Shown: positions 1 through 64,000 of the stretch, piece after piece
Layout: every line of letters starts with the position of its first letter
How positions within the stretch are numbered: position 1 is the stretch's first letter
Source: Actinomycetota bacterium
GTDB taxonomy: Bacteria; Actinomycetota; Actinomycetes; Actinomycetales; Microbacteriaceae
Length of the DNA stretch: 64,000 bases
Direction: 5' to 3'
NCBI GenBank assembly: GCA_046046195.1
Contig: JBJOKH010000010.1
Span: 2,837-66,836 of the forward strand
The notes under the pieces: generated by a model
What the model was told of the DNA's origin: nothing
Seen by the model: the letters and a program-made list of their open reading frames with translations, nothing else
Databases searched by the model: none
Position numbers and translations under genes: made by a program

Positions 1-675
1 GAACCCCAGCTCATTGGCTACCAGTAAAGGATCAAGTCCCAAGCTTGAGCCGGCTAGAGCACCGGCGCCATACGGAGACTGATTTGCACGAACGCGCCAG
101 TTATTGAGGCGCTCCAAATCCCTAACCAGTGGCCAAGTGTGGGCCAACAGGTGATGGGATAGCAGCACCGGCTGGGCATGTTGCATATGAGTCCTACCGG
201 GAATTGCTGATCCCAAGTGCTCCTGTGCACGGTCGGTGATTACTTCGATGAGTTCCCTTACCAGGTTCTCAATGGCTGTGGCTTCATCCATCAAGTAAGC
301 GCGAATCAGTGTTGCAATCTGATCGTTTCTAGATCTTCCAGCTCTCAGCTTGCCGCCTAAGTCAGCACCTGCAATCTCGATCACACCTCGCTCCAGCGCC
401 GAGTGAACGTCTTCGTCTTGTTCTTTAGGTGTGAAGCTTCCAGCCTGAACACGCTCCAGAAGCTGGGTCAGCACCTTGTTCAAACGCTCGGCCTCATCAT
501 TGGTTAGATAGCCAGCGGTGAAAAGCGCCTTGACGTGAGCCTTTGAACCTGCAATGTCGTACTCGGCCAATCTCCAATCAAAGTGAGTGGATTTGCTCAG
601 GGCCGCAACTGCATCAGCAGCGGAGGCGCCGAATCTGCCCCCCCAGAGCGAGCCTGGCTTAGCCTCATTTGCCAT
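1..675 (-). CDS. argH: Argininosuccinate lyase (5' part; runs off window start)
   Basis: Manual translation from ATG at 675: [16 protein letters not shown]...DEDVHS...[11 protein letters not shown]...[11 protein letters not shown]; follows argG. Not in ORF track because it is truncated. Confidence 0.95.
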
Positions 676-1861
676 GAGATCTTTTCGCCGAGATCTTGCT
701 TGGAAGTGCCCAGAGTTCAATGAAGCCCTTGGCTAAAGATGAATCGAAGCTGTCTCCAGTGTCGTAAGTTGCCAAGTTGAAGTCATAAAGGCTCTGCTCG
801 GAACGACGACCTGTTACAACTGCCCTACCGCCTCTTAGCTTTAGGCGGATTTCCCCAGAGACGTACCTCTGGGTGTGATCGATGAAGACATCTAGCGAGC
901 GCTTTAAGTCAGAGAACCAAAGACCTTCGTAAACCATGGTTGCCCACTTGTCTTCAATGCCCTTCTTGAAACGGTTTACGTCTCGCTCAAGTGTTAGGTT
1001 TTCAAGTTCTTCGTGGGCCTGAATCAACGCGATACCGGCTGGGGCCTCGTAAATCTCTCGCGATTTGATTCCAACTAGACGGTCTTCAACGATGTCGATG
1101 CGGCCAACTCCGTGGAAACCGGCAAGCTCGTTCATCTTCTTGACCATTTCAATGGCGCTGTAAACGACTCCATCAATAGCAACCGGTATGCCCTGATCAA
1201 ACTTGATTACCACCTCGGTTGGCTCCCTGAGCACATCAGGATCCTGGGTGTAGGTGTAAAGATCTTCGATTGGAGCATTCCAAGGGTCTTCTAGGAATCC
1301 GGTCTCAACTGCCCTACCCCAAACGTTTTGGTCAACCGAATATGGGCTCTTCTTTGACTGAGCAATTGGCAGATTGTGCTCTGCAGCGTACTCGATCGCC
1401 TTGTCACGAGTAAGGGCAAGGTCACGAATTGGAGCGATAGAAACTAGTTCGGGAGAAATTGCAGCTACCGATGCTTCAAAACGCACCTGGTCGTTACCTT
1501 TGCCGGTGCAACCGTGTGCGACAGTGTCGGCGCCTAGCTCTTTTGCGGTCTTGGCTAGGTACTTGGCAATCAAAGGTCTAGACAGCGCAGAAACCAGGGG
1601 GTAGCGCTTTTGGTAGAGAGCGTTAGCCTTTAGAGCCGGCATGATGTAGTCGTCTGCAAACTCGGACTGAGCGTTGATGACTACAGACTCAACAGCTCCA
1701 CAATCCAATGCGCGCTGTCTGATGACATCCATGTCTTCGCCGCCTTGGCCAACATCGATTGCCATGGCAACTACCTCTTTACCGGTAGCGTCCTTTAGCC
1801 AGCCGATACCAACTGAGGTGTCAAGACCGCCGGAATATGCCAGAACAACGCGCTGGGCCAT
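665..1861 (-). CDS. argG: Argininosuccinate synthase
   Basis: AYSGGLDTS and [13 protein letters not shown] motifs. Confidence 0.98.
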
Positions 1862-1917
1862 GTCTCTCCTAGAGTTTTCAAAAAACCATCCCGCAAAGCT
1901 TTGGGATTAGTTCAATC

Positions 1918-2847
1918 TTAGGCTTTGGACCGTTCAGCCAGCCAAACCATAAGGGCCTTTTGCGCGTGGAGGCGATTTTCCGCCTGATCCCAAACCACTG
2001 ACTGCGGCCCATCCAATACATCGGCGCTGATTTCGTAGCCCCGATAAGCGGGCAAACAGTGCAGGACTATTGCTTCAGGGCCTGCGATGCTCATTAGCTC
2101 TGCATCAAGCGTGAAGCCGTCAAAGTCCTTCAACTTTTGCTCCTTTTGGTCTTCCTGTCCCATCGAAATCCAGGTATCGGTTGCGACGACGTTGGAATCC
2201 ACCAAAGCAATTTTTGGGTCGGTATAGACATCAACCGAACCTCCGGTTGTTAGCGCAATTTCCTCTGCTTTTCGGTAAACCTTTGGATCCGGTTGGTAGC
2301 CAGCTGGTCCGGCAATTCGAACTTTCATACCTGCGGTGACGCCAGCCAACATATAAGAGTGGGCCATGTTGTTAGAGGCATCCCCGATGTAAGTGAGAAC
2401 CTTGCCTTTCGGGCTACCCAGCTTTTCTTGGATGGTTAACAGGTCAGCAAGCAACTGACAGGGGTGAAAGTCATCGCTAAGGCTGTTAACAACTGGAACT
2501 TTGGAGTTTGCAGCCATTTCTTCGAGTCCACTTTGTGCAAAGGTTCGCCAAACAATCATCGCTACCTGACGCTCTAGTACTTTTGCGGTATCTGCGACGG
2601 ACTCTTTGACTCCCAATTGACTGGTACCAGAGTCCATAATCAATGGGGCTCCACCTAGGTCGGATACTCCCACCGAGAACGAAACTCTTGTTCGAGTCGA
2701 AGTCTTGTCAAAGATTAGAGCAACAGTTTTCGGACCTGCAAAAACTTTTCTGGAGTATGGGTCAGCTTTGAGCTTTGTTGCTAAAGCAAGAACCTCGGCT
2801 TGTTCTGCTGGAGACAAATCGTCGTCACGCAAGAAATGGCGTGTCAT
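1918..2847 (-). CDS. argF: Ornithine carbamoyltransferase
   Basis: STRTR, HPCQ, HCLP motifs; start moved to MTRHFL (ATG 2847) behind an AGGGAG SD. Confidence 0.96.
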   Translation of the reverse strand: MTRHFLRDDDLSPAEQAEVLALATKLKADPYSRKVFAGPKTVALIFDKTSTRTRVSFSVGVSDLGGAPLIMDSGTSQLGVKESVADTAKVLERQVAMIVWRTFAQSGLEEMAANSKVPVVNSLSDDFHPCQLLADLLTIQEKLGSPKGKVLTYIGDASNNMAHSYMLAGVTAGMKVRIAGPAGYQPDPKVYRKAEEIALTTGGSVDVYTDPKIALVDSNVVATDTWISMGQEDQKEQKLKDFDGFTLDAELMSIAGPEAIVLHCLPAYRGYEISADVLDGPQSVVWDQAENRLHAQKALMVWLAERSKA

Positions 2848-2869
2848 AGAAAATCTCCCTTCGAAGTTT

Positions 2870-3760
2870 CTAAGGTAGCACCAAGGTGCCAACACCGCTG
2901 GAGGTGAAGATCTCCAGCAGAATGCTGTGTGGTGTGCGCCCGTCGATTATATGTGCTCTGGGGACGCCGCCGGCCAGAGCGTTCAGGCAAGCCTGCATTT
3001 TTGGAATCATTCCCGATTCCAACTCAGGCAAGAGCTCAGTTAGTTCCGCTACCCGAATTTCAGAAATCAATGAATCCTTATTTGGCCAGTTGCTGTAAAG
3101 CCCCGCTACATCAGTCAGTAGTAGAAGCTTTTCTGCTCCGAGTGCAACTGCTAGTGATGCTGCTGCTAAATCTGCGTTTACGTTCAACAGCTGCCCATCG
3201 GGACCGGGTGCAACTGTTGAGATGATCGGGATAACCCCCGTTGAAAGAGCCTCGAGAACAACCCTCGGGTTCACTTGGGTGACCTCACCAACTAAACCGA
3301 CATCTAACGCGTTTCCAGATTGATCTTGGGTTGTGCGCTCGGCCCTAAACAGATTTGCGTCCTCTCCAGATAGGACGACAGTTCTGGCTCCAGCGCCTTC
3401 AATCAACTTAGATAGGTCTGAAGAAATTTGATTTCGCAGCACATCTCGGACGACCTGAATTACCTCAGGCGTTGTGACTCGAAGACCGCTTCTAAACTCA
3501 GTTTGGAGTCCAAGTTCAGCAAGACGCGCGGTTATCTGCGGACCTCCACCGTGTACAACTACCGGCTTGATTCCCACAAACCTCAGGTAGGCCATGTCCT
3601 CTGCGAAGGCTCTAGTGAGTTCTTCGTCCACCATGGCGTTGCCACCAAACTTGATGACCACCACCTTTCCGTGGAAGTCCTGGAGCCAGGGTAAAGACTC
3701 GATGAGGGTCTCAGCCTTTATTCGAGCCAGAGCCGAATCTTGAATTTGGTTTGAGGTCAT
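2870..3760 (-). CDS. argB: Acetylglutamate kinase
   Basis: [27 protein letters not shown] motifs. Confidence 0.97.
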
Positions 3761-4908
3761 CAGCTGGAGTACTCGCTGTTCTCAATCACATACTCTTTCG
3801 TGAGGTCATTGGTGAGTATTGTTGCTGAAGCATGACCTGCGTTTAGGCCAACACGAATTACCACCTCACGAGGAGACAAATCCACTTTCGAGCGATCCTG
3901 GTCTGGTTCCCCTTTTGAAGAAACTCGAACGCCGTTGATTTCGACGTCGATGTCATAGGGGTCAAAGCTTGCAGAGGTTGTTCCAATTGCCGCGAGAATG
4001 CGGCCCCAGTTTGGATCATTACCGTAGATAGCCGTCTTGAAAAGATTGTTTCTGGCGATTGATCTGCCTACCTCGAGAGCATCTGATTCCGATACGGCTG
4101 AATACACCTGAATTTCTATTTCATGAGCTGCACCTTCGGCATCTTTCATGAGCTTTCTGGCCAACTCAATGCAGACTTGGTTTAGCAGCTGCTGAAACTC
4201 GGCTACGTCTGCTTCCACTCCACTTGCCCCAGAGGCCATCAAGATGACTGTGTCATTGGTTGAAGTGCAGCCGTCGGAATCTAGCCTGTCAAAAGAGATA
4301 GCGGTTGCTGCGCGAAGGAATTTATCAACATCTGAGACCACGGCGTCTGTTGTTATGACGACGAGCATCGTGGCTAGAGCTGGAGCAAGCATTCCTGCTC
4401 CCTTAGCCATGCCGCCAATGCTCCACCCAGAATTAGAAGTAGCAATTGCGGTTTTTGGGACAGAATCGGTAGTCATGATTGCTTGCGCGGATTCTTCACC
4501 CCCAGTTTCACTTATCTTTTCGCAGGCTAATTCAATGCCTGGGTAAAGCTTTTCAGTATCCAGCTGCACACCAATCAACCCGGTTGAGCAAACCAGTACA
4601 TCTTGCGTCGAAAGCCCAAGCTTGTCGGCTACCAATTCAGCAGACTGGTGTGTGACTTGGAATCCCTGAGCACCCGTATAGCAGTTAGCGCCTCCGCTGT
4701 TTAGTACAACAGCTCTCGAAGCTCCGTCTTTGATTGCCTCCATCGACCACAAAACAGGATTTGCTTTAGCGCGATTGCTAGTGAAGACAGCGGCCGCTGC
4801 GTCAATTGGTCCAGTGTTGTGCACAACGGTTATGTCCAAGTTTCCATTGGACTTTAACCCTGAAGCGCATGACCCAGCGCTAAATCCTTTCGGAAAAGTG
4901 ACGCTCAC
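3760..4908 (-). CDS. argJ: Ornithine acetyltransferase / N-acetylglutamate synthase
   Basis: [27 protein letters not shown] motifs. Confidence 0.97.
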
Positions 4909-5951
4909 GGAGTTAGGCCATTTCTTTCAAGACCAAGTGTTTCGCTGTATCCCAAAGCTAAGTTCAATGACTGTATTGCTCCGCCGGCTGTTCCCTTGAC
5001 GAGGTTGTCAATCGCCGAAACGATGACGACTCTCCCGCTGTGCTCGTCTAGGGAAATCCCGATCGATGCGTTGTTGGACCCAACCACAGAGCCAGTGGTT
5101 GGAAACTCACCCTCTGGCAAGACATGGATAAATGTCTCGTCACCGTAGGCATCCGCGTAGGCATCGTTTAGGTTCTTCAAGGTAGTGCCCGGTTTAGCCT
5201 TCGCCGTGTTCACTGCGAGTATTCCTCGAGACATCGGCACCAGCACTGGGGTGAAGGAAATGGACACGGTTTCTCCCGCTGCCTTATACAAGTTCTGCTC
5301 TATTTCAGGTGTGTGCCGGTGAATTCCACCGACGCCATATGCATTTGCGGATCCCAGTACTTCACTTGCCAGAAGGCTGGGAGCTAGTGACCTTCCTGCT
5401 CCTGAAGTTCCGACCGAGAGTATCGACACGATGTCTTTGCCTTCGATTAAGCCTGCGGTTAGAGCAGGAGCGAGAGCGAGAGTAATCGCGGTGACGTTGC
5501 AGCCCGGAACAGCAATTCGATATACATTCCTAAGCTGGCCGCGTTGCTTACCACCGGCTGCCAAAGTTAATTCAGGTAGTCCGTAGGCCCACGTTCCTGC
5601 GTGGTCTGTCCCGTAGAACTTTTTCCAGGCCGCTGAATCTTCGAGTCTGAAATCCGCACCGCAGTCAACCAGATAGCTAGTGTCAGATAGCCAACTTGCA
5701 ACCTCGGCACTTTTTGCGTGAGGCATTGCCAGAAACACAACATCGTGGCCAATCAGATTTTTTTGAGTGGTCTCGACAAAAACTAATTCCGAATGGGTTG
5801 AATTTCCTGGGTGCAGGGCTGAAACCTTTTCCCCAACATTGCTGTTTGCCGTGACAGTTTTGAGTTCCAGCTCTGGGTGATTAGCAACCAAGCGCATTAG
5901 TTCCCCGCCAACGTAGCCACTGGCTCCTGCTATTGCAACAGTTAATGCCAT
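4905..5951 (-). CDS. argC: N-acetyl-gamma-glutamyl-phosphate reductase
   Basis: [26 protein letters not shown]; start moved to MALTV (5951) with GAAGGGAG SD. Confidence 0.96.
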
Positions 5952-5976
5952 TGTGGAACTCCCTTCGGCTTTCAAA

Positions 5977-8475
5977 TTAGGAACGGATTTGTGCGTTGAA
6001 CTTCTTCTTAGCAAGCTCTACTCCGCTGTCGCGGGCTTCACTCGCCTCAGTCTGAGTAAGAGTTCGATCCATAGCCCTGAAACGGAGGGCAAATGTTAGG
6101 GACTTCTTACCTTCTGGAACATTGCTGCCTCGGTAATCGTCGGTCAGGCTTATCTCCTCGAGAAGCTCTCCCGCTCCTTCTTGTACCGCTGATAGAACTT
6201 CAGCAGCAGACACTGAAACGTCAACCACCAAGGACAAATCTTGAGTTGCTGCAGGAAGCGTCCCAATAGGCTTTGCAACAACAGTCGAAGGGGCCAAGGC
6301 AAATAGTGCGTCTAGGTTGATTTCAAAAACCCCAACGGTTCTTGGCAAATCGTTCGCTTTACTAATTGATGGGTTCAATTCACCCACAACCCCAACCACT
6401 GAACCGTTTACCATGATTTCCGCTGATCTACCTGAATGCAGTCCCTTTGGTTTGGCCTGTTTGAGATCAATCTTTACGCCCACAGCTGAGGCGACAACTC
6501 TGGCCGCCTGGATTGCATCTTCCACGCCTGCCGATGCTGACTTAATCCCTGGTTGATTGCCTAACCGCAATCCAACAAACAACCCTGCAAGGTTTTTAGG
6601 CTGCGCTGGAATGGCTGCTTTCAGTGAATCGAGTTCAGCTTCTGCTGGTCGCTTGTTGGTTGAAGGAAAGGCTGGAGTTTTCGCAGAGGATGAAACGAAA
6701 ACCGACCCTTGCTCGAAAATTGAAAGATCGGTTAGACCTCTTGAGTAATTTCTGCGAGCAGTCTCGATAAGACCTGGCAGCAGTGACATGCGAAGTTGGT
6801 TCGCTTCCTCCTGAATCGGGTTTGCTAAGGTCACTGCCTTCGAAGAATCCGAGAAAAGATTGTTTGAAGCGGCAGAGACAAATGGATAACTCAGGACTTC
6901 TGTCAATCCTGAAGCTGCCAGTGCGTTGAGCGCACCGCTTCTGAACTGCTGGTCGCGTGTAAGCCCGCGGCCAGGAGGTGCAATTGGAAGTCTTGACGGG
7001 ATCCGGTCATAACCTGTGATTCGGGCAATTTCCTCAACAAGGTCGGTTTTATGAGTTAAGTCGGGACGCCAACTTGGAACCGTGACTTTGAATCCCTCTG
7101 ATGACTTAGCCACTTGAGATCCGATTGCCTTGAGCACTTTCTCAATTTCGTCAGCGCTGTAGTCAACGCCAACTAGAGACGACGCAAAGTCAATAGGAAG
7201 CAGTATTTCGGTTGCCGGTTCAAAATCTGAGTATGTGGCTCCCAACGAACCAGCTTGTCCGCCAGCATAAGTGGCAAGAAGTTCGATCACTCGAGCTGCA
7301 GCGAGCTCTCCTATTCGTGGATCAACTCCGCGCTCATACCTTTTTGAAGCTTCAGAAAACAACTTGTGTCTTCTAGCTGAACGAGCAATAGAAATGCCGT
7401 CGAAGTGAGCGGCTTCAATCAAGACATTTTTTGTGGTTTCAGATACTTCCGTCGAGAAGCCACCCATAACACCAGCCAGCCCAATCGGACCGGAATCGTC
7501 AGTGATTAGCAAATCTTCTTCGTGCAGCTCTCGTTCTTGGCCATCCAGAGTCTTCAGGGTTTCCGATTTACGAGCCCGGCGAATTAGGAAACTTCCTTTG
7601 ATTTTGTCTAGGTCGTATGCGTGCACCGGTTGACCAAACTCAAGCATCACGTAGTTTGTGATGTCAACGGCAAGTGAAATTGATCGCATGCCGGCTAACT
7701 TCAATCGAGCGCGCATCCAAGTTGGCGTAGGTCTAGTCGCATCGATTCCGGTTGCGGTGCGAAGAATAAAGCTCTGTGAAGTCTTTCGTCCTCGAATAGG
7801 TGCCTCGTCTTTGACGGTAAGGCCAAAACCCTCACCATCAACGGCAGTAGCGGTAAGTGCCGGGTCCCTATAAGTCGCGCCAGTTGCATGCGAGTACTCT
7901 CTGGCAACGCCGCGAATTGACAAGCAGTAGCCGCGATCAGGAAGAACGTTGATTTCGGCTGCGCTATCAAACAGACCTAGGAGTTCAATCGCGTCGGTGC
8001 CGACCTCTGGGTCAAGACCCATGGTTGATAGACGCAAAATACCATCGTGATCGTCTGAGAGATTTAGTTCGCGTCCGGAAGCAATCATTCCGTCACTTGT
8101 GTGTCCGTAGGTAGAGCGGGCGGAGATTGCAAAGTTTCCTGGTAAGACGGCCCCCGGAAGGCTAACCACAACCTTGTCCCCCACCTCAAAATTAGAAGCA
8201 CCACAAACAATTCCTCGCACGGCAGCACCACCATCGGCTGCCTTCTTGCCATCTGGGGCAACTCGAACCTGACACCACCTAATTGTTTTTCCGTTTGCCT
8301 GAGGTTCTGGAGTAAATTCCAAAACTTCACCGACTACAACGGGACCCTTTACGTCAAAGGTGTGTACAGCTTCTTCTTCAAAACCAACGCGAACCAATTC
8401 ATCCATAATCGATGCTGGAGTTGAATTGGCTGGAAGATCCACGTACTCGCCGAGCCAGCTGAGTGGAATGCGCAT
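5977..8475 (-). CDS. pheT: Phenylalanine-tRNA ligase beta subunit
   Basis: MRIPLSWL start, [30 protein letters not shown]-terminus. Confidence 0.98.
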
Positions 8476-9516
8476 TTAGAGCACCATCCCAAACTGTTGA
8501 CTGAAGCGAACATCGCCTTCAACCATGTCGTGCATGTCGATGACTTCATTTCTAAACATCAAAGTCCGCTCGATGCCCATACCGAAAGCAAAGCCGGAGT
8601 AAACCTCAGGATCGATTCCGCTTGCTCTAAGAACGTTCGGGTTGACCATGCCACAGCCACCCCACTCAACCCATCGAGCTCCCCCTTTGGCGCCCGGGTG
8701 CCAAACATCTAACTCAGCAGATGGTTCGGTGAATGGAAAGAAGGAAGGGCGAAGACGAATCTTGGCTTCTTCACCAAACATGATTCTGGCAAAGTGCTCA
8801 AGGGTGCCGCGAAGATCGGCCATGCTAAGACCCTTGTCAATGGCAAGCCCCTCAACCTGATGAAAAACCGGCGTGTGGGTCGCATCCAACTCGTCGGTTC
8901 TGAATACCCGGCCTGGACACAAAACATAAATCGGAACTTCACGATCCAGCATGGAGCGCACCTGGACCGGAGAGGTGTGAGTTCGCAACACTAGTTTCTG
9001 CTCGGTCGGTTCTATAAAGAAGGTGTCCTGCATGGCTCGAGCCGGGTGGTCTTCGTCGAAGTTCAACGCGTCGAAGTTGAACCACTCGCTCTCAACTTCT
9101 GGCCCCTCGGCTATTTCCCAGCCCATGCCAACGAACACGTCGGAAATCTTTTCTTGAAGCAAACTCAGCGGATGGCGCGCTCCGGTGCGACCAATACGTC
9201 CAATTGCCGTAACGTCGACGGCTTCCTTCTCCAGAAGTTTCGCTTCTTCGGCTGCTCCCAGGCTTGCTTCCGAAGATTCGAAAGCTTCAGTGACTTTTGC
9301 CCTTGCCGCTCCTACTAACTTTCCAGCCTCGGCCTTCTGGTCTGCGGGCAGCTTGCCGAGTCTGGCGCTTAGGCCTGCTAGAGCAGAGCCATCTCCGAGA
9401 ATTGAACTCTTTGCTTTCTTGAGTTCGGCTATAGATTGAGCCCCCGAGATTTCAGCCAGGGCAGTTTCAACAGCCTTGGTGACTTCTGCTTGTGAAATAC
9501 CTTCGGAGGTGGACAT
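8476..9516 (-). CDS. pheS: Phenylalanine-tRNA ligase alpha subunit
   Basis: [36 protein letters not shown]. Confidence 0.98.
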
Positions 9517-9534
9517 AGTTCTAAAGTTTACCGA

Positions 9535-10329
9535 TTAGCTGTTCTGAGCGAAGGCTGACGCGTACATACATACGCTGGCCGCGGTTGCCAGATTGAGAGA
9601 CTCGGCAGCACCAAAGATGGGCACTTGTACCAGCTTGTCGGCGAGAGCCGAAACCTCAGGTTCCAGGCCCCATGCCTCGTTGCCAAACAACCACAAGGTA
9701 GGTTTTGCCAGCTCAGTTGAGTCGATTGTGGCTAAAGAATTTCCAGCCACATCGGCTGCAAGAACTGCCAACCCAGCATTCTTGAACTTTTCTAGGGTTG
9801 TTGGGATTTCAGCATCAATCACAAATGGCAAATGGAACATCGAGCCAGTTGTTGATCGAACTACCTTTGGGTTGTAAATGTCGACACTACCTTTACTGAA
9901 CACAACGGCGTCCGCGCCGGCTGCGTCTGCTGCACGCAGCACGGTGCCAGCATTGCCTGGATCACGAATCTGAGCCAAGAAAGCAACCAATTTAGGTTTT
10001 CCTGCCAAGACGTCATCTAGCGAAACGTGGAACTGCTGGCAGATGGCAACAACACCCTGAGGTGTTGTTGTGTCGCTCAGCTCTTTGAGCACTGCCTCGG
10101 AAACTAGATTTACGCTCACTCGAGCATCCCGAGCACGAGAAATCAAATCGGGATACTTTTCTTCAAAGCTTTCGGTCGCAAACAACTTCTCAATTAGCTT
10201 TGGTCGCTGCAGAGCTTCTTTGAGCCCTTGAGGTCCCTCAAGCAGAAAGAGCCCGGTCTCTGACCGGGCCTCTTTCTTAGTGAGCTTTGCGACCCCTTTA
10301 ATTTCCGCTTGGGAGGGATCTTGAATCAA
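9535..10329 (-). CDS. TrmH/SpoU family RNA 2'-O-methyltransferase
   Basis: DPGNAGTVLR, FGNEAWG, ESLNLATA SPOUT motifs; usual position between rplT and pheS. Confidence 0.92.
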   Translation of the reverse strand: MIQDPSQAEIKGVAKLTKKEARSETGLFLLEGPQGLKEALQRPKLIEKLFATESFEEKYPDLISRARDARVSVNLVSEAVLKELSDTTTPQGVVAICQQFHVSLDDVLAGKPKLVAFLAQIRDPGNAGTVLRAADAAGADAVVFSKGSVDIYNPKVVRSTTGSMFHLPFVIDAEIPTTLEKFKNAGLAVLAADVAGNSLATIDSTELAKPTLWLFGNEAWGLEPEVSALADKLVQVPIFGAAESLNLATAASVCMYASAFAQNS

Positions 10330-10334
10330 TTTGC

Positions 10335-10718
10335 TTAGCTCGCCTTAGGTGCTGAGGTGTCCTTAGGCAATGCAGCCTTCGCAGTTGCAACTAGCGAAGC
10401 AAAAGTTGCTGGCTCGTTGACTGCTAGTTCGGACAAAATCCTACGGTCGACCTGAACGCCTGCAAGCCCCAGTCCCTGAATGAAACGGTTGTATGTCATT
10501 CCGTTTGCACGAGATGCAGCGTTGATGCGCTGAATCCAGAGTCTACGGAAGTCACCCTTGCGAGCCCTGCGGTCGTTGAACGCGTAAACCAACGAGTGAA
10601 GCATCTGCTGCTTCGCCATGCGGTAAAGCCTTGAACGCTGCCCGCGGTAGCCCTTTGCACGCTCTAGTACAACGCGACGCTTCTTCAGCGAGTTGACTGC
10701 GCCTTTTACTCTTGCCAT
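10335..10718 (-). CDS. rplT: 50S ribosomal protein L20
   Basis: MARVK...AKGYRG.RS...[11 protein letters not shown]. Confidence 0.98.
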
Positions 10719-10741
10719 TTTCTAACTCCTAAAATCGTCGG

Positions 10742-10936
10742 TTACTTGCCGAGCTGCTTCTTGATGGTCTTAAAGTCGGCAGCGGAAACTACCTGGTCAG
10801 CGTTCAAACGACGCTTACGTCTAGATGACATGTGCTCTAGGTTGTGGCGCATGTTGATCTGCTGCTTCATGAGCTTGCCACTACCTGTAAAGCGAAAACG
10901 CTTCTTGGCGCCCGAGTGGGTCTTCTGCTTTGGCAT
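10742..10936 (-). CDS. rpmI: 50S ribosomal protein L35
   Basis: [14 protein letters not shown]. Confidence 0.98.
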
Positions 10937-11563
10937 TTACTTCTCTCCTGTTTCGTCAGCAGCCTCTTCGACTACTTCTTCGGTTTTTGCAGCTTTAGAC
11001 TCGGCCTTAGCAGCTTTGTCTGCAGCTTTCTTTGCATCGGCTTTCGCTTCCGCTTTGTTTCTAAGTGGACCAATGACCATGACCATGTTTCGGCCGTCAA
11101 TCGACGGTGTCGATTCAACGGCGCCAAACTCGGTCACTTCTTCAGCCAACTTCTGAAGCAACTTGATTCCCATCTCCGGACGAGATTGCTCTCTTCCTCG
11201 GAAAACCACCATCACCTTTACCTTGTCGCCGGCCCTAAGAAACTTCTCAATCTGAGCTTTCTTTGTGCCGTAATCGTGACCGTCGATTTTCAAACCAAAT
11301 CGAACTGTCTTTAGGACAGTGTTGACCTGGTTCTTGCGAGCCTCGCGGATTTTTTGAGCAGCTTCATACTTGAACTTGCCGAAATCCATGAGCTTCGCAA
11401 CCGGTGGGCTGGATTGTGGTGAAACCTCTACGAGGTCCAAGTCTGCTTCTTGCGCCATGCGCAATGCATCCTCGATTTTTACAACTCCAACCTGTTCACC
11501 CAATGCACCTACGAGGCGAACCTCTGGTACGCGGATGCGGTCATTGATGCGGGGATCGCTGAT
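10937..11563 (-). CDS. infC: Translation initiation factor IF-3, non-canonical AUC start
   Basis: Frame extends 20 codons upstream of the tracked TTG to ATC-AGC-GAT-CCC-CGC-ATC-AAT ([18 protein letters not shown]); AAGGAG SD 6 nt upstream of the ATC. Confidence 0.93.
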
Positions 11564-11599
11564 CTGGTACTCCTTATCGACGTGACAATGGCCACACCA

Positions 11600-11723
11600 A
11601 AAGCACCAAGTGCTAGCGGAAATGCAGAACGCAAAAAAGCTTTACCCGGCAACCTAATAAGTCGGTAGACGCGGGTGGGAAACTAATCCACTTCTGACCA
11701 AGGCCATAAAGACCTTGGAGCCA
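11600..11723 (-). promoter_or_regulatory. Putative L20-type ribosomal protein leader upstream of infC-rpmI-rplT
   Basis: ~160-nt leader after TAGGCT -10 (11730-11735); contains AGAAGTGGA...TCCCACCCG...CGGGT, resembling L20 leader architecture; position fits. Confidence 0.55.
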
Positions 11724-11761
11724 TGGGATAGCCTAGCATCAAAGCACTCTAAGGAGAATAG

Positions 11762-12100
11762 TTGTCTGAATACGACAAGATCCAAGACCAAATCACCGAA
11801 ATCTCGGACCTTCCAGCCGTTGAGGTCATCGGTCGCTACGCCGTAGACCTGCTAAGTGTGGCAGCGGTGCAGTGTGGTCTGGCTGCCGATGGGCGAAAAG
11901 GGGACCTGGATGAGGCTCGCAAGCTAATCACCGCTGTGGCTGGGCTAATCACCGCAGCCGCCCCTGATCTTGGAGATCACCACGCCAGACCCCTTCGCGA
12001 TGCCCTTCGCCAGGTTCAACTGGCCTTTAGGGAAGCTTCTGTCATAAAGGACGCACCTGGTCAAGGTCCCGGCGAAAAATACACCGGACCGGTGAACTAA
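11762..12100 (+). CDS. DUF1844-like conserved actinobacterial protein
   Basis: DLDEARKLI..LRD.LR..QLAFREAS...PGQGPGEKYTGPV; usual position divergent from infC; AAGGAG SD. Confidence 0.8.
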   Translation: MSEYDKIQDQITEISDLPAVEVIGRYAVDLLSVAAVQCGLAADGRKGDLDEARKLITAVAGLITAAAPDLGDHHARPLRDALRQVQLAFREASVIKDAPGQGPGEKYTGPVN

Positions 12101-12867
12101 CTTCTCAGTTTTATAGAGACTGAATCAACCGAAGATGCAAATGCTTCTGATTTGGACCAAAAACTACTAATTCGATCGATTAGCTCTTTGACGACGCTTG
12201 GCTCTTGACCGATTTCTAGGCGAATAGTGACCTCCAGCTCAGCCCCCAGGAGCTTCGATGATGGATCTGCCGAAGCAAGTTCTACACCCAGCACACTGCT
12301 TTCCCCCTTTACTGAATTCTGAACCACGGTTATCACATCGTGGTTTTTCTCCGGAGGAAGCCAGGGTAAAGATTGCGCAATTCTGGCGATAGCAGGCCGC
12401 CTGATTACAAACTCCGTTTCACTTCCAGGGTCGAGCACCACCCTGGTGCTCATTTGGGATGCGGCGGCCAGGCAAACACGAATTGCATCAGTCGGCACGG
12501 GCCTAGACGAAGGATTCCACTTTGCCATCGCAGATACCGACGAAAACACAACTAGTGAGTCCTGATCATCAGGTGATTTCACGGTCACAATCGAAAGCTC
12601 GGCACTCTTGTCGGTTTTGAGTCCGTGGGCGCCAGTTTCCGAATCGCCAAGGTTTGCTAGTAACGGCACAAGCAATCTGGAAACTCGGATCTCATCCACA
12701 ACAGCTTCGGCACCTAATTCGCCAGCATGAAACCTGTCAATCGCATCAACTAAAGGTTGAGGGGCTTTTCCGTCATCGTCGGCAAATGAATTCTGCTCAA
12801 AGCTTCTACCTTCCCAGGGTTTTCCCGCGGAGTCAGTGAAGCGATTTGGATTAAAGTGTTCGCTCAC
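12097..12867 (-). CDS. SseB family protein
   Basis: DSAG.PWEGRSF, RLLVPL, FSSV.AM..W.P..RPVP pattern; follows priA. Confidence 0.75.
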
Positions 12868-13595
12868 TTACCGGTAATCTCCAAAGCTTGCTCGAGCGTG
12901 AAGCGCTTGGCGTAAAGAGCTTTTCCTAGAATCGCGCCCTCCAGGCCAATTGGAACAAGCTCTGCAAGGGCAGAAATATCATCAAGAGTGGAAATTCCTC
13001 CGCTTGCGACAACTGGCTTATTGGTTTTTGACATTACTTGTCGAAGTAAATCCAAGTTTGGACCCTTTAGCGTTCCGTCTTTCGTGACATCGGTGACCAC
13101 ATATCTTGCACACCCAGCTTGTTCGAGTCGCTCTAGCACTTCAAACAGATCTCCGCCTTCTTGTGTCCAGCCGCGAGCTGCCAAAGTTGTTCCCCGAACA
13201 TCTAAACCAACCGCTATTTGCTCTCCATACTTTCCAATTACCTTCTCGGTCCACTCCGGATTTTCTAGTGCGGCGGTACCAAGATTTACTCGAGTTGCAC
13301 CAGCAGCTAGAGCAACTTCTAGAGAGGCATCATCTCTGATACCGCCAGAAAGTTCAATCTTCACTCCACGGCAGGCATCCACCACTTCTTGAATTACCTG
13401 ACGGTTGTCTCCCCGGCCAAAAGCTGCATCCAAGTCAACCAGGTGGATCCACTCCGCCCCAGCGTCGATCCAAGTTTGAGCCGCTTCAAGTGGAGAACCG
13501 TAATCAGTTTCGGAACCCGCTTCGCCTTGAGTTAGTCGAACCGCCTTACCTTCGGCAACATCAACGGCTGGAAGAAGCTCTAAGTAATTCGGCAA
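12864..13595 (-). CDS. priA: Bifunctional phosphoribosyl isomerase HisA/TrpF (PriA)
   Basis: [27 protein letters not shown] loop typical of actinobacterial PriA. Confidence 0.93.
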
Positions 13596-13607
13596 AACAA
13601 AACCTTT

Positions 13608-14237
13608 CTAAATTGATTCAACCCAGTTGCGAAGCAGAGCAAGTCCTGCCTCTCCCGATTTTTCAGGGTGAAACTGAACTCCAGTAAGAGGACCATTTTC
13701 TACTGCGGCAACAAAGCGTTCCCGGTATTCGGCATAAGTCACTGCTGGATTGACAAACGGTGGATCCACTTGGAGCTGGAATTCTTTTGCTGCATAGGAG
13801 TGAACGAAGTAGAAAAGTTCATTTTCGATACCCCTAAACAAGTTCGAACCAGGAGCTACTTGCACATTGTTCCAGCCCATGTGTGGAAGCTTTGGTGACT
13901 CGAGTTTTGCAACGACCCCTGGCCACTGACCTAAGCCTTCAGTTTCAAGTCCATGTTCTAGTCCGGTTTCAAACATGACTTGTAGGCCCACGCAGATGCC
14001 AAGCACGGGTTTCCCTCCGGCCAGCCGCTTATCAATTAGCTCAGGGGCTCTGACTTTCTTCAGAGCATCCATAACAGCGGCAAAGGCACCCACCCCTGGA
14101 ACTACGAGACCATCGGCCTTTTCTACCTTGCTGGGGTTTGCCGAAAGTTCAACATTCGCGCCAGCGTGCTCTAATGCCTTGACCGCCGAGTGAACATTTC
14201 CAATTCCATAGTCGAGAACGACTACGTGAGCACTCAC
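13608..14237 (-). CDS. hisH: Imidazole glycerol phosphate synthase glutaminase subunit
   Basis: PGVGAF, GICVG.Q, FYFVHSY, QFHPEKS. Confidence 0.97.
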
Positions 14238-14833
14238 AGAGCTCCCTTGGTCGAGGGCACGCCCTCAACTCTTGGATCCTTTGCAATTGCAAAACGCATG
14301 GCCCGAGCAAGAGCCTTGAACTGGGCCTCAGCGATGTGGTGAGGGTCACGACCTGCAAGCACATTCACGTGAAGAGTTATCGAAGCATTCGTGGCAATGG
14401 CTTCAAAGACGTGTCTGACCATTGAACCCGTGAAGTGCCCGCCGATTAGGTGGTATTCAAAACCAGCTGGTTCTCCATCGTGCACCAGGTATGCCCTTCC
14501 TGAAACATCAACTACGGCACGGGCTAGTGCCTCGTCAAGTGGAACCGAGACATCTCCGAACCGAGCAATTCCTGCTTTGTCGCCTAGGGCCTGCTTGATG
14601 GCCTGACCCAAAACGATGGCTGTATCCTCCACGGTGTGGTGAATGTCGATGTGGGTATCTCCAGTTGCTCGAACCACAAGATCAATTAATGAGTGCTTTG
14701 AGAATGCGGTAAGTAGGTGGTCAAAGAACGGCACTGTGGTCGAAATGTCAGACCGACCTGTGCCATCAAGGTTCAGTGAGAGCGAAATAGCCGACTCGCT
14801 CGTGCGTCTTTCTAGCTGTGCGATGCGACTCAC
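14234..14833 (-). CDS. hisB: Imidazoleglycerol-phosphate dehydratase
   Basis: DIHHTVED and [11 protein letters not shown] motifs. Confidence 0.97.
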
Positions 14834-14867
14834 GAAACCACTACCTTTCTATACCTGAATCTCAAGT

Positions 14868-15941
14868 CTACAGTTTGGCCAAATCACGGGCGGCTTCCAA
14901 GAACCTCGTGGTCTCGGACTCTGTTCCTGCAGTTACTCGAAGGGTGTGAGGAATTCCAACATTTCGAACGAGGATGCCTTGAGCTAGCAACTGATTAAAT
15001 GCTTCGGCAGAGTCTTTCAAACCTCCAAATAAGACGAAATTGGCGTCGGATCGAAATACCTCAAAACCAAGCTCACCCAATTCGACACTCATGCGGTCTC
15101 TTTGATACTTGATGTCTGCCACGGTCTTCAGCATTAGCTGAGAGTGATTGAGTGCCGCGGTTGCCGCAGCCTGTGTGAAGGCAGATAAGTGGTAAGGCAG
15201 CCGCACTAGCCTCAGAGCATCAATAGCCGCCGGGTCCGCCGCCAGATAGCCAACTCTGGCACCAGCAAAAGCAAATGCCTTACTCATAGTCCTGCTGACC
15301 AGCAACCTCGGTCTGTCTGGAAGCAAAGAGGTTGCCGAGATGTCAGATGCAAACTCTGCGTAGGCTTCGTCTACTACAACCACGCCCTTGGTCGCCTCAT
15401 AGGCAGCTTCGATGACGCTCAAACTCAACGGAGTTCCAGTTGGATTGTTTGGCGAGCAGAGAAGAACAATTGATGGTTTGTGCAATGTGATGGCACTGGT
15501 GACCAACTCGGAAGTTAGTTCATACTTATCTGCACGTGGTGAATCGATGTACTCGGTGCCAGTGGTTAGTGAAAGCAAGGAATACATCGAGTACGTTGGG
15601 CCAAAGCCCAACGCTTTCCGGCCTGGGCCACCAAAAGCTTGGAAGATCTGTAGCAAAACTTCATTTGAACCATTGGCGGCCCAGAGATTGTTGGGAGTTA
15701 GTCCATCGCCGAGATAAGCGGCGAGCGCTTCTCGAAGCTCTACAAATTCACGGTCAGGATACCGATTGATGTCAATAAGACTTGCGGCAACAGCACCAAC
15801 GACGTCAATGGCGACTTCCTCGGGAATTCGGTGGGTGTTCTCGTTGACGTTCAAAGCAACGGGGACATCAAGTTGAGGAGCCCCATAAGGCTTACGGCCG
15901 CGAAGGTCGTCTCGTATCGGAAGATCTTCTAAGCTGGCCAC
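14868..15941 (-). CDS. hisC: Histidinol-phosphate aminotransferase
   Basis: NEN, NRYPD, NGSNE, SPNNPTG, DEAY, RTMSKAF. Confidence 0.96.
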   Translation of the reverse strand: MASLEDLPIRDDLRGRKPYGAPQLDVPVALNVNENTHRIPEEVAIDVVGAVAASLIDINRYPDREFVELREALAAYLGDGLTPNNLWAANGSNEVLLQIFQAFGGPGRKALGFGPTYSMYSLLSLTTGTEYIDSPRADKYELTSELVTSAITLHKPSIVLLCSPNNPTGTPLSLSVIEAAYEATKGVVVVDEAYAEFASDISATSLLPDRPRLLVSRTMSKAFAFAGARVGYLAADPAAIDALRLVRLPYHLSAFTQAAATAALNHSQLMLKTVADIKYQRDRMSVELGELGFEVFRSDANFVLFGGLKDSAEAFNQLLAQGILVRNVGIPHTLRVTAGTESETTRFLEAARDLAKL

Positions 15942-15982
15942 TACTCAAGATTAGTGGTTTGCAAAAAAGCCTTCTTTGGATG

Positions 15983-16315
15983 TTAAGGAAGAGCTAGCTT
16001 GTCGCCTGTTGAAAGCGTTGCAGATGACAAGTTGTTCAAGAGAATCACTTCGGCGATCCAATCTTGCTTGTTCATTCCCGCCGAGTAAGTGTCTGCTAGC
16101 TCCCAGAGGGTGTCGCCAGGCATCACTGAAACGTAGTTGAAGGCTGTTTTGCTTGAGACTGCTTCATCGGTGGCCAATGCCCCGTTTTGACTGAACAAAA
16201 TCGCAGACAGCATCAGGGTCAGAGCGCTGAGGACAAATAGGGTTCTGGCTAGCCTGGCGCGACGCTTTGGGCTCATGGTGCCTGGCTGGGCTGAAGCGGT
16301 GAGAGTTGCAGTCAT
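15983..16315 (-). CDS. Membrane-anchored LysM protein (ChiZ/YneA-like putative SOS division inhibitor)
   Basis: Single TM segment plus V.PGDTLWELA LysM domain; divergent from lexA with an SOS box. Confidence 0.8.
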   Translation of the reverse strand: MTATLTASAQPGTMSPKRRARLARTLFVLSALTLMLSAILFSQNGALATDEAVSSKTAFNYVSVMPGDTLWELADTYSAGMNKQDWIAEVILLNNLSSATLSTGDKLALP

Positions 16316-16338
16316 TTTGGTGCCTTTCCTTGAGTTGT

Positions 16339-16354
16339 TCGAACAACTGTTCGA
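16339..16354. promoter_or_regulatory. LexA (SOS) box, perfect
   Basis: TCGAAC-AACT-GTTCGA matches the Gram-positive/actinobacterial consensus. Confidence 0.9.
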
Positions 16355-16363
16355 CTTAGAACA

Positions 16364-16385
16364 AGATTACAAGAAACCACCGACA
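16364..16385 (-). promoter_or_regulatory. RecA-NDp / PafBC-type DNA-damage promoter of the LysM gene
   Basis: TGTCGG-TGGTTTCTTG-TAATCT (TGTCGG-N10-TAnnnT). Confidence 0.75.
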
Positions 16386-16410
16386 TTTTGTCAAGCAAAT
16401 CAGAAAAAAT

Positions 16411-16456
16411 TCGAAAATGTGTTTGATTTGGGCCAAAATATAGAATAAAGTTTCGA
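16411..16456. promoter_or_regulatory. Two degenerate LexA boxes over the lexA promoter
   Basis: TCGAAA-ATGT-GTTTGA (16411-16426) and TAGAAT-AAAG-TTTCGA (16441-16456, overlapping a TAGAAT -10). Confidence 0.65.
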
Positions 16457-16491
16457 TAACAGCCCAAAATGGGCCTATTTGAGAGGGTGAA

Positions 16492-17163
16492 ATGGACGCC
16501 AAGAAGCCGACCCGCCGGGCATCAAGCCTTAGCGCAATGCAGGAGCGAATCCTCCAGGCAATTCAAAGATCAAAGCTAGATAAGGGCTATGCCCCGAGCA
16601 TGAGGGAAATTGGTGACGAAGTGGGCCTATCCTCCCCTTCTTCTGTCACGCACCAGCTGAACCAGCTGGAGCTAGCCGGCTACATCAGCAGAGACCCAAA
16701 GCGCCCCAGGACCATCGATGTCCTGATTGAGGTTCCAGGCCTTGAAGCAGACTCAGCATCCGAGCTGGACAACGTCACGCCAATCGGTGACGCAGCAATG
16801 GTTCCGATGGTTGGACGGATCGCTGCCGGTGGACCCATTACTGCCGAGCAGAACATCGAAGAGATCTTTCCACTACCTCGTCAACTAGTTGGCAAAGGTG
16901 ACCTATTCCTTCTGAAAGTTGTTGGTGAATCGATGATCGACGCCGCTATCTGCGACGGAGACTGGGTCGTAGTGCGCCAACAGCAAACGGCCGAAAACGG
17001 GGATATCGTTGCCGCACTTCTAGAAGAAGAAGCGACCGTCAAGACCTTCAAGCAGCGTGACGGACATACCTGGCTATTACCAAGAAACTCCAGCTTTGAA
17101 CCGATTCTTGGTGATCACGCTGTGATTCTGGGTAAAGTCGTAGCTGTTCTACGAAGCATCTAA
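16492..17163 (+). CDS. lexA: SOS repressor LexA
   Basis: PSMREIG HTH, AAG cleavage site, GESM (Ser) and TVK (Lys) catalytic dyad. Confidence 0.97.
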
Positions 17164-18615
17164 CGCAAAAACTTCTAGCTCACTGGCCAAGCCAGGCTTC
17201 ACAAGTGTTTCTATGTAAGTGCCGCTTTCGCGATGCTCGAGCTTGGAAACTTTCCCCTCTGAATGGATTCTAGAAACTAAGTCGCCACGCGAGTATGGCA
17301 ATAAGACTTTCATAAACACTTCTGGTTTTGGAAGCAAGCTTTCGATCGCTTGAAGTAGCTCAGCCATTCCCTCCCCTGTTGTGGCCGAAACCAGAAGGCA
17401 ACCAGGTTCCATGCCGCGAAGAGCGAGCTTCTCAGTCTCATCAATCAAGTCGCACTTATTGAAAACAACAAGCTCCTTGATGTCGGTTGCCTCGACCTCG
17501 CTTAAAACATCCCTTACGGTCTGAATTTGACTTGCGGGATCTGGGTGGGAAGCATCGACAACATGCACCACCAGATCACTCTGTGAGATTTCCTCAATTG
17601 TCGAACGAAAAGCCTCGACTAACTGGTGCGGCAAGTTTCTAACGAAACCTACAGTGTCTGAAAGAGTGTATTCCCGACCATCAGAGGTTTCTGTTCGCCT
17701 AACCGTTGGATCAAGCGTTGCAAAGAGAGCGTTCTCCACTAGCACGCCTGCGCTGGTAATACGGTTCAGAAGCGAGGATTTGCCAGCGTTGGTGTAGCCA
17801 GCAATCGCAACAGAGGGCACTTGGTTCTTGGACCGAGACGCCCGCTTGGTGTCTCTAGCAGGTGCCATCTCTTTGATTTGCTTTCTGAGCTTGGCCATTC
17901 GGGTGTTGATTCGACGTCTATCTAGCTCAATCTTGGTTTCACCAGGTCCCCTAGAGCCGATTCCAACACCGCCACCAACTTGACCACCTGCTTGACGTGA
18001 CATCGACTCACCCCAACCTCGAAGTCTGGGTAGCAAGTATTCAAGTTGAGCTAACTCGACTTGCGCTTTACCCTCTCTGGATTTTGCATGCTGAGCAAAG
18101 ATGTCCAGAATGATGGCGGTGCGGTCCACCACCTTCACTTTGACAATGTCCTCCAGGTTTCTTCTCTGGCTAGGCGCTAGTTCTGTGTCAGCAATAACGG
18201 TGTCTGCACCACAAGCGGCTACCACTGCTCTCAACTCCTGAGCCTTGCCCTTGCCTAAGTAGCTTGCTGGATCCGGCTGATCTCTGCGTTGCAAAAGTGC
18301 ATCAAGAACTTGTGCGCCTGCCGTCTCCGCGAGAGCCGCTAGCTCACGAAGGGAGTTCTCAGCTTCTTCAACGGTTCCATTGCCCCAGACTCCGATGAGT
18401 ACTACCTTTTCTAATCGAAGTTGTCGATACTCGACATCAGTGATGTCTTGAAGTTCGGTAGATAGGCCAGCAACACGACGCAATGCTGAACGTTCTTCTA
18501 AATCAAGTTGATCCCCGTCAAATGAAGATTCGCCTGAACCGAAGCGTTTTGCTCTCTCGTCGCGCCGCAGAATGCGGTCAATCATCGACGATGTGCGCTC
18601 TGGTTCTTGTTCCAT
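17149..18615 (-). CDS. hflX: Ribosome-splitting GTPase HflX
   Basis: [30 protein letters not shown]. Confidence 0.97.
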
Positions 18616-18655
18616 GCTTCAACACTAGTAATCAGAATTGGGGTAGATTGACCTC

Positions 18656-19267
18656 ATGTCCGAGGACCACTACTTTTCACAGGAACCTAGTAGTCCCCTA
18701 AAACCTAAGTCGATTGAGATTCCAATTGCTGGAATAAAGACCCAAGTCACTACCGCTTCAGGAACCTTTAGCCCGCAGCAGCTTGATTTTGGCACCGAAG
18801 TGCTTATCGAACAAATGGAACTGGCCCCCCAATCAGGAAGCATTCTTGATCTGGGTTGCGGCTGGGGTCCTATTGCACTGAACCTCGCGAAACTTAGACC
18901 GGGTGCAAAAGTCTGGGCAGTGGATGTGAACAACAGATCCCTTGAACTAACTGCAAAGAACGCTTCTGACCTTGGGTTAGGCAACGTCCAGGTAGCACTC
19001 CCTGATCAGGTGCCAAATGACCTGACATTCTCAGGCATCTGGTCTAACCCCCCGATTCGAATAGGAAAAAAAGAGCTTCACACCTTGCTTTTGACTTGGC
19101 TTCCAAGGTTAGACGCTGGAGCAGCGGCCTACCTAGTCGTTCAGAAGAACTTGGGCTCGGATTCTTTGCAGAAGTGGCTAGCTGAGACTTTAGGTGATGG
19201 TTTTCAGGTCTCTCGACACACTTCAATAAAGACTTATCGAGTCCTAAAGGTTTTGAAGACTTCCTAA
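18656..19267 (+). CDS. Class I SAM methyltransferase (RsmC/MTS-like)
   Basis: [16 protein letters not shown] motifs. Confidence 0.88.
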
Positions 19268-20145
19268 AGCGAAGCTAGATCTATTTCACCGTCAAACACA
19301 AGTTCCGCGGGGCCACTTATGGCAACATGTTCTCCATCTTCGGTGGCAAACATTCTTACGCCAACCACTCCACCGGGAACGCTTACTTGCCACTGACTAG
19401 GGGCTTCAGTTCCGGCCCAGAATCTGGTTGCAAGCGCTGCGGCAGCCACCCCAGTTCCACAAGAAAGAGTTTCCCCTACACCACGCTCAAACACCCGCAT
19501 TGAAATGTGTCCGACCCCGTTTTGAACCATTGGATCGTTCGGGACAACAAACTCAACATTTGCTCCCGATGCTGGTTCAGGAGAAATTACTGGAGCATCA
19601 ATAAGTTTCAACGCAGCAAGGTCCTTCAACTCCGCAAGGGCTACTACTGCATGTGGGTTTCCAACATCAATTCCTTGAGCTGGTCGAGCGACATCAAGAC
19701 CTTGCGCCTCCACCAGCGACTCTTCCTCAAGTTTCCATCTTCCCAAATCGACAGCAAAACCGTTAGCTGATTTAGTTAAGTCCTTCACCCCGTCGCGGGT
19801 GCCAACCGGCAGAGTTGAACCATCAACAATTTGAGCCAGACCTCGCTCAGTGAGGAACCTGGCAAAGACCCGAATACCGTTGCCACACATCTCAGCTGTA
19901 GTACCGTCAGCGTTGTAATAGTCCATGAACCAGATTGCGTTTGGCTCATCCTTAAGTACCGCTCTGCCCTCGGCAATGTACTCAGATTTCACAACTCGAA
20001 TAAGCCCATTGGCGCCAACACCGAAATGCCGATCGCATATCTTTGCGATTTGCGTTTTCGTCAGGTTCAGCTCACCGTCAGCGTCAAGGATGAGAACGAA
20101 GTCATTGCCCGTTCCTTGCCCTTTGGTGAACGAAATCTTTGCCAT
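19264..20145 (-). CDS. dapF: Diaminopimelate epimerase
   Basis: [27 protein letters not shown]. Confidence 0.95.
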
Positions 20146-20154
20146 TACTAAAGC

Positions 20155-21099
20155 CTATGACCCTGACTCAAGGATTCCATCTTTGGCCACAAGTTCTAGG
20201 GCCTTGTGGACGAGATCTGCATCGAGAGCCTCCAGCCAGTTAATTCTGGTGTCTCTTTTGAACCAGCTGACTTGTCTTCTTGCATAACGTTGGGTCAACT
20301 GAACGGTCGAGGCAATCGCCTCCTGCTTAGTGAGCTCACCATCTAGTTGACCCAGTGCCTGTGCATACCCGATAGCAACCGACGCGGTTTTACTGTCTCG
20401 AAGCCCCACATCAATGAGCTGCTCAACCTCGTCGACTAAACCACGCTCCCACATCTTCAAAACTCTCTGCTCGAGTCTCGGGAGTAGCATCTCGCGGTCC
20501 ATGCGAAGTCCAAACTCCAGAACGGGTTGCCAAGATTCAATTTCGTCCGGCAGCGCAGCAGCAAAAGGCTCACCTGTAATCATCACTATTTCAAGAGCAC
20601 GGACGATTCGCCTTCCGTTCTCAGGGATTATGCGACTTGCGGCAATTGGATCAAGTTCGGCTAGTTTTTTGTGCATATGTAAAGGGCCGTTGTCCGTTAG
20701 CTCTTGTTCTAACTTGGCCCGCAGTTCCTTGTCCCGTTCGGGGAACTCGAAGTTGTTCAAGCAGGCCGCAACATACAACATCGAGCCACCGACCAGGATT
20801 GGAACAACCCCTGAAGACTGCAGTTCGAGAATTTTTGCGCGGGCAAGTTTTTGATACTCAGCGGCCGTTGACCCCTGGGTGATTTCTAGAACATCAATCA
20901 GGTGATGCGGTATGCCGCGACGCTCGGAAAGGGATAACTTGGCAGTTCCGATGTCCATGCCGCGATAAAGCTGCATGGCATCAGCATTTACAACTTCAGC
21001 TTTCTTACCAGATCTTGCAAAGGCTTCGGCAAGTTCTATTGCGAGCTCGCTTTTGCCGGTGCCGGTGGCACCCACCACCGCTATTAACTTAGACGCCAT
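20155..21099 (-). CDS. miaA: tRNA dimethylallyltransferase
   Basis: GATGTGKS, NADAMQLYRGMDIGTAK, YARRQ.SWF. Confidence 0.97.
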   Translation of the reverse strand: MASKLIAVVGATGTGKSELAIELAEAFARSGKKAEVVNADAMQLYRGMDIGTAKLSLSERRGIPHHLIDVLEITQGSTAAEYQKLARAKILELQSSGVVPILVGGSMLYVAACLNNFEFPERDKELRAKLEQELTDNGPLHMHKKLAELDPIAASRIIPENGRRIVRALEIVMITGEPFAAALPDEIESWQPVLEFGLRMDREMLLPRLEQRVLKMWERGLVDEVEQLIDVGLRDSKTASVAIGYAQALGQLDGELTKQEAIASTVQLTQRYARRQVSWFKRDTRINWLEALDADLVHKALELVAKDGILESGS

Positions 21100-22569
21100 T
21101 TACTTGGCGCGAAGGATTGGTAGACCAAGGTTCACGCTTCCTGGTGCAGAAGCTTCCGTTGAACAAGACGATGCTGCCATTTTGTCGAAGGCGTCTCCTG
21201 CTCTAGTTGGCTTGACTGAGAATGTGGAGCCTGGTTGATCTGCAAACAAGAAGTATGGTTTTGCCTCTGTAATTGAAACGGTCACTAGGTCACCTGGGCG
21301 AGGCTCGCTGTGACCGCTTGGAATCTCGAAATGGACGAGTCGGTTATCTCTTGCTCGGCCAGTCATTCTCGAAGTTTGCTGGTCTTTTCTGCCTTCTTGG
21401 TTCGCGACTAGAACCTCGACAGCTTTACCGAGTTGCTTTTTGTTTTCCTGCCAAGCAATCTCGTTGACGTGAGCAACAAGCCTTTCGTACCGCTCCTGAA
21501 CAACTTCTTTTGGAATCTGATTTTCCATCTCACCAGCTGGTGTGCCAGGCCTGATCGAGTATTGGTAGGTGTAAGCCATGGCGAAGGCTGCGTCGGTGGC
21601 CACCTGCATAGTGTCCTGGAAGTCTTCCTCGGTTTCACCTGGAAATCCAACAATGATGTCTGTGGAGATTGATGCTTCTGGAATAGCCTTACGAACCCGC
21701 TCCAGAATCCCTAAATATTTGTCAGTTCGATAGCTACGTTTCATAGCCCTAAGTACAGAGTTTGATCCAGACTGCAGTGGCATGTGAAGGTGAGGCATCA
21801 CATTAGGAGTTTCAACCATCGCCTCGATTACGTCGTCGGTGAATGCTGCGGGGTGCGGGGACATGAATCTAACGCGCTCAAGACCTTCGATTTCGCCACA
21901 GGCTCGCAGCAGCTTTGCAAATGCCCCCTTGTCCCCGAACTCGACACCGTAGGTGTTTACGTTCTGCCCAAGCAGCGTTATCTCAATTACACCGTCGGCA
22001 ACCAGGGCCTTGATCTCGCTAAGAATCTCACCTGGACGACGATCCTTTTCCTTGCCTCGTAGCTGTGGGACGATGCAGAAAGTACATGTGTTGTTGCAGC
22101 CCACCGAAATGGAAACTAGGCCTGCGTATAGCGAGTCTCGTTTTGTGGGCAAATCAGAAGGAAATGTCTCGAGAGCTTCGAGGATTTCGACCTGAGCCTC
22201 ACGGTTGTGCCTTGCGCGCTCAAGAAGAGTTGGCAAAGAGCCCATGTTGTGAGTACCAAAAACCACATCAACCCAAGGGGCCTTCTTGATGATGGTGTCG
22301 CGATCTTTTTGTGCCAGGCAACCGCCTACTGCAATCTGAAAGTCTGGGTTAGCTTCCTTTTTGGCAAGCATGGTTCCAAGGTTTCCGTAGAGCTTGTTGT
22401 CGGCATTTTCACGAACCGCGCAGGTATTGAAGATCACAACATCTGCTTCACCCGGCTCGCCACGTAGATACCCGGCGTCTTCGAGCAGGCCGGAAAGGCG
22501 CTCAGAATCATGAGAGTTCATTTGGCAGCCGTAAGTTCGAACTTCGTAGCTGCGAGTTTGGGTAAGCAT
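21100..22569 (-). CDS. miaB: tRNA 2-methylthio-i6A synthase (radical SAM)
   Basis: [23 protein letters not shown] domain. Confidence 0.97.
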
Positions 22570-23063
22570 CAGAGCTCTGATTTTACCGCGTTGGCCTCTG
22601 CTTCCCTAATGGCTGCAAACACTACTCCGGAGCCAAAGCCCCGCCTTTGCAAAAATCCGACGAGTCTACGGTTCCTGACATCTGGGTCGAGTTTGCCAAG
22701 TTGACCAAATCTCTTGATGGCCAATTCAGTGGCCACAGCGAGTTCATCTTCATCTGAGATGTCTGCGGCGACCTGGTTGATTACTTCTTGGTCGAGTCCC
22801 TTATCGGCAAGTTTGCGCTTAACCATTGACCTAGCTAATCCCTTGGTACGTCGTGAAGCGTCAACTACCTGCTGGGCGTAGGCCTGGTCATTGATTAGCT
22901 CAACTTCAGAGAACCTAGAAATAACGTGTTTGATAATCTCAGCCGGAATTTCATGCTTTTCTAATGCCGTAGCCAACTCAGCTGAGGATTTAGGTCCACG
23001 TTCCAAAAGCTTGAGAACTATGTTTCGTGCCCGTTCCTCGAGGTTATCGACCGAAGAAAGCAT
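22569..23063 (-). CDS. recX: Regulatory protein RecX
   Basis: Directly downstream of recA; L..KG and FLQRRGF repeats. Confidence 0.9.
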
Positions 23064-23065
23064 TA

Positions 23066-24133
23066 CTAGCCTGCGTTGGCGGCCTTCTTAGGAGCCTCCG
23101 GCGCTTCCTCGGCTGGAAGATCGGCTACCGCCCGTGGAACACCAACACCAAGCTTTGCCTTGATCTTCTTCTCAATCTCGTTGGCAACGTCTGGATTCTC
23201 AATCAGGTAGTTTCTAGAGTTCTCTTTACCCTGACCTAGTTGCTCACCTTCGTAGGTGTACCAGGCACCAGACTTCTTTACGACGTCGTGCTCAACACCG
23301 AAGTCCAGAAGGCTGCCCTCGCGAGAGATTCCAGTTCCGTAAATGATGTCGAACTCTGCCTGCTTGAAAGGCGAAGCCATCTTGTTCTTTACAACCTTCA
23401 CACGAGTTCTGTTTCCAACCGCTTCGGTGCCATCCTTCAGAGTTTCAATGCGACGGATGTCTAGACGAACTGATGCGTAGAACTTTAGAGCCTTTCCTCC
23501 AGCAGTGGTTTCAGGGCTTCCGAAGAAGACCCCGATCTTCTCGCGAAGCTGGTTGATAAAGATCATTGTGGTGTTGGTGTTGCTTAGTGCTCCAGTTAGC
23601 TTTCTTAGGGCCTGGGACATAAGTCGTGCCTGAAGACCGACGTGAGAATCTCCCATCTCACCTTCAATTTCAGCTCTTGGAACAAGCGCTGCCACTGAGT
23701 CGATAACGACCAAGTCGATTGAGCCTGAGCGGATAAGCATGTCTGCAATTTCAAGAGCCTGTTCACCGGTGTCTGGTTGGCTTACCAGCAGTGCATCGAT
23801 GTCAACACCGAGCGCCTTGGCATATTCCGGGTCCAAGGCGTGCTCGGCGTCAATGAACGCAGCAATTCCACCAGCGCGCTGGGCGTTGGCAATGGCATGT
23901 AGGGCAACGGTGGTCTTACCTGAAGACTCTGGCCCATAAATCTCAACAATTCTTCCTCGAGGAAGGCCTCCGGTACCAAGGGCAGCATCTAGAGCGATAG
24001 AGCCGGTTGGAATCACTTCGACCGGAGCACGCTCGTCGGAACCTAGGCGCATAACTGAGCCCTTACCGAACTGACGGTCAATCTGGGCTAGAGCGGTGTC
24101 TAGTGCTTTTTCGCGATCTGAAGCTGATGGCAT
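23066..24133 (-). CDS. recA: Recombinase A (no intein)
   Basis: [27 protein letters not shown]. Confidence 0.99.
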
Positions 24134-24166
24134 CTTTGGTTCCTCTTTCGATTCGTGATGCTTCCG

Positions 24167-24188
24167 ACATTACTTTTGGCTACCGACA
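24167..24188 (-). promoter_or_regulatory. RecA-NDp / PafBC-type proximal recA promoter
   Basis: TGTCGG-TAGCCAAAAG-TAATGT. Confidence 0.75.
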
Positions 24189-24248
24189 CTTCTGGGCTCA
24201 AAACACCATTCTGTGTATAACTCTGAGCGCTAAAACTGCCTTAGAAGA

Positions 24249-24277
24249 ACCATAACAGGATTCGAACAAGATTTCGA
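24249..24277 (-). promoter_or_regulatory. Distal recA promoter with LexA box
   Basis: TCGAAC-AAGA-TTTCGA at 24262-24277 next to extended -10 TGtTATGGT (hexamer 24249-24254). Confidence 0.75.
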
Positions 24278-24285
24278 GTATTTAA

Positions 24286-24519
24286 TCAATCGGCGTGTTG
24301 TTTTTTAGCTTTTTTGTCCAGTCCCGACCAGCGCTCTTTTGGGACCTGCTGGGCACGGCAAATGGCCAGCCAGATTTCACGGGGGTCCTCACCTTGGGCA
24401 AGCAGTGTGGCAGCGGTTCGATCACCTAGCTCAAACAGGACAAAATCCCTGATGATTACTTCTGCATGGGGCTTGCCAAACTCATCTGCCATCAGCTCGT
24501 GGAACTGGCTTAGGCGCAA
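24286..24519 (-). CDS. DUF3046 family protein
   Basis: MRLSQF.ELM.DEFG...LG.RTA...G.DPR..W.A.C; usual position upstream of recA. Confidence 0.85.
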   Translation of the reverse strand: MRLSQFHELMADEFGKPHAEVIIRDFVLFELGDRTAATLLAQGEDPREIWLAICRAQQVPKERWSGLDKKAKKQHAD

Positions 24520-24537
24520 TTTGGGCTGAATTTCAGG

Positions 24538-24903
24538 CTAGATACGGCCACCGAGCAGGTCTTTTTCGAGCTGCTCGTTGAAATCCTGAACAAAACCGAT
24601 AGGCACGGTTAGGTCAGAAACCTCGCGTGAACCTGTTGCTTGAGCCATGAATTCTTCTGGAAGAACACCCTCTACTAGGGCAATTCGGTCCGAAACCTCG
24701 CGCAAAACCACAGATAGCGGGACCTCTAGGGCCTCGGCAACTGCCGACAGAATCTCCGAGGAAGCCTCTTTCTGGCCTCTCTCTAGCTCGCTCAGGTAGC
24801 CCAGGGCCACGCTGGCGCGGGCCGCTACCTGGCGGAGAGTCTGACCCTTCTGAAGCCTAAAATCGCGGAGAACGTCTCCAATTTCTGTTCGAACTAATGT
24901 CAT
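24538..24903 (-). CDS. clgR: XRE-family HTH regulator, ClgR-like
   Basis: IGDVLR..R..TLRQVA...LGYLSE.ERGQKEASSE; pgsA-cinA-clgR synteny. Confidence 0.82.
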   Translation of the reverse strand: MTLVRTEIGDVLRDFRLQKGQTLRQVAARASVALGYLSELERGQKEASSEILSAVAEALEVPLSVVLREVSDRIALVEGVLPEEFMAQATGSREVSDLTVPIGFVQDFNEQLEKDLLGGRI

Positions 24904-24945
24904 TTGACCCTCCTTCCAAAGCTCAACTGTAGCTGGTGCTTACGA

Positions 24946-24973
24946 CAACTAGATTATTCCGCAATTTCTTCCC
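24946..24973 (-). promoter_or_regulatory. Candidate SigH/SigE-type ECF promoter of clgR
   Basis: GGAAG-N18-GTTG overlapping the cinA stop. Confidence 0.5.
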
Positions 24974-25457
24974 AGAGGTGGCCAAGTCCCAGCAAAACCG
25001 CAGAATTCTGGATGTTTTCCCTATCCCCCTCCAAATCGTGTGCAAAAACATTGCTGGAAACCGCCTCTTCGGGACCCTGGCAGACACAAATGTAGAGCTC
25101 CCCGACCGGTCTGCCGTCTTGCTGGGTCGGGCCTGCCACCCCGGTTGTGGAAATGGCCACCAGGCTCGCAAGCTCTAAGCCCATCTTTTGCGCAATCTTA
25201 TTTCTAAGGCCATCGGCCATTTGAGCTGCAACTTCCGGATCGACCGGACCCTGATTTTCCAGCAGCTGCTTTGAAACACCCAGCAGTTCGTGCTTCAAAA
25301 AAGTGTCGTAGGCAACAATGCCCGTAAGCAAGACATCAGATGCGCCTGCAACCTTGGCAAATTCGGCCGTAAGCAATCCTCCTGTTAAGGATTCGGCAAT
25401 CACCAATTTCTTCTTTTGGTTTCTCAACGAATCGAGAATTGCGGCTGCGGTGCTCAC
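24954..25457 (-). CDS. cinA: CinA C-terminal domain protein (PncC-like NMN deamidase)
   Basis: AESLTGG, K..LLGV, STTGVAGP. Confidence 0.88.
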   Translation of the reverse strand: MSTAAAILDSLRNQKKKLVIAESLTGGLLTAEFAKVAGASDVLLTGIVAYDTFLKHELLGVSKQLLENQGPVDPEVAAQMADGLRNKIAQKMGLELASLVAISTTGVAGPTQQDGRPVGELYICVCQGPEEAVSSNVFAHDLEGDRENIQNSAVLLGLGHLWEEIAE

Positions 25458-25984
25458 TTTCTTGCCGCCAAGAAAAACTGCACTCCAGAAACCAGCGTCG
25501 ACGCCAAGGCCAGATAGAGCAAGCCCTCTTCAACGAAACTCCAAGCAAAGACCCAAATTTCAAATGGCGCCAGCACGGCGCCGATTGCGACGCCTTGGAG
25601 GATTGTCTTGAGTTTGCCAGCAAGTGTTGCAGGTATCACATTCTTCTTTACCACTATGACTCGATAGATTGTGACAGCGACTTCGCGAGCCAGAATCAAA
25701 ATTGTGATCCACCAGTCAATCTCGCCAAGATAAGAAAGTGTGAGCAGAGCTGAACCAAGCAGAGCTTTATCAGCAATTGGGTCGAGAATCTTTCCCAAGT
25801 TTGTGACTTTGTCGGTTCTTCTGGCAACGGCTCCATCAACTCCATCTGTGGAGATAGCCAACACAAAAACAAAAGTGGCAAGCCAGTGCTGCCACGAATT
25901 TGCATCTGGGGAAATCAAAAGCAAGTAAACAAACAGTGGTGCCAGTGCAATCCTGGCAATTGTTATGGAGTTTGGGAGGTTCAC
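25454..25984 (-). CDS. pgsA: CDP-diacylglycerol--glycerol-3-phosphate 3-phosphatidyltransferase
   Basis: NLPN.IT..R and D..DG..AR.....G..LDPIADK; GTG 25984 overlapping the ftsK stop (GTGA) preferred over TTG 26005. Confidence 0.92.
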
Positions 25985-28482
25985 GGTCTGCCCGTCAACT
26001 GCCAAGCATCCTCGTCACCTTCGTCGTCCCCTGAATTTCTAGCTGCCGCAGAGTCAACGGCAAGCGTCTGAGGTGTGTCGCCCCTTAGTTGACTTAGCAC
26101 TGTTGCTAGATCTTCGGGCTTGACTAATACATCCCTCGCCTTGGACCCTTCTGACGGGCCTACGATGTTTCGCGACTCCAGCAAATCCATCAGCCTTCCA
26201 GCTTTAGCGAACCCGACGCGAAGCTTCCGCTGAAGCATTGAAGTAGACCCAAACTGGGAATTGACAATCAACTCAGTGGCCTGAAGCAAAACGTCTAGAT
26301 CGTCACCGATATCGGCATCGACAACTTTTGCGGTTGCGGTGACCGCAACGTCAGCGCGGTACTCCGGCTCCATCTGAGCTTTGACGTGCGAGACAACTGC
26401 GTGCAACTCAGACTCCGCTACCCATGCACCCTGAACGCGAATTGGCTTGTTGGTTCCCATCGGGGAGAAAAGTGCGTCACCTTGGCCAACGAGCTTCTCG
26501 GCACCTGGCTGATCCAAGATGACTCTGGAGTCGGTGACCGAAGAAACCGAAAATGCCAACCTTGAAGGAACGTTAGCTTTGATCAATCCGGTGACCACAT
26601 CAACCGAAGGTCGCTGAGTAGCCAGCACTAAGTGAATTCCCGATGCCCGAGCAAGTTGTGTGATTCGAACGATGGAATCCTCAACATCGCGCGGCGCCAC
26701 AATCATCAAGTCGGCTAGCTCGTCAACCACCACAAGCAAGTATGGATAGGGCTGAAGCTTTCTTGTTGAGCCTTCTGGAACCGATATCTCGCCCGCAACA
26801 ACAGCTCGATTGAAGTCGTCGATGTGCTTGAAGCCAAAGGATGCGAGGTCGTCATACCTCATGTCCATTTCCTTCACCACCCACTGCAAAGCCTCTGCAG
26901 CTTTCTTAGGGTTGGTGATGATAGGCGTAATTAGGTGCGGAACGCCCTGATATGCGGCAAGTTCAACGCGCTTAGGGTCGATAAGCACAAGCCTCACCTC
27001 AGCAGGCTTTGCCCTCATGAGGATTGAAGTAATCATGGAGTTCACAAAACTAGATTTACCTGCGCCAGTGGCACCTGCAACCAGAAGGTGCGGCATCTTG
27101 GCAAGGTTTGCAACAACAAAGCCACCCTCGACATCTTTACCGATACCGATGGTTAGAGGGTGTGCTGAAAGCTTGGCGTTCTGGGATCTCAAGACATCGC
27201 CAAGGGAAACCGTCTCGCGATCTGTGTTTGGAATCTCAATACCTATAGCGCTCTTGCCTGGAATCGGCGCCAGGATTCTTACCTCGTTGGAAGCCACGGC
27301 ATAAGAAATGTTGCTGGCCAGTCTGGTGACTGCCTCCACTTTCACACCAGCGGCCAACTCAACCTCATACCTGGTGACTGTTGGGCCCCGAGAGAAACCA
27401 GTGACGGTTGCCTCGATGTCGAATTCCTTGAAAACTGCGCTGATTGAAGCAACAACTTCATCAGTCACCTCAGACCGAAGTTTCGGTACGGTGCCAGGCG
27501 CGAGCAAGGATTGATCTGGGAGTTTGTAGGTGCGGTTGGTTCTGCCAACTGCCGCAACTGGCTTTTCTTCAGCCTCTGTTTCAAATAGGGCCTCAGGCTC
27601 TGACACGGGAACTACCGGAATCTCTCTGGTGTCCGCCGGTTTCTCATCAAACATTTGAGCCACAGCATGGGTGTCATCAGCTTCTTCAACTAGCGCGGAA
27701 TCAAAAGAGCCCTCGTCTTTTTTACCTCTTCGCCACCACGGAACTTTGGTTCCATCAAATGCATCAGATACTTCTTCCAGCTCTGGTTCTTTCTCCTTCG
27801 ACACAAAAGCCGATCCGAAAAGATACTCATAGAGCTGACCTAGGCGCTCACCTATTTTGTTTGGTGCGGTCTTGGTCATAATCAAAACTGAGCCAAAACC
27901 AATCAGCGCAAGAACGGGCACAGCACCCCAGATTGTGATTGTTGCCAAGAATGGAATCGCAATTAGCCAACCGAGCAAACCCCCAGCTCCTGCAAGAGCC
28001 ATGACGCCATCGGTTGGCTGTGGCTGGTAGCTAAAGAGGTGAAAAAATCCAGAGATGGTGACAAGCATCAAGAACAAACCAACACCGATTCTTGAGTTAT
28101 CTCGAACAGTTGAGGGGTGACGGGCCAGGAAGATTGCAAATATGATCATCACAACCGGTAGACCGAATGACACCGGGCCAAAAAGCAAACCGAAGCTCCA
28201 GGCGTTTAGGGTTTGCGCCCAGGGCTCTTGAATCAGGAACCAACCGAAGGTAATTCCTAATACGCCGAGAATTGCCATAAAGAATGGAAAGCCGTCTCGG
28301 CGGTCCTCTTTTGAAATCTGGTCAGGGGATAATGCCCTGGCCGCTCCCCCGAAACCGTGGGCTAAGCCGAGATAAATGCGCACCAGAAGGTGTGGCTGAC
28401 CGGAAGACGAGTTCTTGGGTTTTAGAACCTCGGTCTTGGCTGGGGCGCGTTTTCTCGCGGGTGGCGATTTTCTGGAAGCCAT
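25981..28482 (-). CDS. ftsK: DNA translocase FtsK
   Basis: N-terminal TMs, [34 protein letters not shown] gamma domain; start moved to MASRK (28482), 7 nt after a TAGTTT -10. Confidence 0.95.
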
Positions 28483-28532
28483 GGCTTCAAAACTACTAGC
28501 GGCCTGCCCAAAACCCGCGGAACCACGGTCGG

Positions 28533-30209
28533 CTAGCCGTGGATCACAACCGGGATGATCATCGGCTTGCGGCGGTGGGCCTTGGAAACCCAACCTCCAA
28601 CACTTCTTCGAATTACCTGCTGCAACGAATGGGTGTCCCTGACACCTTCTCGAGCAGCCTGAAGAAGTGCCCTTTCAATCTGCGGTTTGACATCATCGAA
28701 GACGTGGTCTTCTTCGGCGAAAGCTCTAGCCCTTATCTCCGGTCCAGCCGTAATCAATCCAGTGTTCGGGTCAACCACTACAAAAACTGATATGAAGCCT
28801 TCTTCGCTCAGGACTCTTCGGTCCTTTAGATCTTCTTCGGTGATGGTGCCGACTGTTTTGCCGTCGACATAAAGCAATCCGCACTCAACCTCGCCAACAA
28901 CTCGGGCTTCACCTTCGGCTAGGTCAATCACGAAACCGTCTTCGGCCAAAATGATGTTCGCTGGCGAGATGCCAGTCTGCTCTGCAATCTTTGCATTAGC
29001 AACAAGGTGCCGATACTCACCGTGGACCGGCATAACGTTCTTGGGTTTCAAGATGTTGTAGACGTATAGCAATTCTCCAGCTGCAGCGTGGCCGGATACG
29101 TGCACCTTGGCGTTGCCCTTATGAATTACATTTGCGCCGAGCTTGGTCAGACCATCAATTACTCGATACACGGCATTCTCGTTGCCTGGAATTAAGGAGC
29201 TTGCCAGAATTACGGTGTCGCCTTCGGCAATCTCAATCTCGTGCTCTAGCTTGGCCATTCGAGATAGCCCGGCCATTGGCTCACCCTGACTTCCGGTAGA
29301 CATAAACACCAAATCTGACGGCTCATATTTGTTTATGTCCTTGATGTCGACAATCGAGTCATCCGGAACAGTTAGATAGCCAAGGTCTGCCGCGATCTGC
29401 ATGTTGCGAACCATGGAGCGGCCGACCATTACGACTTTACGATCGTTCTTGACTGCGGCATCAATTACCTGTTGAACGCGGTGAACGTGGGAAGAAAAAG
29501 AAGCAACAATCACACGCTTGGTTGCGCGCCCAATGACATCTTCGAGCACTGGGCCGATGTCTTTTTCGAGTGGAGTGAAGCCCGGTACGTCAGCGTTGGT
29601 TGAATCACACAGGAACAGATCAAGGCCCGCCTCTCCGATCCTGGCAAAGGCTCGCAAATCAGTGATTCGACCATCCAAGGGAATCTGGTCCATCTTGAAA
29701 TCACCGGTGTGCAAGATGGTACCGGCCTTGGATTTGATCAGAACGGCTAGGGCATCTGGAATTGAGTGGTTGACGGCGATGAACTCGAGTTCAAAGTCAC
29801 CCATGACTTCAATATCGCCCTCGCGAACGGTGTGAGTGTAGGCAGGCATCTTGTGTTCTTTTAGTTTTGCCTCAATGAAGGCAAGGGTTAGCGAAGATCC
29901 GATGATTGGAATATCAGCCCGCATTCGAAGCAGGTAAGGAACTCCCCCGATGTGATCTTCGTGGCCGTGAGTTAGAACAACTCCGATGATGTCCTTGAGT
30001 CGATTCTTTAGGTATCCGAAGTCGGGCAAGATAACATCAACGCCTGGTTGGTGCTCTTCTGGAAAAAGGACACCGCAATCGACAATCAGTATTTTGCCGT
30101 TGATTTCAAAGACGGTCATGTTGCGACCGATTTCTCCAATTCCACCAAGTGGAATGATTCGCATTACGTCTTTTTTAAGCGGAGCCGGGCTCGGCAGGGT
30201 TAGAACCAC
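28533..30209 (-). CDS. rnj: Ribonuclease J
   Basis: [28 protein letters not shown]. Confidence 0.97.
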
Positions 30210-30227
30210 AGTCTTCTTTCTTTGACG

Positions 30228-31208
30228 CTACCTAGTTGTGCCAGCCACCTTCGGCAGCGCACCGCCAGCGGCAGCATTTCTATCTGGTCTGAAGTTTGCA
30301 AATGAAAGTCCTGGAACTTGTCCGACCTTCTCAATTCCGTCTTCGATTCTTGCAGCCTCGTCATCTTCTGGGCCCACCAGTGGAAGACGAACGCGAGGTG
30401 AAGCGATTTGACCCAAGCCGTGAAGCACATACTTAGCAGCTACTGTTCCAGGGACATTAGTCATGATCGCCCGCTGAAGCGGCTCCAGCGCGTTATGAAC
30501 TTTTAGTGCGTGATGGAAATCGTTTCGGTTAGTGGCATCGACAAGCTCACGGTATGCAGCAGGAGCGACGTTTGCTGTCACACCTATCAAACCGGTTGCA
30601 CCAATCGAGATGTGTGGCAAGACGTTTGAGTCGTCACCCGAGAAGTACATCAAGTCGGTCTCGTTCATAAGTCTTGAGGCCTGCGCCAAATCTCCAACGG
30701 CATCTTTCACCGCAACAATGTTCGGGTGCTTTGCGGCTCTGTGGAAAGTCTGCTGTGAGATCGCAACGCCGGTTCGACCTGGGATGTCATACAAGATCAC
30801 TGGCAAGTCAGTTGAATCTGCAATCAATCTGAAGTGAGTCAAGATTCCAGCCTGAGTTGGCTTGTTGTAGTAAGGGGTCACAATCATCACGCCGTCAGCG
30901 CCAGCTCTTTCGCTCAGCTTGTAGAGCTGCATGGCGTGAGCGGTCTCGTTTGAACCACCGCCGGTGATGATTTTTGCTCGTCCGGCTGCTACCGATTTTC
31001 CAACTTCAACGAGTTTGATTTTCTCTGCGTCAGTAAGAGTTGAGGTTTCACCGGTGGTACCAGTGACCACAACACCATCAGCGCCATTAGAAATTACGTA
31101 GTCAATGTGCTTTTCGGTGGAGTCCCAGTCGACTTCACCTTCAGCAGTCATGGGCGTCACAAGGGCGACCAAGACTTGGCCGAAGATGTCCTTGTGGTTA
31201 TTTGCCAT
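30228..31208 (-). CDS. dapA: 4-hydroxy-tetrahydrodipicolinate synthase
   Basis: GTTGE, PYYNKP, YDIPGRTG, VKDA. Confidence 0.96.
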   Translation of the reverse strand: MANNHKDIFGQVLVALVTPMTAEGEVDWDSTEKHIDYVISNGADGVVVTGTTGETSTLTDAEKIKLVEVGKSVAAGRAKIITGGGSNETAHAMQLYKLSERAGADGVMIVTPYYNKPTQAGILTHFRLIADSTDLPVILYDIPGRTGVAISQQTFHRAAKHPNIVAVKDAVGDLAQASRLMNETDLMYFSGDDSNVLPHISIGATGLIGVTANVAPAAYRELVDATNRNDFHHALKVHNALEPLQRAIMTNVPGTVAAKYVLHGLGQIASPRVRLPLVGPEDDEAARIEDGIEKVGQVPGLSFANFRPDRNAAAGGALPKVAGTTR

Positions 31209-31233
31209 GTCTAAACCCTAGCCCAAGGGCAAG

Positions 31234-31965
31234 TTATGGTGCTACTCGCCCGTTTTGGTTGAAGGTCTCGTAGGTGTAAGGCATAAGCTTGGCGAACTCG
31301 TCTTCCATCTTTTCCGCACACATCTCTATCTCGCGCTGTGGGAAGGAAGGGAAGTGAGTGCCCTCGCGCTTGGTTCTGAGGCTCAAGAAGTTCATCAGCG
31401 CTCGAGCGTTCATGGTGACATACATGCTCGAATAGATGTTTAGCGGCAATACAATTCGTGCAACTTCCCTAGCAACCCCGGCTTCAAGCATTCGCTTGTA
31501 AGACTCATAGGCTGTGACGGATGCGGTCCTGGCCTCTTGCTCAACCAGAGCAATCTGCTCAGCCGACCCAGGCAAGAATTCGTAGTGGCCTGTTTTGCCA
31601 ACCTGAACTAAGTTGCGGTCAGGACCTGGAACATAGAAAACCGGTGATAGCTCTTTGTAGCGACCAGACTCTTCGTTGTAGCTGGCGATACGGTGTCGCA
31701 TGAATTCTCTAAAGACAAAGATTGGCGCCTGAACATAAAAGGTCATTGAGTTGTGCTCGAAAGGCGACCCGTGGCGATCACGCATTAGATAGTTGATTAG
31801 ACCGCGATCGCGCTTGTCGGTTTCGGCATCCTTGTTGGCTTGCGCCGCCTCAAGGGACTGCTCGCCCTGAGTTGAGACCCTGGCGGCAAAAAGTACGTCC
31901 TGGTCGCTTGCGTTCGAGCGAACCAGTTCAACGGTTACATCGGATCTAAAAATTACGTCAGACAT
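31234..31965 (-). CDS. thyX: FAD-dependent thymidylate synthase
   Basis: HGSPFEH, RHR.ASYNEESGRY, REVAR.VLP, QREI; start moved to MSDV (31965), 7 nt after a TAAGCT -10. Confidence 0.95.
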   Translation of the reverse strand: MSDVIFRSDVTVELVRSNASDQDVLFAARVSTQGEQSLEAAQANKDAETDKRDRGLINYLMRDRHGSPFEHNSMTFYVQAPIFVFREFMRHRIASYNEESGRYKELSPVFYVPGPDRNLVQVGKTGHYEFLPGSAEQIALVEQEARTASVTAYESYKRMLEAGVAREVARIVLPLNIYSSMYVTMNARALMNFLSLRTKREGTHFPSFPQREIEMCAEKMEDEFAKLMPYTYETFNQNGRVAP

Positions 31966-32039
31966 TCCCACTAGCTTAGCTACTGGTTCCAGACCCCCAA
32001 GCCAAGCCCACGCCGAGCCTAAGAAACCAGAGGTATTCG

Positions 32040-32066
32040 GGCATAAACCTTCGCCCTGACTTGTTG
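32040..32066 (+). promoter_or_regulatory. Candidate SigH/SigR-type promoter for the thioredoxin-DUF4395 pair
   Basis: GGCAT-N18-GTTG, one mismatch to GGAAT-N18-GTT. Confidence 0.4.
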
Positions 32067-32107
32067 AGTATCTTGGATAGCGAACCTCGAAAAAGCAAAG
32101 GCCCACC

Positions 32108-32548
32108 TTGGACACCAGACTCGCAGTAATCGGGATCTTGGTGCTGGTGGCACTTTTGGCGGGGGCATGGTGGAAAGTTCGGACCGGAAGAGCCAAGCTC
32201 GTCAAATCCGGAAAGCTCGTCGACTTGAACAAGCTTCAAGCGGACAAATCCGGAACACCGGTCAAGACATTTGGGTCCACCGCAACGCTGCTGCAGTTTT
32301 CAACCGAAGTTTGCAGCATTTGCGTTGCCACCTCAAGGCTTTACAAAGAGCTAGAGGCCAAGATTCCAGGACTAAAGCACATTGAGGTAGACATCACTCA
32401 CCGCATGGATTTGGCCGCACACTTTTCAATCATGCAAACACCGACAACTTTGATTCTGGATAAGCACGGTATGGTCAAGGCCCGCATCGGCGGAGCCCCA
32501 AGGCAAAATGTTATTGAGGCCGAGATTAACAAACTGGAGGAAAAATGA
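32108..32548 (+). CDS. Membrane-anchored thioredoxin-like protein
   Basis: N-terminal TM, LLQFSTEVCSIC (CxxC), TPT motif. Confidence 0.85.
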   Translation: MDTRLAVIGILVLVALLAGAWWKVRTGRAKLVKSGKLVDLNKLQADKSGTPVKTFGSTATLLQFSTEVCSICVATSRLYKELEAKIPGLKHIEVDITHRMDLAAHFSIMQTPTTLILDKHGMVKARIGGAPRQNVIEAEINKLEEK

Positions 32549-32991
32549 AAATAGAGCAGCTAGACCCAAGAGGGCCAAGGTTTGGTGCAGGCATTTCCTC
32601 AATACTGATGCTGGTTGTGATTTACCTTTCCCTAGATTCAGCCACTGAACAGCTTGCTCTTTGGGTGATGGGGTTTGCGGTAGTTATGTTCACCTTTGGA
32701 TCGCTGCTTGGTCCAGCCAGGCATCCATACAGCTACCTATACAAATACACCCTGAGAAAATTCCTCAAGGCTCCCGCCTATCTGGAACCTGCTACCCCGG
32801 TTCACTTCGCTCAAGTTATTGGACTCATCATCACGGGAACAGGTCTTGCTCTTGGAGTTCTTGGCGTGCCGTACGCTCTGCCAATCGCTGCGGCTGGAGC
32901 CTTCATAGCTGCATTCGTGAATGCAGTTTTTGCTTACTGCATCGGTTGCCAGATGTATCTTGGGCTAAAGCGTCTTGGAGTGCTTCGCTAA
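32545..32991 (+). CDS. DUF4395 family membrane protein
   Basis: DPRGPRF, P..FAQ..G, F.YCIGCQMY. Confidence 0.82.
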   Translation: MKIEQLDPRGPRFGAGISSILMLVVIYLSLDSATEQLALWVMGFAVVMFTFGSLLGPARHPYSYLYKYTLRKFLKAPAYLEPATPVHFAQVIGLIITGTGLALGVLGVPYALPIAAAGAFIAAFVNAVFAYCIGCQMYLGLKRLGVLR

Positions 32992-33417
32992 CGCAATTGC
33001 CTGTCGCATAGACTTTCTGGCCCTGGGTCTATCCCCTGCAGCATCGTATGCCAGACCTAGAGCAAACCATTTCTCCCAGTTTTCTTCGTCTTGCTCAACC
33101 GCCTGACGGAAAGTGTCAAAAACGTTTTGTGCTGATTCCTTGGTAGGTCTGCCACTTGGCCTGAGTTCAAAGTTAAACGCAGGCCATTGGTTCTTCTCTG
33201 TGAGAATCTTGCCAAGCTTTTCTATCCGAAGTCCGAACCTTAGCTCCATGGCTATTGCCCAAAAAGCTACAGCTGGTAAGAAAATCATCAGCGAACCGAT
33301 GGCGACTCCGACTGTTTCGCCTGACCAGATTAAGGCTACAGATCGCTCTCCAACCAAGACCAGGTACACCAGCACCAGAGCCGACATAAAACCGGCTCCG
33401 AACTTAGCCGAATTCAA
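32965..33417 (-). CDS. Conserved actinobacterial membrane/TPR-like protein downstream of dapB
   Basis: Two TMs, PSGR, WF.LGLAYDAAGDR.RAR..MR.AI. Confidence 0.75.
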   Translation of the reverse strand: MNSAKFGAGFMSALVLVYLVLVGERSVALIWSGETVGVAIGSLMIFLPAVAFWAIAMELRFGLRIEKLGKILTEKNQWPAFNFELRPSGRPTKESAQNVFDTFRQAVEQDEENWEKWFALGLAYDAAGDRPRARKSMRQAIALAKHSKTL

Positions 33418-34137
33418 TTACTTGTCCTCAAGAAGCTTGAGTAAGCCAACAGTTAGGCCCGTAAGATTCACACTCTTACGCATAGCTAAAAGCAAGCCCT
33501 GGGCATAAACCTCGTGCGAGGTGACCACGTGTTTGAAATAGAGACTTTCATTAGGGCCCGCCAACAAAACTTCTTGCTCAGCGTGGGCATCATCAATGCG
33601 AAGGCTAGTGATTGGAATCCCGTTGAATAGCGGTGCTGAGTTACCTTCGGTCGCCGGCGAGACAGCTTTGCCTTTTCTAGCTGCTGCTATCTCTTGGGAG
33701 GTAAAGAGTGCAGTTCCGGAAGGTGCGTCGAGTTTCTTGGTGTGGTGAGTCTCGATGATTTCAATGGCATCGAAGTAGCGGCCTGCTTCTGCTGCAAACT
33801 TAGTGGCAAGTACCGAACCAATTGAAAAGTTGGGAATAACAACAACGGTAGCTTTCGAACCAACCATCTTGTCTCTTAGGGCATCCAGTTTTTCCTTGCT
33901 CCAGCCGCTGGTTCCAACCAGAATCTTTAGATTGTTCTGAATTGCAAAATCAACAATCGCCACCGATGCATCGGGCTTCGTCAAATCAAGCAGCAAATCG
34001 GCACCAAATGCCTCGGCCGGAGAGTTGTGTGAACCGAGGGCTGAGTGAAGCTCCAGGTCAGGGTTTTGCTCAATCAGCGAAAGCGCCAACTGGCCCATGC
34101 GCCCGGATGCACCTAGGACCGAAATTTTGATTGCCAT
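33418..34137 (-). CDS. dapB: 4-hydroxy-tetrahydrodipicolinate reductase
   Basis: GASGRMG, GTSGW, PNFSIG, E.HH..K.DAPSGTA. Confidence 0.95.
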   Translation of the reverse strand: MAIKISVLGASGRMGQLALSLIEQNPDLELHSALGSHNSPAEAFGADLLLDLTKPDASVAIVDFAIQNNLKILVGTSGWSKEKLDALRDKMVGSKATVVVIPNFSIGSVLATKFAAEAGRYFDAIEIIETHHTKKLDAPSGTALFTSQEIAAARKGKAVSPATEGNSAPLFNGIPITSLRIDDAHAEQEVLLAGPNESLYFKHVVTSHEVYAQGLLLAMRKSVNLTGLTVGLLKLLEDK

Positions 34138-34160
34138 GCTACAAACCTACCCAGAACTGA

Positions 34161-35498
34161 CTAGTCGACGAACTTCTCGAACAAGGTTTCAGTGACATCC
34201 CCCACCGCAACTACAGACCTAGGCCTAGCAACCAATTCTGCCGCTAGCTCCTTTACATCGTCCAGCTCAACCTTGTTGAAGGCCGCGATGGTTTCGTCGA
34301 GGTCCATAAACTCGCCCGCTACTATCTCGGCGCTAGCCAGGCGCGACATCCTCGCCTGATTTGTCTCAAACTTGAGCGCCAAAGAGCCCGAGATGTTTCC
34401 CTTAGCAAGGGTTAATTCATCAGTGGTGATTCCCGCGTTTGCAATCTTTTCTAGCTCGGCGATCATCAGCTCAGTTACTTCTTGAGCTTTGGCGGGTGAG
34501 CAGCCAGCGTATAAACCAAAAGTTGCAGCGTCTGAGTAGCCCTGGTTGAAAGAATAAACGGAGTAAGCAAGTCCTCGCTTCTCACGAATCTCCTGGAAGA
34601 GCCTGGAGCTCATTCCTCCACCCAAAACGGTGTTGAGAACTCCCATCGCGTAGCGCCTGGAATCGTCAACATAGAGACCCTCAGAGCCCACCAGAATATT
34701 CACCTGCGAGATTGGTCTGTGAATCACCTGTAGCTTGGTGCCCCGAGAAATCTTTGCAGGCTGCAGCAGTCTTCTTTGAACCGGTTTGGCCGCAATGCTC
34801 AGGTCCCAACCCGCTTCGATCAAACCCTTCTCGACGAGCTCAATCAATTGCTGGTGCTCGACGTTACCTGCGGCCACCACCACAAGATCCTGTGGTCGAT
34901 AATTCTGCTGGTAGTGCTCCCAAACTGCATCTCTTGTGACGTTAGTGATGGTCTCTATGGTTCCCCCGATGGGACGGCCCAATGGGTGCTCTCCCAGCAC
35001 GGCAGTCGAGAAAGCTTCGTGGACGACATCGTGTGGATCGTCATCGTTCATGGCCAACTCTTCGAGAATTACTGGACGTTCGTTCTCGAACTCGGTTGGA
35101 TCAATCACACTCGAGGTGAGCATGTCGGCGATAACGTCGACTGCGATGGGAAGGGCGCTGTCTTGAACTTTTGCGTAGTAAGACGTGTGCTCCTTGCCGG
35201 TAGAAGCATTGGATGATCCACCCACGGAATCAAAGGCAACAGCGATGTCCATCGCTGTTCGCTTCTTGGTCCCTTTGAACAGAAGATGCTCTAGAAAGTG
35301 AGTAGAGCCAAAGTGGTTATTGGTTTCATCTCTGGATCCCACAGCAACCGAAAACGAAACCGAGACCGACTGGGCGCCAGGAACTTGTTCGGTGAGAACG
35401 CGAACACCGCTTGGGAGAACACTTCTGCGAACAGAGGTGCCTCCCGAAGCGGTGAACGATAAATCAGCTTGTTCGAGTGGGAACAGAACTTCGGTCAT
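34161..35498 (-). CDS. M16 family zinc peptidase
   Basis: HFLEH inverted zinc motif, GGGMSSRLFQEIREKRGLAY. Confidence 0.93.
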   Translation of the reverse strand: MTEVLFPLEQADLSFTASGGTSVRRSVLPSGVRVLTEQVPGAQSVSVSFSVAVGSRDETNNHFGSTHFLEHLLFKGTKKRTAMDIAVAFDSVGGSSNASTGKEHTSYYAKVQDSALPIAVDVIADMLTSSVIDPTEFENERPVILEELAMNDDDPHDVVHEAFSTAVLGEHPLGRPIGGTIETITNVTRDAVWEHYQQNYRPQDLVVVAAGNVEHQQLIELVEKGLIEAGWDLSIAAKPVQRRLLQPAKISRGTKLQVIHRPISQVNILVGSEGLYVDDSRRYAMGVLNTVLGGGMSSRLFQEIREKRGLAYSVYSFNQGYSDAATFGLYAGCSPAKAQEVTELMIAELEKIANAGITTDELTLAKGNISGSLALKFETNQARMSRLASAEIVAGEFMDLDETIAAFNKVELDDVKELAAELVARPRSVVAVGDVTETLFEKFVD

Positions 35499-35509
35499 AG
35501 AGAAAAGGC

Positions 35510-37714
35510 TTACGCTTCCTCGGTGTCGACTGGAGTTAGCGATAGCTTTCCGCGGTCGTCAATCTTTGAGATTTCAACCTGGATGCGCTGGCCAACCTCA
35601 AGTACGTCTTCGACGTTCTCGACTCGCTTGCCACCTGCCATTTTCTTTAGTTCTGAGATGTGCAGCAGACCATCGCGACCTGGAACCAGCGAAACAAATG
35701 CCCCGAAGGTGGCTAGCTTCACAACAGTTCCAAGGAAACGCTCACCGATCTCTGGTACGTGTGGGTTGGCAATCGCGTTGATGGCAGCCTTGGCAGCCTC
35801 AGCCGAAGGACCATCCACGGCACCGATGTAAACAGTTCCGTCATCCTCAATAGAGATGTCGGCACCGGTGTCGTCCTGGATCTGGTTGATCATCTTGCCC
35901 TTTGGACCAATGACTTCACCAATCTTGTCTAGAGGAATCTTCACCGAGATTACTCGTGGCGCAGTTGGCGCAATCTCGTCTGGCTCAGAGATTGCCTGGT
36001 TCATGACTCCCAAAATGTGAAGTCTGGCCTCCTTGGCCTGAAGCAAGGCTCCATCCAACACAGAAGCTGGAATTCCATCGAGCTTGGTGTCCAGCTGGAT
36101 AGCTGTCACAAACTCACTGGTTCCTGCGACCTTGAAGTCCATGTCTCCAAGGGCATCTTCCGCACCGAGGATGTCGGTTAGAGCCGCGTAGCGGGTCTTT
36201 CCGTCTACCTCATCAGAGATAAGTCCCATGGCAATACCTGCTACCGGTGCACGAAGTGGCACACCAGCATTTAGCAGAGCCAGAGTTGAAGCACAGACTG
36301 AACCCATTGAGGTTGATCCGTTTGAGCCAAGAGCCTCGGACACCTGACGAATCGCGTATGGGAATTCATCTCTAGCTGGAAGCACTGGAACCAACGCTCT
36401 CTCAGCTAGCGCTCCGTGACCGATTTCGCGGCGCTTTGGAGTTCCCACTCGACCGGTTTCACCGGTTGAGTAAGGAGGGAAGTTGTAGTTGTGCATGTAG
36501 CGCTTCGAAGTCACCGGTGAAAGTGAGTCGATCTGCTGCTCCATCTTCAACATGTTCAAGGTGGTTACACCAAGAATCTGGGTCTCTCCGCGCTGGAAAA
36601 TCGCAGAACCGTGAACGCGAGGAATCACTGATACTTCAGCGTCAACCTGTCGAATGTCGCGAAGGCCACGTCCATCAATACGAATTCCCTCTTCGAGAAC
36701 GCGACGACGCATGACCTTCTTAGTCACGGACTTGTAGGCAGCGCTAAACATAGCGAGTTCTTCTTCCGAAACTGTTGCAGCAAGTTTTTCCTTGACCTGT
36801 GCCTTGTAGGCATCGTCCTGGTCCTGACGAGTCTGCTTGTCAGCTACCTGGTAAATACGCGCAAGCTCAGCTTCGGTCTCTTTCTCAACCAATGCGTAGA
36901 ACTCATCGGTGTAAGGCAAGAACACTGGGTACTCAGCAGATTCGCGAGAGGAAACTGCAGCAAGTTTCTGCTGAGCAACAATTAGCTCCTTGATGAATGG
37001 CTTAGCAGCTTCTAGCCCCTGAGACACGATTTCTTCGCTTGGGGCAGTTGCGCCTTCGTTCTTGATCAAGTTCCAAGCATTCTCGGATGCTTCAGCCTCA
37101 ACCATCATGATTGCGATGTCTTCTTTACCGTTTTCCACGATTAGACGACCTGCAACCACCATGTTGAATACCGCACGCTCAAGCTGTGAGTGCTTTGGGA
37201 ATGCAACCCACTGGCCATCGATAAGTGCAACACGCACTCCACCGATTGGACCAGAGAATGGCAAACCTGCAATCTGAGTCGACATTGAAGCCGCGTTGAT
37301 TGCAAGGACGTCGTATAGCTCGTCAGGCTCGATAGCCATAACGGTCACAACGATCTGAATTTCGTTTCTTAGACCATCAACGAATGATGGGCGAAGTGGG
37401 CGGTCGATTAGGCGACATGCCAAGATTGCTTCGGTTGATGGGCGACCTTCACGACGGAAGAAGCTTCCGGGGATTCTTCCGGCGGCATACATTCTTTCCT
37501 CGACGTCAATCGTCAACGGGAAAAAGTCGAACTGGTCTTTTGGCTGCTTGCTAACGCTGGTTGCGGAAAACAGCATGGTTTCGCCGTCTAGATAAATGGC
37601 TGCAGCACCCTGAGCCTGCTGAGCAAGCCTTCCGGTCTCGAAGCGAATGGTTCGCTTTCCATACTTGCCGTTGTCAATTACTGCTTCGGCTGATTTAATT
37701 TCTGGACCTTCCAT
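35510..37714 (-). CDS. pnp: Polyribonucleotide nucleotidyltransferase
   Basis: [28 protein letters not shown] and S1 domains. Confidence 0.98.
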
Positions 37715-37821
37715 GGTCCCTCCTCTTTGTTATAAGACGCGTTCGTGATTCTCAACTGTTGAGAAAACGCGCATAGCGAGGATGAGGCGAGAGATTTTTG
37801 CTGCTAAGACTTAGCAGCTGC

Positions 37822-37877
37822 CTGGTCGTCAGTAGAAAAACTTGGGGAAACTCCCAAGATCCACCACCGAGGACCAG
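37822..37877 (-). ncRNA. Actino-pnp-like cis RNA stem in the pnp leader
   Basis: CUGGUCCUCGGUGG...CUUGGG-AGUUUC-CCCAAG...CUACUGACGACCAG long imperfect stem upstream of pnp. Confidence 0.7.
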
Positions 37878-37963
37878 CAAACCCATCCTCATCGCTCAAC
37901 CCCAAGCCTAACAGGGTAGGCCAAATTAGCCTAGGAAAATAGGCCAAATAAAGTGGTGATACC

Positions 37964-38233
37964 TTAGCGGCGGATACCGAGGCGCTCGATAAGCGCACGG
38001 TAGCGGTTGATGTCAACCTTCTGGAGGTATCCAAGAAGACGACGGCGCTGACCAACCAACAAAAGCAGTCCACGACGAGAGTGGTGGTCGTGCTTGTGCT
38101 CCTTTAGGTGCTCGGTTAGATCCTTGATGCGCTGTGATAGAACTGCAACCTGAACCTCAGGAGAACCGGTGTCACCTGGGTGAGTTGCGTACTGAGCGAT
38201 GATGTCGTTTTTTACTTTTGCATCTAGTGACAC
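37964..38233 (-). CDS. rpsO: 30S ribosomal protein S15
   Basis: [22 protein letters not shown]; GTG start at 38233 with GAAGGA SD. Confidence 0.97.
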
Positions 38234-38314
38234 TTTGTATTCCTTCGATTCGCTGCGCGGCGCAAAAAACCCGTTGTTCTTTGCTCTGTTTATCCGCGGC
38301 CGATACACGGCAAC
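38234..38314 (-). promoter_or_regulatory. Putative S15 autoregulatory leader
   Basis: ~80-nt leader after TAAGCT -10 (38321-38326): GCCG...GGC and GCGG...CCGC pairings resembling actinobacterial rpsO leaders. Confidence 0.55.
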
Positions 38315-38359
38315 TTTGAAAGCTTACCTGAAAGCTGGACCTAAGCGCCAGCCCCGAAT

Positions 38360-38878
38360 TTACGCCTCGGGAGCGTACTTATTGCCCTGCTCGCGAGTCT
38401 TTGTAGGAAGCAGGCACAAAACCAGCAAAAATACCTGTACTCCGAAGGCAATCAATAGGGTCGGTACAAAGTAAGCAACAGAAGTAGCCAACACTTCTAC
38501 CTCTGGGGCGCTAGTGCTGTTTAGGTAGCCAACGACTCCAAGAATTCCCATTACAAGAGGTACTAGCGGTAGCAGGTACAAAAACAGCCACTTACCCGAC
38601 CAACCAGAGTCTTGAATTCTTCTTGAAGTCACAGCCAGCGTTGGAATCAAGAGAATCAACGCAGAGATGCTTGTTAGCGGTGTTGGCTGGTTGATTGCCT
38701 CGATCAAATCATCGGTTTCAATTGGAGGCCAAATAATCGACTCAATGGTCGAAAGCACAATCCCAATAAGTACAGTTGCCAGAATAAAGAACCAGTACTC
38801 GCGCCTAGTAGCTGTTCCCTTGAACTTACGAAAGTTCACGAAAGCTGATTTGACGGCGTCGACGAAGGTGATTTTCAT
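38360..38878 (-). CDS. DUF805 family membrane protein
   Basis: F.G.ATRREYWFF and P.LAV..RR..D.G.SG.W, N.Y C-terminus. Confidence 0.85.
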   Translation of the reverse strand: MKITFVDAVKSAFVNFRKFKGTATRREYWFFILATVLIGIVLSTIESIIWPPIETDDLIEAINQPTPLTSISALILLIPTLAVTSRRIQDSGWSGKWLFLYLLPLVPLVMGILGVVGYLNSTSAPEVEVLATSVAYFVPTLLIAFGVQVFLLVLCLLPTKTREQGNKYAPEA

Positions 38879-39808
38879 TTACAGTCCTAACTGATTTCTA
38901 ACTACATCTAAATCTAGATTGATTTGCGCAACAAGTGCCTCAACCCCGTCGAACTTAGCGGCGGGTCGAACAAAATCAACAAACTCAAGCGTGACTACCT
39001 TGTCATACAGGTCCAACTCGGTCTCATCTAGAACGTGAGACTCAACCAGTCTTGGTACAGCTTGGAATGTCTCGTTGATTCCAACCGAATGCGCAGCCGG
39101 GTATCGAATTCCGTCGGCTACCAACCAACCGGCATAAACACCATCAAGTGGCAGATACCCCTCAGCATCTCTCGCGATGTTAGCTGTCGGAAAACCGATC
39201 TTCCGGCCAATCTTTAGACCGTGCTCCACTAATCCGCTAACCTCGTGAACCCGGCCTAGCATTTTGGCAACTAGCTTCACGTCACCTTGGTCCAGTAGTT
39301 CTCTCACCAGGGTTGTTGAAACAACTTCCCCGTCTATATGGACTCGCTTTACCTCAGCAACTTCAAAACCGTTTTGCTCCCCAAGAGCCATTAGGGTCTG
39401 GAGATTTCCAGAACCTTGGTTTCCAAATCGAAATCCTTCACCGACTAGAACAAGCTTGGCGCTCAGCCCCTTGACGAGAATCTGGTTCACAAACTCTTCT
39501 GGTGATAAGTCAGAAAGCTGCTGATTGAATTCCAGTTGCAGCATGGTGGAAACACCGAAACCGGAAATCAATCTTGCTTTCTGATTTGGTCCAAGGATTG
39601 GAAGCTTTGCTCTATCCGGACGAAGCAGTTTATCTGGGTGTCTATCGAAGGTGACGACGGTTGGGACCAGATTCAAGTTTGTAGCGACATCAACTATTTC
39701 AGTGAAGACTGCCTGATGGCCCAGATGAATGCAGTCAAACTTTCCAATTGTTACCGCGCTGGGACCAAAACCATTGGGGACCTCAGCCAAAGAATTCAGA
39801 GTAATCAA
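38879..39808 (-). CDS. ribF: Bifunctional riboflavin kinase / FAD synthetase
   Basis: G.FD.IHLGH, GFRFG, VSTT..R, GFPTAN, GVYAG. Confidence 0.94.
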   Translation of the reverse strand: MITLNSLAEVPNGFGPSAVTIGKFDCIHLGHQAVFTEIVDVATNLNLVPTVVTFDRHPDKLLRPDRAKLPILGPNQKARLISGFGVSTMLQLEFNQQLSDLSPEEFVNQILVKGLSAKLVLVGEGFRFGNQGSGNLQTLMALGEQNGFEVAEVKRVHIDGEVVSTTLVRELLDQGDVKLVAKMLGRVHEVSGLVEHGLKIGRKIGFPTANIARDAEGYLPLDGVYAGWLVADGIRYPAAHSVGINETFQAVPRLVESHVLDETELDLYDKVVTLEFVDFVRPAAKFDGVEALVAQINLDLDVVRNQLGL

Positions 39809-39809
39809 G

Positions 39810-40223
39810 TCAAGATTCCTTGCGCGAGCGGAAAATCCAGATCAATCCAAGAATTGGAAGAACTAGCGGGATGTATCCATAGCCTGATCCAAAACCTGAC
39901 CAGACGCTCGGGTGGGCGAACAATTCAGGTGCCGCAAATGAGAGAGCACCAACTGCTATGACACCAACGAGCTCGAATATGACTGAGTAGAGAGCAGCCT
40001 TTCTCCATTTGGGTCCGGACTTTGCAAGCGAGACCGTAGCAAGGATGTAGACCAAAGCACTTACCAGCGAAAGCGAGTAGGCCAAAGGAGCTTGTTCAAA
40101 CTTTGTGATGATTTGAAAGGACGCTCTGGCTGTCGAGGAAACGGCAAAGACAGCATAAAACAAGATCAGCAGTCGGCCAACGCCTAGCTTTCTTTTTGGT
40201 GCTGCGCCTTGAGCGTTTGCCAT
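39810..40223 (-). CDS. Conserved integral membrane protein
   Basis: Four TMs, SVWS.FG.GYG.IPL.LP pattern. Confidence 0.75.
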   Translation of the reverse strand: MANAQGAAPKRKLGVGRLLILFYAVFAVSSTARASFQIITKFEQAPLAYSLSLVSALVYILATVSLAKSGPKWRKAALYSVIFELVGVIAVGALSFAAPELFAHPSVWSGFGSGYGYIPLVLPILGLIWIFRSRKES

Positions 40224-40251
40224 CAGGGGAAAGTCTTTCTTTTCAGGGGGT

Positions 40252-40617
40252 TTAGTAGCTGCCGGTCCAAATTTGATTCATTCGAACCAGCATCACTGCG
40301 ACAGTAAGTGCGGCAACACCGAGAATTACTGTAGACCAACGATTTCTTTCGACCAGTGCCCAGAAACCTGCCCCGACCGGCACCATTATCGCAACGAGCA
40401 AATATGCGTAGAACTCGACTGTGTCGATGGCAGCCTGGGCTCCTCCGACAACAACAACGGTGGTGTAGACAAACTGACCCAACAGTCCAACCAGAACAAC
40501 GCCGAGGGCACCCACTGTCCAAAGACTTGGAAGTCTGCCAAAAAGTCCTAGTCCAATTGCAAATAGACCAGCGGCCACTGCAAACCACAGTTGAACCAGG
40601 TAAAAAGCATCAATCAT
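40252..40617 (-). CDS. Conserved integral membrane protein
   Basis: Four TMs, EF.AYL, ER.RWS, RM.QIW; coupled to truB. Confidence 0.75.
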   Translation of the reverse strand: MIDAFYLVQLWFAVAAGLFAIGLGLFGRLPSLWTVGALGVVLVGLLGQFVYTTVVVVGGAQAAIDTVEFYAYLLVAIMVPVGAGFWALVERNRWSTVILGVAALTVAVMLVRMNQIWTGSY

Positions 40618-41503
40618 TGAGTTCTCCTTGAAACACCACTACTGATTTTAAGCCAGTTCCTACTGGCTCTAGAACCGCGACCAACTTGCCCGATGGAGAG
40701 ATTCCGGCCATTTTTCCAGCATTCACATTCGCCATTGAAAGACGCTTACCGTGCACTAAATCTGTGACTTGGTCCGGACTTAGGGAAATAGCTGGAAACA
40801 GGTCCTTAGCAGCATCCGCTAATGAGGTGAGCCTTAGTGACTCCAGTTCGGCAACCGAATTAGCAGCAGAAACATCAAAGTTGCCGACTCGGGTTCTGCG
40901 AAGTGCAGTGACGTGGCCCCCTACACCCAAAGCATTTCCTAAATCCCTGGCAAGAGCCCGGATGTATGTCCCAGACGAGCACTCGACCTTTACGTCTAGG
41001 TCAAGAAACCCTTCCTTGGTGGTGCCGGAAGAAATCAACTCGAATGAATAGACACTCACCTGGCGTTCCTTAAGGTCTACATCTTCACCTGCACGGACCA
41101 AGTCGTAGGCACGCTTGCCATCAACTTTGATTGCGCTAACCGATGAAGGTCGCTGAAGAATTTCGCCCGTAAGTCTCTGAATTTCTTGTTTGACGCGCTC
41201 CGGGGACACCTCAGCTAGTTCAGCGGTACCGGCAGTTTTCAGAACATCAGATTCAGAGTCGTCGGAAATTGTCGAGACACCGAGCCTGATGGTTGCCAAA
41301 TAGGTTTTATCAGCGCCCACTAAAAATGTGAGCAGTTTGGTTCCGGACTCAATTCCTAGAACCAAAAGCCCGGTTGCAAGTGGGTCAAGAGTTCCGGCGT
41401 GACCAACTTTTTTAGTGCCAACGGCTTTACGAACCTTCGCAACGACATCGTGACTTGTCCAGCCGGTCGGTTTGTCAATTAGCACAAGTCCCGAGGCGAC
41501 CAA
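40610..41503 (-). CDS. truB: tRNA pseudouridine(55) synthase
   Basis: DKP.G.TSHD, GHAGTLDP.ATG, CSSGTYIR.LA. Confidence 0.96.
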   Translation of the reverse strand: MVASGLVLIDKPTGWTSHDVVAKVRKAVGTKKVGHAGTLDPLATGLLVLGIESGTKLLTFLVGADKTYLATIRLGVSTISDDSESDVLKTAGTAELAEVSPERVKQEIQRLTGEILQRPSSVSAIKVDGKRAYDLVRAGEDVDLKERQVSVYSFELISSGTTKEGFLDLDVKVECSSGTYIRALARDLGNALGVGGHVTALRRTRVGNFDVSAANSVAELESLRLTSLADAAKDLFPAISLSPDQVTDLVHGKRLSMANVNAGKMAGISPSGKLVAVLEPVGTGLKSVVVFQGELND

Positions 41504-41505
41504 CG

Positions 41506-41943
41506 TCAGTCCTGTTCTTCGATGTGCTTTGGTTCCTTGTATGGATTCGCGTCACCTGCAGGCTTTGCAGCCGCAGCCAGTCTTGCAACCTCAGCATCTT
41601 TGGCGCGTGCCTCGGCAAGAAGATCGTTCATGTGAGCGGCGTTTTCTGGAAGCTCATCCGAAATGAATTCGAGGGTGGGAGTCAGGCGAATCGATAGATT
41701 GTGGCCAACGTCTCCTCGAATACGCCCAGTGTTGCGCTTGATGATCTCGTTGGAGCGCTCTCTATCTTCGTCAGTACCAAAAACGGTATAGAAGACCTGA
41801 GCGTGCTGCAGATCAGGAGTCACTTTCACTTCGGTAATCGTCACGAAACCGAGGTCTGGATCCTTCACCGCTTTTTCGAGCGCTTCGGCAACCAACACCT
41901 TGATTCGCTCGGCAAGTTTGCGAGCTCTAGCAACGTCAACCAT
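41506..41943 (-). CDS. rbfA: Ribosome-binding factor A
   Basis: KDP.LGFVTIT.V..T.DL, IR.TP.L.F. Confidence 0.95.
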   Translation of the reverse strand: MVDVARARKLAERIKVLVAEALEKAVKDPDLGFVTITEVKVTPDLQHAQVFYTVFGTDEDRERSNEIIKRNTGRIRGDVGHNLSIRLTPTLEFISDELPENAAHMNDLLAEARAKDAEVARLAAAAKPAGDANPYKEPKHIEEQD

Positions 41944-41945
41944 GG

Positions 41946-44549
41946 TTAGACTCTTGGCTTCTCACGCATCTCGAAGGTTTGAATGATGTCTTCTAGTTCA
42001 AGTTCGTTGAAGCCACCAAGACCGATACCACACTCGAAGTCAGTCTTGACTTCATTGGCGTCGTCCTTGAATCGCTTCAGTGACTCAACTTTTAGGTTGT
42101 CAGCGATGATGTTGCCGCCGCGAAGGACGCGAGCCAAAGAGTTTCGCTTGATTGAACCAGAGCGAACGATCGAACCGGCGATGGTGCCAACCTTCGAGGA
42201 CTTGAATAGTTCACGAACCTCGGCTGTACCAAGCTCGAATTCTTCGTACTCAGGCTTGAGCATTCCCTTGAGGGCTTTTTCAATGTCCTCAAGAGCCGAG
42301 TAGATGACGGAGTAGAAGCGAATGTCCACGCCTTCTCTGTCGGCGCGATCCTTGGCCTTGTTATCCGGCTTGACGTTGAATCCAATAATGATGGCGTTGT
42401 CAACGGTGGCAAGGTTAACGTCGGACTCGGTGACAGCACCAACGCCTCGGTGAATGATTCGTAGCTGGACGGAGTCGTCCACCTCGATTTTGAGAAGCGA
42501 GTCTTCCAGAGCTTCAACCGCACCGGATACGTCACCCTTGATGACCAAATTGAGGGATTCAACCTTGCCATCTTCAAGGGCCTTGGTGAAGTCTTCAAGA
42601 CTTACGCGCTTTCTGGTCTTAGCAAGAAGAGCGTTTCTGTCGGCAGCTTCACGTTTTTCGGCGATCTGTCTTGCCTGGCGCTCGTCGTCGGTGACAACAA
42701 ACGTGTCGCCCGCGCGTGGAACACTCTGGAGTCCAAGAACCTGAACCGGTCTCGAAGGAGTTGCGGCCTCGACAGGCTCACCATCTTCGTTGAACATCGC
42801 ACGAACGCGACCGTGAGCACTTCCAGCAACAATCGAGTCACCAACGTTCAAGGTACCGGACTGAATCAGAACGGTTGCAACCGCTCCACGACCCTTGTCC
42901 AGGTTGGCTTCAATAGCCACACCGCGAGCGTCCTTGTTAGGGTTGGCACGCATGTCTAGAGCAGCATCGGCGGTAAGAAGCACTGCATCGAGCAGCTGGG
43001 TGATTCCCTGACCCTTCAGAGCAGAAACCGGCACGAACATAACGTCACCACCGTATTCTTCGGCGACCAAGTTGAATTCGGTTAGCTGTTGCTTGACCTT
43101 GTCAGGGTTTGCACCTTCCTTATCAACCTTGTTGATGGCAACCACAATCGGTACACCAGCTGACTGAGCGTGGTTTAACGCTTCCACAGTCTGAGGCATA
43201 ACACCGTCATCGGCTGCGACAACCAAGATGGCGATGTCAGTGACCTGTGCACCACGAGCACGCATGGCTGTAAACGCCTCGTGACCCGGGGTGTCGATGA
43301 AAGTGATTGCTCGGTCTTGACCTTCGTGCGTGGTGTGAACCTGGTACGCACCGATGTGCTGGGTGATACCACCGGCTTCCCCGGCTTGAACGTTCGCGTT
43401 TCGAATCGAGTCCAAAAGCGCAGTCTTACCGTGATCAACGTGACCCATGACCGTGACAACAGGTGGTCTTGCTACAAGGTCTGCCTCGTCATCGTCGTAG
43501 TCGGCTGAAATGTCCAAACCGAATCCTTCGAATAGCTCTCGCTCTTCGTCCTCAGGGGAAACAACTTCGATCTTGTAACCCAGTTCAGCTCCAAGAATCT
43601 GGAAGGTGTCTTCGTCTAGCGATGCGGTAGCGGTTGCCATCTGACCAAGTGCAAATAGCACAGTGATCAGCTGACCAGCGTTGGCATCGATCTTGTCTGC
43701 GAAATCTTGAATTGAAGCTCCGCGGCGTAGACGAATAACAGTTGTTCCGTCACCGCGTGGCACAACTGCGCCACCAAGGCTTGGAACACTTCTTTGTTCG
43801 AATTCTTCTCTCTTGGCGCGCTTAGACTTTCGAGCCTTGCTCTGTCCTCTTGCTCCGCCTTTACCGAATGCACCAGCGGTACCACCGCCAACACCTCTTC
43901 CACGTCCACCGGCAGGTCCTCTGCCTGGGAATCCTCCGGCTGGTGGTGCGCCTCCAAATCCCGGCTTCGCTCCGCCGAAACCTGGACGCGATCCTGAACC
44001 GCCAGCTGGTCTTGCTCCAGGTCTTGGAGCTCCGCCTTCTGGTCTTGATCCAGGGCGTGGTGCGCCTGGTCTTGGAGTTCCAGGTCTTGCCATGCCTTGT
44101 GCTGCGTTGAATGGATTATTTCCAGGTCTTGCCATCGGACGAGGAATTCCCATTCCCTGACTTGAAGCAAATGGGTTATTTCCAGGTCTTGGAACTCCAG
44201 GAACAGAGGATGCAGCAGGAGGAGCTTTTGGTGCATCGGTAATTGAACTTGGAGCAAGTCTTGAAGTTTTCTTTTTTGGCTCTGCAGGTTCTGAAGGCTC
44301 AGCAGTTTCCGATACAACTTCGGCGGCGGCAGCAGTTTTCTTAGTAGCGGCCTTGGGCTTAGCTACCTTCTTTACTTCATCGGCAGGCTTTGCGTCAGGG
44401 AAGGCAGCGCGTAGTTTCTTAGCGATCGGGGGTGCAATTGTTGAAGACCCGCTCTTGACGTATTCGCCGAGCTCTTCAAGTTTGGCCAGAGCCACTTTGG
44501 TATCAATACCAAGTTCTTTGGCTACGTCGTAAACACGTGGTAGCGCCAC
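41946..44549 (-). CDS. infB: Translation initiation factor IF-2
   Basis: [21 protein letters not shown]; Pro/Gly-rich N-terminal linker with RPGNNPF repeats. Confidence 0.99.
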
Positions 44550-44589
44550 TTACTTCTCCTGTCTGGGCCTTCCCAAACAGGGCAGGCCG

Positions 44590-44638
44590 TTAAAGCTGTT
44601 GGGTACTCATTTCGAGATACTCATTTGATTTCCAACAT
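44590..44638 (-). other. Chain of three AUGA-overlapping mini-ORFs (MLEIK, MSISK, MSTQQL) in the infB leader
   Basis: ATG TTG GAA ATC AAA TGA (44638-44621); ATG AGT ATC TCG AAA TGA (44624-44607); ATG AGT ACC CAA CAG CTT TAA (44610-44590). Confidence 0.65.
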
Positions 44639-44745
44639 CTTTTCTGCCTACTTCTTATTGATAAAGGGTTCAAACCCAATTGACCATTTGGTCCGTGGCA
44701 ACTAAACCACCAAAGGCCAGTCTAGGCCCAAACCCCCGAAACGCT

Positions 44746-45723
44746 CTAGTCGTCTTCCAAAATACTGTCGGGCTGGATGTCGATCTTGGCTCCGGTCAGC
44801 TTGGCTGCCAGCCTGGCATTCTGGCCTTCTTTTCCAATTGCCAGCGACAGCTGGAAATCAGGCACCAGGACCCTGACCTGCCTATCCTCAGCGTTGATAA
44901 TAAATGAGTCGGACACCTTAGCTGGTGAAAGTGCGTGAGCCACAAACTCTGGCAAATCCTCTGAGAAATCCACTATGTCAATTTTTTCGTCGTTCAGTTC
45001 GTTTTGTACGGCACGAACCCTCTGGCCCAGCTCACCGATGCAGGCTCCCTTTGCATTGACGGCCGGATCGTTCGCGCGAACCGCGATCTTGGTGCGGTGA
45101 CCTGCTTCTCGGGCAACCGAGACAATTTCAACAACACCATCGGCAATTTCAGGAACCTCCATGGCAAAGAGCTTTCGCACCAATCCCGGGTGAGTTCTGG
45201 AGACTGTGACCTGAGGACCCTTGGTGCCCTTGGAAACGTTAGTGACGTATACCCTGATTCGCTTGCCGTGTGAATAGTCCTCGCCTGGAACTTGTTCTTC
45301 GGGAGGCATGATTGCTTCGATTGAACCAAGGTCTACGTAGACCATGTATGAACGCTGGCCCTGCTGAATGGTTCCTGCGACAATATCGCCGTCTTTGCCC
45401 TTGAACTCTCCAAAGAGTCCTTCATCATTGATGTCGCGAAGTCGGGAGGCAATGACCTGCTTTGCTGCACTGGCTGCAATTCGACCGAAGCCATCTGGAG
45501 TGACTTCAGCTTCTGGCGCTTCATTGCCCTCTTCATCAACCTTGATTGCAAAAATCTGAACGTGACCTGTTTTCTGGTCCAGGACTGCTCGCGCTTTATC
45601 GGTATTTCCTGCGCTGCGTTGGTAAGCGGCCAGAATTGCGGCCTCGATTATTTCTACGAGCTCCTTGAAAGGAATCTCTTTTTCGCGCTCGAGTACTTTG
45701 AGTACACTCAGGTCGATATCCAT
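44746..45723 (-). CDS. nusA: Transcription termination/antitermination factor NusA
   Basis: FGRIAA..AKQ, AREAGHRTK, LSLAIGKEGQNARLA; start MDIDL (45723) with GGAGG SD. Confidence 0.97.
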   Translation of the reverse strand: MDIDLSVLKVLEREKEIPFKELVEIIEAAILAAYQRSAGNTDKARAVLDQKTGHVQIFAIKVDEEGNEAPEAEVTPDGFGRIAASAAKQVIASRLRDINDEGLFGEFKGKDGDIVAGTIQQGQRSYMVYVDLGSIEAIMPPEEQVPGEDYSHGKRIRVYVTNVSKGTKGPQVTVSRTHPGLVRKLFAMEVPEIADGVVEIVSVAREAGHRTKIAVRANDPAVNAKGACIGELGQRVRAVQNELNDEKIDIVDFSEDLPEFVAHALSPAKVSDSFIINAEDRQVRVLVPDFQLSLAIGKEGQNARLAAKLTGAKIDIQPDSILEDD

Positions 45724-45744
45724 CGACGACACCTCCAAACGCTA

Positions 45745-47505
45745 TTAAATTTCAGATAAGGCTGATTCTAGCTTGATAGAACGCCTTTCCCCACTCCTGC
45801 GATTCCATAGCTCGACCTCACCGGTTTCGAGACCCTTTCCGACAATCAAAACCTTAGGAACACCCAGCAGTTCGGCATCCGAGAACTTAACCCCAGGGGA
45901 AACTTTGGCTCGGTCATCTAGCAAAACTGTTTTGCCAGTTGACTCAATTTCAGCTGCCAGTTTTTCAGCGGCAACAAAAACTGCGTCATCTTTGCCAGCG
46001 GCGACCACATGCACATCAGCAGGAGCCACGGACTCTGGCCAAATGAGACCCTTGTCATCGTTGTTTGCCTCTGCCAAAACTGCAACCAGACGGGTCACTC
46101 CAATGCCGTAAGACCCCATTGTCACGGTGACAAGTTTTCCGTTTTCATCAAGAACCTTTAGATCAAGTGCCTCGGCATACTTTCTTCCAAGCTGGAACAC
46201 GTGACCAATTTCGATTCCGCGCGCAAGTTCAAGCGGACCTGAACCATCTGGGGCTTGATCGCCGGCCCTGACTTCAGCGATGTCGCAAATGCCATCCGAT
46301 TCAAAGTCTCGCCCTGCCACAAGATGAAACACGTGCTTTTGGTCAACGTTTGCGCCGGTTATCCATGAAGTGCCGCGTACAACTCTTGGATCTAGCAAAT
46401 ACTTGATGCCTGCTGTTGCCTTCTCGCCAAGGAACTGTTTTCCATCCTTGGTTGGACCGATGTATCCCCTGACCAACGCGGGGTACTTTGCGAAGTCTTC
46501 TTCGGTTGCTTGAGAAACCTCACTTGGTGAAAAGGCTGCTTCAGCTCTTTTTTCGTCGACTTCCCTATCTCCTGGAATTCCAACAATCACAAGAGATCTC
46601 TTACCCTCTGGTGAAGTAAGAGCGAGAACTACGTTCTTCAAGGTGTCAGCTGCATTCCATGCCGAACCATCCGGCTTCTTAACCTTTGCGTTAGCTAAGT
46701 CAACCAAGGTCTTTATAGTCGGAGTATCTGGAGAGTCGTGTACCTCGGCAGCAGGTTGGGAACCAATTTCAATTTCCTTTGGTGCAACCGTTGTAACTGC
46801 CTCGACGTTGGCAGCGTATCCGCCAGCAGATCTAACAAAAGTGTCTTCGCCAATTGGTGAAGGTGAAAGGAATTCTTCCGACTTAGATCCGCCCATGGCG
46901 CCAGCGTCAGCTTTGACAATTACGTAGTCAACACCCAGTCTTGTAAATATGCGTTCGTAGGCAGCTCGCTGAGCCTGGTAAGAAACCTCAAGACCTTCGT
47001 CGTTCACGTCAAAGCTGTAAGCATCCTTCATAACAAACTCACGCCCGCGAAGAAGACCAGCTCTTGGTCTTGCCTCGTCACGGTATTTGTTTTGAATCTG
47101 ATACAGGGAAAGCGGAAGGTCTTTGTAGCTGGAATACATGTCCTTTACGAGCAGTGTGAAAACTTCCTCGTGGGTCGGAGCCAAAAGATAATCTGCCTTT
47201 TTGCGGTCCTGGAGTCTAAAGAGATTGTCGCCATACTCGGTCCAGCGTCCGGTTGTTTCAAAAGGTTCCCTAGGCAAAAGGGCTGGAAAAAAAACTTCCT
47301 GCGAACCGGCGTTTGCCATCTCCTCGCGGACAATCTTTTCAATCTTTTCCTTGACCAGTAGCCCAAGTGGAAGCCAGGTATAGATACCTGGAGCTGCTCT
47401 GCGAATGTATCCGGCTCGAAGCAAAAGCTTGTGGCCTTGAACGTCAGCGTCGGACGGGTCCTCGCGAAGGGTGCGAAGGAACAGTTGACTTAGGCGGATA
47501 GGCAT
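45745..47505 (-). CDS. proS: Proline-tRNA ligase (with editing domain)
   Basis: [41 protein letters not shown]. Confidence 0.98.
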
Positions 47506-47530
47506 GGGGTCAATGTTACCGCCCGCGAGA

Positions 47531-48688
47531 CTACTTGTCCTTGACTACGACCTGCGGTGAGCCAATCAGAGCTGGATCCATCTCCGCTGCTAGGCGGTTG
47601 GCTTCCTCAATCAAGGTTGCGACGATCTCGCTTTCAGGAACAGTCTTGATGACTTCACCTTTCACAAAAATCTGCCCCTTGCCATTTCCAGAGGCAACGC
47701 CCAGGTCTGCTTCGCGAGCTTCACCCGGACCATTCACGACACAACCCATAACCGCAACGCGAAGTGGCACGGTTAGCTTTTCCAACCCTGCGGTGACATC
47801 ATTGGCAAGTTTGTAAACATCAACCTGAGCTCGACCACAACTTGGGCAGCTGACGATCTCTAGCTTTCTTGGACGCAGGTTCAGCGACTCTAGAATTTGA
47901 GAACCCACCTTCACCTCTTCTGCAGGTGGTGCCGAAAGTGAAACGCGGATGGTGTCACCGATTCCCTTGGCTAAAAGCGCACCGAAGGCAACCGAAGACT
48001 TGATGGTTCCCTGGAAGGAAGGTCCAGCCTCTGTGACTCCAAGGTGAAGCGGCCAGTCGCCGCGCTCAGCTAAAAGCTCATAGGCGCGAACCATCACCAC
48101 AGGGTCATTGTGCTTTACAGAAATCTTGAAGTCGTGGAAGTCGTGTTCTTCAAACAAGCTAGCTTCCCAAACTGCTGATTCAACAAGAGCCTCTGGTGTT
48201 GCCTTGCCGTACTTCTCCATCAATCTTGGATCCAAAGACCCTGCGTTTACACCGATACGAATCGAAACGCCCGCTGCTTTTGCGGCCTTAGCAATTTCAC
48301 CCACGTGGCCGTCGAACTGTCTGATGTTTCCTGGGTTTACTCGAACCGCTCCACAACCTGCATCAATTGCCTGGAAAACGTACCTCGACTGGAAATGAAT
48401 GTCTGCAATTACCGGAATCTGTGATTTCTTTGCGATGATGTGTAGCACGTCGGCGTCGTCTTGGGAAGGGCAGGCAACGCGAACAATGTCACAACCGGAT
48501 GCTGTCAGTTCAGCAATCTGCTGCAGAGTTCCATTGATGTCTGTGGTTGGAGTTGTAGTCATCGACTGCACCGAAATCGGAGCCTCGGATCCAACCTGTA
48601 CTTTACCGACCATGATCTGACGAGTTTTGCGCCTAGGGGCAAGAACTGGTGGTGGTGGCTTTGGGAGTCCAAGATTTACGGCTGGCAC
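47531..48688 (-). CDS. ispG: HMBPP synthase (MEP pathway)
   Basis: [27 protein letters not shown]. Confidence 0.97.
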
Positions 48689-48754
48689 AATGCTCCTTGC
48701 ATTTCTAACGCATCTCTATAAAGCATAAGGACTAATTCCAGATTCCTCCAAGCG

Positions 48755-50056
48755 CTAGCCAAACAGCGAGATTGGATTCACCAAATCCGCAGTAATCAGC
48801 AATGCAGACACCAGCAGTAAGGCAATAAACACGAAGTAAGTGAGTGGCATCAGTAAGGCTGTGTCGGCTGGACCCGGATCTTTCTTTCCAGCGATTCTGA
48901 AAGCGGCTCGCTTGATGCTCTCGTAAATACCTCCGGCTACGTGTCCCCCATCAAGAGGCAGTAGCGGAATCAGGTTGAAAACAAAAAGAGCAAAGTTCAG
49001 TGAACCAAGGATTTGAATCCCGGTTGCGAGCTTGTCGGCGAAACCGGATTGCTCGCTGGCTGCGACCTCACCTGCGACCTGACCGATTCCTACGATTGAA
49101 ATGGGCCCATTAGGGTCACGCTCTCCCCCTCCAAAAGTTATTGCCGTCACCTCAATTACTTCTTGAGGAAGTCTCAAAATCAATTCACCGATTTGGGCAA
49201 TGGTTTGGCCTGACGCCTCAAAAGATTTGGCAAGCGGAAGTGGCTTGCGCTCGGGAGCTAGGAACACACCAAGGAATGGCTGAGGGGCATAAACAATGTC
49301 CCCTGCTTCGTCGAGAATCGGTGACCCAAGCGAATCAAACTGCGGACGCTGTTGAATAACAGCTGTCACGGTCAACTTCACTGTTTGGCCATCACGCAGA
49401 ACTTCAAACTCTGCAGTTGGGGTCTCGGTCAGGATCTCTCTTATTTGCGACCAGTCTTGAGCCTTCACACCAGCCACCGAAACCACCTGATCTCCTGGCC
49501 TCAAACCTGCAACGTGGGCCGGAGTTTGCTGATCCGCCGAACACTGGATGCTCTTGTTATCCAAACAAACCGAAACCTGGTCAATAGTTAGCGAGCTCTG
49601 ATAAACACCAAAACCAGTAAGCGCGATTGCGGTGAGTAGAACGCCCAAAACCAGGTTCATGAAGGGACCACCGAGCATGATGATCATTCGCTTACCAACC
49701 GGTAGTTGGTAAAACTTTCGCTTGGCATCGGCGGCAGTCTCATTTTCAGAGTGGGCGAGCCTAGCCTGAGTAATCATGTCCCTGAAAAAGCCAGTCTTGG
49801 TTTCTGGTTTTTTAGCAGGTGGATACATTCCCAACATCGCAATGTATCCGCCGAGTGGAAAGGCTTTTATTCCATACTCGGTCTCTCCGACTTTCCGAGA
49901 GTAAAGAGTCGGGCCAAAGCCAATCATGTACTTAGTGACTTTTACGCCAAAGAGTTTCGCGGGAACCAAGTGACCGATTTCGTGAATACCAATTGAAACA
50001 CCGATACCAAGCACGATGAATACAATGCCTGCGATATACAGAAGGGTTTCACTCAC
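48755..50056 (-). CDS. M50 intramembrane zinc protease with PDZ domain (RseP/Rip1)
   Basis: HEIGH and NLIPLLPLDGGH motifs, PDZ; between dxr and ispG. Confidence 0.93.
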   Translation of the reverse strand: MSETLLYIAGIVFIVLGIGVSIGIHEIGHLVPAKLFGVKVTKYMIGFGPTLYSRKVGETEYGIKAFPLGGYIAMLGMYPPAKKPETKTGFFRDMITQARLAHSENETAADAKRKFYQLPVGKRMIIMLGGPFMNLVLGVLLTAIALTGFGVYQSSLTIDQVSVCLDNKSIQCSADQQTPAHVAGLRPGDQVVSVAGVKAQDWSQIREILTETPTAEFEVLRDGQTVKLTVTAVIQQRPQFDSLGSPILDEAGDIVYAPQPFLGVFLAPERKPLPLAKSFEASGQTIAQIGELILRLPQEVIEVTAITFGGGERDPNGPISIVGIGQVAGEVAASEQSGFADKLATGIQILGSLNFALFVFNLIPLLPLDGGHVAGGIYESIKRAAFRIAGKKDPGPADTALLMPLTYFVFIALLLVSALLITADLVNPISLFG

Positions 50057-50117
50057 GAAAACAAACCTAACTCAAGCCGCTTGAGTTTTGATGGTTCCTC
50101 AACCGATTCTGGGGAAA

Positions 50118-51209
50118 CTAACAGGCCTTGGCAATCTGGGCGTCGGTTCTATCCCTCGCCCACTTCTCGGCAGCCAAAAGCGATTCCAAGGTGAGCTCTG
50201 GCTCAGGCTGGTGTGCATCAACCGCGCGCTCGATCAACTCAGTAATTTGATCGAAAGAAATTGCTCCCTGGTGAAAAGCCAACACAGCTTGTTCGTTTGC
50301 AGCGTTGTAAACAGCTGGGTAGCTCTTCCCAGAAGTTCCAACCTGCCGAGCAAGTCGTACCGCACTGAAAACTGTTTCATCCAGGGGCTCAAATTGCCAG
50401 CTGTGAGATTTTGTCCAATCCACCGGATTTGAAACTTTATCCAGGCGATCTGGCCAGGAAAGACCCAGTGCAATCGGAAGCTTCATATCAGGTGGCGACG
50501 CCTGGGCGATTACCGAACCATCCACAAACTCAACCATGGAGTGAACTACCGACTGCGGGTGAACTGTGACCTCGATGCGGTCAAAGGGAATGTTAAAAAG
50601 CAAGTGCGCCTCAATCAGCTCAAGACCCTTGTTCACCAAAGATGCAGAGTTGGTTGTCACGACCTGGCCCATCACCCAAGTTGGATGGGCAAGCGCTTGA
50701 GCCGGAGTGACTTTCGAAAGCTGTTCTTTAGTGAATCCACGAAATGGTCCGCCGGAGGCGGTCAGGATAAGTTTTCTTACCTCTGTGGCTGAACCAGACC
50801 TGAGGCACTGTGCAATCGCTGAATGCTCGGAATCAACCGGAACAATTTGACCCGGCTTGGCAAGGCTGGTCACAAGTTCGCCACCAACAATCAAAGACTC
50901 TTTGTTTGCGAGCGCCAAGGTCTTTCCGGTGCGAAGCGCTGCCAAAGTCGGAGCCAAACCAATAGATCCGGTTATTCCGTTGATGACAACATCGGCCTCA
51001 GTTTCCTCAACCAAAACCGTTGCAGCCTGAGCCCCGAGAACTGCCTTCGATTCCGGAAGTAAGAAGTGAGCTCTTTGAGCATCAAGGCTTTCGGCGTTAG
51101 AACCTGCCGATAGTCCGACAACTTTGAACTTGTCAGGGTTTTTGTCGATGACCTCAATGGCCTGGGTTCCGATAGACCCCGTGGACCCAAGGATTATGAC
51201 TCGGCGCAT
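50118..51209 (-). CDS. dxr: 1-deoxy-D-xylulose-5-phosphate reductoisomerase
   Basis: [30 protein letters not shown]. Confidence 0.97.
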
Positions 51210-51262
51210 TTACCCATATTGGCATGCCAGAGCCTCTAAATGGACAGGGGTAGAATCGACCC

Positions 51263-52597
51263 ATGACCACACTAGAAATCACCCAAGAACGCAAACTAGT
51301 CACTGCAATTCCAGGACCTAAGTCCTCTGAACTTCACAAGAAGAAGCAGCAAGAAGTCAGCAACGGTGTTGGAACCTTGCTACCGGTATACATCGACCGC
51401 GCTCACGGCGCCATTTTGGTAGATGTCGACGGCAATCAACTAATTGACCTCGGTAGCGGAATTGGTGTTGTGACCATCGGACACACCAATAGTCAAGTGG
51501 TCGACGCCGTTATGGAGCAGGTCCAGAAGCTAACCCACACTCTCTTTACTGTCACCCCATACGTTCCTTACGTTCAGGTCTGCGAAATTCTGAACCGTCA
51601 CACGCCAGGCAAGTTCGAAAAGCGCTCTGCGCTTTTTAACTCAGGAGCCGAAGCTGTAGAAAACGCTGTGAAGATTGCCCGCAAGCACACTGGTCGCGGC
51701 GAGATCGCAGTGTTTGACCACGCCTACCACGGCCGCACCAACTTGACCATGGCCATGAACTTCAAGGCCCACCCATACAACACTGGCTTCGGGCCATTTG
51801 CGCCAGCAGTGACCCACGTTCCGATGTCCTATCCTTTCCGCGACCCTGAGGGCATGACCGGTGAAGAGGCAGCAAGACGCGCCATCACATACATGGAAAA
51901 GAGAGTCGGCGCCGAATCATTTGCAGCTGTTGTTATCGAACCAGTGCAGGGTGAAGGTGGATTCATCGTTCCAGCTCCTGGATTCCTTAGAACAATCGCC
52001 GAATGGGCGAAGAAGAACGGCATCGTGATGATCGCCGACGAAGTTCAATCAGGTATTGCAAGAACTGGTAAGTGGTTTGCCAGCGAATGGGAAGATGGCT
52101 TCGAGCCTGACCTTGTAATCATCGCTAAAGGTATTGCAGGCGGTATGCCGATTTCCGCAGTCACCGGTAGAGCTGAAATCATGGATGCTTCTCACCCCGG
52201 CGGACTTGGAGGAACCTACGGCGGTAACCCAGTTGCTGCTGCAGCCGCAGTTGCAGTTCTCAGCCAGCTAGAAGCTGGCGGAGTATTGGAGCAGGCCGAG
52301 CGTATCGAGAGAATTCTTCGCCCGCGTCTTGAAGCAATGAAGGCCAAGTACCCAGTCATGGGAGATGTTCGCGGCCGCGGAGCGATGCAGGCAATTGAGT
52401 TTGTCGAGCCAGGAACCATGAACCCTAATCCGAAGGCTGTTGAGCTTGTGTCAAAGCACGCTCACACCAACGGCGTAGTGGTCTTGTCAGCTGGAACTTA
52501 TGGAAACGTAATTCGATTCCTTCCACCGCTTGCGATCAGCGATGAACTTCTAAATGAGGCCCTCGATGTTGTAGAGGCTGGAATCGCAGCCCTCTAA
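51263..52597 (+). CDS. gabT: 4-aminobutyrate--2-oxoglutarate aminotransferase
   Basis: NSGAEAVENAVK, YHGRT, EPVQGEGG, DEVQSG, AKG, GGTYGGNP. Confidence 0.88.
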   Translation: MTTLEITQERKLVTAIPGPKSSELHKKKQQEVSNGVGTLLPVYIDRAHGAILVDVDGNQLIDLGSGIGVVTIGHTNSQVVDAVMEQVQKLTHTLFTVTPYVPYVQVCEILNRHTPGKFEKRSALFNSGAEAVENAVKIARKHTGRGEIAVFDHAYHGRTNLTMAMNFKAHPYNTGFGPFAPAVTHVPMSYPFRDPEGMTGEEAARRAITYMEKRVGAESFAAVVIEPVQGEGGFIVPAPGFLRTIAEWAKKNGIVMIADEVQSGIARTGKWFASEWEDGFEPDLVIIAKGIAGGMPISAVTGRAEIMDASHPGGLGGTYGGNPVAAAAAVAVLSQLEAGGVLEQAERIERILRPRLEAMKAKYPVMGDVRGRGAMQAIEFVEPGTMNPNPKAVELVSKHAHTNGVVVLSAGTYGNVIRFLPPLAISDELLNEALDVVEAGIAAL

Positions 52598-52615
52598 GCG
52601 AGGAACATACCAATC

Positions 52616-53974
52616 ATGACTTCCTTTTCTGATCCTGCGCGCCTAAAAAAGCTCTTCGACGAGGAAGTCAGCCTCTTCGAAAAACGGCATCCTGAATCCA
52701 AAAAGCTTCACCTAAAGTCAACCGGTCCCATGATGAATGGTGTTCCGATGTCATGGATGGCTAAGTGGCCAGGACCGTACCCGGTTTACGTAAGTAGTGC
52801 CAAGGGTGCTCACTTCAGTGACGTGGATGGAAATGACTACGTCGACTTCTGTCTTGGGGACACCGGTGCCATGGTTGGCCACTCCCCCGATGCTTCGATT
52901 CAGGCCATCAAGAACCAGTTGGACAAGGGCATTACCTTCATGCTGCCCACCGAGGATGCCGCGGTTGCGGCTCAAACGCTGGCTGACCGCTTCGGCGTTG
53001 ATAAATGGCAGTTCACTCTTACCGCTACCGACGCAAATCGACACATCATCCGCTACGCCAGACACATCACCGGTCGCAAAAAGATCATGATTCATGATTA
53101 CTGCTACCACGGAACGGTGGATGAGACTTTCGCCAACCTAGACGAGCAGGGCAACACAGTTGAGCGCGTGAACAACATCGGTGCACCCATCGAACTAGGC
53201 CACACCACATGGGTGGTTCCCTTCAATGATCTAGCCGCAGCGGAAAAAGCCTTTGCTTCAGGCGAGGTGGCAGCTGCGTTGATCGAGCCAGCAATGACCA
53301 ACATCGGAATCGTGCTACCTGAGCCGGGCTACCTTGAGGGTCTTCGGGAGCTAGCAACCAAGTACGACGTGATCTTGATTCACGATGAAACTCACACGCT
53401 TTCAGAAGGCGTTGGAGGAATGACCAGGCGTCGCAATCTCAAGCCAGATGCAGTTGTGCTTGGAAAAACTATCGGGGCTGGAATTCCAGCCGGAGCCTTT
53501 GGAATGACCAAGGCACTTGCCGAGCGAATTGCAGCCAGCTTGCACCTAGAACACATTGACGTGGGCGGAGTTGGCGGAACTCTTGCCGGAAATGCGCTTT
53601 CCATGGCTGCCGTTCGGGCAACCCTTACCCAGGTACTGACAGAAGACGCCTTCAAGAAGATGGAAGAACTCTGCTCGGTCTGGACCAAGGACGTTCAGGA
53701 AATCATCGATGAGTACCAGATTCCTTGGCAGGTTTCACAACTTGGATGCCGAGCTGAATACAGCTTTAGGGCAACCGCTCCTAGAACTGGCAAGGAAGCT
53801 GCAGACGCCGATGACTTTGAATTGCAGCAGTACCTGCACCTGCACGCTCTAAACCGCGGCATTCTGATGACGCCGTTTCACAACATGGCTCTGATTTCGC
53901 CAACTACGACATTGGAAGATGTGAAGCGTCACACCGAACACTTCAGGGATGCTGCGAAAGCGCTATTTACTTAA
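52616..53974 (+). CDS. Class-III PLP aminotransferase (GSA-aminomutase-like subgroup), substrate unknown
   Basis: GVPMSWM, DFCLGD, CYHG, DETHT, LGK, GGTLAGN. Confidence 0.85.
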   Translation: MTSFSDPARLKKLFDEEVSLFEKRHPESKKLHLKSTGPMMNGVPMSWMAKWPGPYPVYVSSAKGAHFSDVDGNDYVDFCLGDTGAMVGHSPDASIQAIKNQLDKGITFMLPTEDAAVAAQTLADRFGVDKWQFTLTATDANRHIIRYARHITGRKKIMIHDYCYHGTVDETFANLDEQGNTVERVNNIGAPIELGHTTWVVPFNDLAAAEKAFASGEVAAALIEPAMTNIGIVLPEPGYLEGLRELATKYDVILIHDETHTLSEGVGGMTRRRNLKPDAVVLGKTIGAGIPAGAFGMTKALAERIAASLHLEHIDVGGVGGTLAGNALSMAAVRATLTQVLTEDAFKKMEELCSVWTKDVQEIIDEYQIPWQVSQLGCRAEYSFRATAPRTGKEAADADDFELQQYLHLHALNRGILMTPFHNMALISPTTTLEDVKRHTEHFRDAAKALFT

Positions 53975-54770
53975 GCTTCGCAAGCCTTTTGCGCTTTAGC
54001 GCTCCACCTAACTGGAATACCAGTACGAGGGCAATAGCGAAGAAGAACACAGCGGAACCAATAACGTTAGCCTCCGGCGGAATACCTCGAAGAGCTGCCG
54101 CGTAAACATACTTCGGGAATGTGATTTCCGTTCCGGCATTGAAGGCAGTGACGATGTAGTCATCGAAACTTAATGCCAGTGAAAGTAAGGCTGCGGCCAT
54201 GATTCCAGGAAGCAGAAGCGGAAGAGTAATCTTTATAAACACTTGAGTCGGTGGCGCATAGAGGTCGCGGCCTGCTTCTTCTAGCTTTGGATCAAGAGTT
54301 GCGATACGCGCTTTCACGGTGACAACCACAAAGCTGAGTGTGAAGAGAATGTGACCCACGATGATGGTTCCCATGCCTCTAGGGATACCGACATTGAAGA
54401 ACTGAGCTGCAAGCCCTGCCCCCATTACTACTTCGGGGGTAGCAAGAGGCAGGAATAGAAGAAGGTTCGTTGCGGATCTGAACTTGAACTCATAGCGGCT
54501 TACGGCGATAGCCAGCATTGTCCCAAGAACCGTGGAAACGATAGTTGCCGTAACTGCAATCAGAACTGAGTTACCAAATGCCTCACAAACCGCCTCGTTG
54601 TTGCAAACACCGGTCCAGTTGTCAAAGGTAAAGCCCTGCCATCCCGGGGTGTTCTTAAACGGATCGTTGAATGAAAAGACAAAAGTGTATGCAATTGGGA
54701 ACATCAGGAAGATAAACGCCAAGACCACATAGGTCGGAAGCAGGTACTTACCCAAGCTGAAGCGCTTCAA
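53967..54770 (-). CDS. potC: Polyamine ABC transporter permease (PotC-like)
   Basis: FSFN, LEEAGRDLYA EAA loop, SFDD. Confidence 0.85.
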   Translation of the reverse strand: MKRFSLGKYLLPTYVVLAFIFLMFPIAYTFVFSFNDPFKNTPGWQGFTFDNWTGVCNNEAVCEAFGNSVLIAVTATIVSTVLGTMLAIAVSRYEFKFRSATNLLLFLPLATPEVVMGAGLAAQFFNVGIPRGMGTIIVGHILFTLSFVVVTVKARIATLDPKLEEAGRDLYAPPTQVFIKITLPLLLPGIMAAALLSLALSFDDYIVTAFNAGTEITFPKYVYAAALRGIPPEANVIGSAVFFFAIALVLVFQLGGALKRKRLAKLK

Positions 54771-55675
54771 AGTAGGTCCTCCGTTCCAGTTCGCTTGATG
54801 TAAATCGAAATCAAAACCACGATTGCAGCCATTAGCAATACAGAAAGGGCTGAAGCGCTAGGGAAATCCTGAATTGTGATGTAGTTGGCCTCGATGACGT
54901 TTCCAAGCATCGAGGTATTTGGACTACCCAGGAAGTTTCCGCTTGCCGTTACGAAGTCACCTGCAACCGGAATAAAGGTCAAAAGCGTTCCGGAAGTGAT
55001 ACCAGGAATTGAGAGTGGGAATGTGACTTTCCAAAAAGTGCTGGTTGGATTTGCGTAGAGATCGCTACCTGCTTCAAGGAGGGCAGTATCCAAACGCTCC
55101 AGGTTTGTGTAGAGCGGCAAAGTCATAAATGGAATGAAGTTGTAGGTAAGACCAAAGACAACTGCGAAAGAGCTACCCAGTAGGAACTGGTCGTCCGCCA
55201 TCAGCCCTGTGTCGCGAAGAATTGTGGAGAGCCAGGAGTTCTGACCAAATACTTGTTTCCAAGCAAAAGTTCTAAGCAGGAAGCTGATAAAAAACGGTGC
55301 GATGACCAGAGTAAGTAGAAGCGCCTGTAGTACCGGACGGTTTCTGGCTTTCACCGCGATGAAATAGGCAATTGGGTAGCTGATTGCCAAAGCCAAAAGT
55401 GTGGCCAAGGTCGCGTAGATAAAAGACCTGATGATTTGATCCATGTACTCGGTCACTACAAATACATAGTTTCCGAACTCCAAGGCCGGCTGGTAAACGC
55501 CTATTCCCGCGCCAAGCACCGGAGCTTGAAGTGAGGTTGTAATCAGGGAGACGAAGGGAGTGATGAAAAACAGTCCCAGGTAAAAGATTCCAGGTAGCAA
55601 AAGAAGCAGAACAACTTTTGCGTTTCTTGGCTTCCCTGAGGTCTTTGCTTTCTTGACCAATACCTGGGTGGACAT
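54767..55675 (-). CDS. potB: Polyamine ABC transporter permease (PotB-like)
   Basis: YPIAY, PFMTLPLY, LLEAGSDLYA; start moved to MSTQ (55675) just after the potA stop. Confidence 0.85.
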   Translation of the reverse strand: MSTQVLVKKAKTSGKPRNAKVVLLLLLPGIFYLGLFFITPFVSLITTSLQAPVLGAGIGVYQPALEFGNYVFVVTEYMDQIIRSFIYATLATLLALAISYPIAYFIAVKARNRPVLQALLLTLVIAPFFISFLLRTFAWKQVFGQNSWLSTILRDTGLMADDQFLLGSSFAVVFGLTYNFIPFMTLPLYTNLERLDTALLEAGSDLYANPTSTFWKVTFPLSIPGITSGTLLTFIPVAGDFVTASGNFLGSPNTSMLGNVIEANYITIQDFPSASALSVLLMAAIVVLISIYIKRTGTEDLL

Positions 55676-55679
55676 GTAA

Positions 55680-56810
55680 CTACTTACCTTCGGGCTTCGC
55701 CTCAGGAAGGTCGGCAAGGCCGAAGGTGTGTTCAACCTTCCAGCTAACCCAAACCTTGGCGCCCAATTCAGTCACTGGAGACTTTCCAATGTTTTGGGCA
55801 AACACCGTGACTTCACCGAGATTCGGAATATCAATTAGGTATTGGTTGCTCACACCGGTGAACCTGATGTCGATGATTTCACCTGGTCCAACAACGTTGA
55901 GCCCGGCGTCGGCCTTGGGTTCTGAATCTTCGTGGAAGAAGGCCTTTTCTGGACGAACACCAAGGGCTATCTTCCCGGTTGTTTTCTCGGCGCGGTTGGT
56001 CGGGACCTTAATCTGACGCCCGCCAACACTAATGCTTACCGAGTCGCCCGATGATTCGACGACGTCTCCAACAAAGATGTTCGACTGTCCTAGGAACTTA
56101 GAAACGAACAAGGTCTTCGGTCTCTCGTAAAGAGCCTCCGGCGCACCCATCTGCTCGATACGCCCCTTGTTCATAACCGCGACGGTGTCGGCCATGTCCA
56201 TGGCCTCTTCCTGGTCGTGGGTTACGTGCAAGAAGGTAAGCCCAACTTCCATCTGGATAGCCTTTAGCTCAACCTGCATCTGACGGCGTAGCTTTAGATC
56301 AAGTGCACCAAGTGGCTCATCCAAAAGCAACAGTGAAGGTCGGTTCACAAGTGCTCTTGCAAGAGCAACACGCTGCTGCTGACCGCCAGAGAGTTGAGTT
56401 GGTCTGCGCTCTGCGAGGTGCTCTAGTTCAACCAGCTTTAATGCCTCAGTTGCCTTGGGAAGCGGGTTGTCGATTTTTCTCTGACGAAGACCAAACGCCA
56501 CGTTCTCAAGAACTGACATGTGAGGGAACAGAGCGTAGTTCTGGAAAACGGTGTTAACTGGTCGCTCGTGAGGCTTGGTGTTGGTCACGTCTGCGTTGCC
56601 GATCAAGATTTTTCCCTTGGTGGGTGAATCAAGACCTGCAACAAGCCGCAGAGTTGTAGTTTTACCGCAGCCAGAAGGACCTAAGAGCGCGAAGAATTCA
56701 CCTGCAGGAATCTTGAGGTCAAGATTTTCAATCGCAACGAAACCTGGATACTCTTTCCTGATTCCGACTAACTCTAGATCGGCCCCGCGGGCAACGAACT
56801 CGGTCGCCAA
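55680..56810 (-). CDS. potA: Polyamine ABC transporter ATPase (PotA-like)
   Basis: GPSGCGKT, VFQNYALFPH, LSGGQ, DEPLGALD, TOBE domain. Confidence 0.9.
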   Translation of the reverse strand: MATEFVARGADLELVGIRKEYPGFVAIENLDLKIPAGEFFALLGPSGCGKTTTLRLVAGLDSPTKGKILIGNADVTNTKPHERPVNTVFQNYALFPHMSVLENVAFGLRQRKIDNPLPKATEALKLVELEHLAERRPTQLSGGQQQRVALARALVNRPSLLLLDEPLGALDLKLRRQMQVELKAIQMEVGLTFLHVTHDQEEAMDMADTVAVMNKGRIEQMGAPEALYERPKTLFVSKFLGQSNIFVGDVVESSGDSVSISVGGRQIKVPTNRAEKTTGKIALGVRPEKAFFHEDSEPKADAGLNVVGPGEIIDIRFTGVSNQYLIDIPNLGEVTVFAQNIGKSPVTELGAKVWVSWKVEHTFGLADLPEAKPEGK

Positions 56811-58067
56811 CTAAGCGCCCAGCTGAACTCTGCCCCAAGCCGTAGCGAATGACTGCTCTTCTTCAGCGGTCAATGCACGGAATGCGTGAGTGAGGGAAAG
56901 GAACTGCTCGTCTGGGAAGATTAGCTTGTTCTCGGCTAGTTCAGGATCAATCTTGATTGCCTCGTCGTAGGCTCCAACTACAGGTGTGATGTAGTTCACC
57001 CAAGCAGCTAGTTCAGCAGCGTTCTTCGGGTCGTAGTAGTAGTTGATTAGAGCTTCAGCGTTCTTCTTGTGGGTTGCACCCATTGGAACGGTGAATACGT
57101 CAGCAGAGATGGTTCCACCGGACTCAGGCAGGAAGAAGCCGTACTTCTCAAATCCTGCGCTGAAGTTCATCTGGATAACGTCACCGGACCAAACGATTCC
57201 AGCTGCGTACTCGTCATTCGCAAAACCGTCCATGTACTCGTTTCCAGCGAAGGCCTTGATCTTGCCGTCTGCGTACAAAGCAGCAATGTCATCGATTACG
57301 CCATTGAATGCATCTTCGGTGAATGATGAATCGCTAGCGATGTCTAGGCCCTTGGCCAATGCAATAACGCCAACGGAGTCTCTCATTTCAGAAAGAAGAA
57401 CAATGCGACCGTTTAGTCCATCAAGCCAAAGGTCGTCAACGCTTTCTGGAGCATCCTTACCGGTTAGCTCCTTGAAAAGCTCCTTGTTGTATGCAATTCC
57501 GCCCAAGATGCCCTGGTAAGGAACTGTGAAGTCACGGTTTGCATCGTAAGCTGCGCCTAGGTAAGCAGGAGCAATGTTCTTGTGGTTTGGGATGTTTGCA
57601 GTGTCAAGTTTCTGAACCTGACCATCGCGAACCAAACGTGCAGCTAGCCACTCGGTTGGGCAGATAAGGTCGGCTCCAACATCTTTTCCTGCAATAAGTT
57701 CGTTTCTGTTGATTCCGTACCACTCGTCGTTGTCGTTGTATTCCTCAAGATACTCAACCTTGATTCCCGACTCTGCTTCAAATCTTTCTAGGGTAGGGCG
57801 TGACAATTCGTCTTCTGATAGGTCCATGTATCCTGGCCAATTGTTCCAGACCAAAACCTTCTCTGAATCTGAAAGATCGGTTGCTGGAACCAGGGCCGCT
57901 GATGTTCCTCCGCCATTACCTGCTGGAGCACATGCTGCCAAACCAAGAGCAGCTGCAGTACCTGCAGCACCTGCAAGGGCAGTTCTTCTAGTTAGCTGTT
58001 GACGTCTAGCCATCTTGACTAGCTCTGCCATCATCGGGTCGTTTGGAAGTGAGTTTGGGTCTCTCAT
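56811..58067 (-). CDS. potD: Polyamine-binding Tat lipoprotein (PotD/PotF-like)
   Basis: TRRTAL twin-Arg plus LAAC lipobox, NW..Y, WSGD, VNYITPV. Confidence 0.87.
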   Translation of the reverse strand: MRDPNSLPNDPMMAELVKMARRQQLTRRTALAGAAGTAAALGLAACAPAGNGGGTSAALVPATDLSDSEKVLVWNNWPGYMDLSEDELSRPTLERFEAESGIKVEYLEEYNDNDEWYGINRNELIAGKDVGADLICPTEWLAARLVRDGQVQKLDTANIPNHKNIAPAYLGAAYDANRDFTVPYQGILGGIAYNKELFKELTGKDAPESVDDLWLDGLNGRIVLLSEMRDSVGVIALAKGLDIASDSSFTEDAFNGVIDDIAALYADGKIKAFAGNEYMDGFANDEYAAGIVWSGDVIQMNFSAGFEKYGFFLPESGGTISADVFTVPMGATHKKNAEALINYYYDPKNAAELAAWVNYITPVVGAYDEAIKIDPELAENKLIFPDEQFLSLTHAFRALTAEEEQSFATAWGRVQLGA

Positions 58068-58312
58068 GGACTACTCCTATTTACATCGATCGGAAACAAG
58101 GTAGGAGACCCATCAGAACTGGGACTCTTCAGCATTTATCTTGCCATAAATAAAGCAGCCCCTTGGCCAAAAAAGGCCAAAACCGACACCGCGTGCCAAG
58201 CGGTGTTGCTGAGAATTTGCTCAGAGGCTTAAGCCCCTGCCGAGGACCTGGAGGAACGAGTATTGTTTATGGGGGCCCAAAGGCCCTCACGAACTAGCCC
58301 CGGGGAGTTTCA

Positions 58313-59428
58313 ATGAAGATCTCAATTCCTAAAGAGGTCAAGAACAACGAATTCAGAGTTGCCATCACACCAGCTGGAGTTCACGAACTGGTCGCTTCAG
58401 GCCACGAACTCTTCGTTGAGACCGGAGCTGGAGTTGGATCTTCCATCCCTGACTCGGAGTACCAAGAAGCTGGGGCAACGATCACCAAGGACGCCGCTTC
58501 AACTTGGGCCGCAGGTGACCTGGTTCTAAAGGTTAAGGAACCAATCGAATCCGAGTACGGCCACCTACGACCTGGTCTGACACTTTTTACTTACCTTCAC
58601 TTAGCAGCTGATTTGCCCCTAACCAAGGAACTGGTTACTAAAAAGGTAACTGCTATCGCCTACGAGACAGTTCAGTTGCCATCTCGTCAACTGCCGCTGC
58701 TAGCCCCGATGTCTGAGGTTGCAGGACGCCTGGCTCCTTTGGTTGGCGCCAACACCTTGCTTCGTCAAAACGGCGGCAACGGAATGCTGCTTGGCGGAGT
58801 TCCTGGAACCAGGCCTGCCAGAGTATGCGTTCTTGGCGGTGGCGTGGCTGGAACTAACTCGATTGCAGTAGCAGTTGGAATGGGTGCTGAAGTTACTGTT
58901 TTGGATACCAACTTAAACCGACTTAGAGAACTTGATGCACTTTACGCCGGACGACTCAGGACTATCGCAAGCAACAGCTTTGAGATCGAGCGTGCTGTGA
59001 AGGATGCCGACTTGGTGATTGGATCTGTTTTGATCCCAGGAGCCAAGGCACCAAAGCTTGTCACCAACGAGCTAGTAAAGAAGATGAAGCCTGGAGCAGT
59101 TCTGGTTGACATCGCCATTGATCAGGGTGGTTGCTTCGAAGACTCAAAGCCAACAACTCACGCTAATCCAACCTTCAAGGTTCACGACACTGTCTTCTAC
59201 TGTGTAGCTAACATGCCAGGAGCTGTCCCTCACACCTCCACCTACGCGCTCACCAACGCAACCCTTCCATACGTGAAAGCAATTGCGAAGTTGGGTTGGA
59301 AGAAGGCGCTGCAGGAAGATCCTTCTCTGGCTCTGGGCCTGAATACATTTGACGGAGAAATTGTGAACGAGCCGGTTGCACTGGCTCATCAGCTCCAGTC
59401 GAAGCCGCTGGCTTCGGTGTTGGCGTAA
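58313..59428 (+). CDS. ald: Alanine dehydrogenase
   Basis: PKEVKNNEFRV, KVKEP, FTYLHLAA, PMSEVAGR, IDQGGCFE, ANMPGAV. Confidence 0.97.
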   Translation: MKISIPKEVKNNEFRVAITPAGVHELVASGHELFVETGAGVGSSIPDSEYQEAGATITKDAASTWAAGDLVLKVKEPIESEYGHLRPGLTLFTYLHLAADLPLTKELVTKKVTAIAYETVQLPSRQLPLLAPMSEVAGRLAPLVGANTLLRQNGGNGMLLGGVPGTRPARVCVLGGGVAGTNSIAVAVGMGAEVTVLDTNLNRLRELDALYAGRLRTIASNSFEIERAVKDADLVIGSVLIPGAKAPKLVTNELVKKMKPGAVLVDIAIDQGGCFEDSKPTTHANPTFKVHDTVFYCVANMPGAVPHTSTYALTNATLPYVKAIAKLGWKKALQEDPSLALGLNTFDGEIVNEPVALAHQLQSKPLASVLA

Positions 59429-60455
59429 ATCCGAAGGGAAAGTTAAACCCTTCGGTTGCTCGATTAGCAGCTGATAGGTATGCACTCCCCCATCCGGAAA
59501 CCGTAGCTACCGATAACTTGTTGGAATTGATGCCAAGCTGAACCAAATCAATTGGATCCGAACCAGCCATTGCTACCCTGGCCCGAAGATTTGTGAGCAT
59601 GGACCTTGGAATTCCGGTCAAACTCTGAGTTGCGCAGATCAAGTGAATGCCAAGTGAACGACCCCTGGCGCAAACATCTTCGATGCAGGAGTGAGCTTTA
59701 GAAGAACTTGCGAGAACGGCTGCAAATTCGTCGATGACCACAACAATCTCACTCATCTTGCCTTCGACCGAGTTGAATTGCTGAAGGCTTGCCACCCCTG
59801 CGTCGGCAAATAGTCTTTCCCTGTAACTTAGTTCGGCAGTTATGAAGCTCCACAGCCGCTCCTGTTCGGAAACTTCAAGGTCGGTTGCCATTCCAACCGC
59901 CTTGGACTTGAAGCCTTGAAGTGTGGCGCCGCCCTTGAAGTCAAAGAGAACAAGTTGAATTTCCTGGTTTTCAGTAAGCGACCTGAGCATTAGCTTCAGC
60001 AGTTCAGATTTGCCAGATCCGGTAGGGCCAACAACTATCAGGTGTGGTCCATCGGTTGCCAAATCCAGAATCAACTCTTTATTGTTTGCCGCTCCCAGCC
60101 AAAGCGAAAGCTTTGAAGTAGCTGTTTCGAATAGCCCGTGCTGTTTTGAGGCAAGCAGATCCGCTAAGAAGTCCGGAGCTGATTGCTTTTCGAAATGAGC
60201 AAACAAAAGCTCATGCCACTGCTTTTTCCAGAAGATTTCATATCTTGGAAGAACTCGATTCCCGATTGCGACCTGACCGTGACTCAGGTGTATCAAATCT
60301 CCGGAATCAAATTGCGGGTAACGGTTTCTTGCAATGTGAATTGTCCCCATGACCGCAACCATCAAGAGGCTAATCAGTGCCATCTGCCATTGCCCGCTGG
60401 ACAGCCCAACCGATAAGCCAATTAGGACCGACGGCAAGTACCAAAGAAGCTGCAT
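59250..60455 (-). CDS. Orphan FtsK/SpoIIIE-domain (EccC/EssC-like) ATPase with N-terminal TMs
   Basis: DGPHL..VGPTGSGKSE, DFKGG, VVVIDEFA, GRSLGIHLI.ATQ; single ATPase domain. Confidence 0.8.
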   Translation of the reverse strand: MQLLWYLPSVLIGLSVGLSSGQWQMALISLLMVAVMGTIHIARNRYPQFDSGDLIHLSHGQVAIGNRVLPRYEIFWKKQWHELLFAHFEKQSAPDFLADLLASKQHGLFETATSKLSLWLGAANNKELILDLATDGPHLIVVGPTGSGKSELLKLMLRSLTENQEIQLVLFDFKGGATLQGFKSKAVGMATDLEVSEQERLWSFITAELSYRERLFADAGVASLQQFNSVEGKMSEIVVVIDEFAAVLASSSKAHSCIEDVCARGRSLGIHLICATQSLTGIPRSMLTNLRARVAMAGSDPIDLVQLGINSNKLSVATVSGWGSAYLSAANRATEGFNFPFGFTPTPKPAASTGADEPVQPARSQFLRQMYSGPEPEKDLPAAPSSNPTSQLLSRMEGLRW

Positions 60456-60492
60456 AAAAACTAAACCTGCCTTAGAAAAAGGCAGGTTTAGT
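60456..60492 (-). terminator. Intrinsic terminator after the aminobutyraldehyde dehydrogenase gene
   Basis: 14-bp perfect inverted repeat ACTAAACCTGCCTT/AAGGCAGGTTTAGT (60460-60492) followed by a T-run on the minus strand. Confidence 0.75.
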
Positions 60493-60513
60493 AAATGATT
60501 GCGAATTTGTGGA

Positions 60514-61950
60514 TTAGCCTCCGATGTAGCTCATGACGTGCTTGATTCGGGTGTAGTCCTCAAAGCCATACATAGATAGGTCTTTTCCGTATCCTGAATG
60601 ACGGAAACCACCGTGCGGCATTTCTGCAGCAAGTGGAATGTGGGTATTGATCCAAACGCAACCAAAGTTCAAGCCCTTGCTAAAGCGCATAGCAGTGGTA
60701 TGGTCCTTGGTCCACACGCTCGAAGCCAATCCGTACTTCACGTCGTTGGCGTTTCTCATAGCCTCATCGTGGTCCTTGAACTTCTGGACGGTGATGACGG
60801 GTCCGAAAATCTCGTTCTGAATGTGCTCGTCTTGCTGCTTCAGTCCTGACAAAACAGTTGCCTCCAGGAAGTAACCTTCTGAACCAACCTGAGCGCCACC
60901 GGTTTCTAGATTCGCGTGGCTTGGCAGGCGGTCGATGAAGCCCTTGACTCGCTCGAGCTGGTTGGCGTTGTTCACAGGACCAAACAAGATGTCATCGCGG
61001 TTTGGGTTTCCGGTGATTGCGTTTGCCTTCACTTCAGCAACCAGGATCTTTAGGAACTCATCGTGCACACTTTCGTGAACCAAGATTCTGGTGGCAGCGG
61101 TGCAGTCTTGACCGGCATTGAAGTAACCGGCAACAACGATCTGAGCCGCTGCCTTCTGTAGGTCGGCGTCTGCAAAAACAATTACAGGAGCCTTGCCACC
61201 AAGTTCTAGGTGAACCTTCTTCACATCTGCCGAAGCAGCCTTGGCAACTTCCATTCCGGCTCGAACCGAACCGGTGATGGAAACCATCTGTGGGATTTCG
61301 TGCTCGATTAGAGCACGACCGGTGTCGCGGTCTCCGGTGACGACGTTGAAAACACCTGGAGGCAGGTGCTCGGCAGCAATTTCGGCAAGCAGCAGTGTTG
61401 ATGCCGGAGTGGTGTCAGAAGGCTTCAACACGATGGTGTTACCTGCAGCAAGGGCTGGGGCAAACTTCCAAACCGCCATGTTCAATGGATAGTTCCAAGG
61501 GGTCACCTGTCCAATGACACCGATTGGCTCACGACGAATTGAAGAAGTGTGGTCTCTTGCATACTCTGCAGTTGCGCGACCCTCAAGGTTTCTTGCAGCT
61601 CCAGCAAAGAATCTGATCTGGTCCACGCTCGGGTCCATCTCATACTCAACAAGAGTTGGTCTTGGCTTACCAGTGTTTTCTGACTCGACGTCGGCTGCTT
61701 CTTCGGCGCGGGCCTTTAGTGAGTCTGCAATTCTAAAAAGTGCCAGCTGACGCTCGGATGGAGTGAAGTTGCTCCAAACATCGAACGCTTTCTCGGCTGC
61801 TTTGTATGCAGCATCGACATCAGCAGCTGAGGAAACCGCTGCTGTGGCATAGGTCTGACCGGTAGCAGGGTTGATGACGTCGGAGCGCTCTGAGCCCTTG
61901 GCCTCTACATACTGACCGTTGATGAAGTTCTTGAGTTCTTTCACTGCCAT
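60514..61950 (-). CDS. Gamma-aminobutyraldehyde dehydrogenase (PatD-like)
   Basis: PWNYP, ELGGK, NAGQDCTA, EIFGP, EMPHGG..SGYGKDLS; polyamine context. Confidence 0.88.
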   Translation of the reverse strand: MAVKELKNFINGQYVEAKGSERSDVINPATGQTYATAAVSSAADVDAAYKAAEKAFDVWSNFTPSERQLALFRIADSLKARAEEAADVESENTGKPRPTLVEYEMDPSVDQIRFFAGAARNLEGRATAEYARDHTSSIRREPIGVIGQVTPWNYPLNMAVWKFAPALAAGNTIVLKPSDTTPASTLLLAEIAAEHLPPGVFNVVTGDRDTGRALIEHEIPQMVSITGSVRAGMEVAKAASADVKKVHLELGGKAPVIVFADADLQKAAAQIVVAGYFNAGQDCTAATRILVHESVHDEFLKILVAEVKANAITGNPNRDDILFGPVNNANQLERVKGFIDRLPSHANLETGGAQVGSEGYFLEATVLSGLKQQDEHIQNEIFGPVITVQKFKDHDEAMRNANDVKYGLASSVWTKDHTTAMRFSKGLNFGCVWINTHIPLAAEMPHGGFRHSGYGKDLSMYGFEDYTRIKHVMSYIGG

Positions 61951-62124
61951 TTTCTTGCTCCTTTAGAAACCAGGCACCAACACCTTTGTTGATTACCGCT
62001 ACCGAAGATTCTAACCCTCAAAAATCGGCCCAAAAAGCCAACCAGGATTGGGAATCAGTGGCCAAATGAGCTATCGGCTTCGGATTCGTTTGCTAAATGC
62101 ATCAACCGCTGGCAAAATCCATAT

Positions 62125-62598
62125 ATGTCAAGAACCGGTAGGACCCTGGTCTCGGGCCTTGACGAGCTCTCCAAGCTAATCGTGGAGCAGCTCCAGCAAG
62201 ATGGCAGAAGATCCTACGCAGACATCGGTAAGGCCGTGGGCCTTAGCGAAGCAGCCGTTAGGCAACGTGTCCAGAAGCTAACCGAAAAGGGCGTTATCCA
62301 GATTGTCGCGGTAACTGACCCCATGCAGCTTGGCTTCTATACCCAGGCGATGATCGGCATCAAGTGCAGCGGTGACACAACCGACTTGGCCGATGAGCTC
62401 TCTAAACTGCCAGAAGTTGACTACGTTGTTATTACGGCTGGAAGCTTTGACCTGCTAGCTGAAGTGGTTTGTGAGAATGACGACTCACTGATCAACTTGC
62501 TAAACAACAAGATTCGAAAGTTTCCTGGAGTCACGGCGACAGAAACTTTCGTTTACCTAAAGCTTCAAAAACAGCTATACAACTGGGGAACAAGGTAG
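62125..62598 (+). CDS. Lrp/AsnC family regulator
   Basis: LQ.DGR.SYA.IGK.VGLSEAAVRQRV HTH; YNWGTR C-terminus. Confidence 0.92.
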   Translation: MSRTGRTLVSGLDELSKLIVEQLQQDGRRSYADIGKAVGLSEAAVRQRVQKLTEKGVIQIVAVTDPMQLGFYTQAMIGIKCSGDTTDLADELSKLPEVDYVVITAGSFDLLAEVVCENDDSLINLLNNKIRKFPGVTATETFVYLKLQKQLYNWGTR

Positions 62599-62624
62599 TA
62601 CCCCAAGAAAATGGAAGATAGATA

Positions 62625-64000
62625 ATGGCAGTCGAAAGCAAAGCTAAGAAACTTGTTGCTGGGATCAAGTCCCTTCTCAAGTCTCCTCTCAAGAAAGTGA
62701 AGACCGGAACCAGGGCCAAGCTGCCGCTGGTCGCCGCTCGCAAGGCCGGCACCGAAATCTCTCCTGCCATGCTTCAGAAATCCGCCAAGGCTCACCTTTG
62801 GATGCACTTCACTCGTCACAGCACCTTTGAGAACAAGGACATGCCAATCATTGCCCGCGCCGAAGGTCACCACATCTACGACGTGAACGGCAAGAAATAC
62901 TTTGACGGCCTGTCTGGTCTGTTTTCGGTAAACGCAGGTCACGGAAGAAAGCGCTACGCGGATGCTGCCTCCAAGCAGATGCAGGAGCTGGACTTCTTCC
63001 CACTCTGGTCGTTTGCTCACCCTAGAGCAATTGAACTTGCCGAGAGACTTCTTTCTTACGCACCGGAGAACCTAAATCGCGTTTTCTTCACCACCGGTGG
63101 TGGTGAAGCAGTTGAAACAGCCTGGAAGATCGCGAAGCAGTTCTTCAAGATGACCGGCAAGCCAACCAAGCACAAAGTCATCTCGCGCCACGTGGCCTAC
63201 CACGGCACCAGCCAGGGAGCTCTTTCCATAACTGGAATCCCTGCGATGAAGAAGATGTTTGAGCCACTGGTTCCGTCAACTTTCCGCGTACCAAACACAA
63301 ACTGGTATCGCGCACCATCTCAGTTCAAGACTGAGGACGAATTCGCTCTTTGGGCTGCGAACCGTGCCGAAGAAATGATTCTGTTCGAAGATCCAGACAC
63401 CGTTGCGGCTATCTATGCGGAACCAATTCAGAACTCCGGTGGTTGCTTCACCGCTCCCCCGATCTACTGGAAGAGACTCCGCGAGATTTGCGACAAGTAT
63501 GACGTTCTGCTGGTAGCCGATGAAACCATCACCGGCTACGGAAGATCCGGAGCCATGTTTGCCTGCGAAAGGTACGGCATCGTTCCAGACATGATGGTGA
63601 CCGCTAAGGGAATCACTTCCTCCTACCAGCCACTTGGTGCGCTACTTATCACAGAGCGCCTGTTTGAGCCGTTCAAGACCGGAACCAACATCTTGGCTCA
63701 CGGCTACACCTTCGCAGCTCACCCAGTTGCTTGTGCTGTGGCACTTGAGAACTTGGACGTATTCGACGAGGAAGACCTGGTTGGCAACGTGGCTCGCAAC
63801 TCAGCCAAGTTCCGCAAGACCCTTGAGAAGCTGTATGACCTACCTATCGTTGGCAACGTTCGCGGCGATGGCTACTTCTTCGCCATCGAGCTAGTCAAAG
63901 ACAAGGCAACTAAGCAGACCTTCACCCCTGCAGAGAACGAAAAGCTACTTCGCGGCTACCTAGCCGGAGCGATGCTAAAAGAAGGCCTCTATGCCCGAGC
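62625..64000 (+). CDS. Class-III aminotransferase, probable putrescine/omega-amine--pyruvate transaminase (3' truncated)
   Basis: Manual translation from ATG 62625: ...HLWMHFTR...DGLSGLF...TTGGGEAVE..WK..YHGT..EPIQNSGG..DETITG..TAKG..HGYTF; runs off window end. Confidence 0.88.
   Translation, partial: MAVESKAKKLVAGIKSLLKSPLKKVKTGTRAKLPLVAARKAGTEISPAMLQKSAKAHLWMHFTRHSTFENKDMPIIARAEGHHIYDVNGKKYFDGLSGLFSVNAGHGRKRYADAASKQMQELDFFPLWSFAHPRAIELAERLLSYAPENLNRVFFTTGGGEAVETAWKIAKQFFKMTGKPTKHKVISRHVAYHGTSQGALSITGIPAMKKMFEPLVPSTFRVPNTNWYRAPSQFKTEDEFALWAANRAEEMILFEDPDTVAAIYAEPIQNSGGCFTAPPIYWKRLREICDKYDVLLVADETITGYGRSGAMFACERYGIVPDMMVTAKGITSSYQPLGALLITERLFEPFKTGTNILAHGYTFAAHPVACAVALENLDVFDEEDLVGNVARNSAKFRKTLEKLYDLPIVGNVRGDGYFFAIELVKDKATKQTFTPAENEKLLRGYLAGAMLKEGLYAR

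Follow-up and report, generated by a model that had tools for sequence, protein, structure and literature searches.

What decides how often ribosomes begin on infB, the gene for IF2, when its Shine-Dalgarno (SD) sequence can be folded away directly behind a chain of micro-ORFs? To our knowledge, the control of IF2 levels is poorly understood outside Escherichia coli, and we know of no such leader in E. coli. The question is raised by one locus of the window, by which is meant the whole 64,000-nucleotide stretch of actinobacterial DNA that was analysed. A sequence-only reading of this DNA had proposed that two mutually exclusive hairpins, A and B, gate the infB SD immediately after the last upstream reading frame (uORF3), as the output stage of a translational attenuator driven by the uORF chain.

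The infB locus and its leader

On the minus strand of the window, nusA ends with a TAG stop codon at 44748-44746 and is followed by infB, upstream of which the following features are found.

41946-44549, minus strand: infB (IF2), 867 aa, with a GUG start at 44549-44547, assigned from the open reading frame and from the alignment of its N-terminus with the IF2 starts of relatives
44556-44560, minus strand: the infB SD, AGGAG, 6 nt upstream of the GUG, read from the sequence and invariant in alignments A2 and A3
44547-44658, minus strand: the full conserved infB leader, a match to the covariance model R1 (L001:1648-1759, 71.8 bits, E 3e-19)

In most species of the genus, ylxR, which encodes a DUF448-type protein, lies between nusA and infB and these two genes are approximately 366 nt apart, whereas in the clade of the window the gap is only 196 nt. 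No Pfam YlxR match was found in the genome of the window, which is 81% complete. Despite the loss of ylxR, the last 110 nt or so upstream of infB are conserved. A search of the nusA-infB intergenic region for promoter-like sites found none. An intrinsic terminator was also considered and rejected, as the sole terminator-like match is on the other strand and spans the start codon.

To keep the sampling independent of the motif, infB leaders were taken as the DNA upstream of IF2 N-termini, which were searched for in 120 genomes of the order and in 100 genomes of the class. Two covariance models were used, R1 for the whole leader and R2 for hairpin B. R1 has one match in each of the 99 distinct leaders, always ending at the infB start, and also matches all 20 of the further leaders taken from previously unsampled families of the order. 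It additionally matches 12 of 12 named loci, with 11 Streptomyces, a Sporichthyaceae MAG and an unclassified Actinomycetota MAG among them. From these named loci, the class that carries the leader is Actinomycetes. Thus, one sharply defined element precedes infB in every sampled member of the class, Streptomyces included. The leader was not found in approximately 137 genomes of other classes (of 150 sampled across the phylum), a search with stricter filters in which weak forms may be missed. The only R1 match outside the class, L117, was set aside, as it lies inside an unrelated coding region away from infB. Mycobacteria-like genomes carry a degenerate form of the leader.

Searched against Rfam 15 at E values up to 10, the window's own leader gave only noise (13-17 bits, against gathering scores of 44-120), and six typical leaders gave no match within the leader. 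No description of it was found in the literature on infB leaders, uORFs and ylxR, and infB (Rv2839c) is absent from the supplements of a ribosome-profiling paper on Mycobacterium tuberculosis. The existence of the leader as a real, conserved and apparently undescribed cis-regulatory element is well supported. Even if the feedback discussed below should fail, it has good support as a possible new RNA or cis-regulatory family for curation.

The micro-ORF relay and the two hairpins

The upstream part of the leader has three short reading frames, joined by two AUGA junctions.

44621-44638, minus strand: uORF1, MLEIK*, read from the sequence and corresponding to the ylxR tail in relatives
44607-44624, minus strand: uORF2, MSISK*, with AUGA overlaps to both uORF1 and uORF3, read from the sequence
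44590-44610, minus strand: uORF3, AUG AGU ACC CAA CAG CUU UAA (MSTQQL*), the last of the relay, read from the sequence

By sequence comparison, uORF1 is the remnant C-terminal tail of the deleted ylxR, which in relatives reads ...EQAETMLAKNE*. Chains of this kind are the rule, with two to four micro-ORFs (mostly three) linked by AUGA overlaps in 96 of 102 distinct leaders, typically encoding MSAR*, MSTQR* and MSTxxx*. Successive AUGA lie 11, 14 or 17 nt apart, and a spacing of 2 mod 3 is seen in 140 of 150 cases. Of the last stop codons, 53 are UAA, 24 UAG and 19 UGA, and the length of the last micro-ORF varies by whole codons. In its frame-preserving spacing, its use of all three stop codons and its whole-codon changes in length, the relay behaves as reading frames do and not as a fixed RNA motif, and its micro-ORFs are presumed to be translated. 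Their peptides are variable, at 4-7 residues, and no stalling motif is evident in them. The G after AUGA is 87% conserved, and repeated CGAUGAGC units are kept beyond what the ORFs require; RNAalifold found no conserved helix in this region. In many lineages the ylxR stop codon itself falls on an AUGA junction (gaps of -4, -15, -18 and -29 nt), such that ribosomes leaving ylxR would enter the relay.

Beyond the UAA of uORF3 (44592-44590), the minus-strand RNA reads C-GGCCUGCCCUGUUUGGGAAGGCCCAGACAGGAGAAGUAA-GUG, and within it the segments of both hairpins are found.

44584-44588, minus strand: outer 5' arm of hairpin A, GGCCU, starting 1 nt past the uORF3 stop, from the fold; equivalent to the class-wide GGUCCG arm of R1
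44566-44570, minus strand: outer 3' arm of hairpin A, AGGCC, of which 44566-67 are common to hairpin B, from the fold and covariation
44572-44582, minus strand: apical part of hairpin A, with CCC at 44582-80, the loop UGUUU and GGG at 44574-72, from the fold; 44581-72 double as the 5' arm of hairpin B, CCUGUUUGGG
44558-44567, minus strand: 3' arm of hairpin B, CCCAGACAGG, which pairs A44560, G44559 and G44558 of the SD, from the fold, R2 and pair counts

The outer helix of hairpin A consists of G44588-C44566, G44587-C44567, C44586-G44568, C44585-G44569 and U44584-A44570, and a G44583/A44571 mismatch separates it from the CCC/GGG pairs. Hairpin B joins CCUGUUUGGG (44581-72) to CCCAGACAGG (44567-58) through 10 bp, one of them a U-G pair (U44576-G44563), around the loop AAGG. 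Both hairpins are therefore present in the minus-strand sequence and its ViennaRNA folds as the sequence-only reading had described them, and B does cover the AGG of the SD. Their mutual exclusivity also holds, as 44581-72 and 44567-66 belong to both, and in all 46 of the B-carrying leaders of the order the 3' arm of B overlaps that of A by 1-2 nt while its 5' arm lies in the loop of A. Formation of A and B together as an H-type pseudoknot was rejected because the arms share nucleotides, which leaves a spacer of -1 or -2 nt in 46 of 46 leaders.

For this genome, ViennaRNA gives energies of -15.0 kcal/mol for A and -17.5 kcal/mol for B. The minimum free energy fold of the 66-nt stretch is hairpin B, with a z score of -2.1 and 6 of 200 shuffles folding as well, by which the single sequence is only mildly unusual. 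In several members of the genus A and B lie within 1-2 kcal/mol of each other, and the clade of the window stands at the B-favouring end. The case for more than chance comes instead from conservation, as compensatory changes keep both helices paired in relatives. Chance complementarity in a GC-rich stretch beside a purine-rich SD, for which the modest z score and the 6 shuffles could be quoted, is thus very improbable, given that the conservation and covariation of both helices extend across families and orders and that the masked SD opening costs reported below exceed those of shuffled controls.

Hairpin A is found throughout the class. Its outer helix is GGUCCG/CGGACC in most leaders and GGCCU/AGGCC here, with 91.9% of cells paired and double changes at six of six pairs. 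Its covariation score is 0.333 compared with 0.204 for shuffles (0 of 500 reach the real value) and at most 0.096 for slid partners, and within the 46 B-carrying leaders of the order it is 0.277 compared with 0.190. RNAalifold found helix A independently; on a plain MAFFT alignment, in which the stems are misaligned, it returned no structure, and model-based alignments were used instead. The 3' end of the hairpin lies 12-20 nt upstream of the start codon (mode 14). G-U pairs are frequent in the conserved helices, which assigns the structure to the mRNA strand.

Hairpin B has a narrower distribution. R2 matches 46 of the 53 leaders of the window's order at E<1e-4 and 15 of 20 additional leaders of the order, and in 46 leaders of other orders no sense-strand match fell below E 0.01. 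Within the leaders that carry B, pairing holds in 91.5% of cells, two-sided changes occur at three inner pairs (25 cells), and the covariation score is 0.151 compared with 0.074 for shuffles (0 of 500 reach the real value) and at most 0.055 for slid partners. Three of the ten pairs covary; the outer 4 bp (CCUG/CAGG) are invariant, hence uninformative for covariation, and could be fixed by the SD alone. The alignments of both helices were fitted to their own models, which favours the structures, and the slid controls indicate that more than this bias is involved. Covariation, which the sequence-only reading had proposed as a check, thus upheld both hairpins. On these comparisons, hairpin B is an order-specific addition to a class-wide hairpin A.

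Ribosome masking and the exposure of the SD

By the established limits of footprint and helicase activity, a ribosome with a stop codon in its A site keeps approximately 6 nt past the stop unwound and covers approximately 9 nt. The last stop of the relay lies 0-6 nt from hairpin A in all leaders (modes 1 and 4; 1 nt here), and a terminating ribosome must therefore occupy the 5' arm of A. The 5' arm of B, in comparison, starts 6-14 nt past the last stop across the order, most often at 8, which is at or beyond the edge of such a ribosome. The sequence-only reading had the ribosome at uORF3 cover the 5' arm of A and so shift the equilibrium between the folds. The coverage follows from this geometry, but the shift does not appear, as P(B) is approximately 1.0 and P(A) approximately 0 here whether the RNA is unmasked or masked to stop+6 or stop+9. 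It had also counted the dominance of one fold regardless of masking as refuting the switch, and in formal terms this is what folding with and without the mask returned. Only a mask to stop+12, which is unrealistic, frees the SD-pairing base of B. Any effect of masking here is thus predicted to act on opening energy or kinetics, not on populations.

Such an effect is seen in the cost of exposing the SD. Once the SD and start codon are occupied, P(A) is 0.87-1.0 in this genome. The computed free-energy cost of exposing a 6-nt SD window is 4.1 kcal/mol unmasked, 11.1 kcal/mol with stop+6 masked and 7.6 kcal/mol with stop+9 masked. The rise is explained by the open-SD state, which lets A form and repay the cost, while a ribosome on the stop codon forbids A. 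Across the window's own order (n=45), the median cost increases from 2.1 kcal/mol unmasked to 8.2 with stop+6 masked, with a shuffled median of 2.4 under the stop+9 mask; 41 leaders rise by more than 2 kcal/mol, and under the stop+9 mask 31 of the 45 have a value that at most 5% of their shuffles attain. Across other orders (n=46), the corresponding medians are 0.6 and 1.5 kcal/mol against a shuffled median of 2.1 (stop+9 mask), 8 leaders rise by more than 2 kcal/mol, and 5 of the 46 stand out from their shuffles at this 5% level under the stop+9 mask.

In most of these other orders A is accompanied by a free SD and by no designed sequestor, and the masked values there are at or below those of the shuffled controls, with exceptions such as L102 and L106. 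Since A is class-wide and B order-specific, the A/B pair cannot serve as the output of the relay throughout the class. The proposal that it forms the output stage of a uORF-driven attenuator is consequently upheld in part, as the hairpins adjoin a conserved chain and masking alters SD accessibility, but not as a general account of the chain. In view of the orders that lack B, and in which masked values do not exceed those of shuffles, the class-wide role of A and the relay must lie elsewhere than in A/B switching.

Within the window's order, the reading favoured here is a three-segment switch, which is quite possible, though we stop short of calling it probable. The segments would be, in order, the 5' arm of A, a common middle and the SD-bearing 3' arm; pairing of the first two would give A with the SD free, and pairing of the last two would give B with the SD hidden. 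Ribosomes would travel the AUGA-chained micro-ORFs, fed in many lineages straight from the ylxR stop. B would be the resting fold in this genome, and when a 30S subunit opens the SD the RNA could fall into A, which would lower the opening cost from approximately 11 to approximately 4 kcal/mol. A ribosome on the uORF3 stop would hold the 5' arm of A in its mRNA channel without reaching B. A busy relay would in this way keep the SD locked in B and reduce de novo initiation on infB. As far as the sign can be inferred, termination at uORF3 most likely represses infB initiation. Counting against this mechanism, a ribosome dwells only briefly at a stop codon. In E. coli, re-initiation is enhanced by IF2 overexpression and lowered by IF3 (PMC2268962). 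If re-initiation depends on IF2 in this manner, repression by the relay would give negative feedback on IF2 synthesis.

The opposite sign would follow from positive coupling, in which a ribosome that terminates at uORF3 would open A, possibly together with the base of B, and then re-initiate on infB. The hairpin would then bridge stop and start to an effective distance of approximately 17 nt, and B would block only initiation that is independent of the relay. The stop and the GUG do flank the base of the hairpin in either fold (1+16 nt with A, 8+8 nt with B), ylxR feeds the relay, and NUGA coupling is common in M. tuberculosis (bioRxiv 10.1101/2022.06.01.494293). The other orders, with A alone, a free SD and 12-20 nt to the start, also fit a bridge, and the stop+12 mask does free the SD-pairing base of B. 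However, a ribosome reaches only some 6-9 nt past the stop, B begins later than this in most leaders, and B remains intact with stop+6 or stop+9 masked. In addition, if the efficiency of the relay rises with IF2, the resulting positive loop on IF2 would be a strange design. We therefore regard coupling as unlikely.

A simpler account dispenses with ribosome gating altogether. B would be a constitutive mask of the SD that keeps IF2 translation low, and A would persist as an ancestral class-wide hairpin that does something else, for example stabilising the 5' end of a processed infB mRNA or acting as a processing signal, with their overlap incidental. It would explain why P(B) stays near 1.0 under every ribosome mask here and why most other orders keep A and the relay without B, and the SD sequence alone could account for the invariant outer part of B. 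Incidental overlap is nevertheless difficult to reconcile with the compensatory changes that maintain A in the same 46 B-carrying sequences, with an overlap of 1-2 nt kept in all 46, and with the several members of the genus in which A and B are within 1-2 kcal/mol. Moreover, the stop codon differs in identity between leaders yet stays 0-6 nt from A in every one, and a constitutive mask seems to us a doubtful explanation. The choice between A and B could also fall to a trans factor (IF2, a ribosomal protein or NusA) bound to the CGAUGAGC repeats or to hairpin A, with the small frames incidental. Repeat units conserved beyond ORF needs, the 87% conserved G after AUGA and the lack of a conserved helix in the repeat region agree with this account, while the frame-preserving spacing in 140 of 150 cases, the use of all three stop codons at the last stop and the variation of ORF lengths by whole codons speak against it and make it improbable. 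YlxR was considered as such a factor and is excluded here by the absence of its gene from the window's genome.

Relation to known regulatory leaders

The general kind of leader is already known, both as a uORF with alternative SD-hiding hairpins (erm/cat) and as stop-start coupling at NUGA overlaps. In erm/cat attenuation, a leader ORF precedes alternative hairpins that hide the SD, and drug-induced stalling inside the leader peptide frees the SD through a four-segment logic. As in those systems, a short leader ORF here directly adjoins two stem-loops that exclude each other. The downstream stem-loop sequesters the SD of the gene under control, and the choice of fold would be made by the leader ribosome. 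Unlike in erm/cat, the RNA has three segments and not four, a stop codon is where the ribosome would act, the input is a set of two to four AUGA-chained micro-ORFs, and the target is infB. With three segments, the leader ribosome would favour the sequestering fold, a sign opposite to that of erm. In line with the difference, masking the 5' arm of A raises the opening cost of the SD instead of lowering it. An erm-like fourth segment, an upstream box GCGGGUC that could pair with the 5' arm of A, was tried and rejected; it is complementary in the consensus but shows no covariation, with 72.7% of cells paired compared with 72.8% in shuffles.

Stop-start coupling at NUGA overlaps is abundant in operons and uORFs of M. 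tuberculosis (PMC11260477; bioRxiv 10.1101/2022.06.01.494293). There, as in the AUGA overlaps found here, four-nucleotide stop-start overlaps join ORFs lacking their own SD. The known cases, however, are single junctions between real genes or between one uORF and a gene, whereas the infB leader has a conserved series of frames of 4-7 codons that ends at a structured switch. The features that are apparently undescribed, within Rfam 15 and the searched literature, are the relay of micro-ORFs in series, the constant placement of this relay next to a covarying hairpin upstream of infB, and the order-specific sequestering partner. The leader would thereby join a proposed serial re-initiation relay to a proposed three-segment SD switch and, if this is true, would provide a natural case for termination-reinitiation in high-GC bacteria.

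Translation factors are elsewhere autoregulated through the very step that they catalyse, as with the AUU start codon of infC (IF3) and the UGA frameshift of prfB (RF2). If the link to IF2 holds, the infB leader would be analogous, with the activity of a factor read on its own mRNA, but differs in that the efficiency of a re-initiation relay is proposed to be read by an RNA switch. A further extension, which we consider conceivable but rather unlikely, is that the leader acts as an IF2 gauge conserved across Actinomycetes. Three serial AUGA re-initiations, each dependent on IF2 and fMet-tRNA, would make the ribosome flux to the last stop steep in IF2, and this flux, through occupation of the 5' arm of A, would set the locking of the SD in B and so yield cooperative autoregulation. 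A leader that works as proposed would give the translation machinery a novel means of gauging its own initiation capacity. As a simple SD-pairing stem, hairpin B also resembles the ROSE and fourU thermometers; nothing suggests temperature sensing here, and unlike those elements B is accompanied by a conserved competitor, A, and by a conserved upstream relay of ORFs.

The ylxR stop codon and the loss of ylxR in the window's clade

In many lineages (L061, L066-L068, L070, L073, L076 and others in the comparison set of infB leaders), the stop codon of ylxR forms an AUGA junction of the relay, the chain of two to four micro-ORFs that overlap through AUGA upstream of infB, with offsets of -4, -15, -18 and -29 nt. 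In other lineages, the end of ylxR lies 30-250 nt upstream, and the first micro-ORF follows a conserved box, GGAAGCRGGUCGAG. Most species of the window's genus carry ylxR between nusA and infB. The gene has been deleted in the clade of the window (genomes G000, G007, G009 and G010), where only its last codons remain, as uORF1, and a search of the whole of the window's 81%-complete genome with the YlxR Pfam model returned no match. Two features of the window lie in this region:

44621-44745, minus strand: ylxR remnant and deletion site
44664-44737, minus strand: long imperfect hairpin directly 3' of the nusA stop codon (-34.5 kcal/mol, z -2.6)

The hairpin is present as a single copy in the genome and is not kept in the sister genomes that likewise lack ylxR; it may be a scar left by the deletion, or it may serve as a processing site or terminator-like element.

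Sequence at the AUGA junctions

Among the 173 micro-ORF junctions of leader alignment A3, 87% have a G directly 3' of AUGA, as at uORF2 (window 44607-44624, minus strand), a base demanded by neither the stop codon nor the start codon. An AUGAG sequence would lengthen the pairing with the anticodon loop of the initiator tRNA. The codon preceding the internal UGA is CGA at 113 of the 173 junctions.

Shine-Dalgarno partners and variant leaders

Outside the window's order, a few leaders (L102, L106, L090 and L077) have their own stretch complementary to the Shine-Dalgarno sequence within hairpin A, the class-wide helix after the last micro-ORF stop; in L102, for example, CUCCUUCG is complementary to CGAAGGAG. 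These few sequences suggest that a sequestering partner originated independently more than once.

In the family f9 leaders L032, L033, L045 and L056, an insertion of 55-75 nt separates hairpin A from the micro-ORF chain, thus placing the last chained stop ~105-118 nt from the infB start. The family f6 leaders L027, L041 and L060 are a divergent version with just two frames, the second of 11 codons, whose UGA stop provides the first bases of the 5' arm of the hairpin (UGACCACGC...GCGUGGUCA), and these three leaders have no partner of the hairpin B type, which buries the infB Shine-Dalgarno sequence. In family f58, the whole-leader covariance model R1 matches L094 and L116, which precede an IF2 N-terminus of mycobacterial type, weakly (E 3e-8 and 4.5e-6), and three further genomes have no R1 match under stricter search filters. 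The leaders L094 and L116 are degenerate, with small frames that are no longer chained by AUGA and a different hairpin, GAGGCG...CGCCUC.

What the first reader, a model, noticed from the sequence alone, without database searches (positions are those of the whole stretch)
44590..44638. Three translationally chained micro-ORFs in front of infB (IF2): candidate re-initiation sensor
Seen: on the minus strand the infB leader reads ATG TTG GAA ATC AAA TGA / ATG AGT ATC TCG AAA TGA / ATG AGT ACC CAA CAG CTT TAA. Each stop overlaps the next start as AUGA, built on a repeated AAATGAGTA unit with a 14-nt period. Only the first ATG has a purine-rich upstream stretch (AAGTAGGCAGAAAAG). The chain ends 40 nt before the infB GTG. 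Established: AUGA overlaps mediate termination-reinitiation, and IF2 delivers fMet-tRNA. Inference: a ribosome reaches uORF3 only after serial re-initiations, so occupancy there would be a steep readout of IF2/fMet-tRNA availability, giving peptide-independent autoregulation of infB. From memory (unverified), ATGAG-type repeats also precede infB in other Actinobacteria, and I know of no named element for this.
Basis: partly seen in the sequence, partly recalled or inferred. Interest (0 to 1): 0.88.

Follow-up and report, generated by a model that had tools for sequence, protein, structure and literature searches.

The report
Micro-ORF relay and RNA switch before infB
Just upstream of the gene for initiation factor IF2, this Rhodoluna-like actinobacterium keeps a chain of three tiny overlapping reading frames that ends at a two-state RNA switch over the IF2 ribosome-binding site. 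The same design is kept across the class Actinomycetes, it has no name in Rfam or in the papers I could search, and it looks like a built-in gauge linking IF2 synthesis to the cell's capacity to start translation.

Summary
On the minus strand, three ORFs of 5, 5 and 6 codons (44638-44590) are linked by AUGA overlaps and end 40 nt before the infB GTG.

It is not chance. Chains of three or more such ORFs end 20-63 nt (mostly 33-63) before infB in 34 of 36 sampled families of class Actinomycetes. None was found in 16 families of other classes of the phylum.

- **Signs of translation:** motif spacing moves in steps of 3 nt, the last stop alternates TAA/TAG/TGA, and uORF2 and uORF3 lack Shine-Dalgarno sequences.
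- **Origin of uORF1:** in most Rhodoluna relatives it is the in-frame end of ylxR. This lineage deleted ylxR but kept the chain.
- **New here:** the last stop lies 0-5 nt before segment 1 of a three-segment switch. Segment 2 pairs with segment 1, or closes the infB ribosome-binding site. In most lineages it pairs with infB codons 3-6; here it pairs with the 5' half of the SD. Both helices show covariation.

Best reading (inferred, about 0.5): ribosomes that reach the last stop mask segment 1, so the site closes. That would give negative feedback on initiation capacity.

No Rfam family or paper describes it. This scan met the same element before on another genome (e1-5174612).

The parts
44547..44655 (-). 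Whole conserved infB leader: upstream box, micro-ORF chain, switch, SD and start codon
   Evidence: Covariance model R1, built from 21 non-Rhodoluna Actinomycetes, hits G000:C19:47383-47491(-) = window 44547-44655 with E 5.7e-6. BLAST conservation within the genus starts at about 44649.
44639..44653 (-). Purine-rich, weakly SD-like tract in front of uORF1 (AAGTAGGCAGAAAAG)
   Evidence: Anti-SD duplex is -5.3 kcal/mol here, and the median is -4.5 for uORF1 across 132 leaders. The tract was kept when ylxR was deleted.
44621..44638 (-). uORF1, MLEIK*. It is the ancestral first micro-ORF. In most Rhodoluna relatives it is the in-frame end of ylxR (...EQAETMLAKK*).
   Evidence: ylxR is fused in frame to uORF1 independently in other lineages.
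44607..44624 (-). uORF2, MSISK*. Its start overlaps the uORF1 stop as AUGA, and it has no SD.
   Evidence: Anti-SD duplex is -3.3 kcal/mol here, with a class median of -1.9.
44590..44610 (-). uORF3, MSTQQL*. Its start overlaps the uORF2 stop as AUGA, it has no SD, and its TAA ends the chain.
   Evidence: The terminal stop alternates TAA 63 / TAG 41 / TGA 20 among 124 unique chains.
44566..44588 (-). Hairpin A (ribosome-binding site open): GGCCU-G-CCC / loop UGUUU / GGG-A-AGGCC. It starts 1 nt after the TAA, and its 5' arm (44580-44588) is segment 1.
   Evidence: Constrained folding gives -15.0 kcal/mol with the SD free. The homologous helix in other families is 85.7% paired, with UA<->CG, GC<->CG and GC<->AU exchanges. 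The helix starts 0-4 nt after the stop in 121 of 131 leaders.
44558..44581 (-). Hairpin B (ribosome-binding site closed): CCUGUUUGGG / loop AAGG / CCCAGACAGG. It shares nucleotides with hairpin A, and its 3' arm contains the first three nucleotides of the SD.
   Evidence: It is the MFE and centroid structure of the leader. It is 92% paired over 16 family sequences, and 4 pairs show compensatory double changes against 1.2 in shuffles. More variants appear in Aquiluna and Rhodoluna.
44556..44560 (-). infB Shine-Dalgarno sequence AGGAG
   Evidence: Anti-SD duplex is -7.4 kcal/mol. 99% of 132 leaders are at or below -6.
41946..44549 (-). infB (IF2, 867 aa, GTG start)
   Evidence: Pfam finds IF2_N, GTP_EFTU and IF-2 domains. 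The N-terminus [14 protein letters not shown] aligns with other actinobacterial IF2 proteins.
44746..45738 (-). nusA. No ylxR lies between it and the chain.
   Evidence: Pfam finds NusA_N, S1 and KH_5. ylxR is present at this place in 15 of 19 same-genus loci. No PF04296 match exists anywhere in G000, which is 80.8% complete.

Best explanation
The three micro-ORFs are the input arm of a ribosome-operated RNA switch that sets IF2 synthesis.

**Proposed steps**
1. Ribosomes start at uORF1, which has a weak SD.
2. They terminate and re-initiate twice at AUGs that have no SD, through the AUGA stop-start overlaps.
3. They stop at the uORF3 TAA. That stop lies 1 nt (0-5 nt across the class) in front of segment 1 of a three-segment switch.
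4. Segment 2 can pair with segment 1 (hairpin A), which leaves the infB ribosome-binding site free.
5. Alternatively, segment 2 pairs with segment 3, which closes the site. In most Actinomycetes segment 3 is infB codons 3-6, and the helix encloses the SD and GUG in its loop. In this Rhodoluna/Aquiluna lineage segment 3 is CCCAGACAGG, the 5' half of the SD (hairpin B). In a mycobacteria-like family (f19, unnamed in the tool output; my guess from genome size and the IF2 N-terminus) segment 2 appears to be an anti-SD.
6. A ribosome on the last stop covers segment 1. Segment 2 is then free to close the site.

Chain translation should therefore lower IF2 synthesis, and an idle chain should raise it. 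Reaching the last stop needs three successive initiations on weak or absent SDs. Its frequency should therefore rise steeply with initiation and re-initiation capacity (IF2, fMet-tRNA, free ribosomes). The strong-SD infB start would be favoured when that capacity is low. This amounts to negative feedback.

**Shown here:** the sequence, its conservation, the frame-preserving evolution, the SD strengths, covariation of both helices, their mutual exclusivity, and the stop-to-segment-1 geometry.

**Inferred:** that the ORFs are translated, the extent of the ribosome footprint, the sign of the effect, and what quantity is sensed.
For: **The chain is conserved and looks translated**
- Chains of three or more are present in 34 of 36 families of the class. 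That is 62 of 68 leaders, against 0.76% of shuffles.
- No chain was found in any of the 16 families of other classes where infB could be located next to ylxR.
- Spacing between successive ATGA motifs is 8, 11, 14 or 17 nt in 245 of 272 cases.
- Links are ATGA 217, TGATG 8, GTGA 5, TAATG 4 and TTGA 2. Starts are ATG in 349 of 360. The terminal stop is TAA 63, TAG 41 or TGA 20.
- Median anti-SD energies are uORF1 -4.5, uORF2 -1.9, uORF3 -1.9 and infB -7.9 kcal/mol.
- The chain and its upstream tract survived the deletion of ylxR in this lineage.

**The switch**
- Helix 1:2 is 85.7% paired with compensatory exchanges.
- Helix 2:3 is 95.8% paired over 56 distinct sequences, against 56% or less in slid controls. 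Six pair types occur where the third base of the Arg codon meets the leader, and AU/GU/GC occur at the Val/Ala codon.
- The native duplex has a median of -20.0 kcal/mol, against -12.7 for shuffled upstream arms.
- Synonymous sites of codons 3-5 are unusually fixed, with entropy 0.19-0.69 against 1.6-1.8 at codons 2, 6 and 10.
- With the stop plus 10 nt blocked, 101 of 120 leaders fold helix 2:3.
- In 98 of 110 leaders, five or more of the same nucleotides serve both helices.
- Segment 1 begins 0-5 nt after the stop in 91 of 103 leaders.

**The window's own version**
- Hairpin B is 92% paired, with 4 pairs showing double changes.
- Hairpin A folds at -15.0 and hairpin B at -18.2 kcal/mol.

**Background**
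- IF2 overexpression raised re-initiation in E. coli in cells using a modified tRNA defective in binding IF2 (Yoo and RajBhandary 2008, as summarised in PMC12548453).
Against: - No ribosome-profiling or reporter data were available. The one Ribo-RET table I could reach was truncated and had no gene names.
- In the window's own leader, a ribosome on the TAA still leaves an 8-bp remnant of hairpin B. That remnant frees GGAG of the SD. In this lineage, termination at uORF3 could therefore open the site rather than close it.
- In most high-GC leaders helix 2:3 is already in the unconstrained MFE (77 of 120). The site may be closed by default whatever the chain does.
- Minority-lineage swaps give only a modest energy advantage for native partners.
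- Codon 2 is conserved as Ser, codon 3 as Thr or Ala, and the last sense codon as CGA or AAA. The model does not explain this. It hints at peptide- or codon-specific effects.
- One uORF would be enough to work the switch, so the need for three is argued, not shown.
- The dependence of re-initiation on IF2 is known only from E. coli with a modified tRNA defective in binding IF2.
Confidence: 0.5

Rival explanations
1. Positive relay. The chain delivers or retains ribosomes for infB. Termination at uORF3 melts the structure next to the SD, or lets the post-termination subunit pass over the refolding hairpin to the SD. Chain translation would then raise IF2 synthesis and couple it to upstream (nusA/ylxR) translation.
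For: - In the window, blocking the stop plus 10 nt leaves only an 8-bp hairpin B, and GGAG of the SD is unpaired.
- With the hairpin folded, the stop and the SD are only a few nucleotides apart.
- ylxR reads in frame into uORF1 in this genus and, independently, in other lineages.
- The earlier scan note e1-5174612 reached this reading.
Against: - In most families the terminating ribosome would release segment 2, which then pairs with infB codons 3-6 and encloses the SD and GUG.
- infB has a strong SD of its own and needs no delivery.
- In most lineages ylxR ends 60-100 nt before uORF1, so there is no direct coupling to it.
- Positive feedback on an initiation factor would not be homeostatic (inference).
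Confidence: 0.17
2. Same switch, different signal. The chain reports translation stress rather than the IF2 level. The stress could be ribosome-targeting antibiotics, shortage of RF2 at the two UGA stops, slow decoding of CGA, or drop-off of short peptidyl-tRNAs. Ribosomes that stall or fall off before uORF3 leave segment 1 paired, and IF2 synthesis goes up.
For: - Codon 2 is conserved as Ser, codon 3 as Thr or Ala, and the last sense codon as CGA (165 of 230).
- All internal stops are UGA by construction.
- A WhiB7 ChIP peak lies upstream of infB in M. abscessus (PMC10727445). IF2 may therefore belong to the antibiotic-stress response there.
- IF1 and IF2 remove short peptidyl-tRNAs from the P site. 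I know this only from the title of Karimi et al. 1998, as cited in PMC10192219.
Against: - In the low-GC Rhodoluna/Aquiluna lineage CGA is replaced by the common codon AAA.
- The peptides vary widely after residue 3.
- No stalling motif was identified.
- Nothing here separates this signal from initiation capacity.
Confidence: 0.18
3. The ATGA repeats are not translated. They are tandem binding sites for a protein (such as YlxR, NusA or S1) or a processing signal. Alternatively, the three stops only form a three-frame trap that keeps read-through ribosomes away from the hairpin.
For: - The repeated unit CGAUGAGYAC is conserved at the nucleotide level. Part of it (CUCGA) is read in different frames in different lineages.
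- The three ORFs cover all three frames, so any upstream ribosome is stopped before the hairpin (geometry).
Against: - Spacing is quantised in 3-nt steps.
- When a start changes, it becomes GTG or TTG.
- The terminal stop alternates among all three stop codons at a fixed place.
- Third positions of codons 2 and 3 vary synonymously.
- The element is kept in a lineage that lost ylxR.
- A stop-only trap would not need conserved ATGs.
Confidence: 0.07

Closest known systems
Leader-ORF translational attenuators of the ermC / cat-86 / cmlA type (own knowledge)
   Same: A short leader ORF lies in front of mutually exclusive helices. The position of a ribosome in the leader decides whether the ribosome-binding site of the next gene is paired.
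   Different: - In those systems a single leader ORF is used, and drug-induced stalling opens the site.
- Here three SD-poor ORFs are chained by stop-start overlaps.
- There are three segments rather than four.
- The predicted effect of a ribosome at the end of the leader is closure.
- In most lineages the closing partner is inside the coding region (codons 3-6).
- No inducer or stalling peptide is known.
Termination-reinitiation at NUGA/URRUG overlaps (Huber et al. 2019, PMC6728339; D'Halluin et al., bioRxiv 10.1101/2022.06.01.494293)
   Same: Four-nucleotide AUGA overlaps (or one-nucleotide UGAUG overlaps), with downstream ORFs lacking an SD. About 58% of such ORFs in M. tuberculosis lack a canonical SD.
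   Different: - Those are pairs of genes, or a uORF with a gene, and they serve co-expression.
- Here two or three links in series join ORFs of 3-7 codons that encode nothing lasting.
- The last ORF does not overlap infB. It ends at an RNA switch.
Yeast GCN4 uORF1-4 reinitiation control (e.g. PMC4793210)
   Same: Several very short uORFs whose serial re-initiation reads out the availability of the initiator-tRNA delivery factor. The analogy holds if IF2 is the sensed quantity.
   Different: GCN4 is eukaryotic and depends on scanning. Its uORFs are separated rather than overlapping, and there is no RNA switch. The regulated gene is a transcription factor, not the initiation factor itself.
Autoregulation of other translation factors through their own decoding step: infC (AUU start read by IF3) and prfB (RF2 UGA frameshift) (own knowledge)
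   Same: The factor's own mRNA contains a test substrate for the step that the factor catalyses.
   Different: Those use a single non-canonical start or a frameshift site. No comparable device is documented for infB. In E. coli, the one feedback on this operon that I came across is NusA-mediated; I saw it only as a reference title in PMC6511841.
whiB7/wblC uORF attenuator of Actinobacteria (mentioned in PMC7157823)
   Same: An actinobacterial leader uORF that converts ribosome behaviour into expression of a translation-stress gene.
   Different: It acts on transcription termination and uses one longer uORF. No sequence relation was found.

Membership tests
Termination-reinitiation (NUGA/URRUG) overlapping ORFs | Stop of the upstream ORF overlaps the start of the next by 4 nt (NUGA) or 1 nt (URRUG) | tested here: met
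   There are two AUGA links in the window. Among 124 unique chains the links are ATGA 217, TGATG 8, GTGA 5, TAATG 4 and TTGA 2.
Termination-reinitiation (NUGA/URRUG) overlapping ORFs | The downstream ORF lacks its own ribosome-binding signal | tested here: met
   Median anti-SD duplex is -1.9 kcal/mol for uORF2 and uORF3, against -7.9 for infB.
Termination-reinitiation (NUGA/URRUG) overlapping ORFs | Translation of the downstream ORF depends on translation of the upstream one | not testable with these tools
   This needs reporters or ribosome profiling.
Leader-ORF translational attenuator (erm/cat type) | A short leader ORF kept as an ORF in evolution | tested here: met
   Indels preserve the frame (spacing 8/11/14/17 nt). 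Stop codons interchange and starts stay starts. Translation itself is not shown.
Leader-ORF translational attenuator (erm/cat type) | Mutually exclusive helices, one of which occludes the ribosome-binding site of the regulated gene | tested here: met
   Helix 1:2, helix 2:3 and the window's hairpin B all show compensatory changes. Nucleotides are shared in 98 of 110 leaders.
Leader-ORF translational attenuator (erm/cat type) | A ribosome at a defined leader position selects the helix | tested here: inconclusive
   The geometry fits: segment 1 starts 0-5 nt after the last stop, and blocked folding gives helix 2:3 in 101 of 120 leaders. These are predictions only. The window's own leader is ambiguous about the sign.
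Leader-ORF translational attenuator (erm/cat type) | Inducer-dependent stalling on a specific nascent peptide | not testable with these tools
   The peptides are 3-7 residues long and variable after residue 3. No inducer is known.
GCN4-type reinitiation control | Several very short uORFs before the regulated ORF | tested here: met
   There are three ORFs of 5, 5 and 6 codons. The class mode is 4-5-6.
GCN4-type reinitiation control | uORFs are separated, with scanning and factor re-acquisition between them | tested here: not met
   The ORFs overlap by 4 nt and no spacer exists. This is a resemblance of logic only, not membership.
Any described RNA family (Rfam 15) | A match to a curated covariance model | tested here: not met
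   The best hits have E above 1 and lie far below gathering scores in the window. There is no hit at E 0.1 or better in Streptomyces, f19 (mycobacteria-like, my guess) or f2 leaders.
Intrinsic terminator / transcription attenuator | A GC-rich hairpin followed by a U tract | tested here: not met
   No terminator-like site lies on the minus strand of 44300-45000. The hairpins are followed by purine-rich SD regions.
ylxR (PF04296) coding sequence | uORF1 lies in frame at the end of a YlxR ORF | tested here: not met
   This is true in 15 of 19 same-genus loci. In the window no ylxR precedes it, and G000 has no PF04296 match. Here uORF1 stands alone.

The most novel reading that the evidence does not exclude
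Actinomycetes autoregulate IF2 with a device that has no described bacterial counterpart. A series of SD-less re-initiation steps turns initiation capacity (IF2 with fMet-tRNA) into a steep, GCN4-like signal. That signal is read out by a ribosome-operated three-segment RNA switch over the infB start. The closing partner of the switch has been re-invented at least three times: as infB codons 3-6, as the 5' half of the SD, and as an anti-SD/SD pair.
Probability: 0.3. Interest if true: 0.92.

Novelty: new variant of a known kind. Interest (0 to 1): 0.82.

Why it matters
IF3 and RF2 are textbook cases of translation factors that test their own activity on their own mRNA. No such device is known for IF2.

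This leader offers a concrete, class-wide candidate. The class includes Streptomyces, Nonomuraea, Frankia-like lineages and, as far as the unnamed sample allows, mycobacteria-like genomes. The element has defined nucleotides to mutate.

It would also be the first natural case of several stop-start re-initiation steps used in series as a regulatory input in bacteria. It is a good natural substrate for the unresolved 30S-versus-70S re-initiation question.

The leader also has practical uses:
- It is a compact marker of the class.
- It shows that synonymous sites in infB codons 3-5 are under RNA-level selection.
- It warns annotators that the C-terminal tail of YlxR in some lineages is a captured leader ORF.

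Tried and rejected
- **Rfam:** no family in the window or in three distant leaders.
- **Terminator and promoter scans:** nothing on the minus strand of the spacer, so I did not pursue a transcription-attenuator reading.
- **RNAalifold on a mixed alignment of Rhodoluna and high-GC leaders:** it found only 5 pairs because the two hairpin types misalign. I split the sets instead.
- **Phylum-wide search with model R1:** only 25 of thousands of first-look candidates were scored per genome. Its negatives are unreliable, and its one hit outside the class (L118) lies inside an SDR-like coding region. I replaced it with protein-anchored retrieval.
- **M. tuberculosis Ribo-RET tables (PMC9094748):** the stored file is truncated and has no gene names. 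Peptide strings guessed from f19 relatives were not found. This is uninformative.
- **Formal pair counting for hairpin A within the Rhodoluna family:** alignment A4 puts its 3' arm in two registers. Only per-sequence folding and individual compensations seen by eye are offered (AGCC...GGUU in L017, GGUCUGCCC/GGGCAGACC in L149).
- **Swap test of segment 2 against foreign infB starts:** the overall gap of -6.5 kcal/mol is dominated by the majority type. Minority lineages give mixed results. I rely for covariation.
- **Earlier-findings look-up by sequence:** returned nothing.
- **Ideas rejected:** functional free peptides, because they are 3-7 residues and variable; and neutral remnants of ylxR, because the chain also stands apart from ylxR in most families.

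The tallies include unpublished genomes (G217, G127, G087).

Full report
**What is in the window.** It holds three ORFs of 5, 5 and 6 codons: MLEIK, MSISK and MSTQQL, at 44638-44590. They are joined by two AUGA overlaps with a 14-nt period, and 40 nt separate the last stop from the infB start. Pfam confirms the gene order ispG, proS, nusA, [leader], infB, rbfA, truB. The nearest public relatives are Rhodoluna MAGs, followed by Aquiluna, both Microbacteriaceae.

**Chance.** A chain of three occurs in 0.04% of dinucleotide shuffles of the 196-nt spacer. However, the 1.15-Mb genome contains four such chains. The window alone therefore does not prove anything.

**uORF1 and ylxR.** In 15 of 19 same-genus loci a ylxR gene (DUF448, 85-95 aa) lies between nusA and infB. 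Its reading frame runs through uORF1 (...EQAETMLAKK*). It ends on the TGA of the first AUGA, on a TAATG, or 5 nt later. The window and three close relatives have lost ylxR but kept everything from 13 nt before the uORF1 ATG onward. G000 has no PF04296 match anywhere, at 80.8% completeness.

Elsewhere in the class, ylxR usually stops 60-100 nt before a free-standing uORF1. It has been fused in frame to the chain several times independently. uORF1 is therefore an old leader ORF that ylxR sometimes captures, not debris of ylxR.

**Distribution.** I anchored searches on the IF2 N-terminus. This retrieved 79 leaders from named genomes (Streptomyces, Nonomuraea, Actinomadura, Frankiaceae, Nanopelagicales, Kineosporiaceae and others). 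It also retrieved 68 leaders from an even sample of the class, covering 36 GTDB families.
- Chains of three or more ORFs, linked by ATGA or more rarely GTGA, TTGA, TGATG or TAATG, end 20-63 nt (mostly 33-63) before infB in 34 of 36 families.
- That is 62 of 68 leaders, against 0.76% of their shuffles.
- The two exceptions keep two links and a longer last ORF that ends at the same place.
- In 16 families of other classes of the phylum, ylxR abuts infB and no chain exists.
- A covariance model built without any Rhodoluna sequence finds the window's leader at 44547-44655.

**Signs of translation.** Without using any ORF logic, the spacing between consecutive ATGA motifs is 8, 11, 14 or 17 nt in 245 of 272 cases. 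Among 124 unique chains:
- The commonest architecture is 4-5-6 codons.
- Starts are ATG in 349 of 360, and otherwise GTG or TTG.
- The terminal stop is TAA 63, TAG 41 or TGA 20, at a fixed position.
- Codon 2 is AGC or AGT in 250 of 360. Codon 3 is ACN or GCN with free third positions.
- The last sense codon of linked ORFs is CGA in 165 of 230, and AAA in the low-GC Luna lineage.

Median anti-SD energies are -4.5 (uORF1), -1.9 (uORF2), -1.9 (uORF3) and -7.9 kcal/mol (infB). Only uORF1 can recruit ribosomes on its own, and infB has a strong site.

**The hairpin after the chain.** A stable helix starts 0-4 nt after the terminal stop in 121 of 131 leaders. It ends 12-16 nt before the infB start in most of them. 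In high-GC families it is GGUCCGG...CCGGACC. It is 85.7% paired over 21 diverse sequences, with UA<->CG, GC<->CG and GC<->AU exchanges, and it scores better than slid controls.

**The second helix.** This is the main new result. The 3' arm of that hairpin (segment 2) is also complementary to infB codons 3-6, AAG GUC CGG G (segment 3).
- This 2:3 helix would enclose the SD and GUG in a loop of 20-27 nt.
- It is 95.8% paired over 56 distinct sequences, against 56% or less when slid.
- Where the third base of the Arg codon meets the leader, CG, UG, GU, GC, UA and AU pairs all occur. At the Val/Ala codon, AU, GU and GC occur.
- Native duplexes have a median of -20.0 kcal/mol, against -12.7 for shuffled arms.
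- Synonymous sites of codons 3-5 are much more fixed than those of codons 2, 6 and 10.
- The two helices share five or more nucleotides in 98 of 110 leaders.
- With the stop codon plus 10 nt held single-stranded, as under a terminating ribosome (footprint size from my own knowledge), 101 of 120 leaders fold helix 2:3.

**Other versions of segment 3.** Lineages whose IF2 begins differently carry matching leaders. KAR (GGCCCGCG) goes with CGCGGGCC, KPR with CGGGGC, and KTR with CGGGUC. In a mycobacteria-like family an anti-SD CGCCUC appears to alternate between GAGGCG and the SD. The f19 case rests on folding and reading by eye only.

**The window's version.** IF2 here begins VALPRV, and the codon partner is gone. 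Instead, CCUGUUUGGG (44581-44572) pairs with CCCAGACAGG (44567-44558), which contains the first three nucleotides of the SD. This is hairpin B. It is the MFE and centroid fold. It is 92% paired with four compensated pairs across the family. Many more variants appear in Aquiluna and Rhodoluna.

It competes with hairpin A (44588-44566), which starts 1 nt after the TAA and leaves the SD free. Hairpin A folds at -15.0 and hairpin B at -18.2 kcal/mol. In a related genus both alternatives are perfect helices of 9 and 10 bp.

**Reading.** The common logic is a three-segment switch whose first segment lies under a ribosome that terminates at the end of the chain. Masking segment 1 frees segment 2 to close the infB site. 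Chain translation should therefore repress IF2 synthesis.

Arrival at the last stop needs one weak-SD initiation and two SD-less re-initiations. In E. coli, re-initiation is promoted by IF2 (PMC12548453). I put this at about 0.5.

The sign is uncertain for the window itself. There, a ribosome on the TAA would still allow an 8-bp hairpin B but would free GGAG. The sensed variable is untested. Translation stress is an equally natural signal: a WhiB7 ChIP peak lies upstream of infB in M. abscessus, and the codon preferences are unexplained.

**Prior knowledge.** No Rfam family matches. Seven full-text searches found no description of uORFs, a leader structure or autoregulation at actinobacterial infB (a further search, concerned drop-off). 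General surveys of NUGA overlaps in M. tuberculosis do not mention infB. An earlier report of this scan (e1-5174612) noted the same chain and hairpin on another genome and read it as a relay. My tests confirm its observation and add the second helix and the ylxR history.

**Verdict.** This is a real, ancient and apparently undescribed leader element. It is a new variant of leader-ORF translational control. Its mechanism is inferred from comparative data and is directly testable.

Noticed in passing
window 44550-44745 (-); L005-L021: ylxR (DUF448) has been deleted between nusA and infB in this genome and three close relatives. 15 of 19 same-genus loci keep it. G000 has no PF04296 match at all, at 80.8% completeness.
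   Followed up: yes
window 45738-45745 (-): proS ends 6 nt before the nusA start, so no rimP gene lies in its usual place upstream of nusA. This may be another loss in this streamlined genome. I did not search for rimP elsewhere.
   Followed up: no
L057, L073, L094, L144 and the Rhodoluna loci: The YlxR reading frame has independently run on into the first (or second) micro-ORF in several lineages. Annotated YlxR C-terminal tails such as ...TMLAKK or ...MSAR are captured leader ORFs.
   Followed up: partly
infB codons 3-5 in L031-L247: Synonymous sites of AAG GUC CGG are nearly fixed across families (third-position entropy 0.19-0.69, against 1.6-1.8 at neighbouring fourfold sites). This is RNA-level selection inside the IF2 coding sequence.
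   Followed up: yes
L132, L136, L148 (family f68); L159 (f74): Variant leaders in which the second and third micro-ORFs are replaced by one ORF of 13-21 codons. It still ends at the foot of the hairpin.
   Followed up: partly
L116 (G032:C12:640987-641062): A same-order genome has the chain (METR, MSSQR, MSA). About 100 nt of other sequence follows before any IF2-like start, and the IF2 N-terminus profile found no match in that genome.
   Followed up: no
G000 C3:49036-49105 (+), C34:37598-37634 (-), C44:5914-5959 (+): These are the only other chains of three ATGA-linked micro-ORFs in this genome. They are probably chance. I did not check them for conservation.
   Followed up: no
L133 (f84), L128 (f97), L138 (f69): Some leaders carry four micro-ORFs, made by duplication of one 11- or 14-nt unit (for example MTTR three times). 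Unit duplication keeps the chain intact because the period is 2 modulo 3.
   Followed up: partly
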